Part shown: positions 1 through 64,000 of the stretch, piece by piece | Numbering within the stretch: position 1 is the stretch's first letter | How the letters are laid out: each line of letters opens with the position of its first letter | Virus record (IMG/VR): IMGVR_UViG_3300008119_000006 | Origin: a virus | Direction: 5' to 3' (one strand) | DNA length: 64,000 nt | Made by a program: the position numbers and the translations under genes | The notes under the pieces: generated by a model | Database searches by the model: none | Seen by the model: the letters and a program-made list of their open reading frames with translations, nothing else | What the model was told of the DNA's origin: nothing

Positions 1-102
1 CAATATCCTGGTACTGCACCGGGTGCTACTGTATCAAATCCGCCAGCTGCACCAGGATATACTGTGTTACGATGGACAACACCAGGAAGTTATACAGTTT
101 AA
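1..102 (+). CDS. 3' end of an upstream gene, probably a virion/fibre-associated protein (partial)
   Basis: Open frame from base 1 (QYPGTAPGATVSNPPAAPGYTVLRWTTPGSYTV*), TAA at 100-102, convergent with the next gene. Confidence 0.55.
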   Translation, partial: QYPGTAPGATVSNPPAAPGYTVLRWTTPGSYTV

Positions 103-103
103 A

Positions 104-922
104 TTATTTGAATCTTGGTCCTTGAATCCAAGCAACTAAACTATAACGCTTACCTTTAGTTACTGGTGTTACTTCATGTAACATCCAAGATGGGAAGAAT
201 GTGGCTGTGCCAAGATTACGGAAGCCAATGTCTGGATTGTCTTTATAATGTAATAACAAATCACCACCTTCATAATCTTTATCATCGGACAATTGAATAG
301 TAACACTTAATTTTCTTGTACCTGTTCCTTTATACATCATATCAATATGTTTACCATAAAAGCCTTTTTCTTTAGCATCATAAGAAGTAAATTGTAAGCT
401 CTGAATATCAGTTAATTCATAATTGAAAAATTGGTCATTAATATTGGTAATGTTGGCGGCCAATCTTTCAAAAATCCAACGATTGTCTGCAACATCAGAA
501 CGAATCCAAGAAATAGGACTACGGCGAACTTCAGCAACTTTTTTCAAATCATCTGTTGTGCCAGCCATATCACCAACAATTCCATAAGTTAAAGGTGAAG
601 CATCTTTACCAGAGGTACCAATCTCAATGATTTTTTTACATTCTTCTGGTGTAAAAATATTATGTGCGTAAGCCCAATTCTCATTTGTCGTAACATCTAA
701 CCACCAGTTGAATGAAGAGGCATAATCAGCAGTTGGTTTTGGAAGTCTTTTTGGATCCAATTTAGGAGTATCATCTCCAATAATAATTGTTTGTCCTGTT
801 TTTTTGGATTTTGCTCGAGCTTTAGTTGCTGGCGATTCAACAATTTTTAGTGCCGGTTTTTTGGCGACAGGTTTTTTAACCGGAGTAATTTTTGCTGGTT
901 TTTTCATAGTCTTTTCAGTCAT
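104..922 (-). CDS. 2OG-Fe(II) oxygenase (prolyl-4-hydroxylase-like)
   Basis: HxD (KHIDM), RKLSVTIQLS, YEGGDL, distal His (LHEVTPV) and 2OG-binding Arg (GKRYSLV); K/P/A-rich N-terminal extension. Confidence 0.9.
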   Translation of the reverse strand: MTEKTMKKPAKITPVKKPVAKKPALKIVESPATKARAKSKKTGQTIIIGDDTPKLDPKRLPKPTADYASSFNWWLDVTTNENWAYAHNIFTPEECKKIIEIGTSGKDASPLTYGIVGDMAGTTDDLKKVAEVRRSPISWIRSDVADNRWIFERLAANITNINDQFFNYELTDIQSLQFTSYDAKEKGFYGKHIDMMYKGTGTRKLSVTIQLSDDKDYEGGDLLLHYKDNPDIGFRNLGTATFFPSWMLHEVTPVTKGKRYSLVAWIQGPRFK

Positions 923-1485
923 TTTTTAATTCCTAATATGGGTCGTTTATCAAATTTAAAATCTTTGTAAATGCCATTGGCATCCACATAATGCAAAAAC
1001 AATTGAATCTGTTGGTTACCTTCATAAGGTTCCCGCCAATGTTCTATCTCACAGCCTTTATATATTGCCATGTCACCGGCGTTAAGTAGAATTTTTTTAC
1101 CACCCATGAAGATTGGCCATGGTTTGGATTTTTCGTCAATATCAATACAAAGTGTGGTACTGTATTGGCAACTTGGTCGGTCTTTATGTTTGGCTAGTGT
1201 AGAACCTTTCCAATAGATTCTACCATAGGTATATGTTGGATAAAGTTCTAGACCGGTCTCTTGTTCCATGAGGGGTAACAAAGAAACGGCAAGTGAATCA
1301 CAGATAACTTGACCGTAGAATGGATAACCGATTGGACTTTGCTCGTCACCAAAATTGGTTTTGTTATCCATAGATACACCTTTATCATAGTGTTCAACCG
1401 TTCGGGTCATCAATATGGTGTTTTTGAGTAAGTCCAAGGTGTCAGGACTCAATACATTACGAACTACTTTATAATCTTGTTTCAT
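919..1485 (-). CDS. 2OG-Fe(II) oxygenase-like protein
   Basis: YGRIY...LAKHKDRPSC (HxD), GDMAIYKG..EHWRE, QLFLHYV; typical T4-like phage oxygenase family. Confidence 0.8.
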   Translation of the reverse strand: MKQDYKVVRNVLSPDTLDLLKNTILMTRTVEHYDKGVSMDNKTNFGDEQSPIGYPFYGQVICDSLAVSLLPLMEQETGLELYPTYTYGRIYWKGSTLAKHKDRPSCQYSTTLCIDIDEKSKPWPIFMGGKKILLNAGDMAIYKGCEIEHWREPYEGNQQIQLFLHYVDANGIYKDFKFDKRPILGIKK

Positions 1486-1512
1486 AGTATTTTCAGTTAA
1501 AAAATAAGGTTA

Positions 1513-1541
1513 ATTTTACAATAATTATTGGTGTATGTCAA
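1513..1541 (-). promoter_or_regulatory. sigma70-type promoter for the oxygenase pair
   Basis: Minus strand TTGACA-17 nt-TAAAAT just upstream of the ATG at 1485. Confidence 0.75.
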
Positions 1542-1575
1542 GCCACACATATGTATATATCTTGGATTGGTGGCA

Positions 1576-1583
1576 GATAAATA
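1576..1583 (+). promoter_or_regulatory. T4-type late promoter (GATAAATA)
   Basis: Matches TATAAATA late consensus; followed by AGGAG and gp13 start. Confidence 0.7.
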
Positions 1584-1604
1584 CCTACATTATAGGAGTT
1601 TTCA

Positions 1605-2603
1605 ATGGCCACAATTACTAATAGAGCTGACTTTACAACCTATTGTAAGCGTAGACTAGGCTTTCCTGTCATCGATATTAACGTGGATGATGACCAGGTG
1701 AATGACCGTGTCGATGACGCTTTACAATACTGGCAAGATTACCATTTTGATGGACTACAAAAAGTCTATTATATCAGAATGTTGACCGGTTCAATTTTAA
1801 CCACATCCGCTAATGTAAATACATGGATTAATTCCACTCGTCAAATTGTAGGTAACACATCTGGTGCGACTGCTACCGTTACAGCCACACAAAACAATTC
1901 TATTATCAATGTTAGTTGTGGACAAAAATCATTTATTGTTGGTGAAAAATTAAATTATTATGAAGCAAATGGTAATTTTCAGACCACTAATGTTACCGTT
2001 TCTGCTTTTCAATGGGGTGATATTGATAAAAGGTTTTTAGATTTAAGTGATGTTCGAGATGCGCAAGATAACTCGTTGGAGATTGTTGGTATTTCTCGTA
2101 TATTTCCAATTTCGGATTCTCAGGCAACTATCAATATGTTCGACCTTAGATATCAATTACGCTTAAACGAACTCTACGATTTCACCTCCGCATCGTACAT
2201 CAATTATACCTTAACTCAACAGCACTTACGCTCTCTAGAAATTATGTTTACTGGAGAAGTTCCTATTCGTTACCAAAGACATATGCAAAGGTTGTATATT
2301 GATTGGAATTGGGGTAACCAAGAAGCGCCAGCGGGTACAATTGTTGTTGCCGAATGTTATGCGGCAATTAATCCTGAGGTGTATAATATGATATGGAATG
2401 ACCGTTGGTTAAAAGAATATGCAACGGCATTAATTAAAAGAACTTGGGGAAATAACCTTAAAAAGTTTAACGGACTTCAATTACCAGGTGGCGTGACTTT
2501 AAATGGTGACCAAATTTTTCAAGAAGCCTCCGCTGAAATCGAAAGACTTGAAAAGGAAATGGAGAATAATTACGGTGCGCCGTTGGAATTCTTCTTAAAC
2601 TAA
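1605..2603 (+). CDS. gp13: neck protein gp13
   Basis: YCKRRLGFPVIDINVDDDQ, YHFDG, WLKEYATALIKRTWGNNLKKF..QLPGGVTLNG; synteny. Confidence 0.95.
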   Translation: MATITNRADFTTYCKRRLGFPVIDINVDDDQVNDRVDDALQYWQDYHFDGLQKVYYIRMLTGSILTTSANVNTWINSTRQIVGNTSGATATVTATQNNSIINVSCGQKSFIVGEKLNYYEANGNFQTTNVTVSAFQWGDIDKRFLDLSDVRDAQDNSLEIVGISRIFPISDSQATINMFDLRYQLRLNELYDFTSASYINYTLTQQHLRSLEIMFTGEVPIRYQRHMQRLYIDWNWGNQEAPAGTIVVAECYAAINPEVYNMIWNDRWLKEYATALIKRTWGNNLKKFNGLQLPGGVTLNGDQIFQEASAEIERLEKEMENNYGAPLEFFLN

Positions 2604-2604
2604 T

Positions 2605-3486
2605 ATGGCCGTATCTCAATACTTTAATAATTACGGTGCACTCAATGAACAAAGGGTCATTGAAGATTTAATTATCGAATCCATTAAGATAATGGGATTT
2701 GATGCCTATTATTTACCAAATGATAATGATGGTGCTAGAGATTTATTATATGGTGAAGATCCATTGCGTATGTTTACTTCAGCATTTCCTCTGGAGTTTT
2801 ATCTTTCGGATCATTTGGATTACCAAGGCCAACAAGAGATTTTTTCTAAATTTGGTTTGGAAATTAAAGATGTTGTAAATGTTATTTGTTCAAAAAATTC
2901 TTTTGCACAAAGGGTGCCACAAAATACATTCACACGGCCAAGAGAAGGTGATTTAATTTATGTACCTTTCTTAAACGGTACTGGTGAATTATATGAAATA
3001 ACATTTACTGAACAAGCAAAAGATTTTCATATGCTTGGTAGAAGGCAACCATATTTCTATGAGCTCAGAATGGAGAAATTCAAGTACTCACAAGAAGTTA
3101 TTGCAAGTGGCGTGGCAGACATTGATGATGTTGTATATGAATCGGCTTATCAACTTCATTTAAACCTTGGCACCGTAACAGGATTATATGCAATCAACGA
3201 AATTGTATTCCAGTCACCCGATTCAACTTATGCAAACGCTACTAGCCTTGGTACTGTTCAAACCTGGATTCCTTCTTCCAATACTTTGTCTATATCCAAC
3301 ATTGCCGGTGAATTTATTAATGGTCAGTCAATTATTGGCCAAACAAGCGGAGCTTTTGGACCTTTAATTCAGTTTGATCCATTAAAAGATCCATCATATA
3401 GAGAAGTTTATGATAATGAATATATTGCTAATTCAGCCATATCTGTAATTGATTTCTCTGAAACAAATCCTTTTGGTAACATTTAA
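2605..3486 (+). CDS. gp14: neck protein gp14
   Basis: EQRVIEDLIIESIKIMG, SKFGLEIKD, RPREGDLIY, C-terminal DFSETNPFG. Confidence 0.95.
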   Translation: MAVSQYFNNYGALNEQRVIEDLIIESIKIMGFDAYYLPNDNDGARDLLYGEDPLRMFTSAFPLEFYLSDHLDYQGQQEIFSKFGLEIKDVVNVICSKNSFAQRVPQNTFTRPREGDLIYVPFLNGTGELYEITFTEQAKDFHMLGRRQPYFYELRMEKFKYSQEVIASGVADIDDVVYESAYQLHLNLGTVTGLYAINEIVFQSPDSTYANATSLGTVQTWIPSSNTLSISNIAGEFINGQSIIGQTSGAFGPLIQFDPLKDPSYREVYDNEYIANSAISVIDFSETNPFGNI

Positions 3487-4577
3487 TGGCAAATACATCA
3501 TATAATCGAATCATTCGTAAACTTGTAGTAGGTTTTGGTAATCTATTTAAAGATATTACTTTGGTTCGTTATAACGGAGATAATTCTGAGGCAGAAAGAT
3601 TTATTGTGCCTATTGCTTATGCAGCAAAAGAAATGTATGTACAAAGACTTGAAAGTGATCCAAATTTAGATAAAAAAGTTTCAACAACTTTACCTCGTAT
3701 GTCATTCGAAATGAATGGACTTCAATATGATGCCACAAGAAAACAAAATACTAATATTAAAAATGCTGCGGTCACTAGTGGCGGTATAGTAAAATCACAA
3801 TACAATCCTGTACCATATAATTTTGATTTTAGTTTATATCTTTATGTTCGTAACATTGAAGATGGTACTCAAATTATTGAACACATTCTTCCTTATTTCA
3901 CGCCAGACTACACCATTAAATTAAATTTAGTTCCTGAGATGGGTATCATTAAAGAAATACCAGTTATTTTAAATACTACAAGTTCTGAAGTGATATATCA
4001 AGGTGATAGATTTTCTGAAACAAGAATGGTTATTTGGACATTAAACTTTACTGTCAAAGGTTTTGTTTATGGTCAAACATCGGCAGCAAAACAAATTTAT
4101 GCTTCGATTACAAATTTCTTACCAATGATAACGCCAACCGATACGATTGATTTTAATGCAACAACAGGTCTAGGTCAATATCAACAAGGTGAAAATGTGT
4201 ATCAAGGTTATTCTTTAGGCACTTCAACAGCAACGGCTAGAGTATCTCTTTGGGATGGCGTAGGTAAAATATTAAAATTAACAAACATTAACGGCAATTT
4301 TGTTTCATCATTACCTATTATTGGTACTGTTACTAATGCCAACTATATGTTTTCATCTTATCAAACTAAGGCTAATGTACAAGCACAAATTATTATTGTG
4401 CCGAACCCAACAGATGCTAACGCCAATTCATTATATACATATACCACCGTAATTAATGAAACTCCAAATATACAATCCATCATTACTACATCAACAACAT
4501 TTGCTGGTGATTTAATGACTGAAGTTGGTGTAGATGATTTATTAACTCAAACAGAAAACAAAACAGACTTTAACTAA
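3486..4577 (+). CDS. gp15: tail sheath stabilizer/terminator gp15
   Basis: IRKLVVGFGNLF, VPIAYA, LPRMSFEM, PVPYNFDF, QIIEHILPYFTP. Confidence 0.93.
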   Translation: MANTSYNRIIRKLVVGFGNLFKDITLVRYNGDNSEAERFIVPIAYAAKEMYVQRLESDPNLDKKVSTTLPRMSFEMNGLQYDATRKQNTNIKNAAVTSGGIVKSQYNPVPYNFDFSLYLYVRNIEDGTQIIEHILPYFTPDYTIKLNLVPEMGIIKEIPVILNTTSSEVIYQGDRFSETRMVIWTLNFTVKGFVYGQTSAAKQIYASITNFLPMITPTDTIDFNATTGLGQYQQGENVYQGYSLGTSTATARVSLWDGVGKILKLTNINGNFVSSLPIIGTVTNANYMFSSYQTKANVQAQIIIVPNPTDANANSLYTYTTVINETPNIQSIITTSTTFAGDLMTEVGVDDLLTQTENKTDFN

Positions 4578-4586
4578 AGGCTTAAA

Positions 4587-5126
4587 ATGTCCAGAACATT
4601 ACAATTTAAACGATATTCAAATACAGCACTTTTAAGTGTTACTGGTGCAGTGGGAGAACTTATTGTTGATACCACCAACGACACCGTTACTGTACACGAT
4701 GGCACAACTGCAGGCGGTACAAGACTTGCCACAGAAGCATTTGCTAGAACCACTCCATTTTCTCAAGCGGCTTTTAATAAAGCTAATTCGGCCAATTCTT
4801 TAGCACAAGCGGCATTTAATTATGCTAACACGATTGTTTCAGATTCACAAATTGACAACGTAGCCAGAATTGTGGCTAATAGTACTGCTATTGTTGCTAA
4901 TATTGTGGCGGCTGGCCTTGTATCAACCAACACAAATACGGCAATTGCTTTAGCTGGAGTTACAGCGGCTAATGCCAACATATTATTCTTAACTGGATTT
5001 AGCCAAGGTGCTTACGATAAAGCTAATACTGCTAATGCTAATGCAATTACAGTATCACAGTTAAAATCTATAACAGCAAATGCTGCAACATATGCTGCGT
5101 TTCAATCTGCAATTGCAGCATTATAA
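4587..5126 (+). CDS. short fibre-like virion protein with Mtd N-terminal-like domain
   Basis: LQFKR...TGAVGELIVDTTNDTVTVHDGTTAGG followed by QAAFNxAN helical repeats. Confidence 0.65.
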   Translation: MSRTLQFKRYSNTALLSVTGAVGELIVDTTNDTVTVHDGTTAGGTRLATEAFARTTPFSQAAFNKANSANSLAQAAFNYANTIVSDSQIDNVARIVANSTAIVANIVAAGLVSTNTNTAIALAGVTAANANILFLTGFSQGAYDKANTANANAITVSQLKSITANAATYAAFQSAIAAL

Positions 5127-5153
5127 TTATTAGTATCAAACCTATATAACAAT

Positions 5154-5576
5154 ATGAACGAATTGAATAAAAACTTATCTGATATATTTGATGTAACACC
5201 TATTGAAGAAGTTAAGAAAGAAAAACTTCCAACGGTGTCTGCCAAATATAATAAACCTGATATTGAATCCGATTTAGCGGATGCTTACCAACAATCACGG
5301 GAAAATCTTCAAGGTATTATTGACCAAGGCCAGGAAGCCATGCATGAGATTTTGGAGATTGCCAAAGCAGGCCAACACCCTCGAGCATTTGAAGTCTACG
5401 GAGGCATACTTAAAAATATGGTAGATGCCAACAAAGAATTGTTATCAATTCAAAAACAAATGCGTGAGATGGACAACACCAAAAAAGAAACTAATAATAC
5501 CACAATTGACAAAGCCATTTTTGTCGGTTCAACTGCTGACTTAGGCAAGTTACTCAAAGACAATGGGCACAAGTAA
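5154..5576 (+). CDS. gp16: terminase small subunit
   Basis: DAYQQSRENL, GQHPRAFEV, AIFVGSTADL; directly upstream of large terminase. Confidence 0.92.
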   Translation: MNELNKNLSDIFDVTPIEEVKKEKLPTVSAKYNKPDIESDLADAYQQSRENLQGIIDQGQEAMHEILEIAKAGQHPRAFEVYGGILKNMVDANKELLSIQKQMREMDNTKKETNNTTIDKAIFVGSTADLGKLLKDNGHK

Positions 5577-7221
5577 AGAGTCGTATCGTGACAACCCCCT
5601 ACTGAAACGGGTAGGTGTCAAAGTAGAATACACAAAAGAGCAGTTTGATGAGTATGTCAAATGCGCTCAAGATCCTATTTACTTTACCAAGTACATGAAT
5701 ATTATTACACTAGATGAAGGTCTAGTGCCTTTTAATATGTACGATTTTCAGAAAGATATGATTAGTACCTTTCACGATAATCGTTTTAGTATTGTTAAAT
5801 GTCCTCGTCAGGTTGGTAAAACTACTACTGCTGTTGCCTATTTACTTTGGACAGTTCTGTTTAAAGATTCTCAATCGATTGCTGTTCTTGCCAACCGTGG
5901 TGAAACTGCTCGAGCCATTCTTGGTAAACTTCAGTTGGCATATGAGAATCTGCCAATTTGGATGCAACAAGGTGTTGTGGAGTGGAACAAAGGTCGTATT
6001 GAATTAGAAAACGGTTCTGTAATTATTGCTTCTTCAACATCAGGTTCAGCAGCTCGTTCTGGTTCGTTTAACATTGTATTCTTAGACGAGTTTGCTTTCG
6101 TACCATCCAATATTGCCTACGACTTTATTACCTCAGTTTATCCAGTTATTACTGCTGGTACTAAAACAAAGATTATTATTGTATCTACACCAAATGGTAT
6201 GAATCTGTTCTACAAACTTTGGACAGATGCAGTCAACAATAAAAACAATTATGTTCCATTTGAAATTCATTGGTCTATGGTACCAGGTCGTGATGAAAAC
6301 TGGAAAGAAGAAACTATTAAAAATACTTCTGAACATCAGTTCCGTCAGGAGTTTGAAACCGAGTTTTTAGGTTCTTCCAATACTTTAATCTCGGCACAAA
6401 AATTACAACAGTTAGTCTACCAAGAAGCAATTGCAGAACACGATAAGGTTAAAATTTATAAACCTCCGGTTAAAGACGATAAACCCCACATTTACGGTAT
6501 GTTTGTAGATGTTTCAGAAGGTAAAGGATTAGATTCATCAACCTTCTCAATAATTGATATGACAACCATGCCGTATGAACAGGTTGCCACATACAAGAGT
6601 TCTTCTATTTCGACCTTGTTATTTCCAACCGTAATTTATAATGCGGCTAGAATGTATAATGATGCTTATGTTTTGGTTGAAATTAACAACACTCCACAGA
6701 TTGCTGATATTCTCCATCAAGACTTAGAGTATGAAAATCTATTTAAAGTATTTACAGGTAACAAAAAACCACAACAATTATCGGCTGGTTTTGCCAGAGG
6801 TATTCAGTTGGGTTTAAAGATGTCTACTCAGGTTAAACGAATTGGTTGTTCTAACCTAAAGACATTAGTTGAAGGTAATAAATTAGTTATTAACGATTTT
6901 GATACCATTTCAGAATTGACTACTTTTGTGGCAAGCAAGACTTCTTTTGCAGCCGAGAGTGACGCCAATGATGATATGGTTATGGGACTGGTCACTTTTG
7001 CTTGGGCAACCACACAAGTTCTTTTTAGAGAGATTGTTGCTCATGATGTTCGTAAGCAACTTCAACTTGAAAATATGAACCAGTATGACGAAGAAACTCT
7101 ACCTGCACCGGTTATTGAGAACGGATTAGAAAATGAATTTATATTGGAAGGTGGAGATGTATGGGAAAAAGCGGATTCAGGAGAAACGTATGCTGGTTTT
7201 TTTAAAGAAATGAGTAGGTAA
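5563..7221 (+). CDS. gp17: terminase large subunit
   Basis: Walker A PRQVGKTT, Walker B FLDEFAF, STPNG, nuclease DVSEG and DDMVM. Confidence 0.98.
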   Translation: MGTSKESYRDNPLLKRVGVKVEYTKEQFDEYVKCAQDPIYFTKYMNIITLDEGLVPFNMYDFQKDMISTFHDNRFSIVKCPRQVGKTTTAVAYLLWTVLFKDSQSIAVLANRGETARAILGKLQLAYENLPIWMQQGVVEWNKGRIELENGSVIIASSTSGSAARSGSFNIVFLDEFAFVPSNIAYDFITSVYPVITAGTKTKIIIVSTPNGMNLFYKLWTDAVNNKNNYVPFEIHWSMVPGRDENWKEETIKNTSEHQFRQEFETEFLGSSNTLISAQKLQQLVYQEAIAEHDKVKIYKPPVKDDKPHIYGMFVDVSEGKGLDSSTFSIIDMTTMPYEQVATYKSSSISTLLFPTVIYNAARMYNDAYVLVEINNTPQIADILHQDLEYENLFKVFTGNKKPQQLSAGFARGIQLGLKMSTQVKRIGCSNLKTLVEGNKLVINDFDTISELTTFVASKTSFAAESDANDDMVMGLVTFAWATTQVLFREIVAHDVRKQLQLENMNQYDEETLPAPVIENGLENEFILEGGDVWEKADSGETYAGFFKEMSR

Positions 7222-7239
7222 TCTCTAAATACGGCCTAT

Positions 7240-7247
7240 CATAAATA
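7240..7247 (+). promoter_or_regulatory. T4-type late promoter (CATAAATA)
   Basis: nATAAATA upstream of AAGGAG and gp18. Confidence 0.7.
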
Positions 7248-7297
7248 TCATTATAGTATCGTAAGTGCCAATAAATCATATATCAAGGAGATAATAA

Positions 7298-9019
7298 ATG
7301 GCAATCCAAATCTCTCCAGGCGTATCCGTATCTGAAGTCGACCAAACCACGGTTGTTCCTTCAATACTAACTACTGCCGGTGCATTCGCTGGAAACTTTG
7401 CATGGGGTCCAGCAAACCAAATTGTTACAGTTACCGATGAGGTTGATTTAGTCAATCGTTTTGGTAAACCAAATCCAAGCCCAACCACCAACACAACAAC
7501 TAGTTTTTTAACAGCCGCTTCTTTTTTAGCTTACGGTAATAATTTAAAAATTGTTCGTGCTATTAATGTTGGAGCTACTAATGCTACTGCAACTGGTTCA
7601 TATATTCAAATTAGTAATCCTGAAGTATATACCGATTTTGGTTTTAATTCAGACCAAGGAAACGTTTATGGCGCTTTCGCTGCAAGATTCATTGGTACTT
7701 ATGGTAATTCTTTAGCCGTTTCTGTTGTAGACGCCAATACATATTCAGCTAGTTGGAACGTCAATGGTTATGGTGTTGCTAGTTTCTTTAACGGTGCTCC
7801 AGGTACATCTGCACAAGCTGCGGCTTATGGTGCAGCCAATGATGAAATTCACGTTGCTGTTGTTGACATAGGTGGTGCATTTTCTGGCACAAAAGGTACA
7901 GTATTAGAAACATACCCATACCTATCAAAAGCTACAAATGTGACCGATTCTTTAGGAAATTCAAATTGGTACAAACAAGTAATTTATAACCAATCCAAAT
8001 ACATTTATGCAATGGATACTCCTGGTTATGCCACGACAAATTCTACTTGGAATAGACCAGCATCTAACAATTTTGTTTTTGCAACATTAGCTACCAGGTC
8101 AACTTCAATACTGTCTGGCGGTATTGACCAAGACCCAAGTACTGCAAACACAATTACAGCATTTTCAAAATTTCAAAGTCCAGATGATGTGGATATCTCA
8201 CTAGTAATTACTGGTGATGCAAGCAATACAGTACAACAATATGTTATCGATAGCATCGTTAATACTCGTAAAGACTGTGTAGCATTTATTTCACCGCCAT
8301 CTTCAGCTGTGATAAATCAAAGTGGTTCTGAAACAACCAATATTACTACTTGGTATAATGGTTTAAATCGTACAACATCTTATGCTGTTGCTGATACTGG
8401 TTGGAAGTATATGTTCAACAAGTACAGTAATACTTACCAGTATGTTCCGCTAAATGCTGATATTGCTGGTTTATGTGTATATACCGATTCAGTTACAGAT
8501 CCATGGTTCTCACCTGCTGGTTTAAATCGTGGCGCATTAAAGAATGTTGTTCGTTTGGCATGGAATCCAAAACAAACAGATAGAGATACATTGTATTCTT
8601 TAGGCATTAATTCTGTTGTTTCTTTACCAGGTCAAGGAACAGTTCTTTACGGAGATAAAACACTACAAGCCAAACCATCAGCGTTTGACCGTATTAATGT
8701 ACGCAGATTGTTTATTGTACTTGAAAAAGCAATTGCAACTGCCTCTAAGTACTCTTTGTTTGAATTCAATGATGATTTTACCAGAGCAGACTTTGTTGCC
8801 ATGGTAACTCCGTTCTTACGAGATGTTCAAGGTCGCCGTGGTATTACTGACTTCCGTGTTGTTTGTGACACTACAAATAATACCCCGCAAGTTATTGATT
8901 CTAATCAGTTTGTTGGTGACATTTACATCAAGCCTGCTCGTTCAATTAATTTCATCCAATTGAATTTCGTTGCTGTAAGAACTGGCGTCAACTTTACAAC
9001 AATCGTTGGTGCAGCTTAA
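7298..9019 (+). CDS. gp18: tail sheath protein
   Basis: SPGVSVSEVD, FAWGP, PWFSPAGLNRG, FDRINVRRLF, FEFND, KPARSINFIQLNF. Confidence 0.98.
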   Translation: MAIQISPGVSVSEVDQTTVVPSILTTAGAFAGNFAWGPANQIVTVTDEVDLVNRFGKPNPSPTTNTTTSFLTAASFLAYGNNLKIVRAINVGATNATATGSYIQISNPEVYTDFGFNSDQGNVYGAFAARFIGTYGNSLAVSVVDANTYSASWNVNGYGVASFFNGAPGTSAQAAAYGAANDEIHVAVVDIGGAFSGTKGTVLETYPYLSKATNVTDSLGNSNWYKQVIYNQSKYIYAMDTPGYATTNSTWNRPASNNFVFATLATRSTSILSGGIDQDPSTANTITAFSKFQSPDDVDISLVITGDASNTVQQYVIDSIVNTRKDCVAFISPPSSAVINQSGSETTNITTWYNGLNRTTSYAVADTGWKYMFNKYSNTYQYVPLNADIAGLCVYTDSVTDPWFSPAGLNRGALKNVVRLAWNPKQTDRDTLYSLGINSVVSLPGQGTVLYGDKTLQAKPSAFDRINVRRLFIVLEKAIATASKYSLFEFNDDFTRADFVAMVTPFLRDVQGRRGITDFRVVCDTTNNTPQVIDSNQFVGDIYIKPARSINFIQLNFVAVRTGVNFTTIVGAA

Positions 9020-9025
9020 TAAATA
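9018..9025 (+). promoter_or_regulatory. T4-type late promoter (AATAAATA)
   Basis: nATAAATA between gp18 and gp19, before AGGAG. Confidence 0.6.
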
Positions 9026-9045
9026 CTAACGAATAGGAGAAAAGA

Positions 9046-9591
9046 ATGGCATTCAACGTAACAGAATTTAGAGCGAATATGATTGGTGACGGTGCCCGTC
9101 CCAATCTATTTCAAGTAACTCTATCCTTCCCAACAGTTGCACAAAACGGTACAGCAGCTGCACAGAAAACAACATTTATGGCCAAATCGGCACAGTTACC
9201 TGGTTCTACCGTAGGTACTGTACCTTTGTATTATTTTGGTCGTGAACTCAAGTTTGCTGGCAATCGTACCTTTACTGATTGGACATTACAAATCATTAAC
9301 GATGAAGATTTCACAATTCGTAACGCACTTGAGTCCTGGATGAACGCAATAAATAGTCATGCAGGCAATGTGCGTAATCCAGGAGCTGGTGGTCCAGCAG
9401 GTTATACTGTTGATGCAAAAGTTGACCAATACGGTAAGACTGGTAATATTGTTAAGTCTTACAACTTTGTTGGTTTGTTCCCACTAGATTTGGCACCAAT
9501 TGATTTAGATTGGGGTTCAAACGATACCATTGAAGAATACTCGGCAACGTTTGCCTATCAATGGTGGGAATCGGCACCATCAACTACTTAA
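9046..9591 (+). CDS. gp19: tail tube protein
   Basis: GARPNLF, AQLPGST, FGRELKFAGNRTF, IEEYSATFAYQWW. Confidence 0.97.
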   Translation: MAFNVTEFRANMIGDGARPNLFQVTLSFPTVAQNGTAAAQKTTFMAKSAQLPGSTVGTVPLYYFGRELKFAGNRTFTDWTLQIINDEDFTIRNALESWMNAINSHAGNVRNPGAGGPAGYTVDAKVDQYGKTGNIVKSYNFVGLFPLDLAPIDLDWGSNDTIEEYSATFAYQWWESAPSTT

Positions 9592-9600
9592 TTATTTTAC

Positions 9601-9633
9601 GGAGAGGCTTAGTCCTCTCCATCATGTTTTTTT
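9601..9633 (+). terminator. stem-loop, probable terminator or processing hairpin after gp19
   Basis: GGAGAGG-CTTAGT-CCTCTCC with a T run shortly downstream. Confidence 0.55.
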
Positions 9634-9651
9634 GAATTGGATTAGAACAAT

Positions 9652-11277
9652 ATGGCAGCCTCAAATAAATTTTCTCTTTTTGGTTTTACAATTGCTCGAG
9701 CTAAGTCGGAAGACGAAGCTGGAGTCCAACAGTCGTTTTCGCCGCCAACCAATGATGATGGCGCACTTACGATTACATCGGCCGCTTATTATGGAACATA
9801 TGTTGACCTAGATGGCACCGCTAAAAATGAAGTTGAATTAATCTCACGTTACCGTGAAATGGCAATGCAGCCAGAAATTGAAGCCGCCATTGATGATATT
9901 GTTAATGAAGCTATTTGCCAAGACGATGATGGCAAAAATATCAAAATCATTATGGATGAATTGAAGCAACCAGAAAAAATTAAAAATGCCATTCGTGCTG
10001 AGTTTAATACTGTTCTTCGTATGTTAAATTACAAGAGCTTGGCACACGATATTTTCCGTAGATACTATGTTGATGGTAGAATGTTCTACCATGTTATTAT
10101 TGACCGTGAAAAACCAACAGAAGGTATTAAAGAACTCCGTTATATTGATCCACGTAAACTGCGCAAAGTACGTGAGATTAAAAAAAGAAAAGATGAGCGC
10201 ACTGGCGTGGAGGTGATGGATCTTGTTAACGAATATTATATCTTCAACGATAAGGTTACTACTGGTTCTTCTAGCAACTTTGGTCCTGTTGGTGTCCGTA
10301 TTACCACAGATTCCATTATCTCAGTTGTTTCTGGTCTCATGGATTCTCGCCGTGCCGTGGTATTGTCGTATCTACACAAAGCAATCAAGCCATTAAATCA
10401 GTTAAGGATGATTGAAGATGCGACTGTCATTTACCGTATTAGTCGTGCCCCTGAGCGCCGTATTTTCTATATTGACGTAGGCAATTTACCTAAGTTGAAG
10501 GCAGAACAATATCTGCGTGACATTATGGTAAAATACAAAAACAAACTTGTATACGATGCCAATACAGGTGAAGTCCGTGATGACCGTAAATTCTTGTCCA
10601 TGATGGAAGATTTCTGGTTGCCACGCCGTGAAGGCGGAAAAGGCACAGAGATTACTACACTACCTGGTGGTCAAAACCTAGGTGAGTTAGAAGATGTTAA
10701 GTATTTTGAAAAGAAACTATACAAGGCTTTAAATGTACCAGTTTCCCGTTTAAATCCAGAATTAAATGGTTTTTCACTTGGTCGTAGTAATGAAATTACC
10801 CGTGACGAACTAAAGTTTGCTAAATTTGTTGACCGTATGCGCAACAAGTTTTCTGATTTGTTTGAACAAGCACTCCGTGTTCAATGTGTATTAAAAGGTA
10901 TTTGTACTGCTGAAGAATGGGCAGAAATGAAGGAACATATTTACTATGACTTCATTAAAGATAATAACTTCTCTGAACTTAAAGAAGCTGAATTAATGAC
11001 TAACCGTTTACAGTTGTTGAGTTCTGTTGATCCATATACAGGTCGTTACTTCTCGCAGTCATGGATTCAACGCAATGTTCTTCGTTTATCTGATGATGAG
11101 ATTGAGATGATGGACAAAGAGATTAACCAAGAGAAGAAAGATGGTTTTGGATTGCCGGTTGCAGTCAGTAATGATATAGCACAACAGATGATGATGTCTG
11201 GAGTACCAGAACAACCAACCAATCCGGCTGATGTGCCTATTAAAGATGTAGGCAAAAAAGACCAACAAAAAGCATAG
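9652..11277 (+). CDS. gp20: portal vertex protein
   Basis: YREMAMQPE, LSYLHKAIKPLNQLRMIEDA, RAPERRIFYIDVGNLP, EDFWLPRREGGKGTEI. Confidence 0.98.
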   Translation: MAASNKFSLFGFTIARAKSEDEAGVQQSFSPPTNDDGALTITSAAYYGTYVDLDGTAKNEVELISRYREMAMQPEIEAAIDDIVNEAICQDDDGKNIKIIMDELKQPEKIKNAIRAEFNTVLRMLNYKSLAHDIFRRYYVDGRMFYHVIIDREKPTEGIKELRYIDPRKLRKVREIKKRKDERTGVEVMDLVNEYYIFNDKVTTGSSSNFGPVGVRITTDSIISVVSGLMDSRRAVVLSYLHKAIKPLNQLRMIEDATVIYRISRAPERRIFYIDVGNLPKLKAEQYLRDIMVKYKNKLVYDANTGEVRDDRKFLSMMEDFWLPRREGGKGTEITTLPGGQNLGELEDVKYFEKKLYKALNVPVSRLNPELNGFSLGRSNEITRDELKFAKFVDRMRNKFSDLFEQALRVQCVLKGICTAEEWAEMKEHIYYDFIKDNNFSELKEAELMTNRLQLLSSVDPYTGRYFSQSWIQRNVLRLSDDEIEMMDKEINQEKKDGFGLPVAVSNDIAQQMMMSGVPEQPTNPADVPIKDVGKKDQQKA

Positions 11278-11279
11278 TT

Positions 11280-11287
11280 GATAAATA
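11280..11287 (+). promoter_or_regulatory. T4-type late promoter (GATAAATA)
   Basis: nATAAATA before AAGGAG of the small core gene. Confidence 0.65.
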
Positions 11288-11313
11288 TATAATTGGTATA
11301 AGGAGATACAAAA

Positions 11314-11529
11314 ATGTCAGGATTTTCAACCCGCAATATCGTTGATTACGCAATGGATGCAGACGCAGTAAATTTTAGAAGCGAATTATATGGAGCAATT
11401 CACGATAAAGTAACTGCCCATATTGAAGCCGCTAAACAGGTTGTTGCACAAAATTTTATTACTCCTGAAACGGAAGAATCTGCTGAAGAAACAGTAGATT
11501 CAGAACAAGCTGAACAAAGCGAAGAATAG
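11314..11529 (+). CDS. prohead core protein, gp67-like
   Basis: Small, acidic C-terminus, immediately after portal as in T4. Confidence 0.65.
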   Translation: MSGFSTRNIVDYAMDADAVNFRSELYGAIHDKVTAHIEAAKQVVAQNFITPETEESAEETVDSEQAEQSEE

Positions 11530-11537
11530 GATAAAAA

Positions 11538-12056
11538 ATGGCCATCGCAAATAGCACACAAATACTTATTGATACAAATAAAAGAACCGTTATTAAGCGT
11601 GTTGGTATTATTGATTCTGATGAATTAGAAACTGTTATTATTGATCCTAGAACTTTGGCATATGCATTAAATGCCAACAACTTACCATATCAGACAGGCA
11701 ATACGGTTGCTACAGGATTTGCCAATTCAGCATTTACTATTTCAAGAGTTATCGCTTCTGTTGATGCTGAAGTTGGTCACTTACAGTTAAAATGGCAAGG
11801 CGCTCCTGGTGGCGGTGCAACAATTTACGCTTTAGGTGTTGGAAATGTTGATACCAATCCACAGTACCAGTTGCCAGCAATTACGAACAACACAGTTGCA
11901 CCTACAGGCAATGTGACGCTCAAATCGGTTGGTACAACCACCAATGCAGCTTACACAGTTATTATTGAGTTACATAAAAACGGTCAATTTTATAGTGCTG
12001 GTCAGTTCCAGGATCCAGCTGCGTTTAACTATCCTCCGTATGGCGTAACTCCATAA
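11538..12056 (+). CDS. hypothetical virion protein
   Basis: 172-aa T/N/G-rich beta-type ORF within the head module, with RBS. Confidence 0.6.
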   Translation: MAIANSTQILIDTNKRTVIKRVGIIDSDELETVIIDPRTLAYALNANNLPYQTGNTVATGFANSAFTISRVIASVDAEVGHLQLKWQGAPGGGATIYALGVGNVDTNPQYQLPAITNNTVAPTGNVTLKSVGTTTNAAYTVIIELHKNGQFYSAGQFQDPAAFNYPPYGVTP

Positions 12057-12057
12057 G

Positions 12058-12354
12058 ATGTTAACCTTTAAAGAGTTTTTGTTGTGTGAGGGTATAGTAC
12101 AAACCCGTAAGGTTGGTAGAAAAAAGATTGTTAGGACTCGTATAAGAAACGGTAAGGTACAAAGAAATAAAACCTTTTCTAATGCGCCAGGTTGGATAAT
12201 TCGTGGTGGTAAAATGGTTCGTATGTCGGCCCAGGAAGTTAGAAATAGACAATTAGGTAGTAGGACAGCAAAGTATAAAAGAGCAGCAAAATTAAAACAA
12301 ACAATTAGAAAAAGAAAAGTATCTTTAAAAAGAAGAGGATCATTAGGATTATGA
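12058..12354 (+). CDS. basic prohead core protein, gp68-like
   Basis: Very K/R-rich; N-terminal MLTFKEFLLCE; position just before the prohead protease. Confidence 0.7.
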   Translation: MLTFKEFLLCEGIVQTRKVGRKKIVRTRIRNGKVQRNKTFSNAPGWIIRGGKMVRMSAQEVRNRQLGSRTAKYKRAAKLKQTIRKRKVSLKRRGSLGL

Positions 12355-13004
12355 AACTAATCAAAGAGGTAAATGAGACCATCAGTTATGAGTACATTGA
12401 AGAAGCCGCTGGTAGTGGCAAAAAATCTTTATTCATTGAAGGTCCATTCTTAGTTTCCGAAAGAAAAAATAAGAACGGCCGCTTGTATGAATACAATACG
12501 ATGAAAAAAGAAGTTCATCGTTATACAGAAGAATACATTAATAAGAACCGTGCATTTGGTGAATTAGGTCATCCTGACTCTCCAACCATTAATTTGGACC
12601 GAGTGGCGATTCTTATCAAAGGTTTGAGAGAAGATGGCAACCAATGGATCGGTAAAGCCAAAGTTCTCGATACACCAATGGGAACCATTGCCCGTCAATT
12701 AATTGAGGGTGGTGCTCAGTTAGGTGTATCATCTAGAGGTATGGGTTCATTGAAAAACGTTAACGGGGTTAATGTTGTTCAAAACGATTTTTATCTAGCC
12801 ACAGCGGCTGATATTGTAGCAGACCCTTCTGCACCTGGTGCTTTTGTACAAGGTATCATGGAAGGTAAAGAGTGGATGTTGGTCAATGGTGTATGGACAG
12901 AGCAGGATCAATCTCAAGCGATACAACAAGTTCGCCAGGCCTCAAAGGCCGATATTGAGCGTGTAAGTCTACACATTTTTGAAAACTTCATGAAAAAACT
13001 TTAA
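12351..13004 (+). CDS. gp21: prohead core protease
   Basis: NKNGRLY, GELGHP, GVSSRGMGS, ADIVADPSAPGAFV. Confidence 0.97.
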   Translation: MKLIKEVNETISYEYIEEAAGSGKKSLFIEGPFLVSERKNKNGRLYEYNTMKKEVHRYTEEYINKNRAFGELGHPDSPTINLDRVAILIKGLREDGNQWIGKAKVLDTPMGTIARQLIEGGAQLGVSSRGMGSLKNVNGVNVVQNDFYLATAADIVADPSAPGAFVQGIMEGKEWMLVNGVWTEQDQSQAIQQVRQASKADIERVSLHIFENFMKKL

Positions 13005-13005
13005 A

Positions 13006-13013
13006 TATAAATA
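13006..13013 (+). promoter_or_regulatory. T4-type late promoter (TATAAATA)
   Basis: Perfect late consensus upstream of gp22. Confidence 0.8.
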
Positions 13014-13041
13014 TATCCAATAAATCAAGGAGATTTTCAAA

Positions 13042-14196
13042 ATGGGAAAATTAACAGACGCCGCTACCAACATTTTACTTGGTGAAGGTTCCAAAGAAAC
13101 GTTTGATTCAAACATTTCATCTAAATCAGGTGGCCAAGATAAGCCACAAAAGTTGCCAACATCCGTGGTCGCTGGCCAACAAGATGTTGGTGCAATTGGT
13201 GCTGTAACAGGAAAAGAAATGGATGCAAATCCAGATTATACAAAAGGTGTTCCATCAGCAACTCCTCCAGGTGCAACACCACCTGTAGGCGCACAGAAAG
13301 ACGGTGTTGGTATCTCTAAATCTACTGGTCCACAAGACAATATGGGTCGTAATGATTTGGATGCAGAACATTGCGAGCCTACAAGTTACGAAGCTATTCG
13401 TGACCGTATTGCTGGTAAATTGGCACCACAAATGATGCAAGCCAATCCAGGCGCCACATTCCAATCATACCACGAAGATATCGATGCCTTGATGCAAGGT
13501 GAAGAACTCTCTGAAGAATTCAAAAACAAAGCTGCCACAATTTTTGAAGCTGCTGTTGTTGCTCGTGCCACTCCAATCGTTGAAGAAATTCAAGCTGAGT
13601 TGATGGAGCAATTTGAAGTTGCTTTAGAAGAAGTTAAAGAAGAAATGGCCGCTAAGGTTGATGACTATCTCAACTACATGGTTGAGGAGTGGATGAATGA
13701 CAACGAACTCGCAATCGAAACTGGATTAAAAGCCGAAATTACGGAAGAATTCATTGAAGGTTTGCGTAACTTATTTGTCGAACATTACATCGATATTCCA
13801 GCCGAAAAGGTTGACATTGTTGAAGAAATGACTTCTAAGTTGGAAGAATTAGAAGATGCTTTGAATGAGCAAATCAACAAAGGTATCGAATTGTCCAAAG
13901 AATTAAACGAACAGAAAAAAATTGAGGCTATCTACACAGCGTGTGAAGGCCTGTCGCAGACACAAGTAGAAAAATTAAAAGCACTTGCAGAAGGTGTAGA
14001 ATTTACTACTGAAGAAGAATTTGCTGACAAACTATCCACTTTGAAAGAATCATATTTCAAGGCAGAAGTTAAAGTTGCTGATTCATCTGCTTTAGATGAT
14101 GAAGTTACCATTGAAGAAGAAGTTAAGAAAACCTCTTTTGCTGATCCTTCCATGGAACTTTATGCAAAAACCATTTCACAAACCCTGGTAAAATAA
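13042..14196 (+). CDS. gp22: prohead core scaffold protein
   Basis: LSEEFKNKAATIFEAAV, VDDYLNYMVEEWM, acidic coiled coil; between gp21 and gp23. Confidence 0.93.
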   Translation: MGKLTDAATNILLGEGSKETFDSNISSKSGGQDKPQKLPTSVVAGQQDVGAIGAVTGKEMDANPDYTKGVPSATPPGATPPVGAQKDGVGISKSTGPQDNMGRNDLDAEHCEPTSYEAIRDRIAGKLAPQMMQANPGATFQSYHEDIDALMQGEELSEEFKNKAATIFEAAVVARATPIVEEIQAELMEQFEVALEEVKEEMAAKVDDYLNYMVEEWMNDNELAIETGLKAEITEEFIEGLRNLFVEHYIDIPAEKVDIVEEMTSKLEELEDALNEQINKGIELSKELNEQKKIEAIYTACEGLSQTQVEKLKALAEGVEFTTEEEFADKLSTLKESYFKAEVKVADSSALDDEVTIEEEVKKTSFADPSMELYAKTISQTLVK

Positions 14197-14229
14197 TACC
14201 AAAAATATACAACATAAGGAAAACTACAA

Positions 14230-15561
14230 ATGTATATGACTGAAGAACTACAAAAGAAATGGAATCCAGTTCTAGAGCATCCAGAACTCGAAGCCATTAA
14301 AGACCCATACAAGAAAGCTGTTACAGCTCTTGTTTTGGAAAACCAACATCAAGCTATGGCTCAAGACCGTCAGCAGTTGAACGAATTAGCCGATAATGGT
14401 CCTACCAATATCGCTGGTGGTGTTCAAAACTTTGACCCAATCTTGATTTCATTAGTACGCCGTGCTTTGCCAAATCTAATCGCTTATGACGTTGCTGGTG
14501 TTCAGCCAATGACTGGTCCTACAGGTTTGATTTTTGCAATGCGTGCACGTTACAATGCTCAAACTGGTACATCGAATACTGAAGCTTTCTACAACGAGGC
14601 TAACACAGTATTCTCTGGTAATACATCTACCAACAACCCATACGGTTTCCAAGGTAACTTGGCATCTGATACATCTACACAGTTTCAGAATCCTACTTCT
14701 GGTACAACAACTTCTGGTATTCCTATTCCTACAGCACAAGCTGAAGTTTTAGGTTCCGATGTTGGTCAACCGTTCCAGCAGATGGCATTCACAATTGAGA
14801 AAGTTACTGTAACTGCTCAATCCCGTGCCTTGAAAGCTGAGTACTCACTCGAATTAGCACAAGACTTAAAAGCAATTCATGGTCTTGATGCTGAAACAGA
14901 ATTGTCAAACATTCTGTCTACCGAGATCCTTGCTGAAATCAACCGTGAAGTTATCCGTACAATCTACACCTGTGCTGTTGCTGGTGCTCAGTATGGTACA
15001 ACTCAAGCTGGTTATTTCGACTTAGATACCGATTCAAACGGTCGTTGGTCTGTTGAGCGTTTCAAAGGTTTGATTTTCCAAATCGAGCGTGACGCTAACG
15101 TAATTGCCAAGCAAACTCGTAGGGGTAAAGGTAACGTATTGATTGTTTCATCTGACGTAGCATCTGCAATGGCTATGGCTGGTGTTCTTTCTTACACTCC
15201 TGCTCTACAAGCTGACCTCCAAGTTGACGATACAGGCAATACATTTGCTGGTTTGTTACATGGTCGTATCAAGGTTTACATTGACCCATATTTTGGCGGA
15301 TACACAAGCAACCAAGAATTAGTCACCATCGGATACAAAGGTTCTTCACCTTACGATGCTGGTATTTTCTATTGCCCATACGTTCCTCTACAAATGGTTC
15401 GTGCAGTTGACCAGTTCACATTCCAACCAAAGATTGGATTCAAAACTCGTTACGGCATGGTAGCAAACCCATTTGCTCAAGGTCAAGATGCTGGTTTTGG
15501 ACGCTTGAATGCTCGTACAAACGTTTACTATCGTTTGTTTGGCGTCAAGAACTTGATGTAA
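14230..15561 (+). CDS. gp23: major capsid protein
   Basis: DPILISLVRR, GVQPMTGPTGLIFAMR, SRALKAEYSLELAQDLKAIHGLDAE, FQPKIGFKTRYG. Confidence 0.99.
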   Translation: MYMTEELQKKWNPVLEHPELEAIKDPYKKAVTALVLENQHQAMAQDRQQLNELADNGPTNIAGGVQNFDPILISLVRRALPNLIAYDVAGVQPMTGPTGLIFAMRARYNAQTGTSNTEAFYNEANTVFSGNTSTNNPYGFQGNLASDTSTQFQNPTSGTTTSGIPIPTAQAEVLGSDVGQPFQQMAFTIEKVTVTAQSRALKAEYSLELAQDLKAIHGLDAETELSNILSTEILAEINREVIRTIYTCAVAGAQYGTTQAGYFDLDTDSNGRWSVERFKGLIFQIERDANVIAKQTRRGKGNVLIVSSDVASAMAMAGVLSYTPALQADLQVDDTGNTFAGLLHGRIKVYIDPYFGGYTSNQELVTIGYKGSSPYDAGIFYCPYVPLQMVRAVDQFTFQPKIGFKTRYGMVANPFAQGQDAGFGRLNARTNVYYRLFGVKNLM

Positions 15562-15597
15562 TCCAAAAGAAAATAAATCACCTTAGAGTGATATTTC

Positions 15598-15626
15598 AAA
15601 GGCCACCTTCGGGTGGTCTTTTTTTT
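15598..15626 (+). terminator. rho-independent terminator after gp23
   Basis: AAAGGCCACC-TTCG-GGTGGTCTTT plus T run (UUCG tetraloop). Confidence 0.92.
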
Positions 15627-15630
15627 GGTT

Positions 15631-15638
15631 CATAAATA
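15631..15638 (+). promoter_or_regulatory. T4-type late promoter (CATAAATA)
   Basis: Between the terminator and the ATG at 15644, so the mRNA would be near-leaderless. Confidence 0.65.
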
Positions 15639-15643
15639 AACAT

Positions 15644-16174
15644 ATGAATGCACTCACAAGACAACCTCAAAATACTAACTATTTACAGCCAACAAAATTC
15701 TTGCTGGTCTTTAATAGGATGCCTACGGTACAATACTTCTGCCAATCGGTAAATATACCAGGGGTTTCACTAGGAGAGGCCCCATTGAACTTTCCAGGTA
15801 TAGATGTATACTCGCCTGGCAATAAGATGTCCTATAAGCCACTCACCATAAGTTTTGCTGTGGATGAGAAGTTACAGTCATGGCAAGAAATACACTCTTG
15901 GTTCCGTTCTATTGCGTCACCAGAGGGCACAGAAGAAAGAAACCGTCTTACCTCCTTACAAAATCCTAACAGTCCTAGAGGTAAAGCTGGTTTTTCTGAT
16001 GCTACTTTGACTGTACTTTCGGCATTAAATAATCCTATTATTCGTGTTCATTTTATCAACACCTTTCCAACAGACTTATCAGACATTCAGTTTGACACCA
16101 AAAGTTCCGCAGATGAGATTATTACTGCTGATGCCACCTTTAGGTTTGACTATTTTAATTTTGAATTGGCTTGA
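15644..16174 (+). CDS. gp3: tail completion/tube terminator protein gp3
   Basis: NYLQPTKF, YFCQSVNIPG, FAVDE, SDATLTVL, FPTDLS. Confidence 0.85.
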   Translation: MNALTRQPQNTNYLQPTKFLLVFNRMPTVQYFCQSVNIPGVSLGEAPLNFPGIDVYSPGNKMSYKPLTISFAVDEKLQSWQEIHSWFRSIASPEGTEERNRLTSLQNPNSPRGKAGFSDATLTVLSALNNPIIRVHFINTFPTDLSDIQFDTKSSADEIITADATFRFDYFNFELA

Positions 16175-16199
16175 CAACATAATGTATATGTGATATTAT
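16171..16199 (+). promoter_or_regulatory. sigma70-type promoter for uvsY-uvsW
   Basis: TTGACA-17 nt-TATTAT with TGn extended -10. Confidence 0.75.
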
Positions 16200-16229
16200 A
16201 CAGGTTTAGAATAACTTTTTTATTATATT

Positions 16230-16664
16230 ATGGAAAACTTAGAACAAGTATTAAAGCATTGGGAATCAGATTCAGATATGGACCAGACTGAACCTGGCAA
16301 AGAACTGTTAAAGATTCCAAAACTCCACAACAAATATCTCAGCATTCTCACCAAACACAAGATTGCCTCTAAAAAAGCACATTTTGATTACTTGCGTATG
16401 CGTAAGATTAAATGGGAATACTATACTGGCAAAATGTCACAAGATGAGCTTGCCGAATATGGTTGGGAACCTTTTCAGTTTACTCTCAAATCCGACATCA
16501 ATACATACTTAGAGGCTGATAGTGATTTGATTAAACTATTAGAAAAGAAAGTATATCATGAAGAAACCATTTCGGTAATTGAATCAATTATGAATGAATT
16601 GAAACAACGAACATGGCAATTGCGTGACTTTATATCATGGGAAAAATTCATTGGAGGACAATAA
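16230..16664 (+). CDS. uvsY: recombination mediator UvsY
   Basis: IPKLHNKYL, KWEYYTGK, YLEADSDL, RTWQLRDFISW. Confidence 0.92.
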   Translation: MENLEQVLKHWESDSDMDQTEPGKELLKIPKLHNKYLSILTKHKIASKKAHFDYLRMRKIKWEYYTGKMSQDELAEYGWEPFQFTLKSDINTYLEADSDLIKLLEKKVYHEETISVIESIMNELKQRTWQLRDFISWEKFIGGQ

Positions 16665-16840
16665 TGAATGATTATGATACTCACATAGAACATGGTGGTA
16701 AAAAATATCAATATGATCCAGACCATGATTGTTTTTATCCTGTAAATCCGCCAATGAGCACTTGGGACAAAATTAGTCCTTTAGTGGTAATTTTAATATT
16801 AGTGATATTGATAATAATAGTAGATTATGTAAAACAATGA
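16664..16840 (+). CDS. small membrane protein
   Basis: ATG overlapping the uvsY stop; C-terminal hydrophobic helix LVVILILVILIIIV. Confidence 0.6.
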   Translation: MNDYDTHIEHGGKKYQYDPDHDCFYPVNPPMSTWDKISPLVVILILVILIIIVDYVKQ

Positions 16841-18321
16841 ATCTTATTATTCATAAAAAAGATGAAGTATATGTAAAGATAATTTGCGAGAAACATATCG
16901 CTAGAGAGTTATCGGAGTTTTTCACATTTTTTGTTCCTGGTTACCAGTTTGTTCCGGCATATCGTAATCGAATTTGGGATGGAAAGATAAGACTTTTCAA
17001 TCTTCAAAGTTTTACTCTATATCGTGGTTTATTAAATTATGTAGAGCAGTTTTGTGAAGAAAGAGATTACACTTTTGAATATGAAGGTGGTGTAGATGTT
17101 GAAGATGAGTTTTCATTATATTATGCCAAAAAGTTTGCAGAAGATTTAAACATTCATTCTAATGGCAAATCAATCGAAGTAAGAGAACATCAGTTAAATG
17201 CCTTTGTTCATGCCATGCAAAAACGGCGAGCGTTATTGGTTTCACCAACGGCATCAGGCAAATCTCTTATCATCTACCTACTGTTTCAACAATTACACAA
17301 ATATCAAAATTTAAAAGGACTAGTTATTGTTCCAACCACTTCTTTGGTCGAACAGTTATACTCCGACTTTGGTGATTATAATGATGGTGAAATGACCAAT
17401 GTTCACCGTATTTACCAAGGTAAAGAAAAAGATTCAGATAAAGATTTAATTATTTCTACATGGCAATCATTATATAAGATGCCACCAGAATACTTCAAAC
17501 AGTTTGATTATGTGATTGGTGATGAGGCACATTTATTCAAAGCACAATCTCTCACCACAATTCTTACCTCCTGTGTTAATGCCAAATACCGGATTGGTCT
17601 TACGGGTACATTAGATGGCACTAAAACTCATAAACTGGTACTAGAAGGATTATTTGGTCCTGTAAGAAAGGTTATTACCACAAAAGAGCTGATTGATAAG
17701 GACCAACTGTCCAACTTTGAGATTAAATGTCTTGTATTAAAGCATACCGATGAAGAATGTTTGTTCGTAAAAGATAAAACTTATGCTGAAGAAATTCAGT
17801 ATCTCATTTCACATGAAACTCGTAATAAGTTCATTAAGAATCTTGCAGTTAGCTTAGGTAAAAATACACTCGTATTATATCAAATGGTTGACAAACATGG
17901 CAAAATACTGTATGATATGATAAAGGATACAGAGAAGATTGGCAACAGAAAAGTTTTCTTTATTCATGGTGGTGTAGATACAACAGACCGTGAAGATATT
18001 AGAAAGATTATGGAGATAGAAAACAATGCTATTATTGTGGCTTCTTTTGGGACTTTTAGTACTGGAATTAATATTAGGAATTTGCATAACATTATATTTG
18101 CAATGCCAACAAAATCGAGCATTCGAACTTTGCAAAGTATTGGACGAGGCTTACGACAGAATAAAGGCAAAGAAATAGCCACTCTATATGATATATCTGA
18201 TGACCTTAGACACAAAAAACACATGAATTACACACTTAAACATTTCGTGGAAAGAACAAAGATATATAATGAGGAGAAGTTCCCTTTTAAAATATACAAA
18301 ATAGGATTAAAAAATGCTTGA
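16837..18321 (+). CDS. uvsW: RNA-DNA helicase UvsW
   Basis: WDGKIRLF, SPTASGKS, DEAH, GLTGT, QSIGRGLR. Confidence 0.96.
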   Translation: MNLIIHKKDEVYVKIICEKHIARELSEFFTFFVPGYQFVPAYRNRIWDGKIRLFNLQSFTLYRGLLNYVEQFCEERDYTFEYEGGVDVEDEFSLYYAKKFAEDLNIHSNGKSIEVREHQLNAFVHAMQKRRALLVSPTASGKSLIIYLLFQQLHKYQNLKGLVIVPTTSLVEQLYSDFGDYNDGEMTNVHRIYQGKEKDSDKDLIISTWQSLYKMPPEYFKQFDYVIGDEAHLFKAQSLTTILTSCVNAKYRIGLTGTLDGTKTHKLVLEGLFGPVRKVITTKELIDKDQLSNFEIKCLVLKHTDEECLFVKDKTYAEEIQYLISHETRNKFIKNLAVSLGKNTLVLYQMVDKHGKILYDMIKDTEKIGNRKVFFIHGGVDTTDREDIRKIMEIENNAIIVASFGTFSTGINIRNLHNIIFAMPTKSSIRTLQSIGRGLRQNKGKEIATLYDISDDLRHKKHMNYTLKHFVERTKIYNEEKFPFKIYKIGLKNA

Positions 18322-18703
18322 GTATAAAACACAAATAATTAAACTACAAAATGGAACTGACTTGATTGCCAATGTGGCTTTGAATAGTGCCGAAGAATAT
18401 GTTTTAGAAGAACCAATGGAGTTCAATATTGATATTCGTGGTAGAGGAGAAACTGGTTTGGTAATGCGTCATTGGTTGCCAGTTCAATTATTAAAAAAGA
18501 ATTCAATCTCGATTAAAACCAAAGATGTTCTTTCTGTAATGGAACCTGAGGATGAATTCTGTGAATATTACCTTAACACAGTATATAAAATTAAAGAATT
18601 ATTAAAGGCAAAATCTCTTGTTGACGATATGGATGACGATGAGATACAGGATATGCTTGATGATTTTGAAGATTTAAGAAGTGATGGAGATACAATCCAT
18701 TAA
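18314..18703 (+). CDS. conserved T4-like hypothetical protein (Sm-like fold)
   Basis: IIKLQNGTDLIA...WLP pattern; usual position after uvsW. Confidence 0.6.
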   Translation: MLEYKTQIIKLQNGTDLIANVALNSAEEYVLEEPMEFNIDIRGRGETGLVMRHWLPVQLLKKNSISIKTKDVLSVMEPEDEFCEYYLNTVYKIKELLKAKSLVDDMDDDEIQDMLDDFEDLRSDGDTIH

Positions 18704-18727
18704 TACTTTCAACCAAGGACATACTCG

Positions 18728-18756
18728 ACTATACACACTTGTCAAGCATATGTCAA
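18728..18756 (-). promoter_or_regulatory. antisense sigma70-type promoter facing uvsW
   Basis: Minus strand TTGACA-17 nt-TATAGT; a second TTGACA lies in the spacer. Confidence 0.6.
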
Positions 18757-18774
18757 TAACATTATGTGGTAATT

Positions 18775-19725
18775 ATGATTTTAGTAACAGGTGGTGCCGG
18801 TTTCATAGGCAGTAATTTTTTATATCATTTGTATAATGAAAACCCTCATAGACAGGTAGTTTGTGTCGATAGTTTAACCTATGCGTCCAATCGAGATTAT
18901 ATTAAGCCTTTAATTGATTGTGGGTTTTTGATTTTTCTACAACACGATATTTCAAGCAAAAAAAATATAGAGTGGATATTCTCAGAGTTTGATCCTGAAT
19001 ATGTGGTAAACTTTGCAGCAGAATCTCACGTTGATAACTCTATACATAATTACCAACCTTTTATTCAAACTAATATCTTAGGTACCATTAATTTATTAGA
19101 GTGTTCTCTCAAGTTAAAGCAACTAAAGAAGTTTGTTCATATTTCCACAGATGAAGTGTATGGTAGTTTAGAATTAGATGATGAGAATAGTTTTACAGAG
19201 AATACTCCATATAAGCCAAACAGTCCTTACTCGGCATCTAAAGCTTGTAGTGACCATTGGGTGAGAGCATTTAATGTTACATACGGCTTGCCAACCGTCA
19301 TAACAAACTGTTCCAATAACTATGGACCGGCACAAAACAAAGAAAAATTAATACCAAAAATTATTAATAATGCTTTAAATGATATTGAAATACCAATTTA
19401 TGGTACTGGTGATAATATCAGAGATTGGTTATATGTTGATGACCATTGTAAGGCAATTAACTTAGTAATGAAAAATGGCCGTGTTGGTGAAACATACAAC
19501 ATTGGTGGTGGCACAGAAGGTTCAAATTTAAATTTGGCAAAGACTATATTAGATATTATGGGTAAACCTCATAACCTAATTTCTTTTGTTACTGACCGTT
19601 TAGGTCATGATAAACGATATTCAATTAATTATGACAAAATCAAAAATGAATTGGGATATACTCCGGATTATAGGTTGGAAAATGGATTAAGAATAACAAT
19701 AGATTGGGTAAAGAATGGCAACTAG
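18775..19725 (+). CDS. rfbB: dTDP-glucose 4,6-dehydratase
   Basis: GGAGFIG, FAAESHVDNSI, STDEVYG, YSASK, NCSNNYGP, RDWLYVDDH. Confidence 0.95.
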   Translation: MILVTGGAGFIGSNFLYHLYNENPHRQVVCVDSLTYASNRDYIKPLIDCGFLIFLQHDISSKKNIEWIFSEFDPEYVVNFAAESHVDNSIHNYQPFIQTNILGTINLLECSLKLKQLKKFVHISTDEVYGSLELDDENSFTENTPYKPNSPYSASKACSDHWVRAFNVTYGLPTVITNCSNNYGPAQNKEKLIPKIINNALNDIEIPIYGTGDNIRDWLYVDDHCKAINLVMKNGRVGETYNIGGGTEGSNLNLAKTILDIMGKPHNLISFVTDRLGHDKRYSINYDKIKNELGYTPDYRLENGLRITIDWVKNGN

Positions 19726-20251
19726 GCAAAAACATTATATAAACAACGCTGACTTTCTTGCAGCCTTAGTAGATTATCAAGATAGAGTAAAGAAAGCAAA
19801 GAAGAATAAAACAGAACTACCTCCTATACCAAATTATATTGGAGAATGTTTCATGAAAATTGCAGAAGGTCTATCTCATAAACCTAACTTCATTAACTAC
19901 ACCTATCGTGATGAAATGATGTCTGATGGTATTGAAAACTGTTTAATGTATTTTGGTAATTTTGATCCAACCAAATCTAAAAATCCATTTGCCTATTTTA
20001 CTCAAATTATTTACTTTGCTTTTTTACGAAGAATCTCCAAAGAAAAGAAACAAACGTATGTAAAATACAAAGCTACCGAACAGATGGGTATTTTAGATGA
20101 GCTTGAAATGATGGAATTAGAAGATGGTACCACAAGACAATTTGAACTATACGATAATATTTCCGAGTTCATTGAAAACTTTGAAACGGCAAAAGAAAAT
20201 AAAAAAGCGGCAAAGAAGCCAAAAGGGATTGAAAAATTCTTAGACGAGTGA
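19715..20251 (+). CDS. gp55: late-transcription sigma factor
   Basis: HYINNADFL, YIGECFMKIAEGLS..PNFINY, FDPTKSKNPFAYFTQI. Confidence 0.96.
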   Translation: MATRQKHYINNADFLAALVDYQDRVKKAKKNKTELPPIPNYIGECFMKIAEGLSHKPNFINYTYRDEMMSDGIENCLMYFGNFDPTKSKNPFAYFTQIIYFAFLRRISKEKKQTYVKYKATEQMGILDELEMMELEDGTTRQFELYDNISEFIENFETAKENKKAAKKPKGIEKFLDE

Positions 20252-20257
20252 TATAAT
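20229..20257 (+). promoter_or_regulatory. sigma70-type promoter for gp47-gp46
   Basis: TTGAAA-17 nt-TATAAT with TGn extension. Confidence 0.7.
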
Positions 20258-20266
20258 ACTTAGATT

Positions 20267-21343
20267 ATGAAAATAGCAATTATAACCGACCAACATTTTG
20301 GAGCTAGAAATGATTCAATTCATTTCTTGGATTACTATGAGAAGTTCTATAAAAATACTTTCTTTCCTACTCTTGACAATAATGGTATTAATACTGTTCT
20401 CATACTTGGGGACACTTTTGACCGCCGTAAGTATGTAAACTTTTACTCCTTGAAAAGAACCAAGGATATGTTCTTTGATGAGTTAGCCAAACGAAACATT
20501 CAAGTTCATATGTTGGCAGGTAATCATGATACCTATTTCAAAAATACCAATGAAGTTAATTCGATAGACCTATTACTCAAAGAGTATACAAATATAAAAG
20601 TGATTGATAAACCCACCACAATATGGTTGGACAATGAAAAGTATCCTATTTGTATGATGCCTTGGATTTGTCCAGAGAATCATGATGATTCGATGTTTGT
20701 ATTATCTGATACCGATGCTAATATTTGTATGGGACATTTTGAAATTGCCGGCTTTGCCATGCATCGTGGTATGCCATCACATGAAGGACTAGACCGTGGA
20801 TTATTTAAAAAATTTAGTACTGTATTTTCAGGTCATTATCATCACCGTTCAAATCAAGATAATATCCGTTATCTTGGAAATCCTTACGAACTCACCTGGC
20901 AGGATTATAATGATCCGAGGGGCTTTCATTTGTTTGATATCGATACTCTTGATTTGGAATTTATTGAGAACCCAAACGTAATGTTTCATCGTATTACCTA
21001 TGATGATAAAGAAAATACCATCTCAGAAATGTTAGCCAAAGATTTAGACAAGTATACCGGAACATATGTTAAGGTGGTGGTAGTCAACAAAATCAATCCA
21101 CATCTATTTGACCGGTTTATGGATAAATTATATAAGGTTAATCCAATCGATATTACCATTGCGGAAGACTTTGCTGACTTGACAGAAGGCGTAGATGATG
21201 ATATGATTAATGAAGCTGAAGATACTATCACAATTATTAACAAGTTTGTGGATGGTATTTCAGAAGAACATATTGATAATGATAAACTCAAAACGGTATT
21301 AAAAGAACTGTATGTTGAGGCATTGAATCAGGAGCAAGCGTGA
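20267..21343 (+). CDS. gp47: recombination endonuclease subunit (Mre11/SbcD-like)
   Basis: TDQHFG, LGDTFDRR, GNHD, GHFE, SGHYH metallophosphoesterase motifs. Confidence 0.96.
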   Translation: MKIAIITDQHFGARNDSIHFLDYYEKFYKNTFFPTLDNNGINTVLILGDTFDRRKYVNFYSLKRTKDMFFDELAKRNIQVHMLAGNHDTYFKNTNEVNSIDLLLKEYTNIKVIDKPTTIWLDNEKYPICMMPWICPENHDDSMFVLSDTDANICMGHFEIAGFAMHRGMPSHEGLDRGLFKKFSTVFSGHYHHRSNQDNIRYLGNPYELTWQDYNDPRGFHLFDIDTLDLEFIENPNVMFHRITYDDKENTISEMLAKDLDKYTGTYVKVVVVNKINPHLFDRFMDKLYKVNPIDITIAEDFADLTEGVDDDMINEAEDTITIINKFVDGISEEHIDNDKLKTVLKELYVEALNQEQA

Positions 21344-21576
21344 ATAATAAAATTAAAGAGTTGGTTGAGAAGTCTGGATTATACATTGCATATGATAATC
21401 GTGAAGTAACTGATATTGAAATTGAATACTTTGCAAAACTAATTATTAATGAATGTGTGGATGCCGCTAGAAAATATACACTAGAACATTCAGGACTTTC
21501 AGAATCTTATAATGGTAAAGTTTTTGTATGTGAAGCAATCAAAGAACATTTTGGTAATGTTAAGGAACAATCATGA
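21340..21576 (+). CDS. hypothetical protein
   Basis: GTG start coupled to gp47 stop; KIKEL...FAKLIINEC...IKEHFG module. Confidence 0.7.
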   Translation: MNNKIKELVEKSGLYIAYDNREVTDIEIEYFAKLIINECVDAARKYTLEHSGLSESYNGKVFVCEAIKEHFGNVKEQS

Positions 21577-21941
21577 GTAAAATTGAAGAACTTAAAATAA
21601 ATGCTGGTGTAAATGATAATCCGGACCAAGAAGGATTAAATTTATTTGCTGATATGGTTATAACCGAGTATAAAGTTAGGGCTAGAGAACACATATTAGG
21701 AATTATGAACACTCAATCCTTTGACGAAAAAGTTGAAGAACTTAAAATATCTGCTGGCTTAGGTGATAATCCAGACCTAGAAGGATTAACTCGATTTGCT
21801 CAATGGATTATAATTGAATCAGCAAATGTGGCTGAACAATACCTTCCTGAATTTTCAGAAAATCCAGAACCAAATATTGATGCTAACATCGATGTTATCA
21901 ATCTTGTCAACGCACAGGTGGATACTCACTTTAGTCAATGA
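21573..21941 (+). CDS. hypothetical protein with internal duplication
   Basis: Two copies of K(I/V)EELKIxAGxxDNPDxEGLxxFAxxxI. Confidence 0.7.
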   Translation: MSKIEELKINAGVNDNPDQEGLNLFADMVITEYKVRAREHILGIMNTQSFDEKVEELKISAGLGDNPDLEGLTRFAQWIIIESANVAEQYLPEFSENPEPNIDANIDVINLVNAQVDTHFSQ

Positions 21942-23653
21942 TTATATTCCAAAAAGTCAGATGGAAAAACTTTCTTTCAACTGGTAATTCATTTACAGAA
22001 ATTGATTTTCAAAGGTCACCAAACACATTAATCATTGGTAATAATGGTGCGGGTAAGTCCACCATTCTAGATGCCTTGTGTTTTGGTCTTTTTGGTAAAC
22101 CATTTCGTAAGATTAATAAACCACAACTACTCAACTCTATTAATAATCAAGCTGCGGTTGTTGAGATTGAATTTGCCATTGGTAAAAAAGATTATAAGGT
22201 AGTTCGTGGTATTAAACCAAATGTATTTGAAGTCTGGTCCAATGGTGTTATGGTCGACCAAAATGCCGCATCGAAAGATTATCAAGAACACTTAGAGAAG
22301 TTCATTCTCAAATTAAATTTTAAGTCCTTTACTCAAGTTGTTATATTAGGTTCGGCATCATTTGTTCCATTTATGCAACTTACTCCTGCTGACCGAAGAG
22401 CAATCATTGAGGACTTATTAGACATTGGTATCTTCTCATCAATGAATGGTGTTGTCAAAGAAAGAATGTCAGAGATTAAAGAGCAGACAACAGCAAATAA
22501 GTATCAAATGGAACTTGCCGCTGAGAAGATTAAGTTTCAAAAACAAAATATAGAAGAACATAAAACTCGTTCTAATACCGAAATTGAAAAGAAGAAGAAA
22601 GAAGTCAATGACAGTATTGACCAAAACTTTACATTACAAAGAGATATTGGTTTAATTCAAAAACACATTGATGTGTTACAGAGCAAGATACAAGATAAAT
22701 TAAATATAGAAAAGAAAAGTACCAAACTAATTCAATTAGAGTCCAAACTAGAATCTCGTTTAAAGAAATTAGAAAAGGAGTATAAATTCTATGAAGAAAA
22801 CCACGACTGTCCGACCTGTAAACAAAGTATCGCTGACACCTTCAGACGTAGCCAGCTTAGTGGAATCGATAAAACAAAAGGAGAAATTGGAGTTGGAATC
22901 CAAGATATTGAAACAAAAATCCAAGCGGCGAACAACCGTATTGAACAAATCCAAAAAATAGTTAAACACATACAGGACCATAATAATGAAATCGTCAAAC
23001 ACAACTCCACAATTTCAGCAATCAATACTTACATTAATAAACTCCAAAAGGAAATTGAAGAACTTGCAGCCACTAAAGACAATCTTGAGGATGAAAACGA
23101 CAAGTTAAAAGAACTACAACAGGAACTTGGTGAGTTAGTTAGTAAACAAAAAGAGATATCTGAACAAAAACAATATTATGAATATGCCGGTTCTCTATTA
23201 AAAGATACTGGTATTAAGACCAAGATTATTCGTCAATACTTACCTATTATGAACAAGTTGATTAATAAGTATTTGACTGCCATGGATTTCTTTGTAAACT
23301 TTAATATCAATGAATCGTTTGAAGAAACAATTAAATCAAGGCACCGTGATGAGTTCTCTTATGCCAATTTCTCCGAAGGTGAGAAGATGCGTATTGACTT
23401 GGCCTTGTTATTTACATGGCGTCAGATTGCCAAGTTAAAAAACTCCACTAACACCAATCTATTAATATTAGATGAAGTGTGTGATAGTAGTTTAGATGGT
23501 GTTGGTACAGATGAGTTTTTAAAATTGATTCATGATGTTGGTTCTGATACCAATGTATTTGTTATCAGCCATAAGGGCGACCAGTTGTTTGATAAGTTTA
23601 GATCCGTTATCCGTTTTGAAAAGAAAAATAATTTTAGTCAGATTGCAAAATGA
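21938..23653 (+). CDS. gp46: recombination ATPase subunit (Rad50/SbcC-like)
   Basis: GNNGAGKST, zinc hook CPTC, signature FSEGEK, Walker B LILDE. Confidence 0.97.
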   Translation: MIIFQKVRWKNFLSTGNSFTEIDFQRSPNTLIIGNNGAGKSTILDALCFGLFGKPFRKINKPQLLNSINNQAAVVEIEFAIGKKDYKVVRGIKPNVFEVWSNGVMVDQNAASKDYQEHLEKFILKLNFKSFTQVVILGSASFVPFMQLTPADRRAIIEDLLDIGIFSSMNGVVKERMSEIKEQTTANKYQMELAAEKIKFQKQNIEEHKTRSNTEIEKKKKEVNDSIDQNFTLQRDIGLIQKHIDVLQSKIQDKLNIEKKSTKLIQLESKLESRLKKLEKEYKFYEENHDCPTCKQSIADTFRRSQLSGIDKTKGEIGVGIQDIETKIQAANNRIEQIQKIVKHIQDHNNEIVKHNSTISAINTYINKLQKEIEELAATKDNLEDENDKLKELQQELGELVSKQKEISEQKQYYEYAGSLLKDTGIKTKIIRQYLPIMNKLINKYLTAMDFFVNFNINESFEETIKSRHRDEFSYANFSEGEKMRIDLALLFTWRQIAKLKNSTNTNLLILDEVCDSSLDGVGTDEFLKLIHDVGSDTNVFVISHKGDQLFDKFRSVIRFEKKNNFSQIAK

Positions 23654-24195
23654 GTATATTAAGAGAATACACCAACGCCAAACACAGAGAGGTAGAAGCA
23701 CATCCTTTTGTGCAATATCTATTGGGTGGTACAATCACTAAAGAACACTATGGTATGTACCTACAACAAATGTATGTTGTTTATAGTAATCTAGAATATT
23801 ATGCTTCAACTGCTGGTCTCACTTGGGACTTGCCCGATTTGCGTAGAGCGAAGTATATTGAAAAGGACTTAGGTGAACTGCATATGTGGGATCCATCAAT
23901 AAGATATTCAAGTACAGAAAAGTATCGTAACCGATTCGTTGAATTAAATTATGATAACACTAATCGGCCCAAATTATTGGCTCATGTTTATGTAAGACAT
24001 ATGGGTGATTTATATGGTGGTAAAATTATTGCTAAGAGAGTTCCTGGTTCAGGATTGGCATATCAGTTTCAAGATAGGCCTGCTTTGATTAAAGCACTTG
24101 ATGCAAAACTGAGTACAGACCTTGTTGATGAAGCCTTATTAGGTTTTGATTTGTCAGCAGGTATCTTTGATGAATTATGGGAGAACATGAAATGA
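23650..24195 (+). CDS. heme oxygenase
   Basis: LREYTNAKHREVE (proximal His), AHVYVRHMGDLYGGKII distal-helix motif. Confidence 0.9.
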   Translation: MSILREYTNAKHREVEAHPFVQYLLGGTITKEHYGMYLQQMYVVYSNLEYYASTAGLTWDLPDLRRAKYIEKDLGELHMWDPSIRYSSTEKYRNRFVELNYDNTNRPKLLAHVYVRHMGDLYGGKIIAKRVPGSGLAYQFQDRPALIKALDAKLSTDLVDEALLGFDLSAGIFDELWENMK

Positions 24196-24767
24196 CCGAA
24201 CTATTTAAAATTAATACAGAAGATGCCGTAAAAGAATCGGTATCATTACCTAAAGGAAGTATTCCTACTTTTAGATTGGTGTCTGAGGACCATCCAATCT
24301 TAAAAGAAGTAATGCCTGAATTTGATTTCACAACACCACCAGTTAATCCAAATGAGCTTGCCTCATCTTTGGTTGAGACCTGTAAGTTACACAAAGGTTA
24401 TGGATTATCTGCCAACCAATGTGGTTTCAAATACCGAGTTTTTGTTATGGGTGCCGAAGATAACTTTGTGGCACATTACAATCCAAAATTGTTAAAATCG
24501 TATGATGAAAAACATATGGTAGAAGGATGCCTTTCTTTTCCATTTTTAGGATTGTCTATTACCAGACCCGCAATGATTGATGTAGAATACCAAGACTTTA
24601 ATGGTGAGAAAAAAACGGCAACTTATTCTGGTATATCTGCTCGTTGTTTCCTACATGAGCTTGACCACATGAATGGAATAGTGTATACTAGTCGTGTTAA
24701 ACCAATGGCATTGCAATCTGGCATGAAGAAACGAAATAAATTAATGAAGAAAATCGGCTTAAAATAA
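24192..24767 (+). CDS. def: peptide deformylase
   Basis: GYGLSANQCG, EGCLS, HELDH motifs. Confidence 0.95.
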   Translation: MTELFKINTEDAVKESVSLPKGSIPTFRLVSEDHPILKEVMPEFDFTTPPVNPNELASSLVETCKLHKGYGLSANQCGFKYRVFVMGAEDNFVAHYNPKLLKSYDEKHMVEGCLSFPFLGLSITRPAMIDVEYQDFNGEKKTATYSGISARCFLHELDHMNGIVYTSRVKPMALQSGMKKRNKLMKKIGLK

Positions 24768-26026
24768 TGGCAACACCAATTGAGTTTGTAGAATCGCAAT
24801 GGAAAAAATGGTCGGCAAATAATACGACCTTTGAACATATTGATGAAAATGGTATGAAAGAAGTCCTCATCAAGGACTTAACATACGCTTCTCAAATGGA
24901 TGTTCGTGAGTATACTTTATACCAAAAGTGGTGTGAAGTAAAAGAAAGATATCCTGTTCATGAAGTATCTACATTATTTGGTTCTGAAACCATGATGGTG
25001 GATCCTGAACAAAAGAAATTAGTTGATAAAGTAAAATCTAATTTTTGGATGCCACAAGAACCTGATGATTATGAGAAATTGAAACCTGTTATGGTTCTCT
25101 CTAATGGTCCTGATGCCGAAAGATGGAATGCAATTCGTACATTCTCATCTACAATGAAAAACAACTCTAACATTGGCCGTAACCTTTTTTATGTTTTAAC
25201 AGATGAGGTAACTAATAAATACCTTGGTGTCATCTGTATCTCCTCAGATTTCTTGGACTTAACTCCGAGAGATAATGCAATCGGATGGTCGAGAGATATT
25301 AAGACACAGCAACACATGATTAACCATACTGCAATCGGTTCTACAATTGTTCCATTACAACCACTTGGTTTTAATTACATGGGTGGTAAATTGTTGGCAC
25401 TAATGTGTTTGTCCGATACAGTTCAAAAGGATTGGAAAAAACAATATGGAGATGTCCTTGTTGGAGTTACAACTACTAGTCTTTATGGGAATACTAAGTC
25501 TGGGGGCCTATCTCAGTATGATGGATTAGAACATTGGAATAAAATGGGATTCTCCTCAGGTTCTGTGGCATTTGAACCTAGTAGAGCAACCAAAAAACTA
25601 GTGTTTGACTGGATTAAAGAAAACCATACTCGTAAATATTTTGAATGGTGGGAAGCCAAGAATACTCAAGGCCTTCCACTTAAGCGTGACCACAAAAATA
25701 GGTCATTAAACTTTGCCTACTCCAAATTAGGTATTCCTAAACAACTCATTCGTACCGAACATCAACGTGGCATCTATTTTAGTCCACTCTATAATAATAC
25801 CAATGAATATCTCCGTAAGGAAATTACAGATGAGGCATTGGTAAAGTCTTTCGATACCAGTGAAGAAGCATTGAGTAATATTTGGAAAACCAAGTATGCC
25901 AAAGGCCGTATTCGGCAGTTACAAAAAAAGAATACGGTATCTTACGAAACTCTTTTCTATGACGACCTTATTTACCTGTCATGGGAAGATACCAAAGCGA
26001 AATATTTACCACAAGTTGGTCGATAA
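24767..26026 (+). CDS. DUF4338/DruA-like protein (Mom-related GNAT-like fold inferred), paralog 1
   Basis: GRNLFY, LTPRDNAIGW, PLGFNYMGGKLLA, DWKKQYGDVL..TTTSLYG, SQYDG, WNKMGFSSG. Confidence 0.8.
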   Translation: MATPIEFVESQWKKWSANNTTFEHIDENGMKEVLIKDLTYASQMDVREYTLYQKWCEVKERYPVHEVSTLFGSETMMVDPEQKKLVDKVKSNFWMPQEPDDYEKLKPVMVLSNGPDAERWNAIRTFSSTMKNNSNIGRNLFYVLTDEVTNKYLGVICISSDFLDLTPRDNAIGWSRDIKTQQHMINHTAIGSTIVPLQPLGFNYMGGKLLALMCLSDTVQKDWKKQYGDVLVGVTTTSLYGNTKSGGLSQYDGLEHWNKMGFSSGSVAFEPSRATKKLVFDWIKENHTRKYFEWWEAKNTQGLPLKRDHKNRSLNFAYSKLGIPKQLIRTEHQRGIYFSPLYNNTNEYLRKEITDEALVKSFDTSEEALSNIWKTKYAKGRIRQLQKKNTVSYETLFYDDLIYLSWEDTKAKYLPQVGR

Positions 26027-26030
26027 ACGC

Positions 26031-26059
26031 TTGACAACACACATACATAATGATATACT
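26031..26059 (+). promoter_or_regulatory. sigma70-type promoter
   Basis: TTGACA-17 nt-TATACT with TGn extension. Confidence 0.85.
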
Positions 26060-26111
26060 GTGTGAACTTGCTTAAGGCAAGGATTTTTTAACTTTACTAT
26101 GGAGTATTACA

Positions 26112-26375
26112 ATGAGCAATTTATCTGCTAAAGAAAAGATGTTGAACGCCTTACAACAACCTTCAGGTTACAACACTTTTACTGTCAAACAAGCACAACG
26201 CCGTTTCGGCATTACCAATGTTACCGCCCGCATTGACGAACTCCGTCAAGAAGGTCATGTAATCTACACAAACAAAAAAGTTGTAGATGGTAAAAAAGTT
26301 GCTTTCTATCGCATGGGCAAGCCAACTAAGGCTTTAGTTCGTGCAGCTATCAAATCAGGTTATTCACTAACCTAA
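26112..26375 (+). CDS. small winged-HTH DNA-binding protein
   Basis: FTVKQAQRRFGITNVTARIDELRQEGHVIY pattern; has its own promoter and terminator. Confidence 0.7.
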   Translation: MSNLSAKEKMLNALQQPSGYNTFTVKQAQRRFGITNVTARIDELRQEGHVIYTNKKVVDGKKVAFYRMGKPTKALVRAAIKSGYSLT

Positions 26376-26384
26376 TCTGTGTGT

Positions 26385-26407
26385 AGGGGACTTAGGTCCC
26401 CTTTTTT
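26385..26407 (+). terminator. rho-independent terminator
   Basis: AGGGGAC-TTAG-GTCCCCT plus T run. Confidence 0.88.
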
Positions 26408-26425
26408 AATATTATCGGAGTCCAA

Positions 26426-27322
26426 ATGGAAATATCAATTAAAAAAGAAGATTTACAAAATAAACGGTTATTCGTAGCGACACCGATGTATGGTGGCCAA
26501 AATCATGGCCTGTATATGAAAGCGTGCCTTGACTTACAAGGTATGTGTATGCAGTATGGCATACAAGTCAAATTCTCATTCTTATTTAATGAGTCCTTAA
26601 TTACTAGAGCTCGCAACTATTTGGTTGACGAGTTTATTCATCGTTCCGATTGTACACATATGTTGTTCATCGATTCCGATATTCATTTTAATCCACAAGA
26701 TGTAATTGCTTTGTTAGCACTAGACAAAGATGTTGCTGGTGGTCCTTATCCTAAGAAAGCCATTAAATGGCGTGCAGTCAAACGTGCTATTGAAAAGAAT
26801 CCTAATTTAGAACCAGGTATGCTTGAAAAAGTTACTGGTGATTATGTATTTAATCCTGTTAAAGGCACGGCACAATTCCAAGTAACAGAACCATTAGAAG
26901 TTATGGAGATTGGTACTGGCTTTATGATGATTAAGCGTGAAGTGTTTGCAAAATGGGAAGCAGCGTATCCTGAATTCCGTTACAAACCTGACCATGTTGG
27001 CCAAGCTAACTTTGATGGTTCACGTTACATTCATGCCTATTTTGATACTGTTATTGATAACGGTTATCCTTTTGACCATGTACATTCTTTAATGAAAGAT
27101 GCTGCTGAAGGTAAAGATGTTAAAGATGGATTTAAAAAATTATTAGATATGGAAGCAGGCGCATCACATCGTTATCTATCCGAAGATTATATGTTCTGCC
27201 AATACTGGCGTAACATTGGCGGTAAAATTTGGTTGTGTCCTTGGATGAAAACAGCACACATTGGCACTTACCATTTCCAAGGAGATATGCCAGCAGTTGC
27301 TAATTTTGTTGGAGAAATGTAA
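26426..27322 (+). CDS. GT-A fold glycosyltransferase-like protein
   Basis: FVATPMYGG, ESLITRARN, LFIDSD (DxD), GTGFMMI, SEDYMFC, HIG. Confidence 0.75.
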   Translation: MEISIKKEDLQNKRLFVATPMYGGQNHGLYMKACLDLQGMCMQYGIQVKFSFLFNESLITRARNYLVDEFIHRSDCTHMLFIDSDIHFNPQDVIALLALDKDVAGGPYPKKAIKWRAVKRAIEKNPNLEPGMLEKVTGDYVFNPVKGTAQFQVTEPLEVMEIGTGFMMIKREVFAKWEAAYPEFRYKPDHVGQANFDGSRYIHAYFDTVIDNGYPFDHVHSLMKDAAEGKDVKDGFKKLLDMEAGASHRYLSEDYMFCQYWRNIGGKIWLCPWMKTAHIGTYHFQGDMPAVANFVGEM

Positions 27323-27885
27323 TGCGTACACCTGACGGTGAAAATACGGTACATGAACCACCAAATGATTGGTTAAAGGAACATAGAATGAAAACTTACG
27401 GAACTTACGGAACTTACGGCACAACGGGCAATTTTAAAACTTATGGTGTTTACACCGGCAAATCTTTAACTGTTGATGATGCGGCTGAGGCGGCTAAATT
27501 TGTTAAAGAAGCGCCTTATCATCCAGGTTATGAAGGCGCTGCTGTTGAAGATATTGTTAAATCATCACAAACGGCCACCACGGGTGGTCGTAAATTTGAC
27601 GGTGGTAAACTGCAATATGGTTTAGTACCACCAAACGCACTAAAGGCAACAGTAGAAATTTTAACCTTTGGTGCAGAGAAGTATGAACCAGATAATTGGA
27701 AAAAAGTTCCTGACGCCAAGCGTAGATACTTTGATGCCATGCAACGGCATCTTTGGGCTTGGAAATCAGGTGAACAAGACGACCAAGAAACTGGTAAGAA
27801 TCACTTAGCACATGCGCTGTGCTGCTTGATGTTTTTATATGAACATGATACAATTGATTTTTTAGATAATGGAGAAGTAAAATGA
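27322..27885 (+). CDS. dATP/dGTP diphosphohydrolase domain protein (DUF5664-like)
   Basis: GRKFDGGKLQYGLVP, FGAEKYEPDNW, AMQRH, DQETGKNHLAHA; possible alternative start at 27388 (AAGGA RBS). Confidence 0.85.
   Translation: MRTPDGENTVHEPPNDWLKEHRMKTYGTYGTYGTTGNFKTYGVYTGKSLTVDDAAEAAKFVKEAPYHPGYEGAAVEDIVKSSQTATTGGRKFDGGKLQYGLVPPNALKATVEILTFGAEKYEPDNWKKVPDAKRRYFDAMQRHLWAWKSGEQDDQETGKNHLAHALCCLMFLYEHDTIDFLDNGEVK
27393..27419 (+). repeat. 9-bp tandem repeat x3 (AACTTACGG), encoding TYG x3
   Basis: Direct reading. Confidence 0.9.
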
Positions 27886-28559
27886 AGCTATCAACCGAAA
27901 CACTTAATGTTTTGAAAAACTTTGCCTCAATTAACCAAGGCATTCAATTCAAAAAAGGTAAAGAACTTAAAACTATGTCTGGCGGTAAGTCAGTCCTAGC
28001 CAAGGCCGGAATCAAAGACGAAGTTCCAGAAGATTTTTGTATCTATGATTTGAATCAATTTCTATCGGTGAATTCTTTATTCAAAGATTCTGCTGAATTG
28101 GACTTTGATACCGCAAATGTTATTTTCAAATCTGGTCGTAAGAAAATGGCTTATCGTAAAACCGATAAATCAATGATTACAGTTCCGCCAGAAAAAGATT
28201 TAAATATTGGTGATGTTGATTGCCAATTTACTTTAAGTGAAGAAGATTACAAATGGCTTTTAGATACTTCTAGAGTGCTTTCTTCACCACACATTGCAAT
28301 TCAATCTGATGGTACTAAAGCTGAGTTAATTACTTTTGATGCTGAAGATGATTCAGCACACACCAACTCAGTTGAAATTTCTGAAGGCAGATGGCCTAAT
28401 GGTAAACCATTTAAGATTGTGTTTAGTGCAACAAATATTAAAATGATTCCAGGTCATTATGATGTTCAAGTTTCATTCAAAGGCATTACACACTTCAAAA
28501 ATAGCAAAGATGATATTGAGTATTGGATTGCATCTGAATCAAAATTCAGCAAAGTATAA
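27882..28559 (+). CDS. gp45: sliding clamp
   Basis: MKLSTETLNVLKNFASINQGI, FCIYDLNQFL, YWIASE. Confidence 0.95.
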   Translation: MKLSTETLNVLKNFASINQGIQFKKGKELKTMSGGKSVLAKAGIKDEVPEDFCIYDLNQFLSVNSLFKDSAELDFDTANVIFKSGRKKMAYRKTDKSMITVPPEKDLNIGDVDCQFTLSEEDYKWLLDTSRVLSSPHIAIQSDGTKAELITFDAEDDSAHTNSVEISEGRWPNGKPFKIVFSATNIKMIPGHYDVQVSFKGITHFKNSKDDIEYWIASESKFSKV

Positions 28560-28590
28560 TTGAGTAGTAAATTTATCATGGGAGTATTGA

Positions 28591-29523
28591 ATGAATCATC
28601 TATTATGGGTCGAGAAGTATCGACCATCCAGAGTGGAAGATTGTATCCTACCGGATGCAATCAAATCCACATTCTTAGAGTATGTCGCTAAAAAAGAAAT
28701 ACCAAATTTATTATTATCGGGTTCGGCTGGTGTTGGCAAAACTACAATCGCAAAGGCACTCTGTGAAGAAGTTGGCTGTGATTATATTGTCATCAATGGC
28801 TCCGATGAATCTGGTATTGATGTCTTGCGTACTAAAATTAAAAACTACGCTTCATCGGTTTCTCTTTCAGGTGGAAGAAAAGTGGTTATCATTGATGAAG
28901 CCGACTATCTTAATCCTAATTCAACTCAACCAGCAATGCGTGGCGCAATTGAGGAGTTTTCCTCAAACTGTTCGTTCATATTCACCTGTAATTTCAAAAA
29001 TCGTATCATCGATCCAATCCACTCTCGTTGCTCTGTCATTGATTTTAAAATCAACGGTTCTAAACAAGCAATGGCTGCACAGTTCTTTAAAAGAGTTGAG
29101 TGGATCCTTGAGCAAGAAGGTGTCACATATTCGAAAGATGCCGTTGCAGCAGTTATTACAAAACACTTCCCGGACAATCGTAGGGTTCTTAACGAACTTC
29201 AGCGCTATGCCGTTTCTGGAAATATCGATGCTGGTATTGTTGCCTCTGTTGCTGATGTACAACTTGGGCCTTTGGTGGCTGCGTTAAAAGATAAAGATTT
29301 TGCATCTGTTCGTAAGTGGGTCACCAATAACCTTGACAATGACCCCGTAAAGATTTATCGTAAACTTTATGATGGACTATACGAAGTTCTTAAAGCCAAT
29401 TCGGTTCCGCAATTGGTCCTACATCTATCTAAATATCAATATCAATCAGCATTCGTGGCCGACCATGAAATTAATATGGTCGCTTGTTTGACTGAAATTA
29501 TGGTTGATTGTGAATTCAAGTAA
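28591..29523 (+). CDS. gp44: clamp loader large subunit
   Basis: LWVEKYRP, GSAGVGKTT, IDEAD, SRC motif. Confidence 0.97.
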   Translation: MNHLLWVEKYRPSRVEDCILPDAIKSTFLEYVAKKEIPNLLLSGSAGVGKTTIAKALCEEVGCDYIVINGSDESGIDVLRTKIKNYASSVSLSGGRKVVIIDEADYLNPNSTQPAMRGAIEEFSSNCSFIFTCNFKNRIIDPIHSRCSVIDFKINGSKQAMAAQFFKRVEWILEQEGVTYSKDAVAAVITKHFPDNRRVLNELQRYAVSGNIDAGIVASVADVQLGPLVAALKDKDFASVRKWVTNNLDNDPVKIYRKLYDGLYEVLKANSVPQLVLHLSKYQYQSAFVADHEINMVACLTEIMVDCEFK

Positions 29524-29888
29524 TGGAACAAACCAAAGCTTGCATTTACTGTCATATAGAAAAGCCTTTATCTGAATTTTATAAAAGCCATATTCGTTTT
29601 GATAAGTTAGATGGTCGTTGTAAGACTTGTCACGGCTCTAGGATGAAATTGGTTAAAGAGATGCGCAAGACTGCACCTCCACCACCAGAATTTTGTGAGT
29701 GCTGTGGTGGAAGAAATGTTGACGTAAACCATAAACAAATTAGTTTATCTTGTGACCACGATCCAGTAACTAATACGTTTAGAGGTTGGTTGTGTAAAAA
29801 ATGTAACAACTCAATTGGTTGTTTAGGTGATAATTTAGAAGGCGTGATGAAAGCCGTACAATATTTAAGTAAAGAAAGAAAATTATGA
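29523..29888 (+). CDS. endonuclease VII-family (His-Me finger) nuclease
   Basis: CECC...DHDP...RGWLCKKCNNSIG..GDN; extra N-terminal CxxC..CxxC zinc finger. Confidence 0.85.
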   Translation: MEQTKACIYCHIEKPLSEFYKSHIRFDKLDGRCKTCHGSRMKLVKEMRKTAPPPPEFCECCGGRNVDVNHKQISLSCDHDPVTNTFRGWLCKKCNNSIGCLGDNLEGVMKAVQYLSKERKL

Positions 29889-30673
29889 TTACATTAATTG
29901 GACATGGATATGTTGGCCAACACATTCAAAAAGAACTAGAAAAACAAGGTCTTGAGCATGAGTGGATTTCCCACGCAGATGAAATCTCATTCGACACAAC
30001 AGTTATTATTAATGCCGCTGGTTATACTGGATTTCCTAATGTTGACGCTTGTGAAATTCATAAACAAGAATGTATTGATGGTAATGTAATTTGGCCTTTA
30101 AAATTAGAATTGAATAATCGTCATACTCCTATTGTACACATTAGTAGTGGTTGTGTATATACAGGTTATAAAACTGGTGGTTGGACTGAAGAAGATCCAC
30201 CTAATTTTGATTTCAATAATGGTTCATTTTATAGTGGTTCAAAAGCACTTGCTCAAGAACTATTAATGCCATACATGAAAAAATCTTACCTGTTACGGAT
30301 TCGTTTACCTTTTGGTGATGAACACAATCCTAAAAACTATCTAACAAAATTGGTTAAGTATGATAAATTGATTGACTTTGAGAATAGTTTAAGTTATATT
30401 AATGATGTCGCTGCTACATCTGTATTCTTTGCCGTAAATTTACCTAAACCAGGAATTTATAATGTTGGTAATGCTGGCACCAAAACTACTAAAGAGTGTT
30501 CGGATGCTATGGGTCTGAACAAAGAATGGTTTACAAAGGAAGAATTTACTGCAGCCACAAATGCACCAAGGTCTAATTGTAATATGAATGTTGATAAATT
30601 GAACAAGGTATTTCCAATCCAGCACGTTGATGATGCTTTAGCCAATGCTGTTCGGAATTTAAAAAATGCCTGA
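29885..30673 (+). CDS. NDP-4-keto-6-deoxyglucose epimerase/reductase (RmlD/NRS-ER-like)
   Basis: GHGYVG, INAAGYTGFPNVDACE, SSGCVY, SFYSGSK (YxxxK), LRIRLPF, PRSNC. Confidence 0.85.
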   Translation: MITLIGHGYVGQHIQKELEKQGLEHEWISHADEISFDTTVIINAAGYTGFPNVDACEIHKQECIDGNVIWPLKLELNNRHTPIVHISSGCVYTGYKTGGWTEEDPPNFDFNNGSFYSGSKALAQELLMPYMKKSYLLRIRLPFGDEHNPKNYLTKLVKYDKLIDFENSLSYINDVAATSVFFAVNLPKPGIYNVGNAGTKTTKECSDAMGLNKEWFTKEEFTAATNAPRSNCNMNVDKLNKVFPIQHVDDALANAVRNLKNA

Positions 30674-31055
30674 TTTATTTAAAGAGATTGTCCCGTCAAT
30701 ACTACAAACTAAAAAGAATCCTTTTAAGGATGAACTGGACTATAAAGACTATGTTCCGTTTGTGGTCAACCGTGCCTTGTCGTTTCATCAAGACTGTGTA
30801 CTATATGCCAATGAGTTAAACCTCAGTCCTGGTATCGATAAAGATATGCAGTATCAGTTTTATCTAAATACAATAAGGTCGATGAAAAGGAAATTTCAAC
30901 CTTGGCAGAAAACATCGACTAATAAAAATATAGAAGCCGTTAAAACATACTTTGGTTACTCCAATGAGAAAGCTAAAGAAGCTTTGCGGATTCTTACTGA
31001 AGAACAAATCGCTGAAATAATAATAAAAACAGATAAAGGCGGAGTGAACAGGTAA
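30666..31055 (+). CDS. gp62: clamp loader small subunit
   Basis: YVPFVVNRALS, YQFYLN, YFGYSNEKAKEAL, KGG end. Confidence 0.93.
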   Translation: MPDLFKEIVPSILQTKKNPFKDELDYKDYVPFVVNRALSFHQDCVLYANELNLSPGIDKDMQYQFYLNTIRSMKRKFQPWQKTSTNKNIEAVKTYFGYSNEKAKEALRILTEEQIAEIIIKTDKGGVNR

Positions 31056-31462
31056 TGATTTCAATTATTGATTTAGTTGAAGTTACACTAAGTGAAAAAG
31101 ATGATTTTTTAAAAGTTCGTGAAACATTAACACGCATTGGTGTAGCTTCCAAAAAAGACAGAATACTGTACCAATCTTGCCATATCCTACATAAGCAAGG
31201 TAAGTATTATATCGTACATTTCAAAGAACTCTTTGCTTTGGATGGTAAACCAACTGACATTTCCGAAAATGATTTATCTCGTAGGAATGCCATTGCCAAA
31301 CTCTTATCCGACTGGGGACTGGTAAAGATTGTTAATACCAAACAGATTGAAGAACCTCCTCCTATCTTCCTATCACAGATTAAGATACTTTCCCACAAAG
31401 AAAAAGACGATTGGGAATTAACTCCCAAATATAATATTGGTAAAAAACCAGGTGCCTATTGA
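31055..31462 (+). CDS. regA: translational repressor RegA
   Basis: DDFLKVRETLTRIGVAS, LYQSCHILHKQGKYYIVHFKELF. Confidence 0.97.
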   Translation: MISIIDLVEVTLSEKDDFLKVRETLTRIGVASKKDRILYQSCHILHKQGKYYIVHFKELFALDGKPTDISENDLSRRNAIAKLLSDWGLVKIVNTKQIEEPPPIFLSQIKILSHKEKDDWELTPKYNIGKKPGAY

Positions 31463-31488
31463 CAAACTAGTATAAATACTAGTATACT
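31459..31488 (+). promoter_or_regulatory. composite hsp20 promoter (sigma70 + late) with internal palindrome
   Basis: TTGACA-18-TATACT; TATAAATA at 31471-31478; inverted repeat ACTAGTAT-AA-ATACTAGT at 31466-31483. Confidence 0.7.
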
Positions 31489-31493
31489 ATATG

Positions 31494-31551
31494 TGTGGTG
31501 CTCATCTGAGGCCACAGTTTTGATTAACTCGCTTGAATTTAAGGAGAACAC
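31494..31551 (+). promoter_or_regulatory. ROSE-like RNA thermometer in the hsp20 5' UTR
   Basis: 5' hairpin plus CUCGCUU pairing with SD AAGGAG with a bulged G (UYGCU motif). Confidence 0.65.
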
Positions 31552-32016
31552 ATGACAAGCACAAATCTATTATTTCCACAATGGTCTTCCCTATCCAAAT
31601 CTTTGGATCCTTTCTCGGTCGGTTTCGATGATGTATTGAACCAGATCCGTGATATCTCAGAAACAGTAGCCAAAGCATCACCTGGTTATCCTCCATACAA
31701 TATCAAACAAGTAAAAGAAAACAAGTATGTCATTGAAATGGCAGTTGCTGGTTTTGCTAAAACTGATATTGAAGTTACTTTAGAAGGTAATAAGTTGGTA
31801 ATCAAAGGTTCTACAATTGACAGTTCCGATGATGCTGATAGTTATATCTACAAAGGTATTGCTAACCGTAATTTCAATCGTGCTTTTACTCTTGCCGACA
31901 AGGTAGAGATTAAGGACGCAGAGATTGCAAATGGTATGCTTAAAGTTTGGTTGGAGAACATGGTAAAGGTTCAAGATGCGGTAAAGAAAATTACCGTAAA
32001 ATCCAAAGATGAGTAA
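31552..32016 (+). CDS. small heat-shock protein (Hsp20/IbpA-like)
   Basis: YPPYNI, IEMAVAGF, YKGIANRNFNRAFTLA, NGML. Confidence 0.95.
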   Translation: MTSTNLLFPQWSSLSKSLDPFSVGFDDVLNQIRDISETVAKASPGYPPYNIKQVKENKYVIEMAVAGFAKTDIEVTLEGNKLVIKGSTIDSSDDADSYIYKGIANRNFNRAFTLADKVEIKDAEIANGMLKVWLENMVKVQDAVKKITVKSKDE

Positions 32017-32074
32017 CTGGTGGCCTGTATCCGATGAGGAATGGGAACAATTGAACTACCCAAACGGTAAATAA
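32009..32074 (+). CDS. putative 21-aa micropeptide coupled to hsp20
   Basis: MSNWWPVSDEEWEQLNYPNGK*; start overlaps hsp20 end, stop just before terminator. Confidence 0.45.
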   Translation: MSNWWPVSDEEWEQLNYPNGK

Positions 32075-32077
32075 TAC

Positions 32078-32105
32078 AGGGGGCTCTTGACAGCCCCCTC
32101 TTTTT
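32078..32105 (+). terminator. rho-independent terminator
   Basis: AGGGGGCT-CTTGAC-AGCCCCCT plus CTTTTT. Confidence 0.85.
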
Positions 32106-32115
32106 GAGTTATAAT
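32087..32115 (+). promoter_or_regulatory. consensus sigma70 promoter overlapping the terminator
   Basis: TTGACA-17 nt-TATAAT. Confidence 0.85.
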
Positions 32116-32121
32116 TATATT

Positions 32122-32364
32122 ATGAAAAACTGGAACAAAACTAAACCCTCTCGACCTGGTTATATTGCCACTACAACTGGCGGTAAAGCCGTTCTCAAAA
32201 AGGTTCGTTCAAAAACGAATCAAGACATCTATTATACCTACTCAAATTGGGCAACCAATGAGATTGAAGGCATCACTTTCATTCCTGTAGTCAAAGCTAT
32301 ACCTACAGGTGAAACACAAGTTATTCACTATATGCGTAAAGATAATTTGGAGTATGTGAAATGA
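32122..32364 (+). CDS. hypothetical protein (probably leaderless mRNA)
   Basis: ATG 7 nt after the -10 box; no SD. Confidence 0.65.
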   Translation: MKNWNKTKPSRPGYIATTTGGKAVLKKVRSKTNQDIYYTYSNWATNEIEGITFIPVVKAIPTGETQVIHYMRKDNLEYVK

Positions 32365-32567
32365 GTAAATTAATTGAACTTCAAACATTGGGCAATCCAA
32401 AATATTTGTTTGATCCAAGAAATAAGTATCACATAAACCTATTCAGATGTTTTTTGAATGAAAAAAGATGGGGTGCTCCTTGTCCATTTCTTTTAGAAGA
32501 ACCATATCTAAACATACCTGATATGTTGAAGGACAAATATATTAAATTTCAATTAGGACTAAAATGA
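32361..32567 (+). CDS. hypothetical protein
   Basis: ATGA coupling; FDP...WGAPCPFLLEEPYLNIP. Confidence 0.7.
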   Translation: MSKLIELQTLGNPKYLFDPRNKYHINLFRCFLNEKRWGAPCPFLLEEPYLNIPDMLKDKYIKFQLGLK

Positions 32568-32737
32568 TTGATTGGATAATGTACTCCGGTTGTAATATTA
32601 CACTTAAATTAAATCCGTTTCATTGGAGGCTTTCTTGTGCATACAATAAGACCAATGAGGTGTGGGAACAAGATGCCTTATTGATTGAGTTATTGCCAAT
32701 CACCATTCGTGTTTGGTTTGACAATGGTGAGTGGTAG
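32564..32737 (+). CDS. hypothetical 57-aa protein (not in ORF track)
   Basis: ATGA coupling with AGGA RBS; MIDWIMYSGCNITLKLNPFHWR...WFDNGEW*. Confidence 0.6.
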   Translation: MIDWIMYSGCNITLKLNPFHWRLSCAYNKTNEVWEQDALLIELLPITIRVWFDNGEW

Positions 32738-32771
32738 TACAAAGATTTCACCAGGTGAAATTGATATAGTT

Positions 32772-32779
32772 CATAAATA
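32772..32779 (+). promoter_or_regulatory. T4-type late promoter (CATAAATA)
   Basis: nATAAATA upstream of the metallopeptidase gene. Confidence 0.55.
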
Positions 32780-32841
32780 AGGTTATGTGAGCATTTACAG
32801 AGCGCTACGATTATTGGGTCAATTTATTAAGGAGAGACCTA

Positions 32842-33381
32842 ATGAAGTTAAGTATAGTTGGTTGTCCCGATAAAGAACGCTTTAGACCTTATGTCAAGCG
32901 AGCTGCTCAGTTTTACGCTCAGGAACTAATATCTGAAAAAATGTTAGAAAACATCTTTGTTCGGATAAAGTTTAGTAAAGATTTACCTGCTTATGGTTAT
33001 GCTTCGGTAGAAGATTATAATGATAGTGGTAAACCTAGAGAATTTGAAATTGAGTTACATTCTGGCATTGGTGGTTATGATATTCTCAAAACATTAGCAC
33101 ATGAAATGGTTCATGTTAAACAATATGTTTATGGTGAAACCAATGAAAGATTATCTCGTTGGAAAGGCCAAAGAGTGGATTCTGATACCATTGATTATTG
33201 GGTTCAGCCTTGGGAAATAGAAGCACACGGATATGAAGCTGGTTTATTTACCAAATTTGCTATCAAAGAAAAACTTTGGGAAGTATTTGAAGGTGTTAGT
33301 AATCCAGATTCAGAAATTAAAATAGAACCTATAGGTTGGAAAAATATACCACAAATAACTATTGACAATCAACCTATATAA
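32842..33381 (+). CDS. zincin-like metallopeptidase domain protein
   Basis: TLAHEMVHVKQ (HExxH) and PWEIEA third-ligand motif. Confidence 0.8.
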   Translation: MKLSIVGCPDKERFRPYVKRAAQFYAQELISEKMLENIFVRIKFSKDLPAYGYASVEDYNDSGKPREFEIELHSGIGGYDILKTLAHEMVHVKQYVYGETNERLSRWKGQRVDSDTIDYWVQPWEIEAHGYEAGLFTKFAIKEKLWEVFEGVSNPDSEIKIEPIGWKNIPQITIDNQPI

Positions 33382-33390
33382 TGTTATAGT
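33362..33390 (+). promoter_or_regulatory. sigma70 promoter for the tRNA region
   Basis: TTGACA-17 nt-TATAGT ending 10 nt before the first tRNA. Confidence 0.8.
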
Positions 33391-33399
33391 ATTACATAT

Positions 33400-33469
33400 G
33401 CGGTCGGGGTATAGAACCAGAGTAGGTGTCCAACTTACTCATCTAGTGCGAATCTAGACCACCGCTCCA
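33400..33469 (+). tRNA. non-canonical tRNA-Gly(UCC)-like RNA
   Basis: Acceptor GCGGTCG/CCACCGC, U73, encoded CCA; anticodon arm GAGTAGG-TGTCCAA-CTTACTC; T arm TCTAG-TGCGAAT-CTAGA; mini D arm GGT-ATAGA-ACC; 70 nt. Confidence 0.8.
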
Positions 33470-33488
33470 CTTTTTCAAGGACTATATC

Positions 33489-33662
33489 ATGGCAGTTTCG
33501 AAATCAAAAAAGAAAAATCCGATGTTAACGAAAAATGGTAAACCAAGATTAGGTCCATTAAACATTTCTCAATTAACAAAGATGTTAGACGGTGCTCGTA
33601 AGAAAAATGTTGCTAAGATTAAAAGAGCTATTGCAAAACGTTTAAAAACACAAACTATATAG
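33489..33662 (+). CDS. 57-aa highly basic protein (not in ORF track)
   Basis: AAGGA RBS; MAVSKSKKKNPMLTKNGKPRLGPLN...KRLKTQTI*. Confidence 0.7.
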   Translation: MAVSKSKKKNPMLTKNGKPRLGPLNISQLTKMLDGARKKNVAKIKRAIAKRLKTQTI

Positions 33663-33666
33663 TTAT

Positions 33667-33741
33667 AGCGGGGTAGCTCAGAGGTAGAGCATTGGACTCA
33701 TAATCCAGGGGCCGTAGGTTCGATTCCTTCCCCCGCAACCA
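33667..33741 (+). tRNA. tRNA-Met(CAU) with initiator-like acceptor stem
   Basis: AGCGGGG/CCCCGCA-A-CCA, D arm GCTC/GAGC, anticodon loop CTCATAA, T loop TTCGATT. Confidence 0.9.
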
Positions 33742-33754
33742 ACAAGGAGATATT

Positions 33755-33877
33755 ATGACTGAACCAAAAAAGCCAGCAGTAACATTACCTAAAGCAAAAA
33801 CTCCATCAGCACCAAAACCAAAACAAACATTTGTTCCTAAGATGACTGTTATGCGAAAGGCAGGTAGAGGCAGATGA
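33755..33877 (+). CDS. 40-aa K/P-rich protein
   Basis: AAGGAG RBS; MTEPKKPAVTLPKAK...RKAGRGR*. Confidence 0.6.
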   Translation: MTEPKKPAVTLPKAKTPSAPKPKQTFVPKMTVMRKAGRGR

Positions 33878-34029
33878 CATCCGATTTAGAAAAGTACCGT
33901 CAACAAGCCATGGAGTTATGGTTTAAAAATGGAGGTTCATGCACTGGTGCTGAACCACCTGAACCAAAAGACATTGATGATGCAATCGCTGAAGATGAAG
34001 AATTCAAACGAATAGAAAAACAAAATTAG
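33874..34029 (+). CDS. 51-aa acidic protein
   Basis: ATGA coupling; MTSDLEKYRQQAMELWF...KRIEKQN*. Confidence 0.55.
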   Translation: MTSDLEKYRQQAMELWFKNGGSCTGAEPPEPKDIDDAIAEDEEFKRIEKQN

Positions 34030-34115
34030 GTCATTTTAACTATAGTTTCTAATGCCATAAGAGTTAAACTGCCAATCAATACAATCGCAAATATTAATTG
34101 CGGTAATTTATTCAT
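34026..34115 (-). CDS. 29-aa single-TM micropeptide
   Basis: GGAGGT RBS; MNKLPQLIFAIVLIGSLTLMALETIVKMT*. Confidence 0.65.
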   Translation of the reverse strand: MNKLPQLIFAIVLIGSLTLMALETIVKMT

Positions 34116-34135
34116 AATACCTCCATTTCAGTTTA

Positions 34136-34219
34136 TTATTTAAACGCTCCTGATTCAATCACCATTAAAGAAAAACAAAATATAAGAATAAGCACGAAAA
34201 CTATTGGTTGCATATTCAT
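34136..34219 (-). CDS. 27-aa single-TM micropeptide
   Basis: TAAATG junction with upstream gene; MNMQPIVFVLILIFCFSLMVIESGAFK*. Confidence 0.6.
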   Translation of the reverse strand: MNMQPIVFVLILIFCFSLMVIESGAFK

Positions 34220-34663
34220 TTATAATTTATACAACTTAAAAAAGTATGTTACTAAAGCCGCAGCCGTCATACACCACCAAAAAACCTGAATTTGTTTCTG
34301 CCTATCTTTATCCATGTATTTTAATTCATCGGCTCTATCTTTTTCCATTTTTGCTTTGGTTGCTTCAACTTCAGCCCAAGCAGTTTTACCATATTTTTTA
34401 GTAGCTTCTTGTTTTAACTGGTCAATTTTTTGTTGATGAGCTTTTTGTTTTTGATATTTTTCGTAAGCTCTAAACTCGGCCAATGTGGCTAAGTAATCTT
34501 GTTCGGCTTTGGCCTTCATTCTGTTGATATGTTGTTGTTGAACAGCTTTTTCCATATCAGCCTGTTGGTCGCTAACCACAGAGCCTAGTTGTTTGCCTGC
34601 ACCTTGAGCAGCTTTGAGAGTATTAACGGCACCTTGAGCGCCGGCAACGATAGAGTCGGACAT
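34220..34663 (-). CDS. coiled-coil protein with C-terminal membrane anchor
   Basis: Likely start MSDSIVAG; Q/K/A-rich helices; VFWWCMTAAALVTYFF C-terminus. Confidence 0.7.
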   Translation of the reverse strand: MSDSIVAGAQGAVNTLKAAQGAGKQLGSVVSDQQADMEKAVQQQHINRMKAKAEQDYLATLAEFRAYEKYQKQKAHQQKIDQLKQEATKKYGKTAWAEVEATKAKMEKDRADELKYMDKDRQKQIQVFWWCMTAAALVTYFFKLYKL

Positions 34664-34716
34664 TTGATTTCTTTTAGTTGTGTTATTGGAAATGATAAAG
34701 AATACCAAATGTCAGA

Positions 34717-34745
34717 TTGACAGGAAGGAGAGAATAACGTATAAT
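34717..34745 (+). promoter_or_regulatory. consensus sigma70 promoter for the DNA polymerase operon
   Basis: TTGACA-17 nt-TATAAT. Confidence 0.85.
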
Positions 34746-34762
34746 CACATCAACTACATACT

Positions 34763-34770
34763 TATTTATA
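34763..34770 (-). promoter_or_regulatory. T4-type late promoter (TATAAATA) for the antisense membrane-protein operon
   Basis: Plus strand TATTTATA = perfect late consensus on minus strand. Confidence 0.7.
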
Positions 34771-34786
34771 ACCTGGAGATAACTAA

Positions 34787-35098
34787 ATGAAAATATTAGC
34801 TATGAAACTCGTTACCGGAGAAGAAATTCTTGGTGAAATTGAATCAGAATCAGAAACCGAATTCGTTTTAGAAAACCCTGTTGGTATTGCCATTGTTCGT
34901 GACCCCAAGACCGGTCAACCTAACGTTGGTTTTGCACCTTTCCCACTACATGCCGAACAAAAGAAGGGGTCTACGCTTGCCATTGCTAAGAAGAATGTAG
35001 TATACTCCTATGTTCCAGCAGAAGATTTTGTTAATAATTATAACAGCGTCTTTGGTTCTGGTATCGTAATATCAAAACAACAAATCATTACAGGCTAA
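34787..35098 (+). CDS. conserved hypothetical protein (Sm-like fold)
   Basis: MKLVTGEEILGE...LENPV...FAPF...YNSVFGSGIV; usual position before gp43. Confidence 0.7.
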   Translation: MKILAMKLVTGEEILGEIESESETEFVLENPVGIAIVRDPKTGQPNVGFAPFPLHAEQKKGSTLAIAKKNVVYSYVPAEDFVNNYNSVFGSGIVISKQQIITG

Positions 35099-35099
35099 C

Positions 35100-37637
35100 T
35101 TGAGCAACTTCTATACTAATGTACAAAGCTTCGGCAATAATATTCTTTATCGAGGCATTCAAAATGGTAAGGCGATAAGAGAGAGAATTGAATACTCTCC
35201 ATCGCTTTATATTCCATCTAAAAAAATCACCAAGTTTACCTCGTTAAACGGTGATTATCTTGACCAAAAAATCTTTGGCGATATTAGTGCAGCAAGAGAT
35301 TATGTTAAACAATTTGAAGGTGTGCCTGGTACACCAACAATCTATGGCCAAACTCGTTTTGAATATGCCTTTATTGCCGACCAACACAGCGGTATGGTCG
35401 ATTATGATTTTACTAAAGTTCAAATTGCCGTAATCGATATTGAGGTTGGTTCTGAGAATGGATTTCCTGACCCGTATCAAGCAAATGAACCTATCACCGC
35501 CATTTGTATTAAATTTCTAAATCAATCACCTTTTGTTTTCGGTTGTGGCGAATATGAAGTACAAGGTAATGAAGTATACATTCGTTGTAAAGATGAATAT
35601 AATCTCTGTAAGCAATTTATGGAGTTTTGGAAAGACAAATACCCCGATATCATTACTGGTTGGAATACAAAGTTCTTTGATATACCATATCTCATCAATC
35701 GATTCCGTAAAATTCTTGGCGAACCAGAGACCAAGAAACTATCTCCGTGGGGTTATATCTCTGAGCGGAATACTACAATCAATGGCCGGCAATTGACTGC
35801 CTATGGTTTACTTGGTGTCGAATCTCTCGATTATATTGAACTGTACAAATGGTATGCTCCTGGTGGAAAGTCACAAGAGTCCTATCGCCTCGATGCCATT
35901 GCTCAAGTTGAATTGGGTGAAGGCAAAATCTCCTATGATGAGTATGATAACCTACACTCACTCTATCGTTTGAACTATCAAAAATTTATTGAGTATAACA
36001 TTAAAGACGTTGAACTCATTATTAAACTTGAAGAAAAATTAAAGTTACTTGAATTAGGAGTAACTCTTGCATATGATACCAAGACAAACTTTGAGGACGT
36101 CTTTGCACAAACTCGTATGTGGGATTCATTGACTTATGCTTATCTCTTTGAGAAAGGTATTATTGTTCCACCACGAATCACCAAGAGTAAAGATTCGGCA
36201 TTTGAAGGTGCCTATGTTAAAGAGGTTCAAGTTGGTGCTCATGATTGGGTTGCTTCGTTTGACTTGAACTCTTTGTATCCGCATTTGATGATGCAATACA
36301 ATATCAGTCCTGAAACATTGATTGAACCAGAAAACTATACAGATGAGATGCGTGAGATTCTTTCTGGTGGTGTTGATGTGAATAAGTTGTTGGCCAAGAA
36401 AGTTGATTTATCTAAACTTGAAAATGCAACAATCACTCCTAACGGTCAATTCTTTCGTACAGACTTCCAAGGTTTCTTACCTAAGATGATGGAAGAAATG
36501 TATACTGACCGTAAGAAGTTTAAAAACTTAATGTTAAAAGCAAAACAGGAATATGAAAATGAAAAAGATTCAAACAAACTTTATGAAATCGAAAAACGAA
36601 TTGCTAAGTACAATAACATCCAGTTGGCCAAGAAAGTTTCCCTCAACTCAGCTTACGGCGCTTTGGGTTCTCAGTACTTTCGCTTTTACGATTTACGCAT
36701 GGCACTTGGTGTTACAACTGCTGGGCAATTAAGTATTCGTTGGATTGAAGCCAAGATAAACACTTGGATGAATAAAATTTTGGAGACCAAAAATGTTGAC
36801 TATGTTATTGCTTCTGATACTGATTCAATTTACCTACGAATGGGAGAATTGGTTAATAAATTTATTAAGGATACATCAGATAAACAAAAAGTAATTTTAC
36901 TCATGGATAAAATCTGTGAAGATAAGATGCAACCTTTTATCGATAATAGTTATGGTGAACTTGCAGAGTATGTTCATGCTTATCAACAAAAGATGGAGAT
37001 GAAACGAGAAGGTCTTTCCGACAAAGGTATTTGGACTGCCAAGAAACGATATATCCTTAATGTGTATAATAACGAAGGCGTACAATACAATGAACCACAA
37101 TTGAAGGTAATGGGTCTTGAGATGGTGAAGTCATCAACACCATCCGTTATTCGTGGCAAGATGTATGATTTGATTAAACTATTGGTAACTGGTACGGAAA
37201 ATGATGTACATAAATTTATTGCCGAGTTCAGAGAAGAATTTAAAAAGTTACCATCGGAAGATGTTTCCTTTCCCCGTGGCATCAACGGATTGGCTAAATA
37301 CTCCGATTCATTAAACATTTATAAACTTGGTACTCCTATTCATGTTAAGGGTGCCATACTGTATAACAACTTTCTAAAACAAAATAATCTTACCAAAAAA
37401 TATCCACTCATCCAAGAAGGCGAAAAAATTAAATTTGCCTATCTGAAGATGCCAAACCATTTTAAAGATACTGTCATTTCATTTCCTACAAGACTGCCAA
37501 AAGAGATGGGGCTTGACAACTACATTGATTATGATTTACAATTTGATAAGGCTTTCTTAGAGCCTATCAAAGTTATTTTAGATTGTATGAAATGGACAAC
37601 TGAAAAGGTAAGTTCACTCGAGGACTTTTTCTCATGA
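35100..37637 (+). CDS. gp43: family B DNA polymerase
   Basis: ExoI DIEV, ExoII GWNTKFFD, SFDLNSLYP, KVSLNSAYG, SDTDS; TTG start. Confidence 0.98.
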   Translation: MSNFYTNVQSFGNNILYRGIQNGKAIRERIEYSPSLYIPSKKITKFTSLNGDYLDQKIFGDISAARDYVKQFEGVPGTPTIYGQTRFEYAFIADQHSGMVDYDFTKVQIAVIDIEVGSENGFPDPYQANEPITAICIKFLNQSPFVFGCGEYEVQGNEVYIRCKDEYNLCKQFMEFWKDKYPDIITGWNTKFFDIPYLINRFRKILGEPETKKLSPWGYISERNTTINGRQLTAYGLLGVESLDYIELYKWYAPGGKSQESYRLDAIAQVELGEGKISYDEYDNLHSLYRLNYQKFIEYNIKDVELIIKLEEKLKLLELGVTLAYDTKTNFEDVFAQTRMWDSLTYAYLFEKGIIVPPRITKSKDSAFEGAYVKEVQVGAHDWVASFDLNSLYPHLMMQYNISPETLIEPENYTDEMREILSGGVDVNKLLAKKVDLSKLENATITPNGQFFRTDFQGFLPKMMEEMYTDRKKFKNLMLKAKQEYENEKDSNKLYEIEKRIAKYNNIQLAKKVSLNSAYGALGSQYFRFYDLRMALGVTTAGQLSIRWIEAKINTWMNKILETKNVDYVIASDTDSIYLRMGELVNKFIKDTSDKQKVILLMDKICEDKMQPFIDNSYGELAEYVHAYQQKMEMKREGLSDKGIWTAKKRYILNVYNNEGVQYNEPQLKVMGLEMVKSSTPSVIRGKMYDLIKLLVTGTENDVHKFIAEFREEFKKLPSEDVSFPRGINGLAKYSDSLNIYKLGTPIHVKGAILYNNFLKQNNLTKKYPLIQEGEKIKFAYLKMPNHFKDTVISFPTRLPKEMGLDNYIDYDLQFDKAFLEPIKVILDCMKWTTEKVSSLEDFFS

Positions 37638-38599
37638 TATTCTTAACACTATTATCAGCACTACTACTATCAGGTATTGCAGCCTATTATTCCATTATTG
37701 GTTTGGCTGCAATCTTTACTGGTGCATTTTGGCCAATCGTTTTTATGGGCTCGGTTTTAGAAATGAGCAAGTTGGTGACTACATCATGGTTGTATCGTAA
37801 TTGGAAAACCTGCCCACTTTTATTAAAATCATATTTGACATTTGCCGTTGTCATTCTGATGATTATCACCTCTATGGGTATTTTTGGTTACCTCTCAAAA
37901 GCACACATTGATTCTACCATGGACGCTGGTGCCAATTCAGTAGAAATAAGAACACTTAAACAACAAGAAAAGATTGCTAATGAACGATTAGAATATTTAC
38001 TGAAACGTGCAGGCAATCCCGAAACGGCAACGGCCAATGTTGATAGACAAATTCAACAAACACAAAAAGAACTATCGGACATTAATAAACGAAAATTACC
38101 ATTATTGAAAGAAGAAAATAAACTTGTGGCAGAAGTTGGCCCCATCAAATATATTGGTGACATGGTATATGGCACAGATGATGCCAATGCTATCGATAAA
38201 GCGGTTCGTTTGGTAATCATGTTAATTATGGTTGTATTTGACCCGTTAGCTGTGTTATTATTGATAGCAGCAAATATGTCTATGAGTAGAAGTTCAGTTG
38301 GTAAACCAATCGTTAAAGATGGTGAAATTGTTGGAGTAACTGCACAAGATATTCCTGTGTTTGTTCCTGAAAAAGAAAAACCAAAAGAAACAGATAAGGT
38401 TGAAATAGATAAACAAAATATTGTTCAAATTGAGGAGAATATTCCAGAACAAGAACCAATTATAATTGATGAGGCTTCTGGTGAAAGTATTCCTCCAATA
38501 TCAAAAAGCAAACGTGGATTTCCAAATCGGAAGTCTAAGATAGATAGTATGTATGTAGATGATGCTGAGTTGGCATTTCGTAAAAAGGAAAATAAATGA
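37634..38599 (+). CDS. membrane protein with coiled-coil domain
   Basis: Three N-terminal TM helices, SMGIFGYLSKAH, EVGPIKY, VFDPLAVLLLIAA. Confidence 0.75.
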   Translation: MIFLTLLSALLLSGIAAYYSIIGLAAIFTGAFWPIVFMGSVLEMSKLVTTSWLYRNWKTCPLLLKSYLTFAVVILMIITSMGIFGYLSKAHIDSTMDAGANSVEIRTLKQQEKIANERLEYLLKRAGNPETATANVDRQIQQTQKELSDINKRKLPLLKEENKLVAEVGPIKYIGDMVYGTDDANAIDKAVRLVIMLIMVVFDPLAVLLLIAANMSMSRSSVGKPIVKDGEIVGVTAQDIPVFVPEKEKPKETDKVEIDKQNIVQIEENIPEQEPIIIDEASGESIPPISKSKRGFPNRKSKIDSMYVDDAELAFRKKENK

Positions 38600-39672
38600 G
38601 TATACTTGACAAGATTAAAAAGAACAGCAGTATTAAAGATTCGGCTATTCTGTCCAAATCAAAGTTCTTTACTGATAAAGATATGATTCCCACTTCTGTG
38701 CCAATTATCAATGTGGCACTTTCTGGTCGTTTAGATGGCGGCTTAACTCCTGGTCTCACCATGTGGGCAGGTCCATCTAAACATTTTAAAACTGCCTTCT
38801 CATTGTTGATGGCAAAATCTTATTTGGACAAATATAAAGATGCGGCTCTTTTATTCTACGATAGTGAGTTTGGTACTCCTCAAAGTTATTTTGACAGCTT
38901 TGGCATCGATACTAATCGTGTCTTGCATACACCACTTACCGATATTGAGCAGCTTAAGTTCGACATTATGCAGCAACTTACACAGTTGGAGCGTGGCGAC
39001 AGATTAATTATTATTATTGATTCGATTGGCAATTTGGCATCAAAGAAAGAAGTGGAAGATGCCTTGGCAGAAAAATCTGTTGCTGATATGTCAAGAGCAA
39101 AACAAGTGAAGTCATTGTTTAGAATGGTGACACCACATCTATCACTCAAAGATATTCCAATGGTTGTAGTAAATCACACTTACATGGAAATTGGAATGTT
39201 CCCTAAAGCAATCGTTGGTGGCGGAACAGGTTCATATTATTCTGCCGATAATATCTTTATTATTGGTCGCCAACAAGAAAAAGAAGGTACTGAGGTTATC
39301 GGTTACAACTTTATCATCAATGTAGAAAAGAGTAGATATGTTAGAGAGAAATCTAAGATTCCTGTTACGGTTCGTCACGATGGTGGTATTAGTAGGTGGA
39401 GTGGGTTACTGGACATTGCATTGGACTCTGGCCATGTTGTTAAGCCATCTAATGGTTGGTACTCAAAAGTGGACGCAGATGGTGTTATAGAAGATAAAAA
39501 ATACCGTATCAAAGAAACTGATACGTCTGATTTTTGGTTACCAATTCTTAAACAAAAAACTTTTCAAGATTTTGTACAAAACACTTACCAGATTGCCTCA
39601 GGTAATATTATGCAAGATGATGTTACTCAAGCGTTTGATGTGGAGACCACGAACGGAGTAGAAGATGATTGA
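38596..39672 (+). CDS. uvsX: RecA-like recombinase UvsX
   Basis: AGPSKHFKT, FYDSEFG, IDSIGNLAS, VGGGTG, EKSRYV. Confidence 0.97.
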   Translation: MSILDKIKKNSSIKDSAILSKSKFFTDKDMIPTSVPIINVALSGRLDGGLTPGLTMWAGPSKHFKTAFSLLMAKSYLDKYKDAALLFYDSEFGTPQSYFDSFGIDTNRVLHTPLTDIEQLKFDIMQQLTQLERGDRLIIIIDSIGNLASKKEVEDALAEKSVADMSRAKQVKSLFRMVTPHLSLKDIPMVVVNHTYMEIGMFPKAIVGGGTGSYYSADNIFIIGRQQEKEGTEVIGYNFIINVEKSRYVREKSKIPVTVRHDGGISRWSGLLDIALDSGHVVKPSNGWYSKVDADGVIEDKKYRIKETDTSDFWLPILKQKTFQDFVQNTYQIASGNIMQDDVTQAFDVETTNGVEDD

Positions 39673-39985
39673 AGGCCTTGATTATTGTTTTATTTACCCT
39701 AAAGATGATGAATCTGCGGTACACATTCGTTTCTTAGACGGACCATACAAAGATACCGTTTTTAAATATGGTAAAGTAAAGTTTGATGAAAAAAATGACC
39801 AGGTCTATTTACTTTTTGCTTACGATGTGTTAGAATCCACAGTAGATAAGCCAAGAAAATTGGAAAAAGATGACAAGTTTAAAAATTACATTGGTGATTT
39901 ACTTGTAGAAATTATGAGCGGTAATATGGAACAGGATATAATTGATGAAGCTGGAACAAGCGATACTGAAGAACCTAGTTTGTAA
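39665..39985 (+). CDS. hypothetical protein at the T4 gp40 position
   Basis: Between uvsX and helicase; translationally coupled. Confidence 0.6.
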   Translation: MIEGLDYCFIYPKDDESAVHIRFLDGPYKDTVFKYGKVKFDEKNDQVYLLFAYDVLESTVDKPRKLEKDDKFKNYIGDLLVEIMSGNMEQDIIDEAGTSDTEEPSL

Positions 39986-41330
39986 TGAAGAATATTTAAG
40001 AAAAGTATTACCATTTTTAAAGCCAGACTATTTCTCGGACAGAACCGAGAGAACCTTATATAATGAAATTACATCATTCACGGAAACTTATAATCATTCG
40101 CCTACGACTGAAGCAATTAGTATTGCCATCAAAGAAAAGAGAAATCTTACGGATGATGAAGTTAAGGGATGTGAAACTTATCTCCAAGAAATTGAGAGTA
40201 ATATCAAACCAGAAGCCGAGATTCAATGGCTTGTTGATAAAACCGAAAAGTTCTGCCAGGAGAAAGCCATATACAACGCAGTATTGGGGTCCATTTCAAT
40301 TCTCGATGGTAAAGACAAAGTTCACGACAAAGGTTCGATTCCCAAGATATTATCGGATGCTTTAGCAGTAAGCTTTGATAACTCCGTTGGCCATGATTAC
40401 TTACAGGACTCAGATGCTCGATATGAATTCTATCACAGAAAAGAGGAACGAATTCCATTCGACCTCGATTACTTCAACAAAATTACCAAAGGTGGTTTAC
40501 CAGCTAAAACACTTAATATTGCTTTGGCGGGGACTGGTGTTGGTAAAAGCTTATTCATGTGTCATGTCGCTGCGGGCGCCATGGTTCAAGGCAAGAATGT
40601 ATTGTATATCACATTAGAGATGGCAGAAGAAAAGATTGCAGAACGAATTGATGCAAATTTACTCAATGTTACGCTCGATGATTTGATTGACCTTCCAAAA
40701 GATATGTATGATAAGAAGGTCGCCAAAGTCCGTGAAAAGACTTATGGTAAACTTATCATCAAAGAATATCCAACTGCATCGGCATCCACAACTCATTTTA
40801 GGACATTACTCAATGAACTTAATCTTAAACGTAGTTTTAAACCTGATATTATTTTTATTGATTATCTTAACATATGTTGCTCTTCTCGTATTAAAGCCGG
40901 TGCGAATATTAATTCCTATACCTATGTTAAATCGATTGCAGAAGAACTTAGAGGGCTTGCGGTTGAGTATAATGTTCCTATTGTTTCTGCCACGCAGACT
41001 ACTCGCTCAGGATTTACAAGTAGCGATCCAGGTCTTGAGGACACCAGCGAATCATTCGGACTCCCAGCCACCGCAGACTTAATGTTTGCTTTGATTACAA
41101 GTGAAGATTTAGAAGAACTCGGCCAAATCATGGTAAAACAATTGAAGAATCGATATAATGACCCAACATATTATAAACGATTTACAATTGGTGTCGATAG
41201 AGCTAAGATGAGATTGTATGATGTTGAACAATCTGCACAACAAGGTATTGCTGATGCCGGTAAAGCACCAATCGGTGCCTTTAATAAAATTCAACCACAA
41301 AAGAAATCGTTTGATGGATTTAAAGTATGA
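39945..41330 (+). CDS. gp41: replicative DnaB-like helicase
   Basis: AGTGVGKS, ITLEMAEE, IDYLNI, SATQTTR, SESFGLPATAD, QLKNRY. Confidence 0.97.
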   Translation: MKLEQAILKNLVCNEEYLRKVLPFLKPDYFSDRTERTLYNEITSFTETYNHSPTTEAISIAIKEKRNLTDDEVKGCETYLQEIESNIKPEAEIQWLVDKTEKFCQEKAIYNAVLGSISILDGKDKVHDKGSIPKILSDALAVSFDNSVGHDYLQDSDARYEFYHRKEERIPFDLDYFNKITKGGLPAKTLNIALAGTGVGKSLFMCHVAAGAMVQGKNVLYITLEMAEEKIAERIDANLLNVTLDDLIDLPKDMYDKKVAKVREKTYGKLIIKEYPTASASTTHFRTLLNELNLKRSFKPDIIFIDYLNICCSSRIKAGANINSYTYVKSIAEELRGLAVEYNVPIVSATQTTRSGFTSSDPGLEDTSESFGLPATADLMFALITSEDLEELGQIMVKQLKNRYNDPTYYKRFTIGVDRAKMRLYDVEQSAQQGIADAGKAPIGAFNKIQPQKKSFDGFKV

Positions 41331-41530
41331 TGGAAACTAGAACAAGGACTTTGGTTAAGACCATCATTTATAGGATTTGGGTCTTATGCTCAACCTATGT
41401 GATGTTATTGATAACAGGACAGAGTTTGACACAGGCTCTTGTTCCTACCATTATTATAAATTGTGTCTGGATGACATCGTATTATTTGTATGATAGACTT
41501 TGGACTCGTATTAAATGGGGTAGAGTATGA
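41327..41530 (+). CDS. small membrane protein (DUF2061-like)
   Basis: ETRTRTLVKTIIYR...YYLYDRLWTRIKWG. Confidence 0.7.
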   Translation: MMETRTRTLVKTIIYRIWVLCSTYVMLLITGQSLTQALVPTIIINCVWMTSYYLYDRLWTRIKWGRV

Positions 41531-42636
41531 TATTAGAAAGAGTTGATGCTCTCCATGTCGCAAAGGCATTCCATGATTACTTTAGTAATATTGGAAGTAC
41601 CGAAGAATATATGCGTGATGAAAAATTGAAATCGGTTGCCGAAATTCCAGCATCATTATTTCCACCAGAAGATGATTTGTTCTCCGATTTCACCATGCAC
41701 CCAAATGATATGGATATTGAGGTGTGTGAAATACCCAATACTCAATTCGAAACATTACTTGCCATTACCTCTTCTCATGTCAATAAAGCACCAGTTGGTA
41801 GAAACATACAATTGGCAGTTAAGGAGAAGAACTCAGGAAAGATTCTAGGATTCATTCGGTTGGGATCACCTGTCATCTATATGAAACCTAGAAATGAACT
41901 CTTAGGACAGGTCTGGATCCAACAGGAAGATACTGCCAAACGATTCAATGCTTCTACTATTATGGGTTTTGTAATTGTACCATCTCAACCATTTGGTTTT
42001 AATTACCTAGGTGGCAAACTTCTATCTGCCATTTGTACCAGTCATACAGTAAGAGAAATCTGTAATAAGAAATACGATATGAATGTTTGCCTATTTGAAA
42101 CTACCAGTTTGTATGGAAGTACCAAGTCTGTATCACAATATGATGGCATGAAACCTTATATTCGTTTTAGAGGTTTGACCGAATCAGATATCGTACCAAT
42201 GATGCACGGTGAACGATATACAGATTTGAAGGCATTTGTGGAAAGTAAAGTTGGAGATTTATTGGCGGGAGATACATCAAGTACCAGTAGAAAACTAAGA
42301 ACTTTTACCAAGATGATTGCCTTAACAAAAGCCGCTCTAAAGGGAACATCTGAAGGCGATGCTTTCAACCTAACGATTGAGAACGCCAAAAAGTTGACAG
42401 AGAAAAAAAGATATTATACATCTGATTATGGATTCAAAAATTCAGTTGATTACATGAACTGTAAAACCGATAAACTTTTACCTGGTGAAAATTATGCCAA
42501 ACATGAACTGGCCAATATCATTGAGTGGTGGCGGAGCAAAGCTATAAATAGATACGAAACCCTTAAAACTGAGGGTAGATTAAGAACAGAATTAGAAATC
42601 TGGACTTCAGGCAAAGACATTCAAATCATTAGGTGA
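41527..42636 (+). CDS. DUF4338/DruA-like protein (Mom-related GNAT-like fold inferred), paralog 2
   Basis: PVGRNI, GFIRLGSP, QPFGFNYLGGKLL, FETTSLYG, SQYDG shared with 24767..26026. Confidence 0.78.
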   Translation: MILERVDALHVAKAFHDYFSNIGSTEEYMRDEKLKSVAEIPASLFPPEDDLFSDFTMHPNDMDIEVCEIPNTQFETLLAITSSHVNKAPVGRNIQLAVKEKNSGKILGFIRLGSPVIYMKPRNELLGQVWIQQEDTAKRFNASTIMGFVIVPSQPFGFNYLGGKLLSAICTSHTVREICNKKYDMNVCLFETTSLYGSTKSVSQYDGMKPYIRFRGLTESDIVPMMHGERYTDLKAFVESKVGDLLAGDTSSTSRKLRTFTKMIALTKAALKGTSEGDAFNLTIENAKKLTEKKRYYTSDYGFKNSVDYMNCKTDKLLPGENYAKHELANIIEWWRSKAINRYETLKTEGRLRTELEIWTSGKDIQIIR

Positions 42637-42639
42637 ATC

Positions 42640-44054
42640 ATGGCTACAGGAAATACTACTGAAGTTAAATCAGAAAAAGGATCAATTTGGATTTTTGAAA
42701 GGGTGTTACAAGATGATGTGAATTATAAAAATTTAACACCCACAACTCAGTTTGTTGATAAAAAAACTCAAGATAAAATTATAAAGAGTTGGTCCGAATA
42801 TGATGAAGAACCTACGAAAAAAAAAGAGAATGATAAAATTAGAAGTGAAAATGAAATTTTAAAACAAAACGGTAAACAGCCAAAACCACTTAAAACAAGA
42901 AAATGGTCTACTTGGTTAAACATTCGTTTAGATAAAAAATATGCTGAATTGGCTGAAATTTGGGATCCTCAAAATAAACAAAAAGACCAATCAGTTGAAG
43001 GATATGATTGGTCTTCCGTGCCTTTAGATTGGCAAAAATCTTTTTATGCACAACAAGAAGCTATGCTAGAAAAATTTTCAGCCAGCAATTTTAAAGTTAT
43101 GAAATTTGGTCGTGCCGATGAACCTTTTGGTAAATTTATAGAAGGTTTAGTTAAACCATTAGGTATACAAAAGAAAGATACATGGAATCCAGCTGATATT
43201 TGGATTGTAGACAGATATAAAGAAAATAACAACTAAACAAAGTATTAAGGTCTTTGTATGCCAGCAAAACAATCATTGGCGTATCACTTAAATTAACTAA
43301 AGAAAAAGCGGATTATATTGATGTTAACGTGGTATTGAATGCTGCTGGGCTGGACGAAGCTGCAACAAATAAAAGATTTCAAGAAATAGAAGATTTATTA
43401 GGTGAAATAGATAATATACGTTGTGATTTATCAATACAACCTTTTTCAAAAATTTATACAACACCCAAAGCATATTTAGAAAAAACTACAAAGATGCAAA
43501 AGTTGTTAAAATTACCAACTTATCCTATAAATCCAATGTCTTTTGGTACACAAGAAACATCAATTCAAATTAAAGAAAGTGATGATAAAATTTATTTTTT
43601 AACCATCAAAGCTACACAAACAAGTGAATATTCAAATTTAAAATATGAACCTACAGAAAAAGGTAAAAGTTCTGCTAAGTTAGGTAAAGCTGGTGTTAAA
43701 CAAGTTGATGAGTTATTTAAAAAGTATGGAATAAAATTTGAGAATGATAATAGTAAATATCCAAAAGTGTATAATAGTGAAGTTGATACAATAGTAAACA
43801 CTTTTTCACAAAGAAAAAATACATCCGGAATATCTTTCATTACTGGAGAATCATCATCTTCTAATTTTTTAAAGAATATTAAAGAAGTTTATGCTTCCGA
43901 TCCTGTAACAGCTCAATCGAAACTAATGCAATTAAATTTATTCTCAGAAATTTTATCATTAAAAGATATTGAGGTTAGAAAACTTATGACAGATATTGTA
44001 TACATTGCTAAAAAAGAAGGAAAAAGTTATGGTCCTTTTGGAAAGGTATATTAA
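42640..44054 (+). pseudogene. frameshifted PD-(D/E)xK-like nuclease split into ORFs 42640-43236 and ~43230-44054
   Basis: WNPADIW at the end of ORF1; QLNKVLRSLYASKTIIGVSLK continues in another frame from 43230; ORF2 lacks an RBS/ATG start. Confidence 0.6.
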
Positions 44055-44332
44055 TGGCACTCATTGACTTTGACAAACTAGCATCACAATACGATGATGA
44101 TAATGACTTTGGATTCTCAGCTGTATCCGAAGAAGAATATAATTCAGTCATCAATAAGACCGCACAGACGGCTGACGATTATAAAGCACGATTGAAAGAA
44201 GTTGAAAAGATTATTATTCCTTTTCTTACCAAACTCCATTCTACTGGAGATAAAGAATACATATATTGGCCAAATCGTAAACCAATTATCGAAAAACAAA
44301 TTGAAAGAATATTAAAACTAACGAAAGATTAA
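44054..44332 (+). CDS. conserved hypothetical protein
   Basis: DFGFSAVSEEE...IIPFLTKL...YIYWPNR. Confidence 0.75.
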   Translation: MALIDFDKLASQYDDDNDFGFSAVSEEEYNSVINKTAQTADDYKARLKEVEKIIIPFLTKLHSTGDKEYIYWPNRKPIIEKQIERILKLTKD

Positions 44333-44334
44333 TT

Positions 44335-45048
44335 ATGACTGCAACCGTGATTATACCGACCACAGGTGTTCCTGAGGTTCGTGATGCTATCAATTCTGTA
44401 TTAAATCAAACTTATCTCACTACTTGTTATGTGGTCGTTGATGGTGAAGAAAATTATGACAAAGCCAAAGCAATTGTTGATGATTATACACACGATGAAC
44501 GCTTTCGTGTTTGTTATTTACCAATCAATGTTGGTGCCAAAGGATTCTATGGCCACCGTGTGTATGCCGCATTTACACATTTGGTAGATACTGATTATGT
44601 AATGTATCTTGACCAAGATAATTGGTTGACCAGCCGCCATGTTCAAAATTGTGTTGAAACTATTGAAAGAAGAAACCTTGATTGGTGTTATTCACTAAGA
44701 CAAGTACACAATAAAGCAGGAGATTTTGTTTGCTTTGATGATTGTGAATCACTAGGTAAATGGCAAACATATCATGGTACGAATCACATTGATACAAACT
44801 CCTATTGCCTAAAGACTGAAATTGCTGTAAAATTGGCCTCTGCGTGGCACGGTGGTTGGGGCCAAGATAGAGTATTTCTTGGTGTAGTAACACAACACTT
44901 TCCTAAGTGGGATTGTACAAATGAATATACTGTGCATTATCGCACAGATGGTGGTAAAGGTTCTGTAACAACAGATTTCTTTATTAATGGTAACGAAGTA
45001 ATGTTGAAAAAATATGATGGGAAATATCCATGGCGTCAAAGAACTTAA
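44335..45048 (+). CDS. glycosyltransferase family 2
   Basis: VIIPTTG, SVLNQTY, VVVDG, YLDQDN (DxD). Confidence 0.9.
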   Translation: MTATVIIPTTGVPEVRDAINSVLNQTYLTTCYVVVDGEENYDKAKAIVDDYTHDERFRVCYLPINVGAKGFYGHRVYAAFTHLVDTDYVMYLDQDNWLTSRHVQNCVETIERRNLDWCYSLRQVHNKAGDFVCFDDCESLGKWQTYHGTNHIDTNSYCLKTEIAVKLASAWHGGWGQDRVFLGVVTQHFPKWDCTNEYTVHYRTDGGKGSVTTDFFINGNEVMLKKYDGKYPWRQRT

Positions 45049-45866
45049 TCATTGGTGGTTTTACAAACTACGGAATCAGTCAATTAAAACCTTGGGTACT
45101 ATCAGCAAAAGTTCATGCTGGTGATAATGATGTTGTTTTGGTTTATGGTAACGCCTCTGATGAAACCTTAGATTGGTTGATTGAACAAGGTGTTGTTATT
45201 GTTCCTATGCTAGAGGTTCCGAATGTGCCAATCCATGTATTACGGTTTCTATCAATCTATGAATATCTCCACAGATATTGGCAAGATTATGAGTATGTGA
45301 TTACCACAGATGTCAAAGATGTTTACTTTCAAACTGACCCATTTAAATTTCTAGTTAATCGTAAATTGGTTATTGCTTCTGAAGGTTTGAAATATAAAGA
45401 TGAATCGTGGGGTAACGAAAATCTATTTCAAGCTTATGGTCCATATGTTTATGAACAATTTAAAGAAAATGAAATCTTTAATGTTGGAACATTCGGTGGC
45501 CAATCTGAATATGTAAAAGATATGGTGTTTCATATCTTCACTAACGGCATCAACCGACCAATTCCTATTTGTGACCAAGCCGTATTCAATGTGTTACTCA
45601 ATACACAACCATTCAAAGATATTGCATCAAAAACAATTCAATGGGCAGCTGAACTAGGCACTATTATGGATCCATCAAAGATTGATGGTTTTAGACCTAA
45701 TCTTCTTTTTGCTGAGCCCGTTTGGGAAAATGGTTTACTGAAAGATGTCACAGGACATATCTTCCCTATTGTACATCAGTATGATAGAGTACCAGAAATT
45801 AAAGCGTTTGTCCAAAAGAAATTTGGCCAAGAAGATGAATCACAGTACTTTATTTACAGGACATAA
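45030..45866 (+). CDS. GT-A glycosyltransferase-like protein
   Basis: TDVKDVYFQTDPF, NVGTFGG, DQAVFN, IVHQYDR. Confidence 0.8.
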   Translation: MASKNLIIGGFTNYGISQLKPWVLSAKVHAGDNDVVLVYGNASDETLDWLIEQGVVIVPMLEVPNVPIHVLRFLSIYEYLHRYWQDYEYVITTDVKDVYFQTDPFKFLVNRKLVIASEGLKYKDESWGNENLFQAYGPYVYEQFKENEIFNVGTFGGQSEYVKDMVFHIFTNGINRPIPICDQAVFNVLLNTQPFKDIASKTIQWAAELGTIMDPSKIDGFRPNLLFAEPVWENGLLKDVTGHIFPIVHQYDRVPEIKAFVQKKFGQEDESQYFIYRT

Positions 45867-45867
45867 T

Positions 45868-46461
45868 ATGCAGGATTTTACTTTTGTTTATCGTACTGAT
45901 AACGGATCATTTGGTGCAATACAACCTAACACCGGCATTTATAGTCCTGCAATTGAACCATCAGGTCGTGGATTAGGCGAAATGGTTGCCAATAAGAATA
46001 AACCAGTTGTTTTAGAAATTGGTTGTGATTCAGGAGAAACAACACAATTTTTATTGGAATCAAATCCAGAATTAACAATTCATTGTGTTGACCCATATAC
46101 TGATTTTGAAGATTGGAATGGTTCTCATGTTACAAATAGAGAATCGATGTATCAAAGTGTACTACAACGCTTTGCGCCTTATGGTGAACGATTTAAACAG
46201 TATCGTCAAATATCGAATGACGCTTTAGATAATTTTGAAGATGGCCAATTTGATTTAATTTTCATCGATGGTCTACACACTTATGAACAAGTGTCGTGGG
46301 ATTGTGAAAACTATTATTCAAAAGTTAAAAAGGGTGGTGTATTTGCTGGCCATGATTTTGATGCCATTCCTGCCGTAAAACAAGCAGTAGAAGCATTTGC
46401 AGCAAAAATGAATAAAGTTATTATGGCTACTAATCATGATGTTTGGTATTGGATAAAGTGA
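45868..46461 (+). CDS. class I SAM methyltransferase (Methyltransf_24-like)
   Basis: LEIGCDSG, FDLIFIDGLHTYE, GGVFAGHD; start at 45868 preferred (AGGA RBS). Confidence 0.88.
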   Translation: MQDFTFVYRTDNGSFGAIQPNTGIYSPAIEPSGRGLGEMVANKNKPVVLEIGCDSGETTQFLLESNPELTIHCVDPYTDFEDWNGSHVTNRESMYQSVLQRFAPYGERFKQYRQISNDALDNFEDGQFDLIFIDGLHTYEQVSWDCENYYSKVKKGGVFAGHDFDAIPAVKQAVEAFAAKMNKVIMATNHDVWYWIK

Positions 46462-47237
46462 AAACATTAATTGTAGGACAAAACAGTTTTATTGGTAAAC
46501 ATTTATTCCATAGTATCAAGAATGTGGATATTATTTCCTATTCCGATATTGACAATATTAATATGTCAGAGTATAATACTATATTAAATTGTGCCATCTC
46601 ACCGGAGATGAAGTTTGATGATTATAGAGAATATCGAGATATAGATTACAAAGTGGCCTGTAAGGCACGACTATACAACTGCCATTTTATAATGTTGAGT
46701 ACAAGAAAAGTTTATGGTAATTCCACAGAATTAAAAACATATAATGAAGAATCAGAATTAAATCCTTTTGATAAGTATAGTGAGAATAAACTCCGTTCAG
46801 AACAAAATATTTTAAAAGTAAATCCAACATCTACCATACTACGAGGTTCTAATGTAATTGGATTTGAATATGGCAGAAAGTCTTTTATGGGTTACTGTAT
46901 GACACAATTAAAGAACAATGATGAAATACTATATGAGATGGATCCAGATTTGAAACGAGATTTTATCGATATAGATAATGTATGTAAAACACTAAAAAAA
47001 GTAATTGAAGTAAAACCACAAGGGATTTATAATCTAAGTTCTAATATTGGTTTCAGTATTGGTGATGTATCAAAGTTGTTAATTAAAGGTTATGGTTCAG
47101 GTAAGATGGTTGTTGATATCACCAAACAAGGTGAACAGTTTATCTTAGACAATACTAAATTGGAGGCTGCTCTAAATACAAGTATAGGACCATTTGACTT
47201 TGATAATATCATTTTTGAAATTGGAAAAAAATTATGA
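46458..47237 (+). CDS. NAD-dependent epimerase/reductase
   Basis: VGQNSFIG, LSTRKVYG, YSENK (YxxxK). Confidence 0.8.
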   Translation: MKTLIVGQNSFIGKHLFHSIKNVDIISYSDIDNINMSEYNTILNCAISPEMKFDDYREYRDIDYKVACKARLYNCHFIMLSTRKVYGNSTELKTYNEESELNPFDKYSENKLRSEQNILKVNPTSTILRGSNVIGFEYGRKSFMGYCMTQLKNNDEILYEMDPDLKRDFIDIDNVCKTLKKVIEVKPQGIYNLSSNIGFSIGDVSKLLIKGYGSGKMVVDITKQGEQFILDNTKLEAALNTSIGPFDFDNIIFEIGKKL

Positions 47238-47713
47238 AAATTGGATTTAATTGTTCGTCATTCGACCTTCTTCATGCTGGCCATGTTACCATGTTGAAGA
47301 TGGAAAAACAACTTTGTGACTATCTCATTGTCGCACTTCAAGTAGACCCCACCATTGACCGACCAGGCGTCAAAAATAAACCATCACAATCAGTATATGA
47401 ACGATATGTACAATTACAAGGTTGTAAGTATGTTGATGAAATTTTGGTATACAGTACCGAAGCTGATTTATTAAATCTAATTCAAACTCAAACAATGCAC
47501 ATTCGTTTTTTAAGTGAAGAATATCTTAACCGTGACTTTACTGGTAAACAATATTGTTTAGATAATGATATTGAAATACACTATCATAAACGCCAACACA
47601 CATACAGTTCTTCAGAATTAAGAAAGCGTGTTTATGAATTGGAGAAGAAAAAAAATGAAGAACAATTTAAAGTAGAAGTACCACAACATTCACCCACATT
47701 GATAAAACCATGA
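47234..47713 (+). CDS. cytidylyltransferase (TagD/RfaE-like)
   Basis: SFDLLHAGH (HxGH), YVDEI, YSSSELR. Confidence 0.9.
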   Translation: MKIGFNCSSFDLLHAGHVTMLKMEKQLCDYLIVALQVDPTIDRPGVKNKPSQSVYERYVQLQGCKYVDEILVYSTEADLLNLIQTQTMHIRFLSEEYLNRDFTGKQYCLDNDIEIHYHKRQHTYSSSELRKRVYELEKKKNEEQFKVEVPQHSPTLIKP

Positions 47714-48534
47714 ATAATGACGTAAGTATTGTAACATTCTTTTTTGATACTGGTCGTGGTGATTGGACACCTGATAAAGGTTTTCCACATTACTTACATC
47801 GCACAGTAGACACTTATTTTGAACGCTTTGGTTACATGGCGCAGTTAGATAATGAAATGATTATCTACACATCGCCGGAGTTTGTTGACCGTGTAATGGC
47901 CTTACGAAAAGGTAAAGAAGATAAGACCAAGGTTATTCCTTTTGACTATCATGGTCAATTTGCAGAACAGAAGAAAAAGTACTATGATATTCAAAGAATG
48001 GAATCATATGCTAGTAGAGTTAATCCTTCACAAAGATTAAATCCAGAATATTGGAATCCTGATTACATACAGTTGATGTACCTCAAGTCATTCTTTATTA
48101 AGTGGGCTTTGGATAATAATCTAATTACCAATGACTATGTTGCTCAGATTGATTTCGGTTATTGTAGGACACCTGATAAGATTCCTTCAAGTAAGAAATG
48201 GTCTTATGACTTTGGTAAAGACAAATTACAATTATTTGGTTACAGGCCATTTTTAAAAGGTCAACCAATTGAAGATGTAATCTTTAATAATATTGTTTAC
48301 ATTCTTGGCGCAAAGCAAGTTGGACATAGAGATTTATGGCCAGAAGTAAATCGATTAATTGTAGAGAGTATGGATGAATTGTTATCAAAGAATTTAATTG
48401 ATGATGACCAAACATTATGGTTAATGGCTTCATTAAAGAAACCAGAAATGTTTAATCTGAATATTATTCCTGACCACCAATTAGGTCACGATTCGTTTGT
48501 TTTGTTTAATAACTTTAATGATACTGTAAAATGA
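47710..48534 (+). CDS. HtrL/YibB (WlaTC)-family glycosyltransferase-like protein
   Basis: IVTFFFDTGRGDW, RTVDTYFERF, PEYW, IDFGYCR, DDDQT. Confidence 0.8.
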   Translation: MNNDVSIVTFFFDTGRGDWTPDKGFPHYLHRTVDTYFERFGYMAQLDNEMIIYTSPEFVDRVMALRKGKEDKTKVIPFDYHGQFAEQKKKYYDIQRMESYASRVNPSQRLNPEYWNPDYIQLMYLKSFFIKWALDNNLITNDYVAQIDFGYCRTPDKIPSSKKWSYDFGKDKLQLFGYRPFLKGQPIEDVIFNNIVYILGAKQVGHRDLWPEVNRLIVESMDELLSKNLIDDDQTLWLMASLKKPEMFNLNIIPDHQLGHDSFVLFNNFNDTVK

Positions 48535-49274
48535 AATTATATCTTGTCGGCACAGCCAACCTTGGCGACTTTTTAAATGGTATGCCTGTATTATCAGGCC
48601 TGAGTAAAAAATTTGGTAAGTATGATTTAATCATCAAATCACCAATGCGTAAGTTTAACGGCATCAAAGAATTCTTGATGTACCAAGATTTGTTCTCTAG
48701 TGTGGAATTTGATGACGAAGTATTCATGTATGGTGAAGTGGTTCAATTAAGTTCATGGCCAATTCGTGAAGATAAAAAAGATCCTAATCGACCAATTGAA
48801 ACTTGCCGTTATGAAAACTGGATGAATGACAAGTATGGTGTTGATTTTCAAGTTGACGATGACTTTATTGTAAAGACACCAGAGTTCGATATTGAAATTA
48901 AAGATACCTACTATGTTGGTGACCGTTGGGCAGTAGGTGATATTGATGCTCGTAGAGAAACCCACATTCTATCACACCTCACTCAATATGAGTTCATTGA
49001 TTTCAATCGACCAATGTTAGAAAATGCGTATATCATTAAAAATTTAAAGAAACCATTTATTACCAATTTAACTGGTGTCGGAATGCTTGCCGACCTATGT
49101 AATGTTCCTTTATACTGTGTGTGGAAAGCAGAAGATTGGAAGCCAGAATGGCGAGTTGGTGATGATGTTCTTTGGGATGAAAATAAGAATATCGATAAAG
49201 TATTTGAGAAACATTTCTACTTAGACCGTAAAGGCAAATTAGTTCATGCAAAAGATTTGGAGGCCTTACTATGA
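48531..49274 (+). CDS. GT-B (GT9-like) glycosyltransferase-like protein
   Basis: NLGDFLNGMPVL N-terminus; FITNLTGVGMLADLCNVP. Confidence 0.55.
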   Translation: MKLYLVGTANLGDFLNGMPVLSGLSKKFGKYDLIIKSPMRKFNGIKEFLMYQDLFSSVEFDDEVFMYGEVVQLSSWPIREDKKDPNRPIETCRYENWMNDKYGVDFQVDDDFIVKTPEFDIEIKDTYYVGDRWAVGDIDARRETHILSHLTQYEFIDFNRPMLENAYIIKNLKKPFITNLTGVGMLADLCNVPLYCVWKAEDWKPEWRVGDDVLWDENKNIDKVFEKHFYLDRKGKLVHAKDLEALL

Positions 49275-49948
49275 ATGAAGATACAGCAGTTGTAGTAACT
49301 GCCTATTGTGATGGCCAGAATCCTGAAGAAAAAAGGAAAATGGCCAAGACTTTGGTAAAAAGTTTAAAAGAAAAAGGTCATTATGTTTGTATGACCACAC
49401 ATTCAGTTTTAGATGAAGAAACTCAAAGTTATTGTGACGCCTATCTCTATGATAAGAATAATCCATGGCAGATTAATGGACAACCAACAAGACCAAACCA
49501 CGCTGTCGCAGAATTAATTCTGATGCACACAGCCAATGACTTTGTACAAAAATATGGTTTCAAAAATGTTTTTAAGATGACCTTTGATTTGAGTCCTAAT
49601 CTTGATGTACATGAAATTATCAATCGTAGTAAATCAAAAAATAAAAGATTGGTTACTTGTAGAAACAACACCGATTTAGGAACATTGTGTTTCTTTTCTG
49701 ATGTTGGTTTTTTAAGAGAAACCTTTCAGATGGACCAAATACATAGAATTAGTCCAGCAACAAACTACTCAGTTGAACCTACATGGTATCAATTAGTATT
49801 AGAAAAAGGATTGATAGATGAAACTTGTGATGAATATCCTTTATATCATGATTTTCTAAACATTCCACATGATGAACCCATGCACTATTCTGAAGTAGAT
49901 GATGTGCATTTGACCAACAAGATGCACGAATATAATTTTAATCTATGA
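49271..49948 (+). CDS. hypothetical glycan-cluster protein
   Basis: Coupled ORF; VVVTAY...YLYDKNN...FKMTFD weakly GT-A-like. Confidence 0.55.
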   Translation: MNEDTAVVVTAYCDGQNPEEKRKMAKTLVKSLKEKGHYVCMTTHSVLDEETQSYCDAYLYDKNNPWQINGQPTRPNHAVAELILMHTANDFVQKYGFKNVFKMTFDLSPNLDVHEIINRSKSKNKRLVTCRNNTDLGTLCFFSDVGFLRETFQMDQIHRISPATNYSVEPTWYQLVLEKGLIDETCDEYPLYHDFLNIPHDEPMHYSEVDDVHLTNKMHEYNFNL

Positions 49949-50436
49949 ATATTTTAACATACAAGGGTAGAGATTACCCACACTTTCAAGCCGAAGGTAA
50001 CGCATCACAATTTGCTATTCCATTTGCCAAACATTTTTGTAAAGGTTATGGAATAGATGTTGGTTGTAATCGTCAAGACTGGTGTTTTCCTGGTGCTATT
50101 GGTGTTGATTTAAATTTCAATGACGGTAATACAGCATACAATTTTGAATATAAAGATTTAGATTATGTTTACTCTAGTCATTGTTTGGAACATCTTCCAG
50201 ACTGGGTTACTGCTTTGGATTATTGGACAGCAAATCTAAAACCAGGCGGTGTACTGTTCTTGTATTTGCCTCACTATAATCAAGAATATTGGAGACCATT
50301 CAACAACAGAAAACATATCCATATGTTCTCTACTGAAAGTATTAGAGATTACATGATTGACCGTGGTTATATTAATATTTTTAATTCAGGCCGTGATATG
50401 AACGATTCGTTTATGATTGTAGGAGAGAAAAAATGA
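49945..50436 (+). CDS. class I SAM methyltransferase (type 11-like)
   Basis: GIDVGC, DYVYSSHCLEH, LKPGGVLFLYLP. Confidence 0.9.
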   Translation: MNILTYKGRDYPHFQAEGNASQFAIPFAKHFCKGYGIDVGCNRQDWCFPGAIGVDLNFNDGNTAYNFEYKDLDYVYSSHCLEHLPDWVTALDYWTANLKPGGVLFLYLPHYNQEYWRPFNNRKHIHMFSTESIRDYMIDRGYINIFNSGRDMNDSFMIVGEKK

Positions 50437-51140
50437 TTTTTAATATCGAAACGGGAGTATTTGGCGGTCCTGCTAGAAGTGGTGATTTGATTGCTATTGC
50501 CAATGTGGTTGCACATATGCGTAAACAGAATCCAGAAATTAAGTTTCACATGAAACAAGGTTCAATTAATTCAACCGACTATTGTGGTAAGATGTATAAT
50601 TTTCTTTTGGAACATACTGACTACTTTTCAGAAACTCCAGGTGAACAGTCTTTGCCATGGAGAAAAGTAAATATATTTGATTTCCGTGATATCTCTGGTG
50701 ACCAAGTTATTATTAAAAATGACAAAGAACAAAAGAAGAAAATTGTTGTGTGTCCAGTCCTCGATGCACCATATAATCAATATCGTAATTGGCCAGAGTC
50801 CACATTTCAGAGTATCATTGGCAAATTTGGCGAAGAACAATATAAAGATTATGAAAAGGTGATATGTGTTTCTCCAAATATAGCACTCAGACCAATTGAT
50901 GACTGGCAAATATCCACGGATTATGATACCAATCTAAATCATATTTTAGAGGCAGAAATCTTTGTTGGTGGTGATACCGCTACGTCCCACTTGGCAGGTT
51001 CGCTTGACAATGGACCTAAGGTTATGTTATACTTCTATTCCAGTCGAGCATTGGTTCATTCTTTCCCAATGCACTACCTAAATGGTAGAGGCAAACTTAT
51101 TACATATTGGTTAGATTTTGAAGGTACTACTTGGAGTTGA
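50433..51140 (+). CDS. GT-B (GT9-like) glycosyltransferase-like protein
   Basis: SGDLIA, YRNWP, FVGGDTATSHLA (GT9 DSG.xHlA-like motif). Confidence 0.65.
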   Translation: MIFNIETGVFGGPARSGDLIAIANVVAHMRKQNPEIKFHMKQGSINSTDYCGKMYNFLLEHTDYFSETPGEQSLPWRKVNIFDFRDISGDQVIIKNDKEQKKKIVVCPVLDAPYNQYRNWPESTFQSIIGKFGEEQYKDYEKVICVSPNIALRPIDDWQISTDYDTNLNHILEAEIFVGGDTATSHLAGSLDNGPKVMLYFYSSRALVHSFPMHYLNGRGKLITYWLDFEGTTWS

Positions 51141-51142
51141 AA

Positions 51143-52180
51143 ATGAGTAAAAACGTATTGATTACTGGCGGTGCCGGTTTTATTGCACATCATGTTATTG
51201 ACAAGATGCTTAAAGAAACAGATTGGAATATTACTTGTCTGGATCGTTTGGACATTTCTGGAAACTTAAATCGTTTACATGATATGTTACAAGACCATGA
51301 CCCAAAAATTATTTCTTCCCGTTTGCGTATTGTGTTCCACGACCTCAAAGCCGAACTAAATGAAATGATTGTCAAAGACATTGGTCAGATTGATATCGTT
51401 TTACATTTGGCTGCCGGCAGTCATGTAGACCGAAGCATTGAATATCCACTAGAGTTTGTACAAGATAATACTGTTGGTACAGTTAATATGTTAGACTATG
51501 CTCGTAAACATTTACCTAACTTAGAACGATTTGTATATTTCTCAACTGATGAAATTTTTGGTGTGGCACCTCCTGGTGTGGCATACAAAGAATATGACCG
51601 ATACAATTCAACAAACCCGTATTCAGCAAGTAAGGCTGCAGCAGAAGAATTCTGTGTTGCTTATGAGAACACTTACAAGATGCCTATTGTAGTTACACAC
51701 ACAATGAATGTGTTTGGTGAACGTCAACATCCTGAGAAGTTTATTCCAATGTGTATTCAGCGTGCTCGTGATGGTGAGAAAGTATACATTCATGCCAATG
51801 CTGATTGTACTGAAGCAGGTACTCGTATGTACATTCATGCCAAAGATGTAGCAGAAGGTCTAATGTTTATTCTTAATAATTTACCTAAAGATTATAAACA
51901 TACTGGTGATTATGGTTGGGCTCATTGTCCTAAATTCAATCTTGTTGGCACAGAAGAAATTGATAACTTGTCTTTGGCTAAGATGATTGCTGAAGCACAA
52001 GGCAAAGAACTTAATTATGAAATGGTTGATTTCCACGGCAGTAGACCTGGCCACGATTTACGATATGCACTTGATGGTGGCCTATTGAAATCTTTAGGAT
52101 GGGAACCAAAGATTAAGTTGAGTGAGCGTATTAAAGAAATGACACTTTGGACATTGGAGAACAAGCGTTGGCTTCACTAG
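51143..52180 (+). CDS. NDP-sugar 4,6-dehydratase (second RfbB-like)
   Basis: GGAGFIA, HLAAGSHVDRSI, STDE, YSASK, RPGHDLRY. Confidence 0.9.
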   Translation: MSKNVLITGGAGFIAHHVIDKMLKETDWNITCLDRLDISGNLNRLHDMLQDHDPKIISSRLRIVFHDLKAELNEMIVKDIGQIDIVLHLAAGSHVDRSIEYPLEFVQDNTVGTVNMLDYARKHLPNLERFVYFSTDEIFGVAPPGVAYKEYDRYNSTNPYSASKAAAEEFCVAYENTYKMPIVVTHTMNVFGERQHPEKFIPMCIQRARDGEKVYIHANADCTEAGTRMYIHAKDVAEGLMFILNNLPKDYKHTGDYGWAHCPKFNLVGTEEIDNLSLAKMIAEAQGKELNYEMVDFHGSRPGHDLRYALDGGLLKSLGWEPKIKLSERIKEMTLWTLENKRWLH

Positions 52181-52932
52181 GAATATTCCATTGGAATAAA
52201 AACAATAAATCGGGGCTTGATGCCTCGATTGCTTCATTCCGTAAATTTCATCCAGACATTCCATATTTCGTATCAGTTGATGGTGGTAGCGTAGACCAAT
52301 ACGACATATGTAAAAAACATAATGCAATCTATTTGCAGAATGTTTCCACTCTTGGTTATCCTTCTCAACATTGGGGATACAATAAATTTCAGATTTATGA
52401 ATTTATGAAGCGCATCATGATGGCCGCTATTGCTATGGGTACTACACACTTTATGTTTTGTGAAGATGATGTTATCTGTTTAGATAAAATTGAATTTGAT
52501 GAATCTTGGGAAATTGCTTCATACGATACTCGTTATGTTGATGGAGTATTTGTTGGCCATAATGCGTTTAGTTATATACATGATGAAATACAAGATGAGA
52601 TTAGGAGGGTTTCTGGTGTAAAACCTAATCACCCATACTATGGTGCTGGTGCCGGTACAATTATGAATACTGCAACATTTATTGAAAACTTTTACAAGTA
52701 TATGAATTTTTTATCTGTAAATTTTGACAAGTTTCATGCTATTCAACACCAGTTTGGTTGGAATGATTATTTCTTACAGATGTTATTCTTTGTTGCAGGT
52801 AAACCGTATTCAATTAATCCTCGTTTACACAATATTCATCCTGAAGATCCAAATACTGATTTAAATGCTATTAAAGAAAAAGGTTTCTATATTGCACATA
52901 ATTATAAGAATTTTTATGAAGGTAGACAATGA
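52147..52932 (+). CDS. GT-A glycosyltransferase-like protein
   Basis: VSVDGG, FCEDDV, YGAGAG, WND. Confidence 0.65.
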   Translation: MDIGEQALASLGIFHWNKNNKSGLDASIASFRKFHPDIPYFVSVDGGSVDQYDICKKHNAIYLQNVSTLGYPSQHWGYNKFQIYEFMKRIMMAAIAMGTTHFMFCEDDVICLDKIEFDESWEIASYDTRYVDGVFVGHNAFSYIHDEIQDEIRRVSGVKPNHPYYGAGAGTIMNTATFIENFYKYMNFLSVNFDKFHAIQHQFGWNDYFLQMLFFVAGKPYSINPRLHNIHPEDPNTDLNAIKEKGFYIAHNYKNFYEGRQ

Positions 52933-53717
52933 AAATTAGATTATACAACCACCACTATCTAACCGATGATGGTTCATGGGTTTATATCTTTATGGACCAA
53001 ATGAAGCAATTAGAAGATTTTGGTTTGTATGATGAAATGGAAGTTCTTAGTTATACGGCATTAGGTAATCAAGAACAAATTAAATTGTTCAAAGACCTTT
53101 GTGCTTTGTATCCCAAAATTGAGATTCATGAAATTCATAATGATGTAACTGGTGAAGAATTAAAGGACTTCTCTAGCGCAAAAGGCCAAGAACAAAAGAA
53201 ATTTGTATTTGAAATTCCAACAATTAAAAGAATGTGGTTAGATGCACAAACACAAGATTTTTATGGATTGTATTTTCACGGCAAAGGTGTTACAGCATTT
53301 AACAATGCCTTTAAAGTTGGTGACGTTGCCAAGTTTAAGAACTATTACTACTGGAGAAAATATCTAGAGTATGGTTTTATTGAACGATGGAAAACTTGTG
53401 TTGAAGCTCTAGAACGATACGAAACTGCGGGTATCAATTTAAATCACGATCCATTCCTACATTATAGTGGTAACTTCTGGTGGTTGAGAAGTGACTACAT
53501 GAGAACATTGGATGACATTGAAGATTCACAATGGTGGAAAGAGAATAAACAACCATATCATTTGGACAGAATGATTGCTGAATTTTGGCCGTTATCTAAA
53601 GCTAATAAAATATTCAATATAGATAGTCCACCACTAAGGCTTTGTTCACCAAATCCTGGTTTATATTCTGAAACATATATGAGAAAATATTATGATAGAG
53701 AACTTACAAGAAATTAA
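52929..53717 (+). CDS. glycosyltransferase-associated hypothetical protein
   Basis: FEIPTI, YFHGKGVT, HYSGNFWW, DRMIAEFW. Confidence 0.65.
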   Translation: MKIRLYNHHYLTDDGSWVYIFMDQMKQLEDFGLYDEMEVLSYTALGNQEQIKLFKDLCALYPKIEIHEIHNDVTGEELKDFSSAKGQEQKKFVFEIPTIKRMWLDAQTQDFYGLYFHGKGVTAFNNAFKVGDVAKFKNYYYWRKYLEYGFIERWKTCVEALERYETAGINLNHDPFLHYSGNFWWLRSDYMRTLDDIEDSQWWKENKQPYHLDRMIAEFWPLSKANKIFNIDSPPLRLCSPNPGLYSETYMRKYYDRELTRN

Positions 53718-54882
53718 AAGGTGTTTAGCGTGTGACCATGATAATTTGAAGATGGTCTTAGATTTAAATAACCAGCCCCTCGCCAATTCTTACAAAAACA
53801 GTAAAGACGCTGTTGAGGATTCTTTTCCATTGGCGATTAAGGTGTGTCAAGTTTGCCACCATGTTCAACTGACACATATTGTTAATCCAGATTTAATTTA
53901 TAAAAATTATTTATATGTGAGTGGTACAACAAAAACTTATGTTGATTACATGGATTGGTATGCTAAATTTTGTATTGAAAAACTTGGCCATACACCATCT
54001 TCAGTATTGGATATTGGTTGTAACGATGGTTCACAATTGGATAAATTTAAAGCTCTTAATGTTGATACCTATGGTGTTGATCCAGCTGAAAATTTATATG
54101 AAACATCTTCAAAAAATCACAAAGTAACTTGTGGTTATTTTGATGATAAGTACAACCGCAGTCATGACATTATTACAATACAAAATGCTTTTGCGCACAA
54201 TCCAAATCCTTTAGAGTTGTTAAAAAACTGTAAAAAGAATTTGGAGATTGACGGACTATTGTTTATTCAAACATCACAAGCAGACATGATTTTGAATAAT
54301 GAGTTTGATACAATCTATCACGAACACATTTCATATTATAATATTAAATCGATGATGTTCTTGTGTAATCGTGTTGGATTGAATTTAATTGATGTGGTAA
54401 AAACACCGATTCACGGAACAAGTTATATCTTTATTATTAGTGCTGACAGGTCTGCACCAAATACAATCAAGAATTTAGTTGAAATGGAAACTGCTGCTGG
54501 ACTATACGACAATTTCACTTATACAAAATACACTTCAAATTGTATTGAAAAAGTTGCCAATTTTGCCGAGAGAGTTGAATACTGGCGTGACCAAGGTTAT
54601 AAGATTGTTGGTTATGGAGCCCCAGCAAAAGGAAACACATTCTTAAACTTTGCCAGAATACCACTTGATATTATTATTGATGACAATAAGTTGAAACAAG
54701 GTTTGTTTACACCTGGTTCATCCATTGAAATTGTTGGTTCTGAAATTCTTGGTACATATACTGAGGATGATAAAGTATTATTTATTCCTTTGGCTTGGAA
54801 TTTCTTCAAAGAAATCAAACAAAGAATTTTATCAGTCCGAAACAATCCAAATGATGTATTTCTGAACATCCAAGACCTATAA
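53692..54882 (+). CDS. NDP-hexose C-methyltransferase
   Basis: Zn site CLAC...CQVC, QPLAN, DIGCNDG, FDTIYHEH, HGTS, GYGAPAKGNT, PLAWNF. Confidence 0.9.
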   Translation: MIENLQEIKRCLACDHDNLKMVLDLNNQPLANSYKNSKDAVEDSFPLAIKVCQVCHHVQLTHIVNPDLIYKNYLYVSGTTKTYVDYMDWYAKFCIEKLGHTPSSVLDIGCNDGSQLDKFKALNVDTYGVDPAENLYETSSKNHKVTCGYFDDKYNRSHDIITIQNAFAHNPNPLELLKNCKKNLEIDGLLFIQTSQADMILNNEFDTIYHEHISYYNIKSMMFLCNRVGLNLIDVVKTPIHGTSYIFIISADRSAPNTIKNLVEMETAAGLYDNFTYTKYTSNCIEKVANFAERVEYWRDQGYKIVGYGAPAKGNTFLNFARIPLDIIIDDNKLKQGLFTPGSSIEIVGSEILGTYTEDDKVLFIPLAWNFFKEIKQRILSVRNNPNDVFLNIQDL

Positions 54883-54897
54883 AAGCCAACAATTTTT

Positions 54898-54942
54898 GTA
54901 CTATGTATCGAAGCCAATCTTTCCACAGGTTGGCCATAGTAC
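54898..54942 (+). other. long bulged hairpin in intergenic region
   Basis: GTACTATG/CATAGTAC and GCCAATCT/AGGTTGGC stems, 7-nt bulge, 6-nt loop. Confidence 0.6.
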
Positions 54943-54953
54943 TTTAAAACTTG

Positions 54954-54961
54954 GATAAATA
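54954..54961 (+). promoter_or_regulatory. T4-type late promoter (GATAAATA)
   Basis: nATAAATA upstream of the internal-protein cluster. Confidence 0.65.
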
Positions 54962-55005
54962 AGTAGACCGGCAACCAAAGTGTGTTGCAATCTGGAAGGA
55001 AAATA

Positions 55006-56196
55006 ATGCAATCGTTTTTATCATTCTTAAAAGAAGAAGCCAGCGAAGGTTCTGAACTTAAGCATATTCATCATGCTGAGGACCGTCCTTTAATGCACGG
55101 CCATGCTGGTTTTGAACACGCTCATGCGGCTTTAACTAAAGCTCATGAACATATGACCGGTGGCCACAAGAATACAAATTTAACAATGAAATACGATGGT
55201 TCTCCATCGATTGTATTTGGTCATCATCCTAAGAATGGTAAGTTCTTTGTGGCAACCAAGTCTGCCTTCAATAAGAATCCTAAGATTAACCATACAGAAA
55301 AAGATATTGATAGGAACCATGGTCACGCTCCGGGTTTAGCACATACTCTTAAACACGCTCTCAAACATCTACCAAAAGTAACACCTAAAACTGGTGTATT
55401 CCAAGGTGACTTGATGCACCACGCCGATACCAAAACCCTACACGAAGGTTATATTGTAGAAGCCAAAGGCGATGTTTCTTTTACTCCCAATACAATCACT
55501 TATACCGCCAAAGGTAAAGAAGCAGACAAGATTAAAAAGTCTAAGGTTGGCGTAGTGGTTCATACACAATACAGCCATGACTTAAAACACAATACTCCTC
55601 ATGTAGATACAAGCAAATTTAAAGAGCATCCGGATGTTCATATTCACGGTGCAGAACATGATACAAGCAAAGTAAAACATTCTGCTGAGAATGAAAAACA
55701 CTTCCAAAAACACATGGCGGCCGCCAAAGATATTCACGATACTCATGGTCACAAAATGTACGATGCCGTTCATCCAAAACATAGCGGAGAACACGGACAT
55801 CTTGCTACATACATAAACAAGACAGTAAGACATGATGAAGTTCCAAGTGTTAAGGGATTCAAAGAACACTTACATGGAGAACATGAAAAACAAGCCGCAA
55901 AAGTTAAGACCGATAAAGCCAAATCTGAAAAAACTGGTGAAGGCAAGAAACAAGTTGCTCACGTTGAGAAACATAAAGAACATTATGGAAACCTATTTTC
56001 GATGCATCATCATTTACATCAAGCCAAAAATGCTTTAGTTAAATCCCTAGAAACGCATGAGGGACACTATCAGCACCACATCGCAGGTAAGAAGTCTAAA
56101 CCTGAAGGTTTCGTAGTTCACCACGATAATCAACCAACCAAATTGGTTAACCGTGCTGAGTTTGCTAAACAGAATCTTTTAAAAGTTCGTAAATGA
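55006..56196 (+). CDS. His-rich ligase-like nucleotidyltransferase (DUF6267-like) with capsid-targeting N-terminus
   Basis: Motif I KYDG, QGDLM, motif IV EGFVV, motif V KLV; MQSFLSFLKE start with GAAGGA RBS. Confidence 0.7.
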   Translation: MQSFLSFLKEEASEGSELKHIHHAEDRPLMHGHAGFEHAHAALTKAHEHMTGGHKNTNLTMKYDGSPSIVFGHHPKNGKFFVATKSAFNKNPKINHTEKDIDRNHGHAPGLAHTLKHALKHLPKVTPKTGVFQGDLMHHADTKTLHEGYIVEAKGDVSFTPNTITYTAKGKEADKIKKSKVGVVVHTQYSHDLKHNTPHVDTSKFKEHPDVHIHGAEHDTSKVKHSAENEKHFQKHMAAAKDIHDTHGHKMYDAVHPKHSGEHGHLATYINKTVRHDEVPSVKGFKEHLHGEHEKQAAKVKTDKAKSEKTGEGKKQVAHVEKHKEHYGNLFSMHHHLHQAKNALVKSLETHEGHYQHHIAGKKSKPEGFVVHHDNQPTKLVNRAEFAKQNLLKVRK

Positions 56197-58085
56197 AATC
56201 GTTTTTAGAATTAGTCGAAGAATCAAAACAAGGTGAGAAACACCATGTGTTCACTTTTGGCCGGATGAATCCGCCAACTGCAGGACATTTAAAATTAATT
56301 GACAAAGTGAAAGAAGTTGCAAAACAACACAATGCCAGCCATACAGTTGTTACTTCACATTCACAAGATGCCAAAAAGAATCCTTTAAGTGCTAAAGAAA
56401 AAGTTAAACACTTGCAGAAATATTCTCCTGGTACACACTTTCAAGCTTCTACAAAAGAACATCCTACATTCTTACATCACGCAGAAAAGTTACACAAACA
56501 AGGTGTAACTCATTTACATATGGTTGTTGGTTCTGACCGTGTAAAAGAGATGAAAGAAAAGTTACACAAATACAATGGCACACACAAAGGTGCTTTACAT
56601 AACTTTAAAAAGATTACTGTACATTCTGCCGGCCATCGAGATCCTGATGCAGAAGGTACCGAAGGTGTGTCTGGTACCAAGATGAGAGAACACGCAAAAA
56701 ATAAAAACTTTGGTGAGTTCCGTAAAGGTGTTCCTGCTCATGTATCAGATACTCATGCAAAAGAATTAATGCATGACACTCGTAAAGGTATGGGATTACA
56801 TGAGTCCTATAATCGTGGACTATTCAAAGCAATCTTTGTAACTGGTGGTCCAGGATCCGGTAAAGATATCATTATTCGTGAAGCTATTGCTGAAGGTCGT
56901 ATTGTAGAATTCAATTTTACGCAAGCTTGTGATATTTTAAACGACAAACATAAATTAGCAACCAAATCTATGAATCCTCGTTATGAATCTGTTCGTAATC
57001 GTGGTCCATTAATCATTAACGGACCAGCTGATGACCTTGAGAAGATTTCACACATTAAAGAAGAATTGGAAGAACTTGGTTACGAAACAATGATGATTTT
57101 TGTTAGTACCAGCAACGAAACCAGTCAAGAACGTAATTCTTTATTGTCCCGTATGATGGTAGAATCTGTACGCAATGATAAGTGGCAAAAGTCACAGGAA
57201 AACATTATACAGTTCACAAAATTGTATAATAACTTGGTAACCTTTGATAATACTGGTGACCTCGAAAGTAAAGAGCAGGATATACATGAAGTTTACAACC
57301 AAACCAAAAACTTCTTGGATAACAACGTTTTAAATGAAATCTCCATTGATTGGATGAACAGAAACAATAAACTAAATACAGGTAATAAATTATTATTTGG
57401 AGAACAAAATGTTAAAGGCACTTCTAAGTCTATTCAGCAAAAAACAGTCGGAAGATACAATCCTTTCCTCCGAGCAAAAGGACCAGCAGACATTAAGCCA
57501 GACAACTCAGGATCTCTCGTTAGTGGAAAAGACCAAGTCCAAGGTGACACCGGTCCAAGAAAAAACACAGGTATTGGAAGTTCAGTCACAGGCGGTGGAT
57601 GGAGTGGCGCCTACGAAGAAAGTCAGCCCACGCTCAAAATCAACTCCGAGCCCAAAGAGACCAACTTCCAGCAGGACAAAGACAAAGAAAAAGTAAAAAA
57701 ACGTGGTGATAAATCACTAAGCGCTGGTCGTGTTGCAAGACCTAGTGGAGTAGGTCAAGAATACGATACCAGAGCCGGTGGTCAAGGCGCCGCAGCAGGT
57801 GCCGGACTTGGCCAGAACCTTTACGGTGAAACACAAGAATATAGTAACGCAAGTCAGAATGGTACAGCAATGCTTGGTGCTAAGTTAGAACCAAATCCAT
57901 TGGCTGAAAAGAAGAAGAAAAAACTGACATTTAAAGAGTATAACGGATTCCAAAATGATGTTGAATCTGGTGTTGGTGGTGTATTAGGTGGTGGGGATAA
58001 TAAAGAATATATGGACACATATAAAGATCCAAACCGAAACATAGGCATTGAAATTAAAAAGAAAAAGAAAAAAGGAGCAATTTAA
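56193..58085 (+). CDS. HxGH nucleotidyltransferase fused to P-loop kinase and low-complexity tail, capsid-targeting N-terminus
   Basis: FGRMNPPTAGH, KNPL, VVGSDR, SGTKMR; GGPGSGKD; MKSFLELVEE. Confidence 0.8.
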   Translation: MKSFLELVEESKQGEKHHVFTFGRMNPPTAGHLKLIDKVKEVAKQHNASHTVVTSHSQDAKKNPLSAKEKVKHLQKYSPGTHFQASTKEHPTFLHHAEKLHKQGVTHLHMVVGSDRVKEMKEKLHKYNGTHKGALHNFKKITVHSAGHRDPDAEGTEGVSGTKMREHAKNKNFGEFRKGVPAHVSDTHAKELMHDTRKGMGLHESYNRGLFKAIFVTGGPGSGKDIIIREAIAEGRIVEFNFTQACDILNDKHKLATKSMNPRYESVRNRGPLIINGPADDLEKISHIKEELEELGYETMMIFVSTSNETSQERNSLLSRMMVESVRNDKWQKSQENIIQFTKLYNNLVTFDNTGDLESKEQDIHEVYNQTKNFLDNNVLNEISIDWMNRNNKLNTGNKLLFGEQNVKGTSKSIQQKTVGRYNPFLRAKGPADIKPDNSGSLVSGKDQVQGDTGPRKNTGIGSSVTGGGWSGAYEESQPTLKINSEPKETNFQQDKDKEKVKKRGDKSLSAGRVARPSGVGQEYDTRAGGQGAAAGAGLGQNLYGETQEYSNASQNGTAMLGAKLEPNPLAEKKKKKLTFKEYNGFQNDVESGVGGVLGGGDNKEYMDTYKDPNRNIGIEIKKKKKKGAI

Positions 58086-58086
58086 A

Positions 58087-59361
58087 ATGTTCGCAAAAAA
58101 CAAAGTAAGCCAATCTATGATTGATGCTGTTAATTCAGTAATCAGCGAAGGTAAAGTAGAAGAAGCATCCGAAAAGGTGCCTACACCTACAGGCATGAAA
58201 GTCTATGGTTCTAGTTACGGTAATTCTAAGAAAGCTCGTGCGGACCAAACCAAACATTCTGTTGATGATGTTAAAGGTCCTAAAACAAAAGAATTGATGC
58301 AGAAGGACAAAGAAGATTACATGAAAACAAAAGGCAAGTACGATGAAGCCGCCAAGCCAGACTTTTTAGATTTTGATAAAGATGGCGATAAAAAAGAGCC
58401 TATGAAATCCGCATTAGCTGCCAAAAAGAAAGTTGCTGAAGAACTCAAAGGTAACCAACACAAAATTGACGCCAATAAAAATAATAAAATTGATGCTCAT
58501 GATTTTAAAATTCTCCGTGGTGAGAAAAAAGTCAGCGAAGAATCCGAGAAAGAAGATTCATGTGAAGATGAAGCCAAACAAGAAGTAAAAAAACATGAAA
58601 AAAAATTACATGGTAAAAAAGGTGAAGTTTCTCAGCACGTAGCTAAACTGCATAAAGAAAATGTATTTTACAGATTTGCTAAAGAACTACAAGAAAACAA
58701 AACAGCTGGTACAGAACCAACATTCACCGACAACAACGTAGGTGAAATGGCCACTCCAAAAAAAAATCAAGATATAGCTGACAAGGCATATTTGAAACAT
58801 AAACCGGGTACTGTTAAAGGTACGTTGACACAACTTGGTCGTTTTGTCCGTGGCAAACCAGAAATCAAAGAAGATGTTGTTGATGAATCTGTTCAAACTC
58901 AACCATCAAAGACTGCAGACAAGATTACAACAGATACATTAGCTGGTCGTGTTGCTGGCGGTAAATTAAACTCTTTCAAAAACTACAAAGTAGATTTGAC
59001 AACTAGTGGTACTGAAGCCGTACCTAAAGAGTTTGACGTTGGTGTTGATGCAAAAGATAAACAAAAACATATGGGTGATGCTGGTAAACCATTCGATATT
59101 AAAATGGATGACAAATTATCAACTCCTCCACAAAAATATTTTTCATCAGACAAAAAAACTACAAGTGAAGCTGTAGAAGAAGTTGATGAGGTAGTAATTC
59201 ATGGTATGCCAGGTTTCAAAAAAATCAAAGGTGCTGATGAAAAAGGTAATGTTACCGATAAGTCTGGTGCAGTTCATACTCCAATGAGCCGTGCCAAGGC
59301 TGCAGCAAAATTATCATTTGCAAAACTAAAAAAAGAAATGTTGGGTAAGATTTCTAACTAA
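58087..59361 (+). CDS. charged prohead-core/internal protein
   Basis: K/E/D-rich; KPDFLDFDKDGDKKEPMK and GNQHKIDANKNNKIDAHDF EF-hand-like motifs; many (V/I/L)xE sites. Confidence 0.6.
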   Translation: MFAKNKVSQSMIDAVNSVISEGKVEEASEKVPTPTGMKVYGSSYGNSKKARADQTKHSVDDVKGPKTKELMQKDKEDYMKTKGKYDEAAKPDFLDFDKDGDKKEPMKSALAAKKKVAEELKGNQHKIDANKNNKIDAHDFKILRGEKKVSEESEKEDSCEDEAKQEVKKHEKKLHGKKGEVSQHVAKLHKENVFYRFAKELQENKTAGTEPTFTDNNVGEMATPKKNQDIADKAYLKHKPGTVKGTLTQLGRFVRGKPEIKEDVVDESVQTQPSKTADKITTDTLAGRVAGGKLNSFKNYKVDLTTSGTEAVPKEFDVGVDAKDKQKHMGDAGKPFDIKMDDKLSTPPQKYFSSDKKTTSEAVEEVDEVVIHGMPGFKKIKGADEKGNVTDKSGAVHTPMSRAKAAAKLSFAKLKKEMLGKISN

Positions 59362-59370
59362 GAGATTTAT

Positions 59371-60801
59371 ATGAAAAAATTTAAAGACATTAAAGCAATC
59401 AAAACAAATCCTGAACCTGCAAAAGGAAAAAACGTAGATCCTGACCAACTTGGCCAATATTCTGCTAAGTATCAAGTTTCTGAAAGCACGGCTTCGTTAA
59501 ATCAATACCTTTCTGCTAGAGGTATCAATCCTCAATTTGTTTCTACTGCCACAAAAATTGCGCATGCCAAATCAGCACAATTTTTAAAGTGGAAACAAGA
59601 CCATATGCAAAGGCGAGAGGATGTGCAGACAGCAGAGTTGACACCTGAGGAAACAGTAAATGAAATAAGCATGGATAATATATCTCCAATGATGCAAGCC
59701 CATGTAAAAGCTGGCCGTAAGAGTAATGTTAATATGGGCACTCGTATGGCATCACCAAAACCTGCATTTAAACCTAAACCTAAACCAAAAAAGGTTGGAT
59801 TTTTTAAGAGGCTTTTTGCTGGTGAAGAAGTTCAATTAGAAGCAAGTAAAGCAAGTAAACCTACTGCATTAGAAAGATTTCGTGCAGCTGCTGCAGTTAG
59901 AGAAAAAAAACACAATGACATTGAAAAAGAACGTCAAGAAAGATTACATCAAGAACCTTCTAAATCCAATGTGCCTAACCGTGAAGCAAAAAAAGATTAT
60001 ATGTCAGCTGCTATCGACCGTTTAGAAAAACATTTGAATAACGAAGAAGTTGAACTTGATGAAATGATTAATGAAGTTCTAGGTAAAGATGCTTCTGCTG
60101 GAGATTGGATTCACGACTTTGTTCATTCAAAGAATCCTAAATTTGCTGGCAAATCTACAGCTGAGCGTAAAAAGATGGCTCTTGGTGCTTACTATGGTAA
60201 ACAAAATGAAGAAAATATTGAAGAAGATGTAAAAGACATTTTAAGGGCGGTTAGAGGAAGCAAAGAATTAGTACACAAAGTTTCTGTCAATGGCCAAGTA
60301 AAAACTATACATAAAAACAAAGATAGTGCAAAATCTGCTGCAACAACAATAAAGAGCAAATTTCCACATTTAAAAGTAACAATTAATTCTGTACATGAAG
60401 ATATGTGGCAAGACCCACAAGCAGCAACTCAAACTCCTGCTGATGGTGCCAATGGTGGTAACCAAGTGGCTGACAGAAAACGTCAAATGTCTAAATCTGC
60501 TCGTATGATTAAAGATTTATACAAGAGAAAAGGTGTGGTCAAAGAAGATATGTATGACCATGAAAAAGAAGATAAGTCTGTGGCCACCTATGGTAAAAAA
60601 CCTAAGATGAGCCAGACAGACAAAAAAGACAGTCTTGGTGAGAACAAACCACAAGCTGCAGCAACATTAAGTGGTGGTACCACCCTAACTGGTGTTAAAA
60701 GGGACAGTATTGAAATTGATCCAATAATGAGAAATCGTCCTGGTCAGCCTAATATTGATAAGAAATCTGGTAAAAAAGAAAATAATAAGAACGATAAATA
60801 G
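59371..60801 (+). CDS. charged prohead-core/internal protein
   Basis: MKKFKDI start; WIHDFVHSKNPKFAGKS..ERKKMALGAYY module; multiple xxE linkers. Confidence 0.6.
   Translation: MKKFKDIKAIKTNPEPAKGKNVDPDQLGQYSAKYQVSESTASLNQYLSARGINPQFVSTATKIAHAKSAQFLKWKQDHMQRREDVQTAELTPEETVNEISMDNISPMMQAHVKAGRKSNVNMGTRMASPKPAFKPKPKPKKVGFFKRLFAGEEVQLEASKASKPTALERFRAAAAVREKKHNDIEKERQERLHQEPSKSNVPNREAKKDYMSAAIDRLEKHLNNEEVELDEMINEVLGKDASAGDWIHDFVHSKNPKFAGKSTAERKKMALGAYYGKQNEENIEEDVKDILRAVRGSKELVHKVSVNGQVKTIHKNKDSAKSAATTIKSKFPHLKVTINSVHEDMWQDPQAATQTPADGANGGNQVADRKRQMSKSARMIKDLYKRKGVVKEDMYDHEKEDKSVATYGKKPKMSQTDKKDSLGENKPQAAATLSGGTTLTGVKRDSIEIDPIMRNRPGQPNIDKKSGKKENNKNDK
60793..60800 (+). promoter_or_regulatory. T4-type late promoter (GATAAATA)
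   Basis: nATAAATA upstream of AAGGAG and ORF 60833. Confidence 0.6.
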
Positions 60802-60832
60802 TAAGATAACCCGAGGTTAAAAGGAGAAAAAA

Positions 60833-61480
60833 ATGTCATTTTGGGGAAATTTAGACTTTGCGAATAATCGGCCAATGATGCCGAATTCCCGTGAAGTGGT
60901 GTCTGTTGCGACAGGTACAACCGCCAATCTCACTCTAGGCGGATCGAGAGTATTGGTGTTTACTGCAAACGTATCAAGTGCAGTTCAGCCAGGTGTTCAT
61001 GTCTATGGCGACAACGATCCTAATAGTGTTATTTCTAAAATTGCTAAGGATGCATCAAATTTTGATGTTTCTGATGTTGCCTTTTGGAGAGCAAACAATA
61101 CTGTAGCTTCTGTTTCTGGTAATACTGTTGTTTTAAATAACATTATTACTGCAAACTTTGGTGCTGGCAAATTAGTCTATTTCGCCAATACACTACTTCA
61201 CGATTCAACTACTACTTACGCCAACTATGCAAACGACATAATCTTGGTAACAGGAAGTCGCATGTCCAATACTCAAGGTACTGTATATGGTTACGGTAGT
61301 ACTGTTGCTAATACCAAGCTTGGAAGTGTAAATCAAGGTTGGAACAAAATTACTCGTAAGATTAATAATGACGGCGCAATTCGTTTCCTAAAAGAAACTA
61401 TTGTTTGCTTGGCAAATCCAATTGCTTCCAATATTCAATCAGGTAATACAAGTTCTAACGCTGTATTTGGCGGTCTGTAA
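60833..61480 (+). CDS. putative virion structural protein
   Basis: MSFWGNLD start, N/T/S-rich, GWNKI...ETIVCL C-terminal motif; late promoter, strong RBS, terminator. Confidence 0.6.
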   Translation: MSFWGNLDFANNRPMMPNSREVVSVATGTTANLTLGGSRVLVFTANVSSAVQPGVHVYGDNDPNSVISKIAKDASNFDVSDVAFWRANNTVASVSGNTVVLNNIITANFGAGKLVYFANTLLHDSTTTYANYANDIILVTGSRMSNTQGTVYGYGSTVANTKLGSVNQGWNKITRKINNDGAIRFLKETIVCLANPIASNIQSGNTSSNAVFGGL

Positions 61481-61490
61481 TTTTAAAAGG

Positions 61491-61515
61491 ATGGGTACCT
61501 ACGGGTACCCATTTT
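61491..61515 (+). terminator. rho-independent terminator
   Basis: ATGGGTACC-TACG-GGTACCCAT plus TTT (UNCG tetraloop). Confidence 0.8.
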
Positions 61516-61519
61516 AATT

Positions 61520-61906
61520 ATGATTGATGACTTGAATGAAGATAACTTTATGATATACGCAATGAAGTGTTATAATGCACCAAATTATGTTATGTCGGAG
61601 TTTGAAGGAGATATTAAAAGAACCAAATATCTAAAACGATTGTTTCGTAGATATAAGGCATCCAAAATACTCAAAGAACGATTGATATTAAATCATATCA
61701 TTCTGTTAAATAATGTTTTTGGTCCAGAAGTGACCGCAAGAATATTATTTTACAGGATAGATGAAAAAGATTATGATGTTTTGAAAACTTTTCTACTATA
61801 CTTAAACATAATGCCTGATGCCGTATGGGGTGTTAATGGTAAAAATATAAAGACGGCTGATGTACCAGTCGATATGAATGTCGCAGAGATATTAAGAAAA
61901 ATATGA
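61520..61906 (+). CDS. conserved T4-like hypothetical protein
   Basis: LNEDNFMIYAMKCY, EFEGDIKRTKYLKRLF, ERLILNHIILLNNVFG. Confidence 0.8.
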   Translation: MIDDLNEDNFMIYAMKCYNAPNYVMSEFEGDIKRTKYLKRLFRRYKASKILKERLILNHIILLNNVFGPEVTARILFYRIDEKDYDVLKTFLLYLNIMPDAVWGVNGKNIKTADVPVDMNVAEILRKI

Positions 61907-62145
61907 AAACATTTAAAACATATATCAAAGAAGCTACCGACAAAAAAGATACTATTTCGGTGGACATTCCATTAATGATTCGTTTGCTTGAACTAGCCCG
62001 TGAAGATGTTAAGACGGATGTGGAACTACACCAAATTGTTGAAAGACTTATCAATATTCGTAATAAAGGTGTATTGAATATGAACCATTACCACTATATT
62101 GCCGGTACTCGTATTGCCAACAATCATATTCGTAAAAATAAATGA
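61903..62145 (+). CDS. small protein with capsid-targeting N-terminus
   Basis: MKTFKTYIKE; DIPLMIRLLELAREDVKTD. Confidence 0.7.
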   Translation: MKTFKTYIKEATDKKDTISVDIPLMIRLLELAREDVKTDVELHQIVERLINIRNKGVLNMNHYHYIAGTRIANNHIRKNK

Positions 62146-62603
62146 AATCATTTAAACAATTTATATCCGAAGACCATGTTGCAAAATTGGAAAAAGGTCT
62201 AAAAAAATTAGACAGCCACAGTTACGAAACAATTAATAAACTGATGATGTCCATCAGTAAAGACCATAATATTTCTGGTGAAGAATTACACAACGATTTT
62301 AAATCCAAACACGGTAAAACTCCTGATGATTGGATTAAAGAATTAAATGATTTAAAAGAAGATTTGCGAAAATGGTTTAAGCAAAAATGGGTTCGTATGG
62401 ACACCAAAGGCAATATTAAGGGTGATTGCGCTAGAGAACCAGGCGAAGGCAAACCAAAATGTTTACCTCAGGCCAAAGCTCACGCAATAGGTAAAGATGC
62501 ACGTGCTTCTGCTGCTCAAAGAAAGCGCAGAGAAGATCCTAATCCAGAACGCCGTGGTGCACCAATCAATGTTAAAACTGAAAGTATGGATAACAAACAA
62601 TGA
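62142..62603 (+). CDS. two-module protein with capsid-targeting N-terminus
   Basis: MKSFKQFISE; second module after LKE: DLRKWFKQKWV...CAR...PKCLP. Confidence 0.7.
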   Translation: MKSFKQFISEDHVAKLEKGLKKLDSHSYETINKLMMSISKDHNISGEELHNDFKSKHGKTPDDWIKELNDLKEDLRKWFKQKWVRMDTKGNIKGDCAREPGEGKPKCLPQAKAHAIGKDARASAAQRKRREDPNPERRGAPINVKTESMDNKQ

Positions 62604-63385
62604 AAACATTTAAACAATTTTTAGAAATTATATCTGAGAAAAATGTTCCAACAAGTCCAGAAAAATGGGCTAGAGCCAAGGCTGCTGCTAAATCCAAGTT
62701 TGCAGTATACCCATCAGCTTATGCAAACGGTTGGGCATCAAAAAAATACAAAGCAATGGGTGGTGGATGGAAATCTGTTAGTGAGAATCATGTCGCTATT
62801 GCCATGGGTAAAGAAATGGATGATGAAGGCAGTATGATTATGAATCAATTGGACCAAATGGAGCGTTCAATTAACATGATGCGAGATGTAGTTAAAGACG
62901 AAGATATGCAAATACCAGCTTGGGTTCAATCTAAGGTAACACTAGCTGCCGATTACATTGAAACCGCTGCTGGGTATATGTCTAGTAAAAACGAAGGAGT
63001 TGAATATCTCTTTGATGTTATTGAAGAGATGGTAGAAGCCGCAGCTCAAGAATACAATATAGATGCAGAATTACTTTGGGAAAGATTAGAATCAATAAGT
63101 GATGAAGAACTCATTGAAGAATCGGCCGCTTGGCAAAGAAAAGCAGGCAAAGATCCTAAAGGTGGTTTGAATCGTAAAGGTATTGCTTCTTATCGTAGAG
63201 AGAATCCAGGTTCAAAATTGTCTATGGCGGTGACAACACCACCATCAAAATTAAAGCCTGGTTCTAAAGCTGCTAATCGTAGAAAATCATTCTGTGCTCG
63301 TATGGGCGGTATGCAAGGTGCTATGAAAAAACCTAATGGTGAACCTACTCGTAAAGCCTTAGCATTAAGAAAGTGGAATTGTTAA
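62600..63385 (+). CDS. multi-module protein with capsid-targeting N-terminus
   Basis: MKTFKQFLE; modules KFAVYPSAYANGW, PAWVQSKVT, AWQRKAGK...SFCARM...RKWNC. Confidence 0.7.
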   Translation: MKTFKQFLEIISEKNVPTSPEKWARAKAAAKSKFAVYPSAYANGWASKKYKAMGGGWKSVSENHVAIAMGKEMDDEGSMIMNQLDQMERSINMMRDVVKDEDMQIPAWVQSKVTLAADYIETAAGYMSSKNEGVEYLFDVIEEMVEAAAQEYNIDAELLWERLESISDEELIEESAAWQRKAGKDPKGGLNRKGIASYRRENPGSKLSMAVTTPPSKLKPGSKAANRRKSFCARMGGMQGAMKKPNGEPTRKALALRKWNC

Positions 63386-63633
63386 TGAAATCATTTAAAG
63401 AATTAAGAGAAGCTTGTTGGACCGGTTATACAGCCCGAGGCTTAAAGAAAAAAGGTAATCGCATGGTACCTAATTGTGTACCAGTCAAAGAAGATGGCGT
63501 AGGTGGTATTGCTGTTTCTGGTCCAACTAATGTTACTGGTCCACAAAGTGGTACTGATCCTGTTTCTGCTACTGCTGTTGATATGAAGAAAAAGAAACGT
63601 TACGCAATGATTTCCAGGAAAGCACCTAATTGA
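63385..63633 (+). CDS. small protein with capsid-targeting N-terminus
   Basis: MKSFKELRE then CWTGY...KKGNRMVPNCVP. Confidence 0.7.
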   Translation: MKSFKELREACWTGYTARGLKKKGNRMVPNCVPVKEDGVGGIAVSGPTNVTGPQSGTDPVSATAVDMKKKKRYAMISRKAPN

Positions 63634-63636
63634 TAT

Positions 63637-64000
63637 ATGTTTGATTGGCTTTTAATACTATTACCTATTTGGGTACCTGGAGCAATAATCATAACTGGTG
63701 TTGCCCTTTTTGTTCTTCTAAAGTTTACTACATTTATTCCTTTAATGTACAGACTACCAGCTAAAATTGTTGGTACAATATTATCGATAGTTTTATTTGC
63801 TGGAGGTTTTTATCTTCAAGGTCGACAAGATATACTAGTAAACGCAAAGGCAGAAATTGATAAAGTAGTAACTCAACAACAAGATATTACAAATAGTGTA
63901 TCCAATGATTTAAAAAAGCAACTAACTGAAACGAAAAGTAACAATGAAAAAATTATACAATCTATTAACACTAAAGATGACGCTTTGTGTAACTTGCCTA
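63637..64000 (+). CDS. probable i-spanin (Rz-like), partial
   Basis: N-terminal TM helices, then coiled coil ending ...DDALCNLP; runs off the window. Confidence 0.55.
   Translation, partial: MFDWLLILLPIWVPGAIIITGVALFVLLKFTTFIPLMYRLPAKIVGTILSIVLFAGGFYLQGRQDILVNAKAEIDKVVTQQQDITNSVSNDLKKQLTETKSNNEKIIQSINTKDDALCNLP

What the first reader, a model, noticed from the sequence alone, without database searches (positions are those of the whole stretch)
33400..33469. Aberrant tRNA-Gly that looks built for charging but not for the ribosome
Seen in sequence: a 70-nt RNA with its own TTGACA-17-TATAGT promoter and encoded CCA. It keeps the bacterial GlyRS identity set (G1-C72, C2-G71, G3-C70, U73, anticodon UCC). 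It breaks the features translation needs: no U8; D arm reduced to GGT-ATAGA-ACC with no G18G19; anticodon stem extended to 7 bp; 1-nt variable region; G33 instead of U33; T loop UGCGAAU (GUGC in place of GUUC); A/U-rich T stem (U49-A65, U51-A63, A52-U62). All stems still pair except C6xC67, which argues against random decay. Established: staphylococcal non-proteinogenic tRNA-Gly species used for peptidoglycan bridges also lose the D-loop GG, carry GUGC instead of GTPsiC and bind EF-Tu weakly. Inference: this is a dedicated glycyl donor for a non-ribosomal transferase, or a decoy for anticodon nucleases.
Basis: partly seen in the sequence, partly recalled or inferred. Interest (0 to 1): 0.88.

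Follow-up and report, generated by a model that had tools for sequence, protein, structure and literature searches.

The report
Phage mini glycine tRNA, probably non-decoding
A freshwater relative of the SAR11 (Pelagibacter) T4-like phages carries a real, strongly conserved 70-base shrunken glycine tRNA that keeps what is needed to be loaded with glycine but not what is needed to read codons, so it probably hands glycine to something other than the ribosome.

Summary
Window 33400-33469 (+) is a 70-nt cloverleaf ending in an encoded CCA. It lies 9 nt behind a near-consensus promoter. ARAGORN and Rfam do not call it.

It is not decay. I found 22 sequence variants in uncultured lake phages. Every stem change is compensatory or wobble, and the loops are frozen.

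It is one branch of a wider unannotated family, with 67-, 69- and 70-nt lake forms and 74-nt forms in Pelagibacter phages HTVC008M and Mosig. Across the family G1-C72, C2-G71, G3-C70, U73, CCA, C35 and C36 never change. Position 33 is G, U or C, position 34 is U or A, and position 37 is A or C. Positions 32 and 38 covary as a Watson-Crick pair. Selection therefore guards the GlyRS identity set and not a decoding loop.

The compact core is not evidence against translation, because tRNAPyl has one. By T-stem rules, EF-Tu binding is only mildly weaker than for the phages' normal tRNA-Gly.

Best reading (about 0.4): a non-ribosomal glycyl donor. The candidate users are two DruA/DUF4338 GNAT-fold genes flanking it. 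Their nearest solved structure is Mu Mom, which uses Gly-tRNA to modify DNA. That link is fold-level only.

Earlier notes of this scan reported the same RNA on other DNA.

The parts
33362..33390 (+). Sigma-70-type promoter TTGACA-17-TATAGT with a TG extension. The -10 hexamer ends 9 nt before G1 of the RNA.
   Evidence: 11 of 12 matches. The hexamers are kept in 34 of 40 distinct contexts while 14 different spacers occur.
33400..33469 (+). 70-nt compact tRNA-Gly-like RNA. Layout: acceptor 33400-33406 with 33459-33465; D arm 33408-33418; anticodon arm 33420-33440; T arm 33442-33458; U73 at 33466; encoded CCA at 33467-33469.
   Evidence: Not called by ARAGORN or Rfam.
33427..33433 (+). Anticodon loop UGUCCAA: U32, G33, U34-C35-C36 (33429-33431), A37, A38. 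U32 and A38 can pair, which leaves the pentaloop GUCCA.
   Evidence: the minimum-free-energy fold closes U-A. Across the family, positions 32-38 are U-A, A-U, C-G or G-C.
33489..33662 (+). 57-aa basic ORF with an AAGGA ribosome-binding site 20 nt after the CCA. It is probably on the same transcript. Its function is unknown and it is dispensable in relatives.
   Evidence: present in 26 of 40 contexts; deleted in L002-L004 and L008-L010. No Pfam, PHROG or NCBIfam hit.
33667..33741 (+). Canonical tRNA-Met (CAU), next gene in the same direction.
   Evidence: Rfam 63.9 bits.
24767..26026 (+). DruA/DUF4338 protein A (419 aa). GNAT fold at residues ~100-363. Candidate user of the glycyl-RNA (inference).
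   Evidence: Pfam PF14236, 74.7 bits. PADLOC DruA. AF2 pLDDT 94.9. Mu Mom 8bv8 is the top structural match: Z 9.8, 172 residues aligned.
41527..42636 (+). DruA/DUF4338 protein B (369 aa), paralog of A.
   Evidence: Pfam PF14236, 34.7 bits. 30% identity to A over 204 aa, E 1e-25.

Best explanation
The element is a functional, phage-encoded derivative of tRNA-Gly. It is transcribed from its own early-type promoter and trimmed to a 70-nt RNA with a genomically encoded CCA. It folds into a compact L-shape of normal arm lengths: acceptor 7 + T 5 pairs, and D 3 + anticodon stem 7 layers.

It keeps every element that bacterial GlyRS uses: G1-C72, C2-G71, G3-C70, U73, C35 and C36. I therefore infer that the host enzyme glycylates it. 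Its anticodon loop is not kept in decoding form. It has G33 in place of U33, and 32-38 is a Watson-Crick pair that closes a pentaloop. I therefore infer that the glycine is not delivered to the ribosome and goes to a non-ribosomal acceptor.

The best candidate users are the two DruA/DUF4338 GNAT-fold proteins encoded about 8 kb on either side. They may act like phage Mu Mom, which transfers glycine from Gly-tRNA-Gly onto adenine in double-stranded DNA.

Shown: the RNA's reality, its conservation, its covariation, and which positions are held. Inferred: charging, exclusion from translation, and the partner.
For: 1. Selection on structure. There are 20 aligned variants of the 70-nt form. All stem changes are compensatory or wobble, and no shuffle of 500 reaches the observed covariation. 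The 67-nt sister family has 9 pairs that change on both sides, including one in the D stem.

2. Selection on the glycine identity set and not on decoding. Loops in the family are UGUCCAA, AUACCCU, AUUCCCU, AUACCAU, ACACCCU, CUUCCCG, UUACCAA and G-GUCCA-C. Only C35 and C36 are constant. N33 is G, U or C, and N37 is A or C. Positions 32-38 are U-A, A-U, C-G or G-C. Canonical tRNA-Gly genes in the same loci always have UUUCCAA or UUGCCAA. In elongator tRNAs N33 is almost always U and N37 a purine (PMC6140457). GCGG...CCGC-U-CCA is invariant in all subfamilies.

3. Not needed as the only glycine decoder. In many relatives it sits beside a canonical tRNA-Gly(UCC). UCC-cognate GGA and GGG make up only about 20% of Gly codons in the window.

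2b. Precedent for this kind of RNA. Staphylococcal non-proteogenic tRNA-Gly has UGC in the T loop, does not bind EF-Tu, and feeds Fem transferases (PMC7826273).

5. Candidate user.
- Both flanking ORFs pass the Pfam DruA cut-off.
- The model of A is a GNAT. Mu Mom S124A ranks first of 48,161 chains, with Z 9.8 and 172 of 202 residues aligned.
- Mom uses Gly-tRNA-Gly to modify dA in DNA (PMC13219725).
- All 18 related contigs of at least 40 kb that carry a compact tRNA also carry DruA-like genes, as do HTVC008M and Mosig.

6. Phage-only distribution. The 28-nt core has 0 hits in 185,579 species genomes.
Against: - No experiment shows transcription, processing, charging or exclusion from EF-Tu or the ribosome. 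RNA-library contigs show only presence.
- The compact core by itself is compatible with translation, as in tRNAPyl.
- The T-stem rule predicts only mildly weaker EF-Tu binding.
- The 74-nt pelagiphage forms have a normal loop, UUACCAA. Their ACC anticodon matches the commonest Gly codon, GGU, which is 62% of Gly codons in this window. The ancestor may therefore have been a decoder.
- The DruA-Mom link is fold-level only:
  - Z for Mom is tied within 1 unit with ordinary acetyl-CoA GNATs.
  - Profile-profile comparison finds no homology: probability 0.1%, E 0.55.
  - No family member hits Pfam Mom.
- Mom accepts every E. coli tRNA-Gly isoacceptor, so it needs no special donor.
- A cyanophage with a DruA-like gene has only a canonical tRNA-Gly.
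- The co-occurrence lies within one clade, so it is not independent evidence.
Confidence: 0.4

Rival explanations
1. It is a working glycine decoder with a compact core, in the manner of tRNAPyl or mitochondrial tRNA-Ser(UCN). Its shape may have evolved to escape host tRNA-targeting nucleases or modification enzymes while still serving phage translation.
For: - It lies in the phage tRNA region, and in relatives inside tRNA arrays.
- The arm lengths add up to a normal L-shape.
- tRNAPyl, with 0-1 linker nucleotides, a 4-5-nt D loop without GG and a 6-bp anticodon stem, is translated normally (PMC7609411).
- The 74-nt HTVC008M form has the canonical loop UUACCAA and scores 49.5 bits on Rfam tRNA.
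- The ACC anticodon matches GGU, the main Gly codon.
- In contigs G001 and G005 the 70-nt form is the only Gly-like tRNA found.
- A tRNA(CAU) in relatives shares the AUAG/UGC elbow.
Against: - G33, or C33, or C37 and a Watson-Crick 32-38 pair break the most constant rules of elongator anticodon loops.
- Positions 33, 34 and 37 drift between subfamilies while C35 and C36 do not.
- It coexists with a canonical tRNA-Gly(UCC) that has the same anticodon.
Confidence: 0.22
2. It is a decoy or sponge. As a chargeable tRNA-Gly look-alike, it would soak up a host factor that attacks tRNA-Gly or Gly-tRNA-Gly, for example a GNAT toxin of the TacT type or an anticodon nuclease, or it would perturb GlyRS regulation.
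For: - It has a strong promoter of its own.
- The acceptor end and C35-C36 are conserved, with no decoding constraint on the loop.
- TacT is a GNAT that targets Gly-tRNA-Gly (cited in PMC13219725).
Against: - A nuclease decoy should copy the host's anticodon loop, yet the loop varies between subfamilies.
- No such host system is known for the presumed hosts.
- Nothing in the window points to it.
Confidence: 0.12
3. It is a tRNA-shaped processing or stability signal. RNase P and 3' trimming at the element would define or protect the 5' end of the downstream message, and the RNA would have no job of its own.
For: - It is the first element of the transcript.
- No terminator lies before the 57-aa ORF and tRNA-Met.
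- In HTVC008M the homologous tRNA lies 14 nt before the S21 gene.
Against: - The downstream partner changes: small ORF, tRNA-Gly, tRNA-Thr or other.
- A mere processing signal would not need C35-C36, U73 and the first three acceptor pairs to be invariant across subfamilies.
Confidence: 0.08
4. It is a decaying tRNA-Gly pseudogene.
For: tRNA finders reject it.
Against: It is about 93% identical across loci whose flanking protein drops to about 65% identity. Changes are compensatory and the loops are frozen.
Confidence: 0.01

Closest known systems
Non-proteogenic tRNA-Gly (NP1-NP3) of Staphylococcus aureus and S. epidermidis, glycyl donors for FmhB/FemA/FemB (PMC7826273; PMC3239215)
   Same: - The glycine identity set is kept.
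- UGC replaces UUC in the T loop.
- The D loop has no G18-G19.
- A normal tRNA-Gly sits beside it in the same genome.
- The logic is the same: a charged tRNA kept away from translation.
   Different: - The staphylococcal tRNAs are full-size, with a normal anticodon arm. Their lineage is restricted to staphylococci.
- This RNA is phage-encoded, 70 nt long, and has a 7-bp anticodon stem, a 1-nt variable region and G33.
- No Fem-family gene was found in the related phage genomes.
- Weak EF-Tu binding is not shown here.
tRNAPyl and mammalian mitochondrial tRNA-Ser(UCN): compact-core tRNAs (PMC7609411)
   Same: - One nucleotide, or none, between the acceptor and D stems.
- A 4-5-nt D loop without GG.
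- A lengthened anticodon stem that makes up for the small D arm.
- A very short variable region.
   Different: - Those tRNAs keep U33 and R37 and do decode.
- Here the stem is 7 bp and the variable region is 1 nt.
- The identity is Gly (U73, C35, C36), not Pyl or Ser.
Phage Mu Mom, the Gly-tRNA-Gly-dependent adenine hypermodification enzyme (PMC13219725; PDB 8bv8)
   Same: - It is a phage GNAT-fold enzyme that draws on charged tRNA-Gly.
- The flanking DruA-like protein has Mom as its top structural neighbour (Z 9.8).
- The DruA-like genes sit in the replication module.
   Different: - Mu has no tRNA of its own and uses any host isoacceptor.
- The DruA/DUF4338 proteins show no sequence-level homology to the Mom family.
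- Their activity is unknown.
74-nt tRNA-Gly(ACC) of Pelagibacter phages HTVC008M and Mosig EXVC030M (unannotated in GenBank)
   Same: - Same acceptor GCGG..CCGC-U-CCA.
- D loop without GG.
- xGC T loop.
- Same neighbourhood near Hsp20 and the clamp genes.
- The same phages carry DruA-like genes.
   Different: They are full length, with a 5-bp anticodon stem, the normal loop UUACCAA and a 4-nt variable region. They may still decode.

Membership tests
Canonical elongator tRNA (Rfam RF00005) | Recognised by tRNA covariance and heuristic models | tested here: not met
   No RF00005 match at E <= 10. ARAGORN of 43 compact elements.
Canonical elongator tRNA (Rfam RF00005) | U33 and purine 37 in a 7-nt anticodon loop with a non-Watson-Crick 32-38 | tested here: not met
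   G33 here. Positions 32-38 are U-A and covary as a Watson-Crick pair across the family. The rule is from PMC6140457.
Canonical elongator tRNA (Rfam RF00005) | U8, G18-G19, T54-Psi55-C56, a 5-bp anticodon stem and a variable region of at least 4 nt | tested here: not met
   G8; D loop AUAGA; T loop UGCGAAU; 7-bp anticodon stem; 1-nt variable region.
Canonical elongator tRNA (Rfam RF00005) | 7-bp acceptor plus 5-bp T stem, discriminator base and CCA end | tested here: met
   Pair 6-67 is always a mismatch.
tRNA-Gly (bacterial GlyRS substrate) | G1-C72, C2-G71, G3-C70, U73, C35 and C36 | tested here: met
   All are present and invariant in every subfamily. The determinants are as listed in PMC7826273. 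Actual charging cannot be tested here.
Staphylococcal non-proteogenic tRNA-Gly | UGC or UGU in place of UUC in the T loop | tested here: met
   T loop UGCGAAU; PMC7826273.
Staphylococcal non-proteogenic tRNA-Gly | Poor binding to EF-Tu-GTP | tested here: inconclusive
   The T-stem rule gives +0.6 to +1.0 kcal/mol, against -0.5 to +0.5 for the canonical phage tRNA-Gly (table in PMC3239215).
Staphylococcal non-proteogenic tRNA-Gly | A Fem-family transferase as user | tested here: not met
   PF02388 is absent from five related phage contigs, two of them about 100% complete.
Mom-type tRNA-dependent DNA modification | A protein of the Mom family (Pfam PF25680) | tested here: not met
   No PF25680 match in five related contigs or in 61 DruA-like proteins. 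hhalign of DruA-like against Mom gives probability 0.1%.
Mom-type tRNA-dependent DNA modification | GNAT fold resembling Mom | tested here: inconclusive
   The GNAT fold is clear. Mom 8bv8 ranks first (Z 9.8, rmsd 4.0, 172 aligned) but is tied within 1 Z unit with other GNATs.
Mom-type tRNA-dependent DNA modification | Equivalents of the catalytic residues R111 and S124; glycyl transfer to dA | not testable with these tools
   No residue-level superposition is available, and no assay.
Druantia defence system (DruA-E) | DruA together with the DruE helicase and other Dru genes | tested here: inconclusive
   Two DruA-family ORFs were found. The other Dru genes were not searched for. The ORFs sit among T4-type replication genes.

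The most novel reading that the evidence does not exclude
The compact tRNA and the two DruA/DUF4338 GNAT proteins form one phage system. A private, ribosome-insulated glycyl-RNA, charged by host GlyRS, would feed Mom-like enzymes that put glycine-derived groups on phage DNA without draining the host's small tRNA-Gly pool. This would also imply that DruA of Druantia is a tRNA-dependent nucleic-acid modifier.
Probability: 0.22. Interest if true: 0.9.

Novelty: new variant of a known kind. Interest (0 to 1): 0.74.

Why it matters
- Dedicated non-translating tRNAs are known from staphylococcal cell-wall synthesis. A virus-encoded one, with a core smaller than tRNAPyl, would be a new use of the principle.
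- Comparative data alone give a clean natural experiment on what GlyRS needs versus what the ribosome needs.
- The family is invisible to standard tRNA finders. It is unannotated, or mis-annotated as a CDS, in cultured Pelagibacter phages, so phage tRNA censuses miss it.
- Cultured relatives exist (HTVC008M, Mosig), and a Gly-tRNA-dependent DNA modification has just been demonstrated for Mom. The hypothesis can therefore be tested directly.
- If the DruA link holds, it would also give a first function for DUF4338.

Tried and rejected
- ARAGORN and Rfam, at gathering threshold and at E <= 10, give nothing at the element.
- Megablast of 2 kb and blastn of the 70 nt against 50,697 GenBank phage records give no match.
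- The 28-nt core pattern has no match in one genome per prokaryote species.
- A 15-mer scan of IMG/VR gave many chance loci. These were filtered with the covariance model.
- Lake metatranscriptome contigs hold relatives' copies of the element. One contig covers 33398-33469 exactly, with unlike flanks. Contigs in RNA libraries do not prove transcription or show ends.
- DruA-like proteins against PDB sequences, by phmmer and by profile, give nothing meaningful.
- Foldseek gives only E of about 1e-2.
- hhalign of the DruA-like profile against Mu Mom alone aligned 14 columns around a shared RGVY motif, at 1% probability. I did not count this as evidence. Profile against profile gave 0.1%.
- The 57-aa ORF against HTVC008M S21 shows no similarity. 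It has no Pfam, PHROG or NCBIfam hit.
- No Fem or Mom Pfam family was found in related contigs.
- Papers on Druantia that I read deal with DruE and DruH and say nothing on DruA.
- Two more distant contigs (G018, G019) have DruA-like genes but no model hit. They are fragments, so this says nothing either way.

Full report
**What is there**

- 7-pair acceptor stem with C6 opposite C67
- a single G between the acceptor and D stems
- D arm GGU-AUAGA-ACC
- one A
- a 7-bp anticodon stem with loop UGUCCAA
- a one-base variable region
- T arm UCUAG-UGCGAAU-CUAGA
- U73 and an encoded CCA

A TTGACA-17-TATAGT promoter with a TG extension ends 9 nt upstream. It matches 11 of 12 positions and is the best site in the 2-kb scan.

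The RNA folds into this cloverleaf as its minimum-energy structure: -25.5 kcal/mol, z = -3.2, and 0 of 200 shuffles fold as well. ARAGORN and Rfam see only the neighbouring tRNA-Met (33667-33741). Even at E <= 10 the Rfam tRNA model gives nothing here.

**Context**

The window is a T4-like phage replication module. It holds the clamp loader, RegA, Hsp20, DNA polymerase (best about 50% identity to cyanophage gp43) and UvsX.

The nearest cultured relatives, judged by a flanking gene, are the Pelagibacter phages Mosig EXVC030M and HTVC008M. All close relatives are uncultured contigs. The RNA libraries that hold relatives' copies of the element are labelled lake or fresh water.

**It is a selected RNA**

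I gathered copies in three ways:
- an exact 34-nt scan
- a scan with the upstream 179-aa ORF as bait
- a 15-mer scan filtered with a covariance model

Together these gave 55 instances and 20 aligned variants. A regular-expression count over all loci found 22 distinct sequences.

The flanking protein falls to about 65% identity while the RNA stays at about 93%.

All variation lies in stems and keeps pairing:
- U5-A68 changes to A-U.
- Three T-stem pairs switch on both sides.
- Pair 23-39 runs through G-C, U-A and U-G.
- The remaining changes are wobble changes.

The figures are 5 pairs changed on both sides (30 cells), 0 of 500 shuffles as high, and 0-1 in slid controls.

The D arm, the anticodon loop, the T loop (except R57) and the UCCA tail are invariant. 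Position 6 is always mismatched.

The promoter hexamers are kept in 34 of 40 distinct contexts across 14 different spacers. In the other six the element follows an ORF stop.

The downstream neighbour varies: the 57-aa ORF, a canonical tRNA-Gly, tRNA-Thr or something else. The RNA is therefore not tied to one downstream gene.

**A wider family**

The same model found related compact RNAs:

| Form | Where | Features |
|---|---|---|
| 67/68-nt | many relatives | 3-bp D stem, AUAG loop, 8-bp anticodon stem, 4-bp T stem |
| 69-nt | L060 | |
| second 70-nt | L118 | |
| 67-nt | complete 174.5-kb genome G003 | |

The 67-nt family has 9 pairs that change on both sides, including one in the D stem.

HTVC008M (91140-91213) and Mosig (7779-7852, minus strand) carry 74-nt versions. 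These have a normal anticodon arm, a D loop without GG and an xGC T loop. GenBank does not annotate the HTVC008M copy. The Mosig copy is overlaid by a hypothetical CDS. Only the HTVC008M copy is recognised by ARAGORN and Rfam.

In the G003 form the D-loop G and the T-loop C56 are both replaced (AUUA and UGAGAAU). This fits a D-loop G to C56 tertiary pair, but it rests on a single case.

**What selection holds**

Invariant across all forms: GCGG..CCGC, U73, CCA, C35 and C36.

| Position | States seen |
|---|---|
| 33 | G, U, C |
| 34 | U, A |
| 37 | A, C |
| 32-38 | U-A, A-U, C-G, G-C |

Positions 32-38 form a covarying Watson-Crick pair that closes a pentaloop. Canonical tRNA-Gly genes in the same loci always show UUUCCAA or UUGCCAA.

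In elongator tRNAs N33 is almost always U and N37 a purine. The 32-38 combinations are mostly C-A, U-A or U-U (PMC6140457).

The invariant positions are the glycine identity determinants (PMC7826273). This is the strongest argument that the RNA is kept for charging and not for decoding.

**What does not argue against translation**

- tRNAPyl has 0-1 linker nucleotides, a 4-5-nt D loop without GG, a 6-bp anticodon stem and a 3-nt variable region, and it uses the ordinary translation machinery (PMC7609411).
- The D 3 + anticodon 7 layers here equal the normal total of 10. This is my own count.
- A tRNA(CAU) of related phages has the same AUAG/UGC elbow and is called normally.
- EF-Tu binding by the published T-stem increments:
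  - U49-A65, C50-G64 and U51-A63 sum to +0.6 kcal/mol.
  - Variants reach +1.0.
  - Canonical phage tRNA-Gly stems give -0.5 to +0.5 (table in PMC3239215; sums are mine).
  - That paper treats differences above 1.3 kcal/mol from the class mean as outliers, so EF-Tu evasion is not shown.
- Gly codons in the window are 62% GGU, 19% GGC, 18% GGA and 2% GGG. The ACC forms match the main codon. The ancestor may therefore have decoded.

**Candidate user**

Earlier notes of this scan, on related DNA and on this window, pointed to Mom-like genes. I tested that lead.

- ORFs 24767-26026 and 41527-42636 both pass Pfam DruA/DUF4338 and PADLOC DruA. They are paralogs: 30% identity, E 1e-25.
- A 61-sequence alignment gave an AF2 model with pLDDT 94.9.
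- Residues ~100-363 form a GNAT fold.
- In a search of 48,161 representative chains, Mu Mom S124A (8bv8) ranks first: Z 9.8, rmsd 4.0, 172 residues aligned. Ordinary GNATs follow within 1 Z unit. FemA has Z 8.1.
- Sequence methods show no Mom homology.
- Mom transfers glycine from Gly-tRNA-Gly to N6 of dA in dsDNA. It accepts all three E. coli isoacceptors (PMC13219725).
- All 18 related contigs of at least 40 kb that carry a compact tRNA also carry DruA-like genes, usually two that flank the tRNA. Eight unrelated contigs have neither.
- This is one clade, so the co-occurrence is weak evidence.
- A cyanophage with a DruA-like gene has only a canonical tRNA-Gly.
- No Fem or Mom Pfam family occurs in the related genomes.

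**Verdict**

The RNA is a real, phage-only member of an undescribed family of compact tRNA-Gly derivatives. Its pattern of conservation fits 'chargeable, not decoding'.

A non-ribosomal glycyl-donor role is the best reading, at about 0.4. DruA-like GNAT enzymes are a plausible but unproven partner, at about 0.22 for the full system. A compact decoder (0.22) and a decoy (0.12) remain open.

I found no paper describing these RNAs.

Noticed in passing
window 33667-33741: The tRNA-Met (CAU) next to the element has an A1 x A72 mismatch at the top of the acceptor stem, flagged in the Rfam alignment. Related phages have a tRNA(CAU) with C1 x A72, a D loop without GG and a UGC T loop (L207:5096-5170, L063:6172-6243, L013:3696-3767). 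A 1-72 mismatch is an initiator-like trait.
   Followed up: partly
window 33489-33662: A 57-aa very basic ORF lies right after the compact tRNA. Its N terminus is conserved (MAVSKSKKKNPML...), its C terminus varies, and it is cleanly deleted in several close relatives. No family matches it, and it is not S21. In HTVC008M the equivalent slot holds ribosomal protein S21.
   Followed up: partly
GenBank KC465899 91140-91213 and MT647606 7779-7852 (L165, L164): The cultured Pelagibacter phages HTVC008M and Mosig carry a 74-nt tRNA-Gly(ACC) with an odd elbow. It is missing from the HTVC008M annotation. In Mosig it is covered by the hypothetical CDS Mosig_000011.
   Followed up: yes
window 24767-26026 and 41527-42636: Two DruA/DUF4338 paralogs sit inside a phage replication module. 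DruA is otherwise known as a component of the bacterial Druantia defence system. One cyanophage copy is annotated 'methylcarbamoylase mom' by its depositors (PQ898602).
   Followed up: partly
L207 (G003:C1:86000-96000): A complete 174.5-kb relative carries an array of 27 tRNA genes in 5 kb. The array ends in tRNA-Gly(GCC), tRNA-Thr, tRNA-Gly(UCC), a compact Gly-like RNA and the odd tRNA(CAU).
   Followed up: partly
window 32842-33381: The 179-aa ORF upstream (PHROG 10499, unknown function) has at least 589 relatives in IMG/VR. It is the usual left neighbour of the compact tRNA.
   Followed up: no
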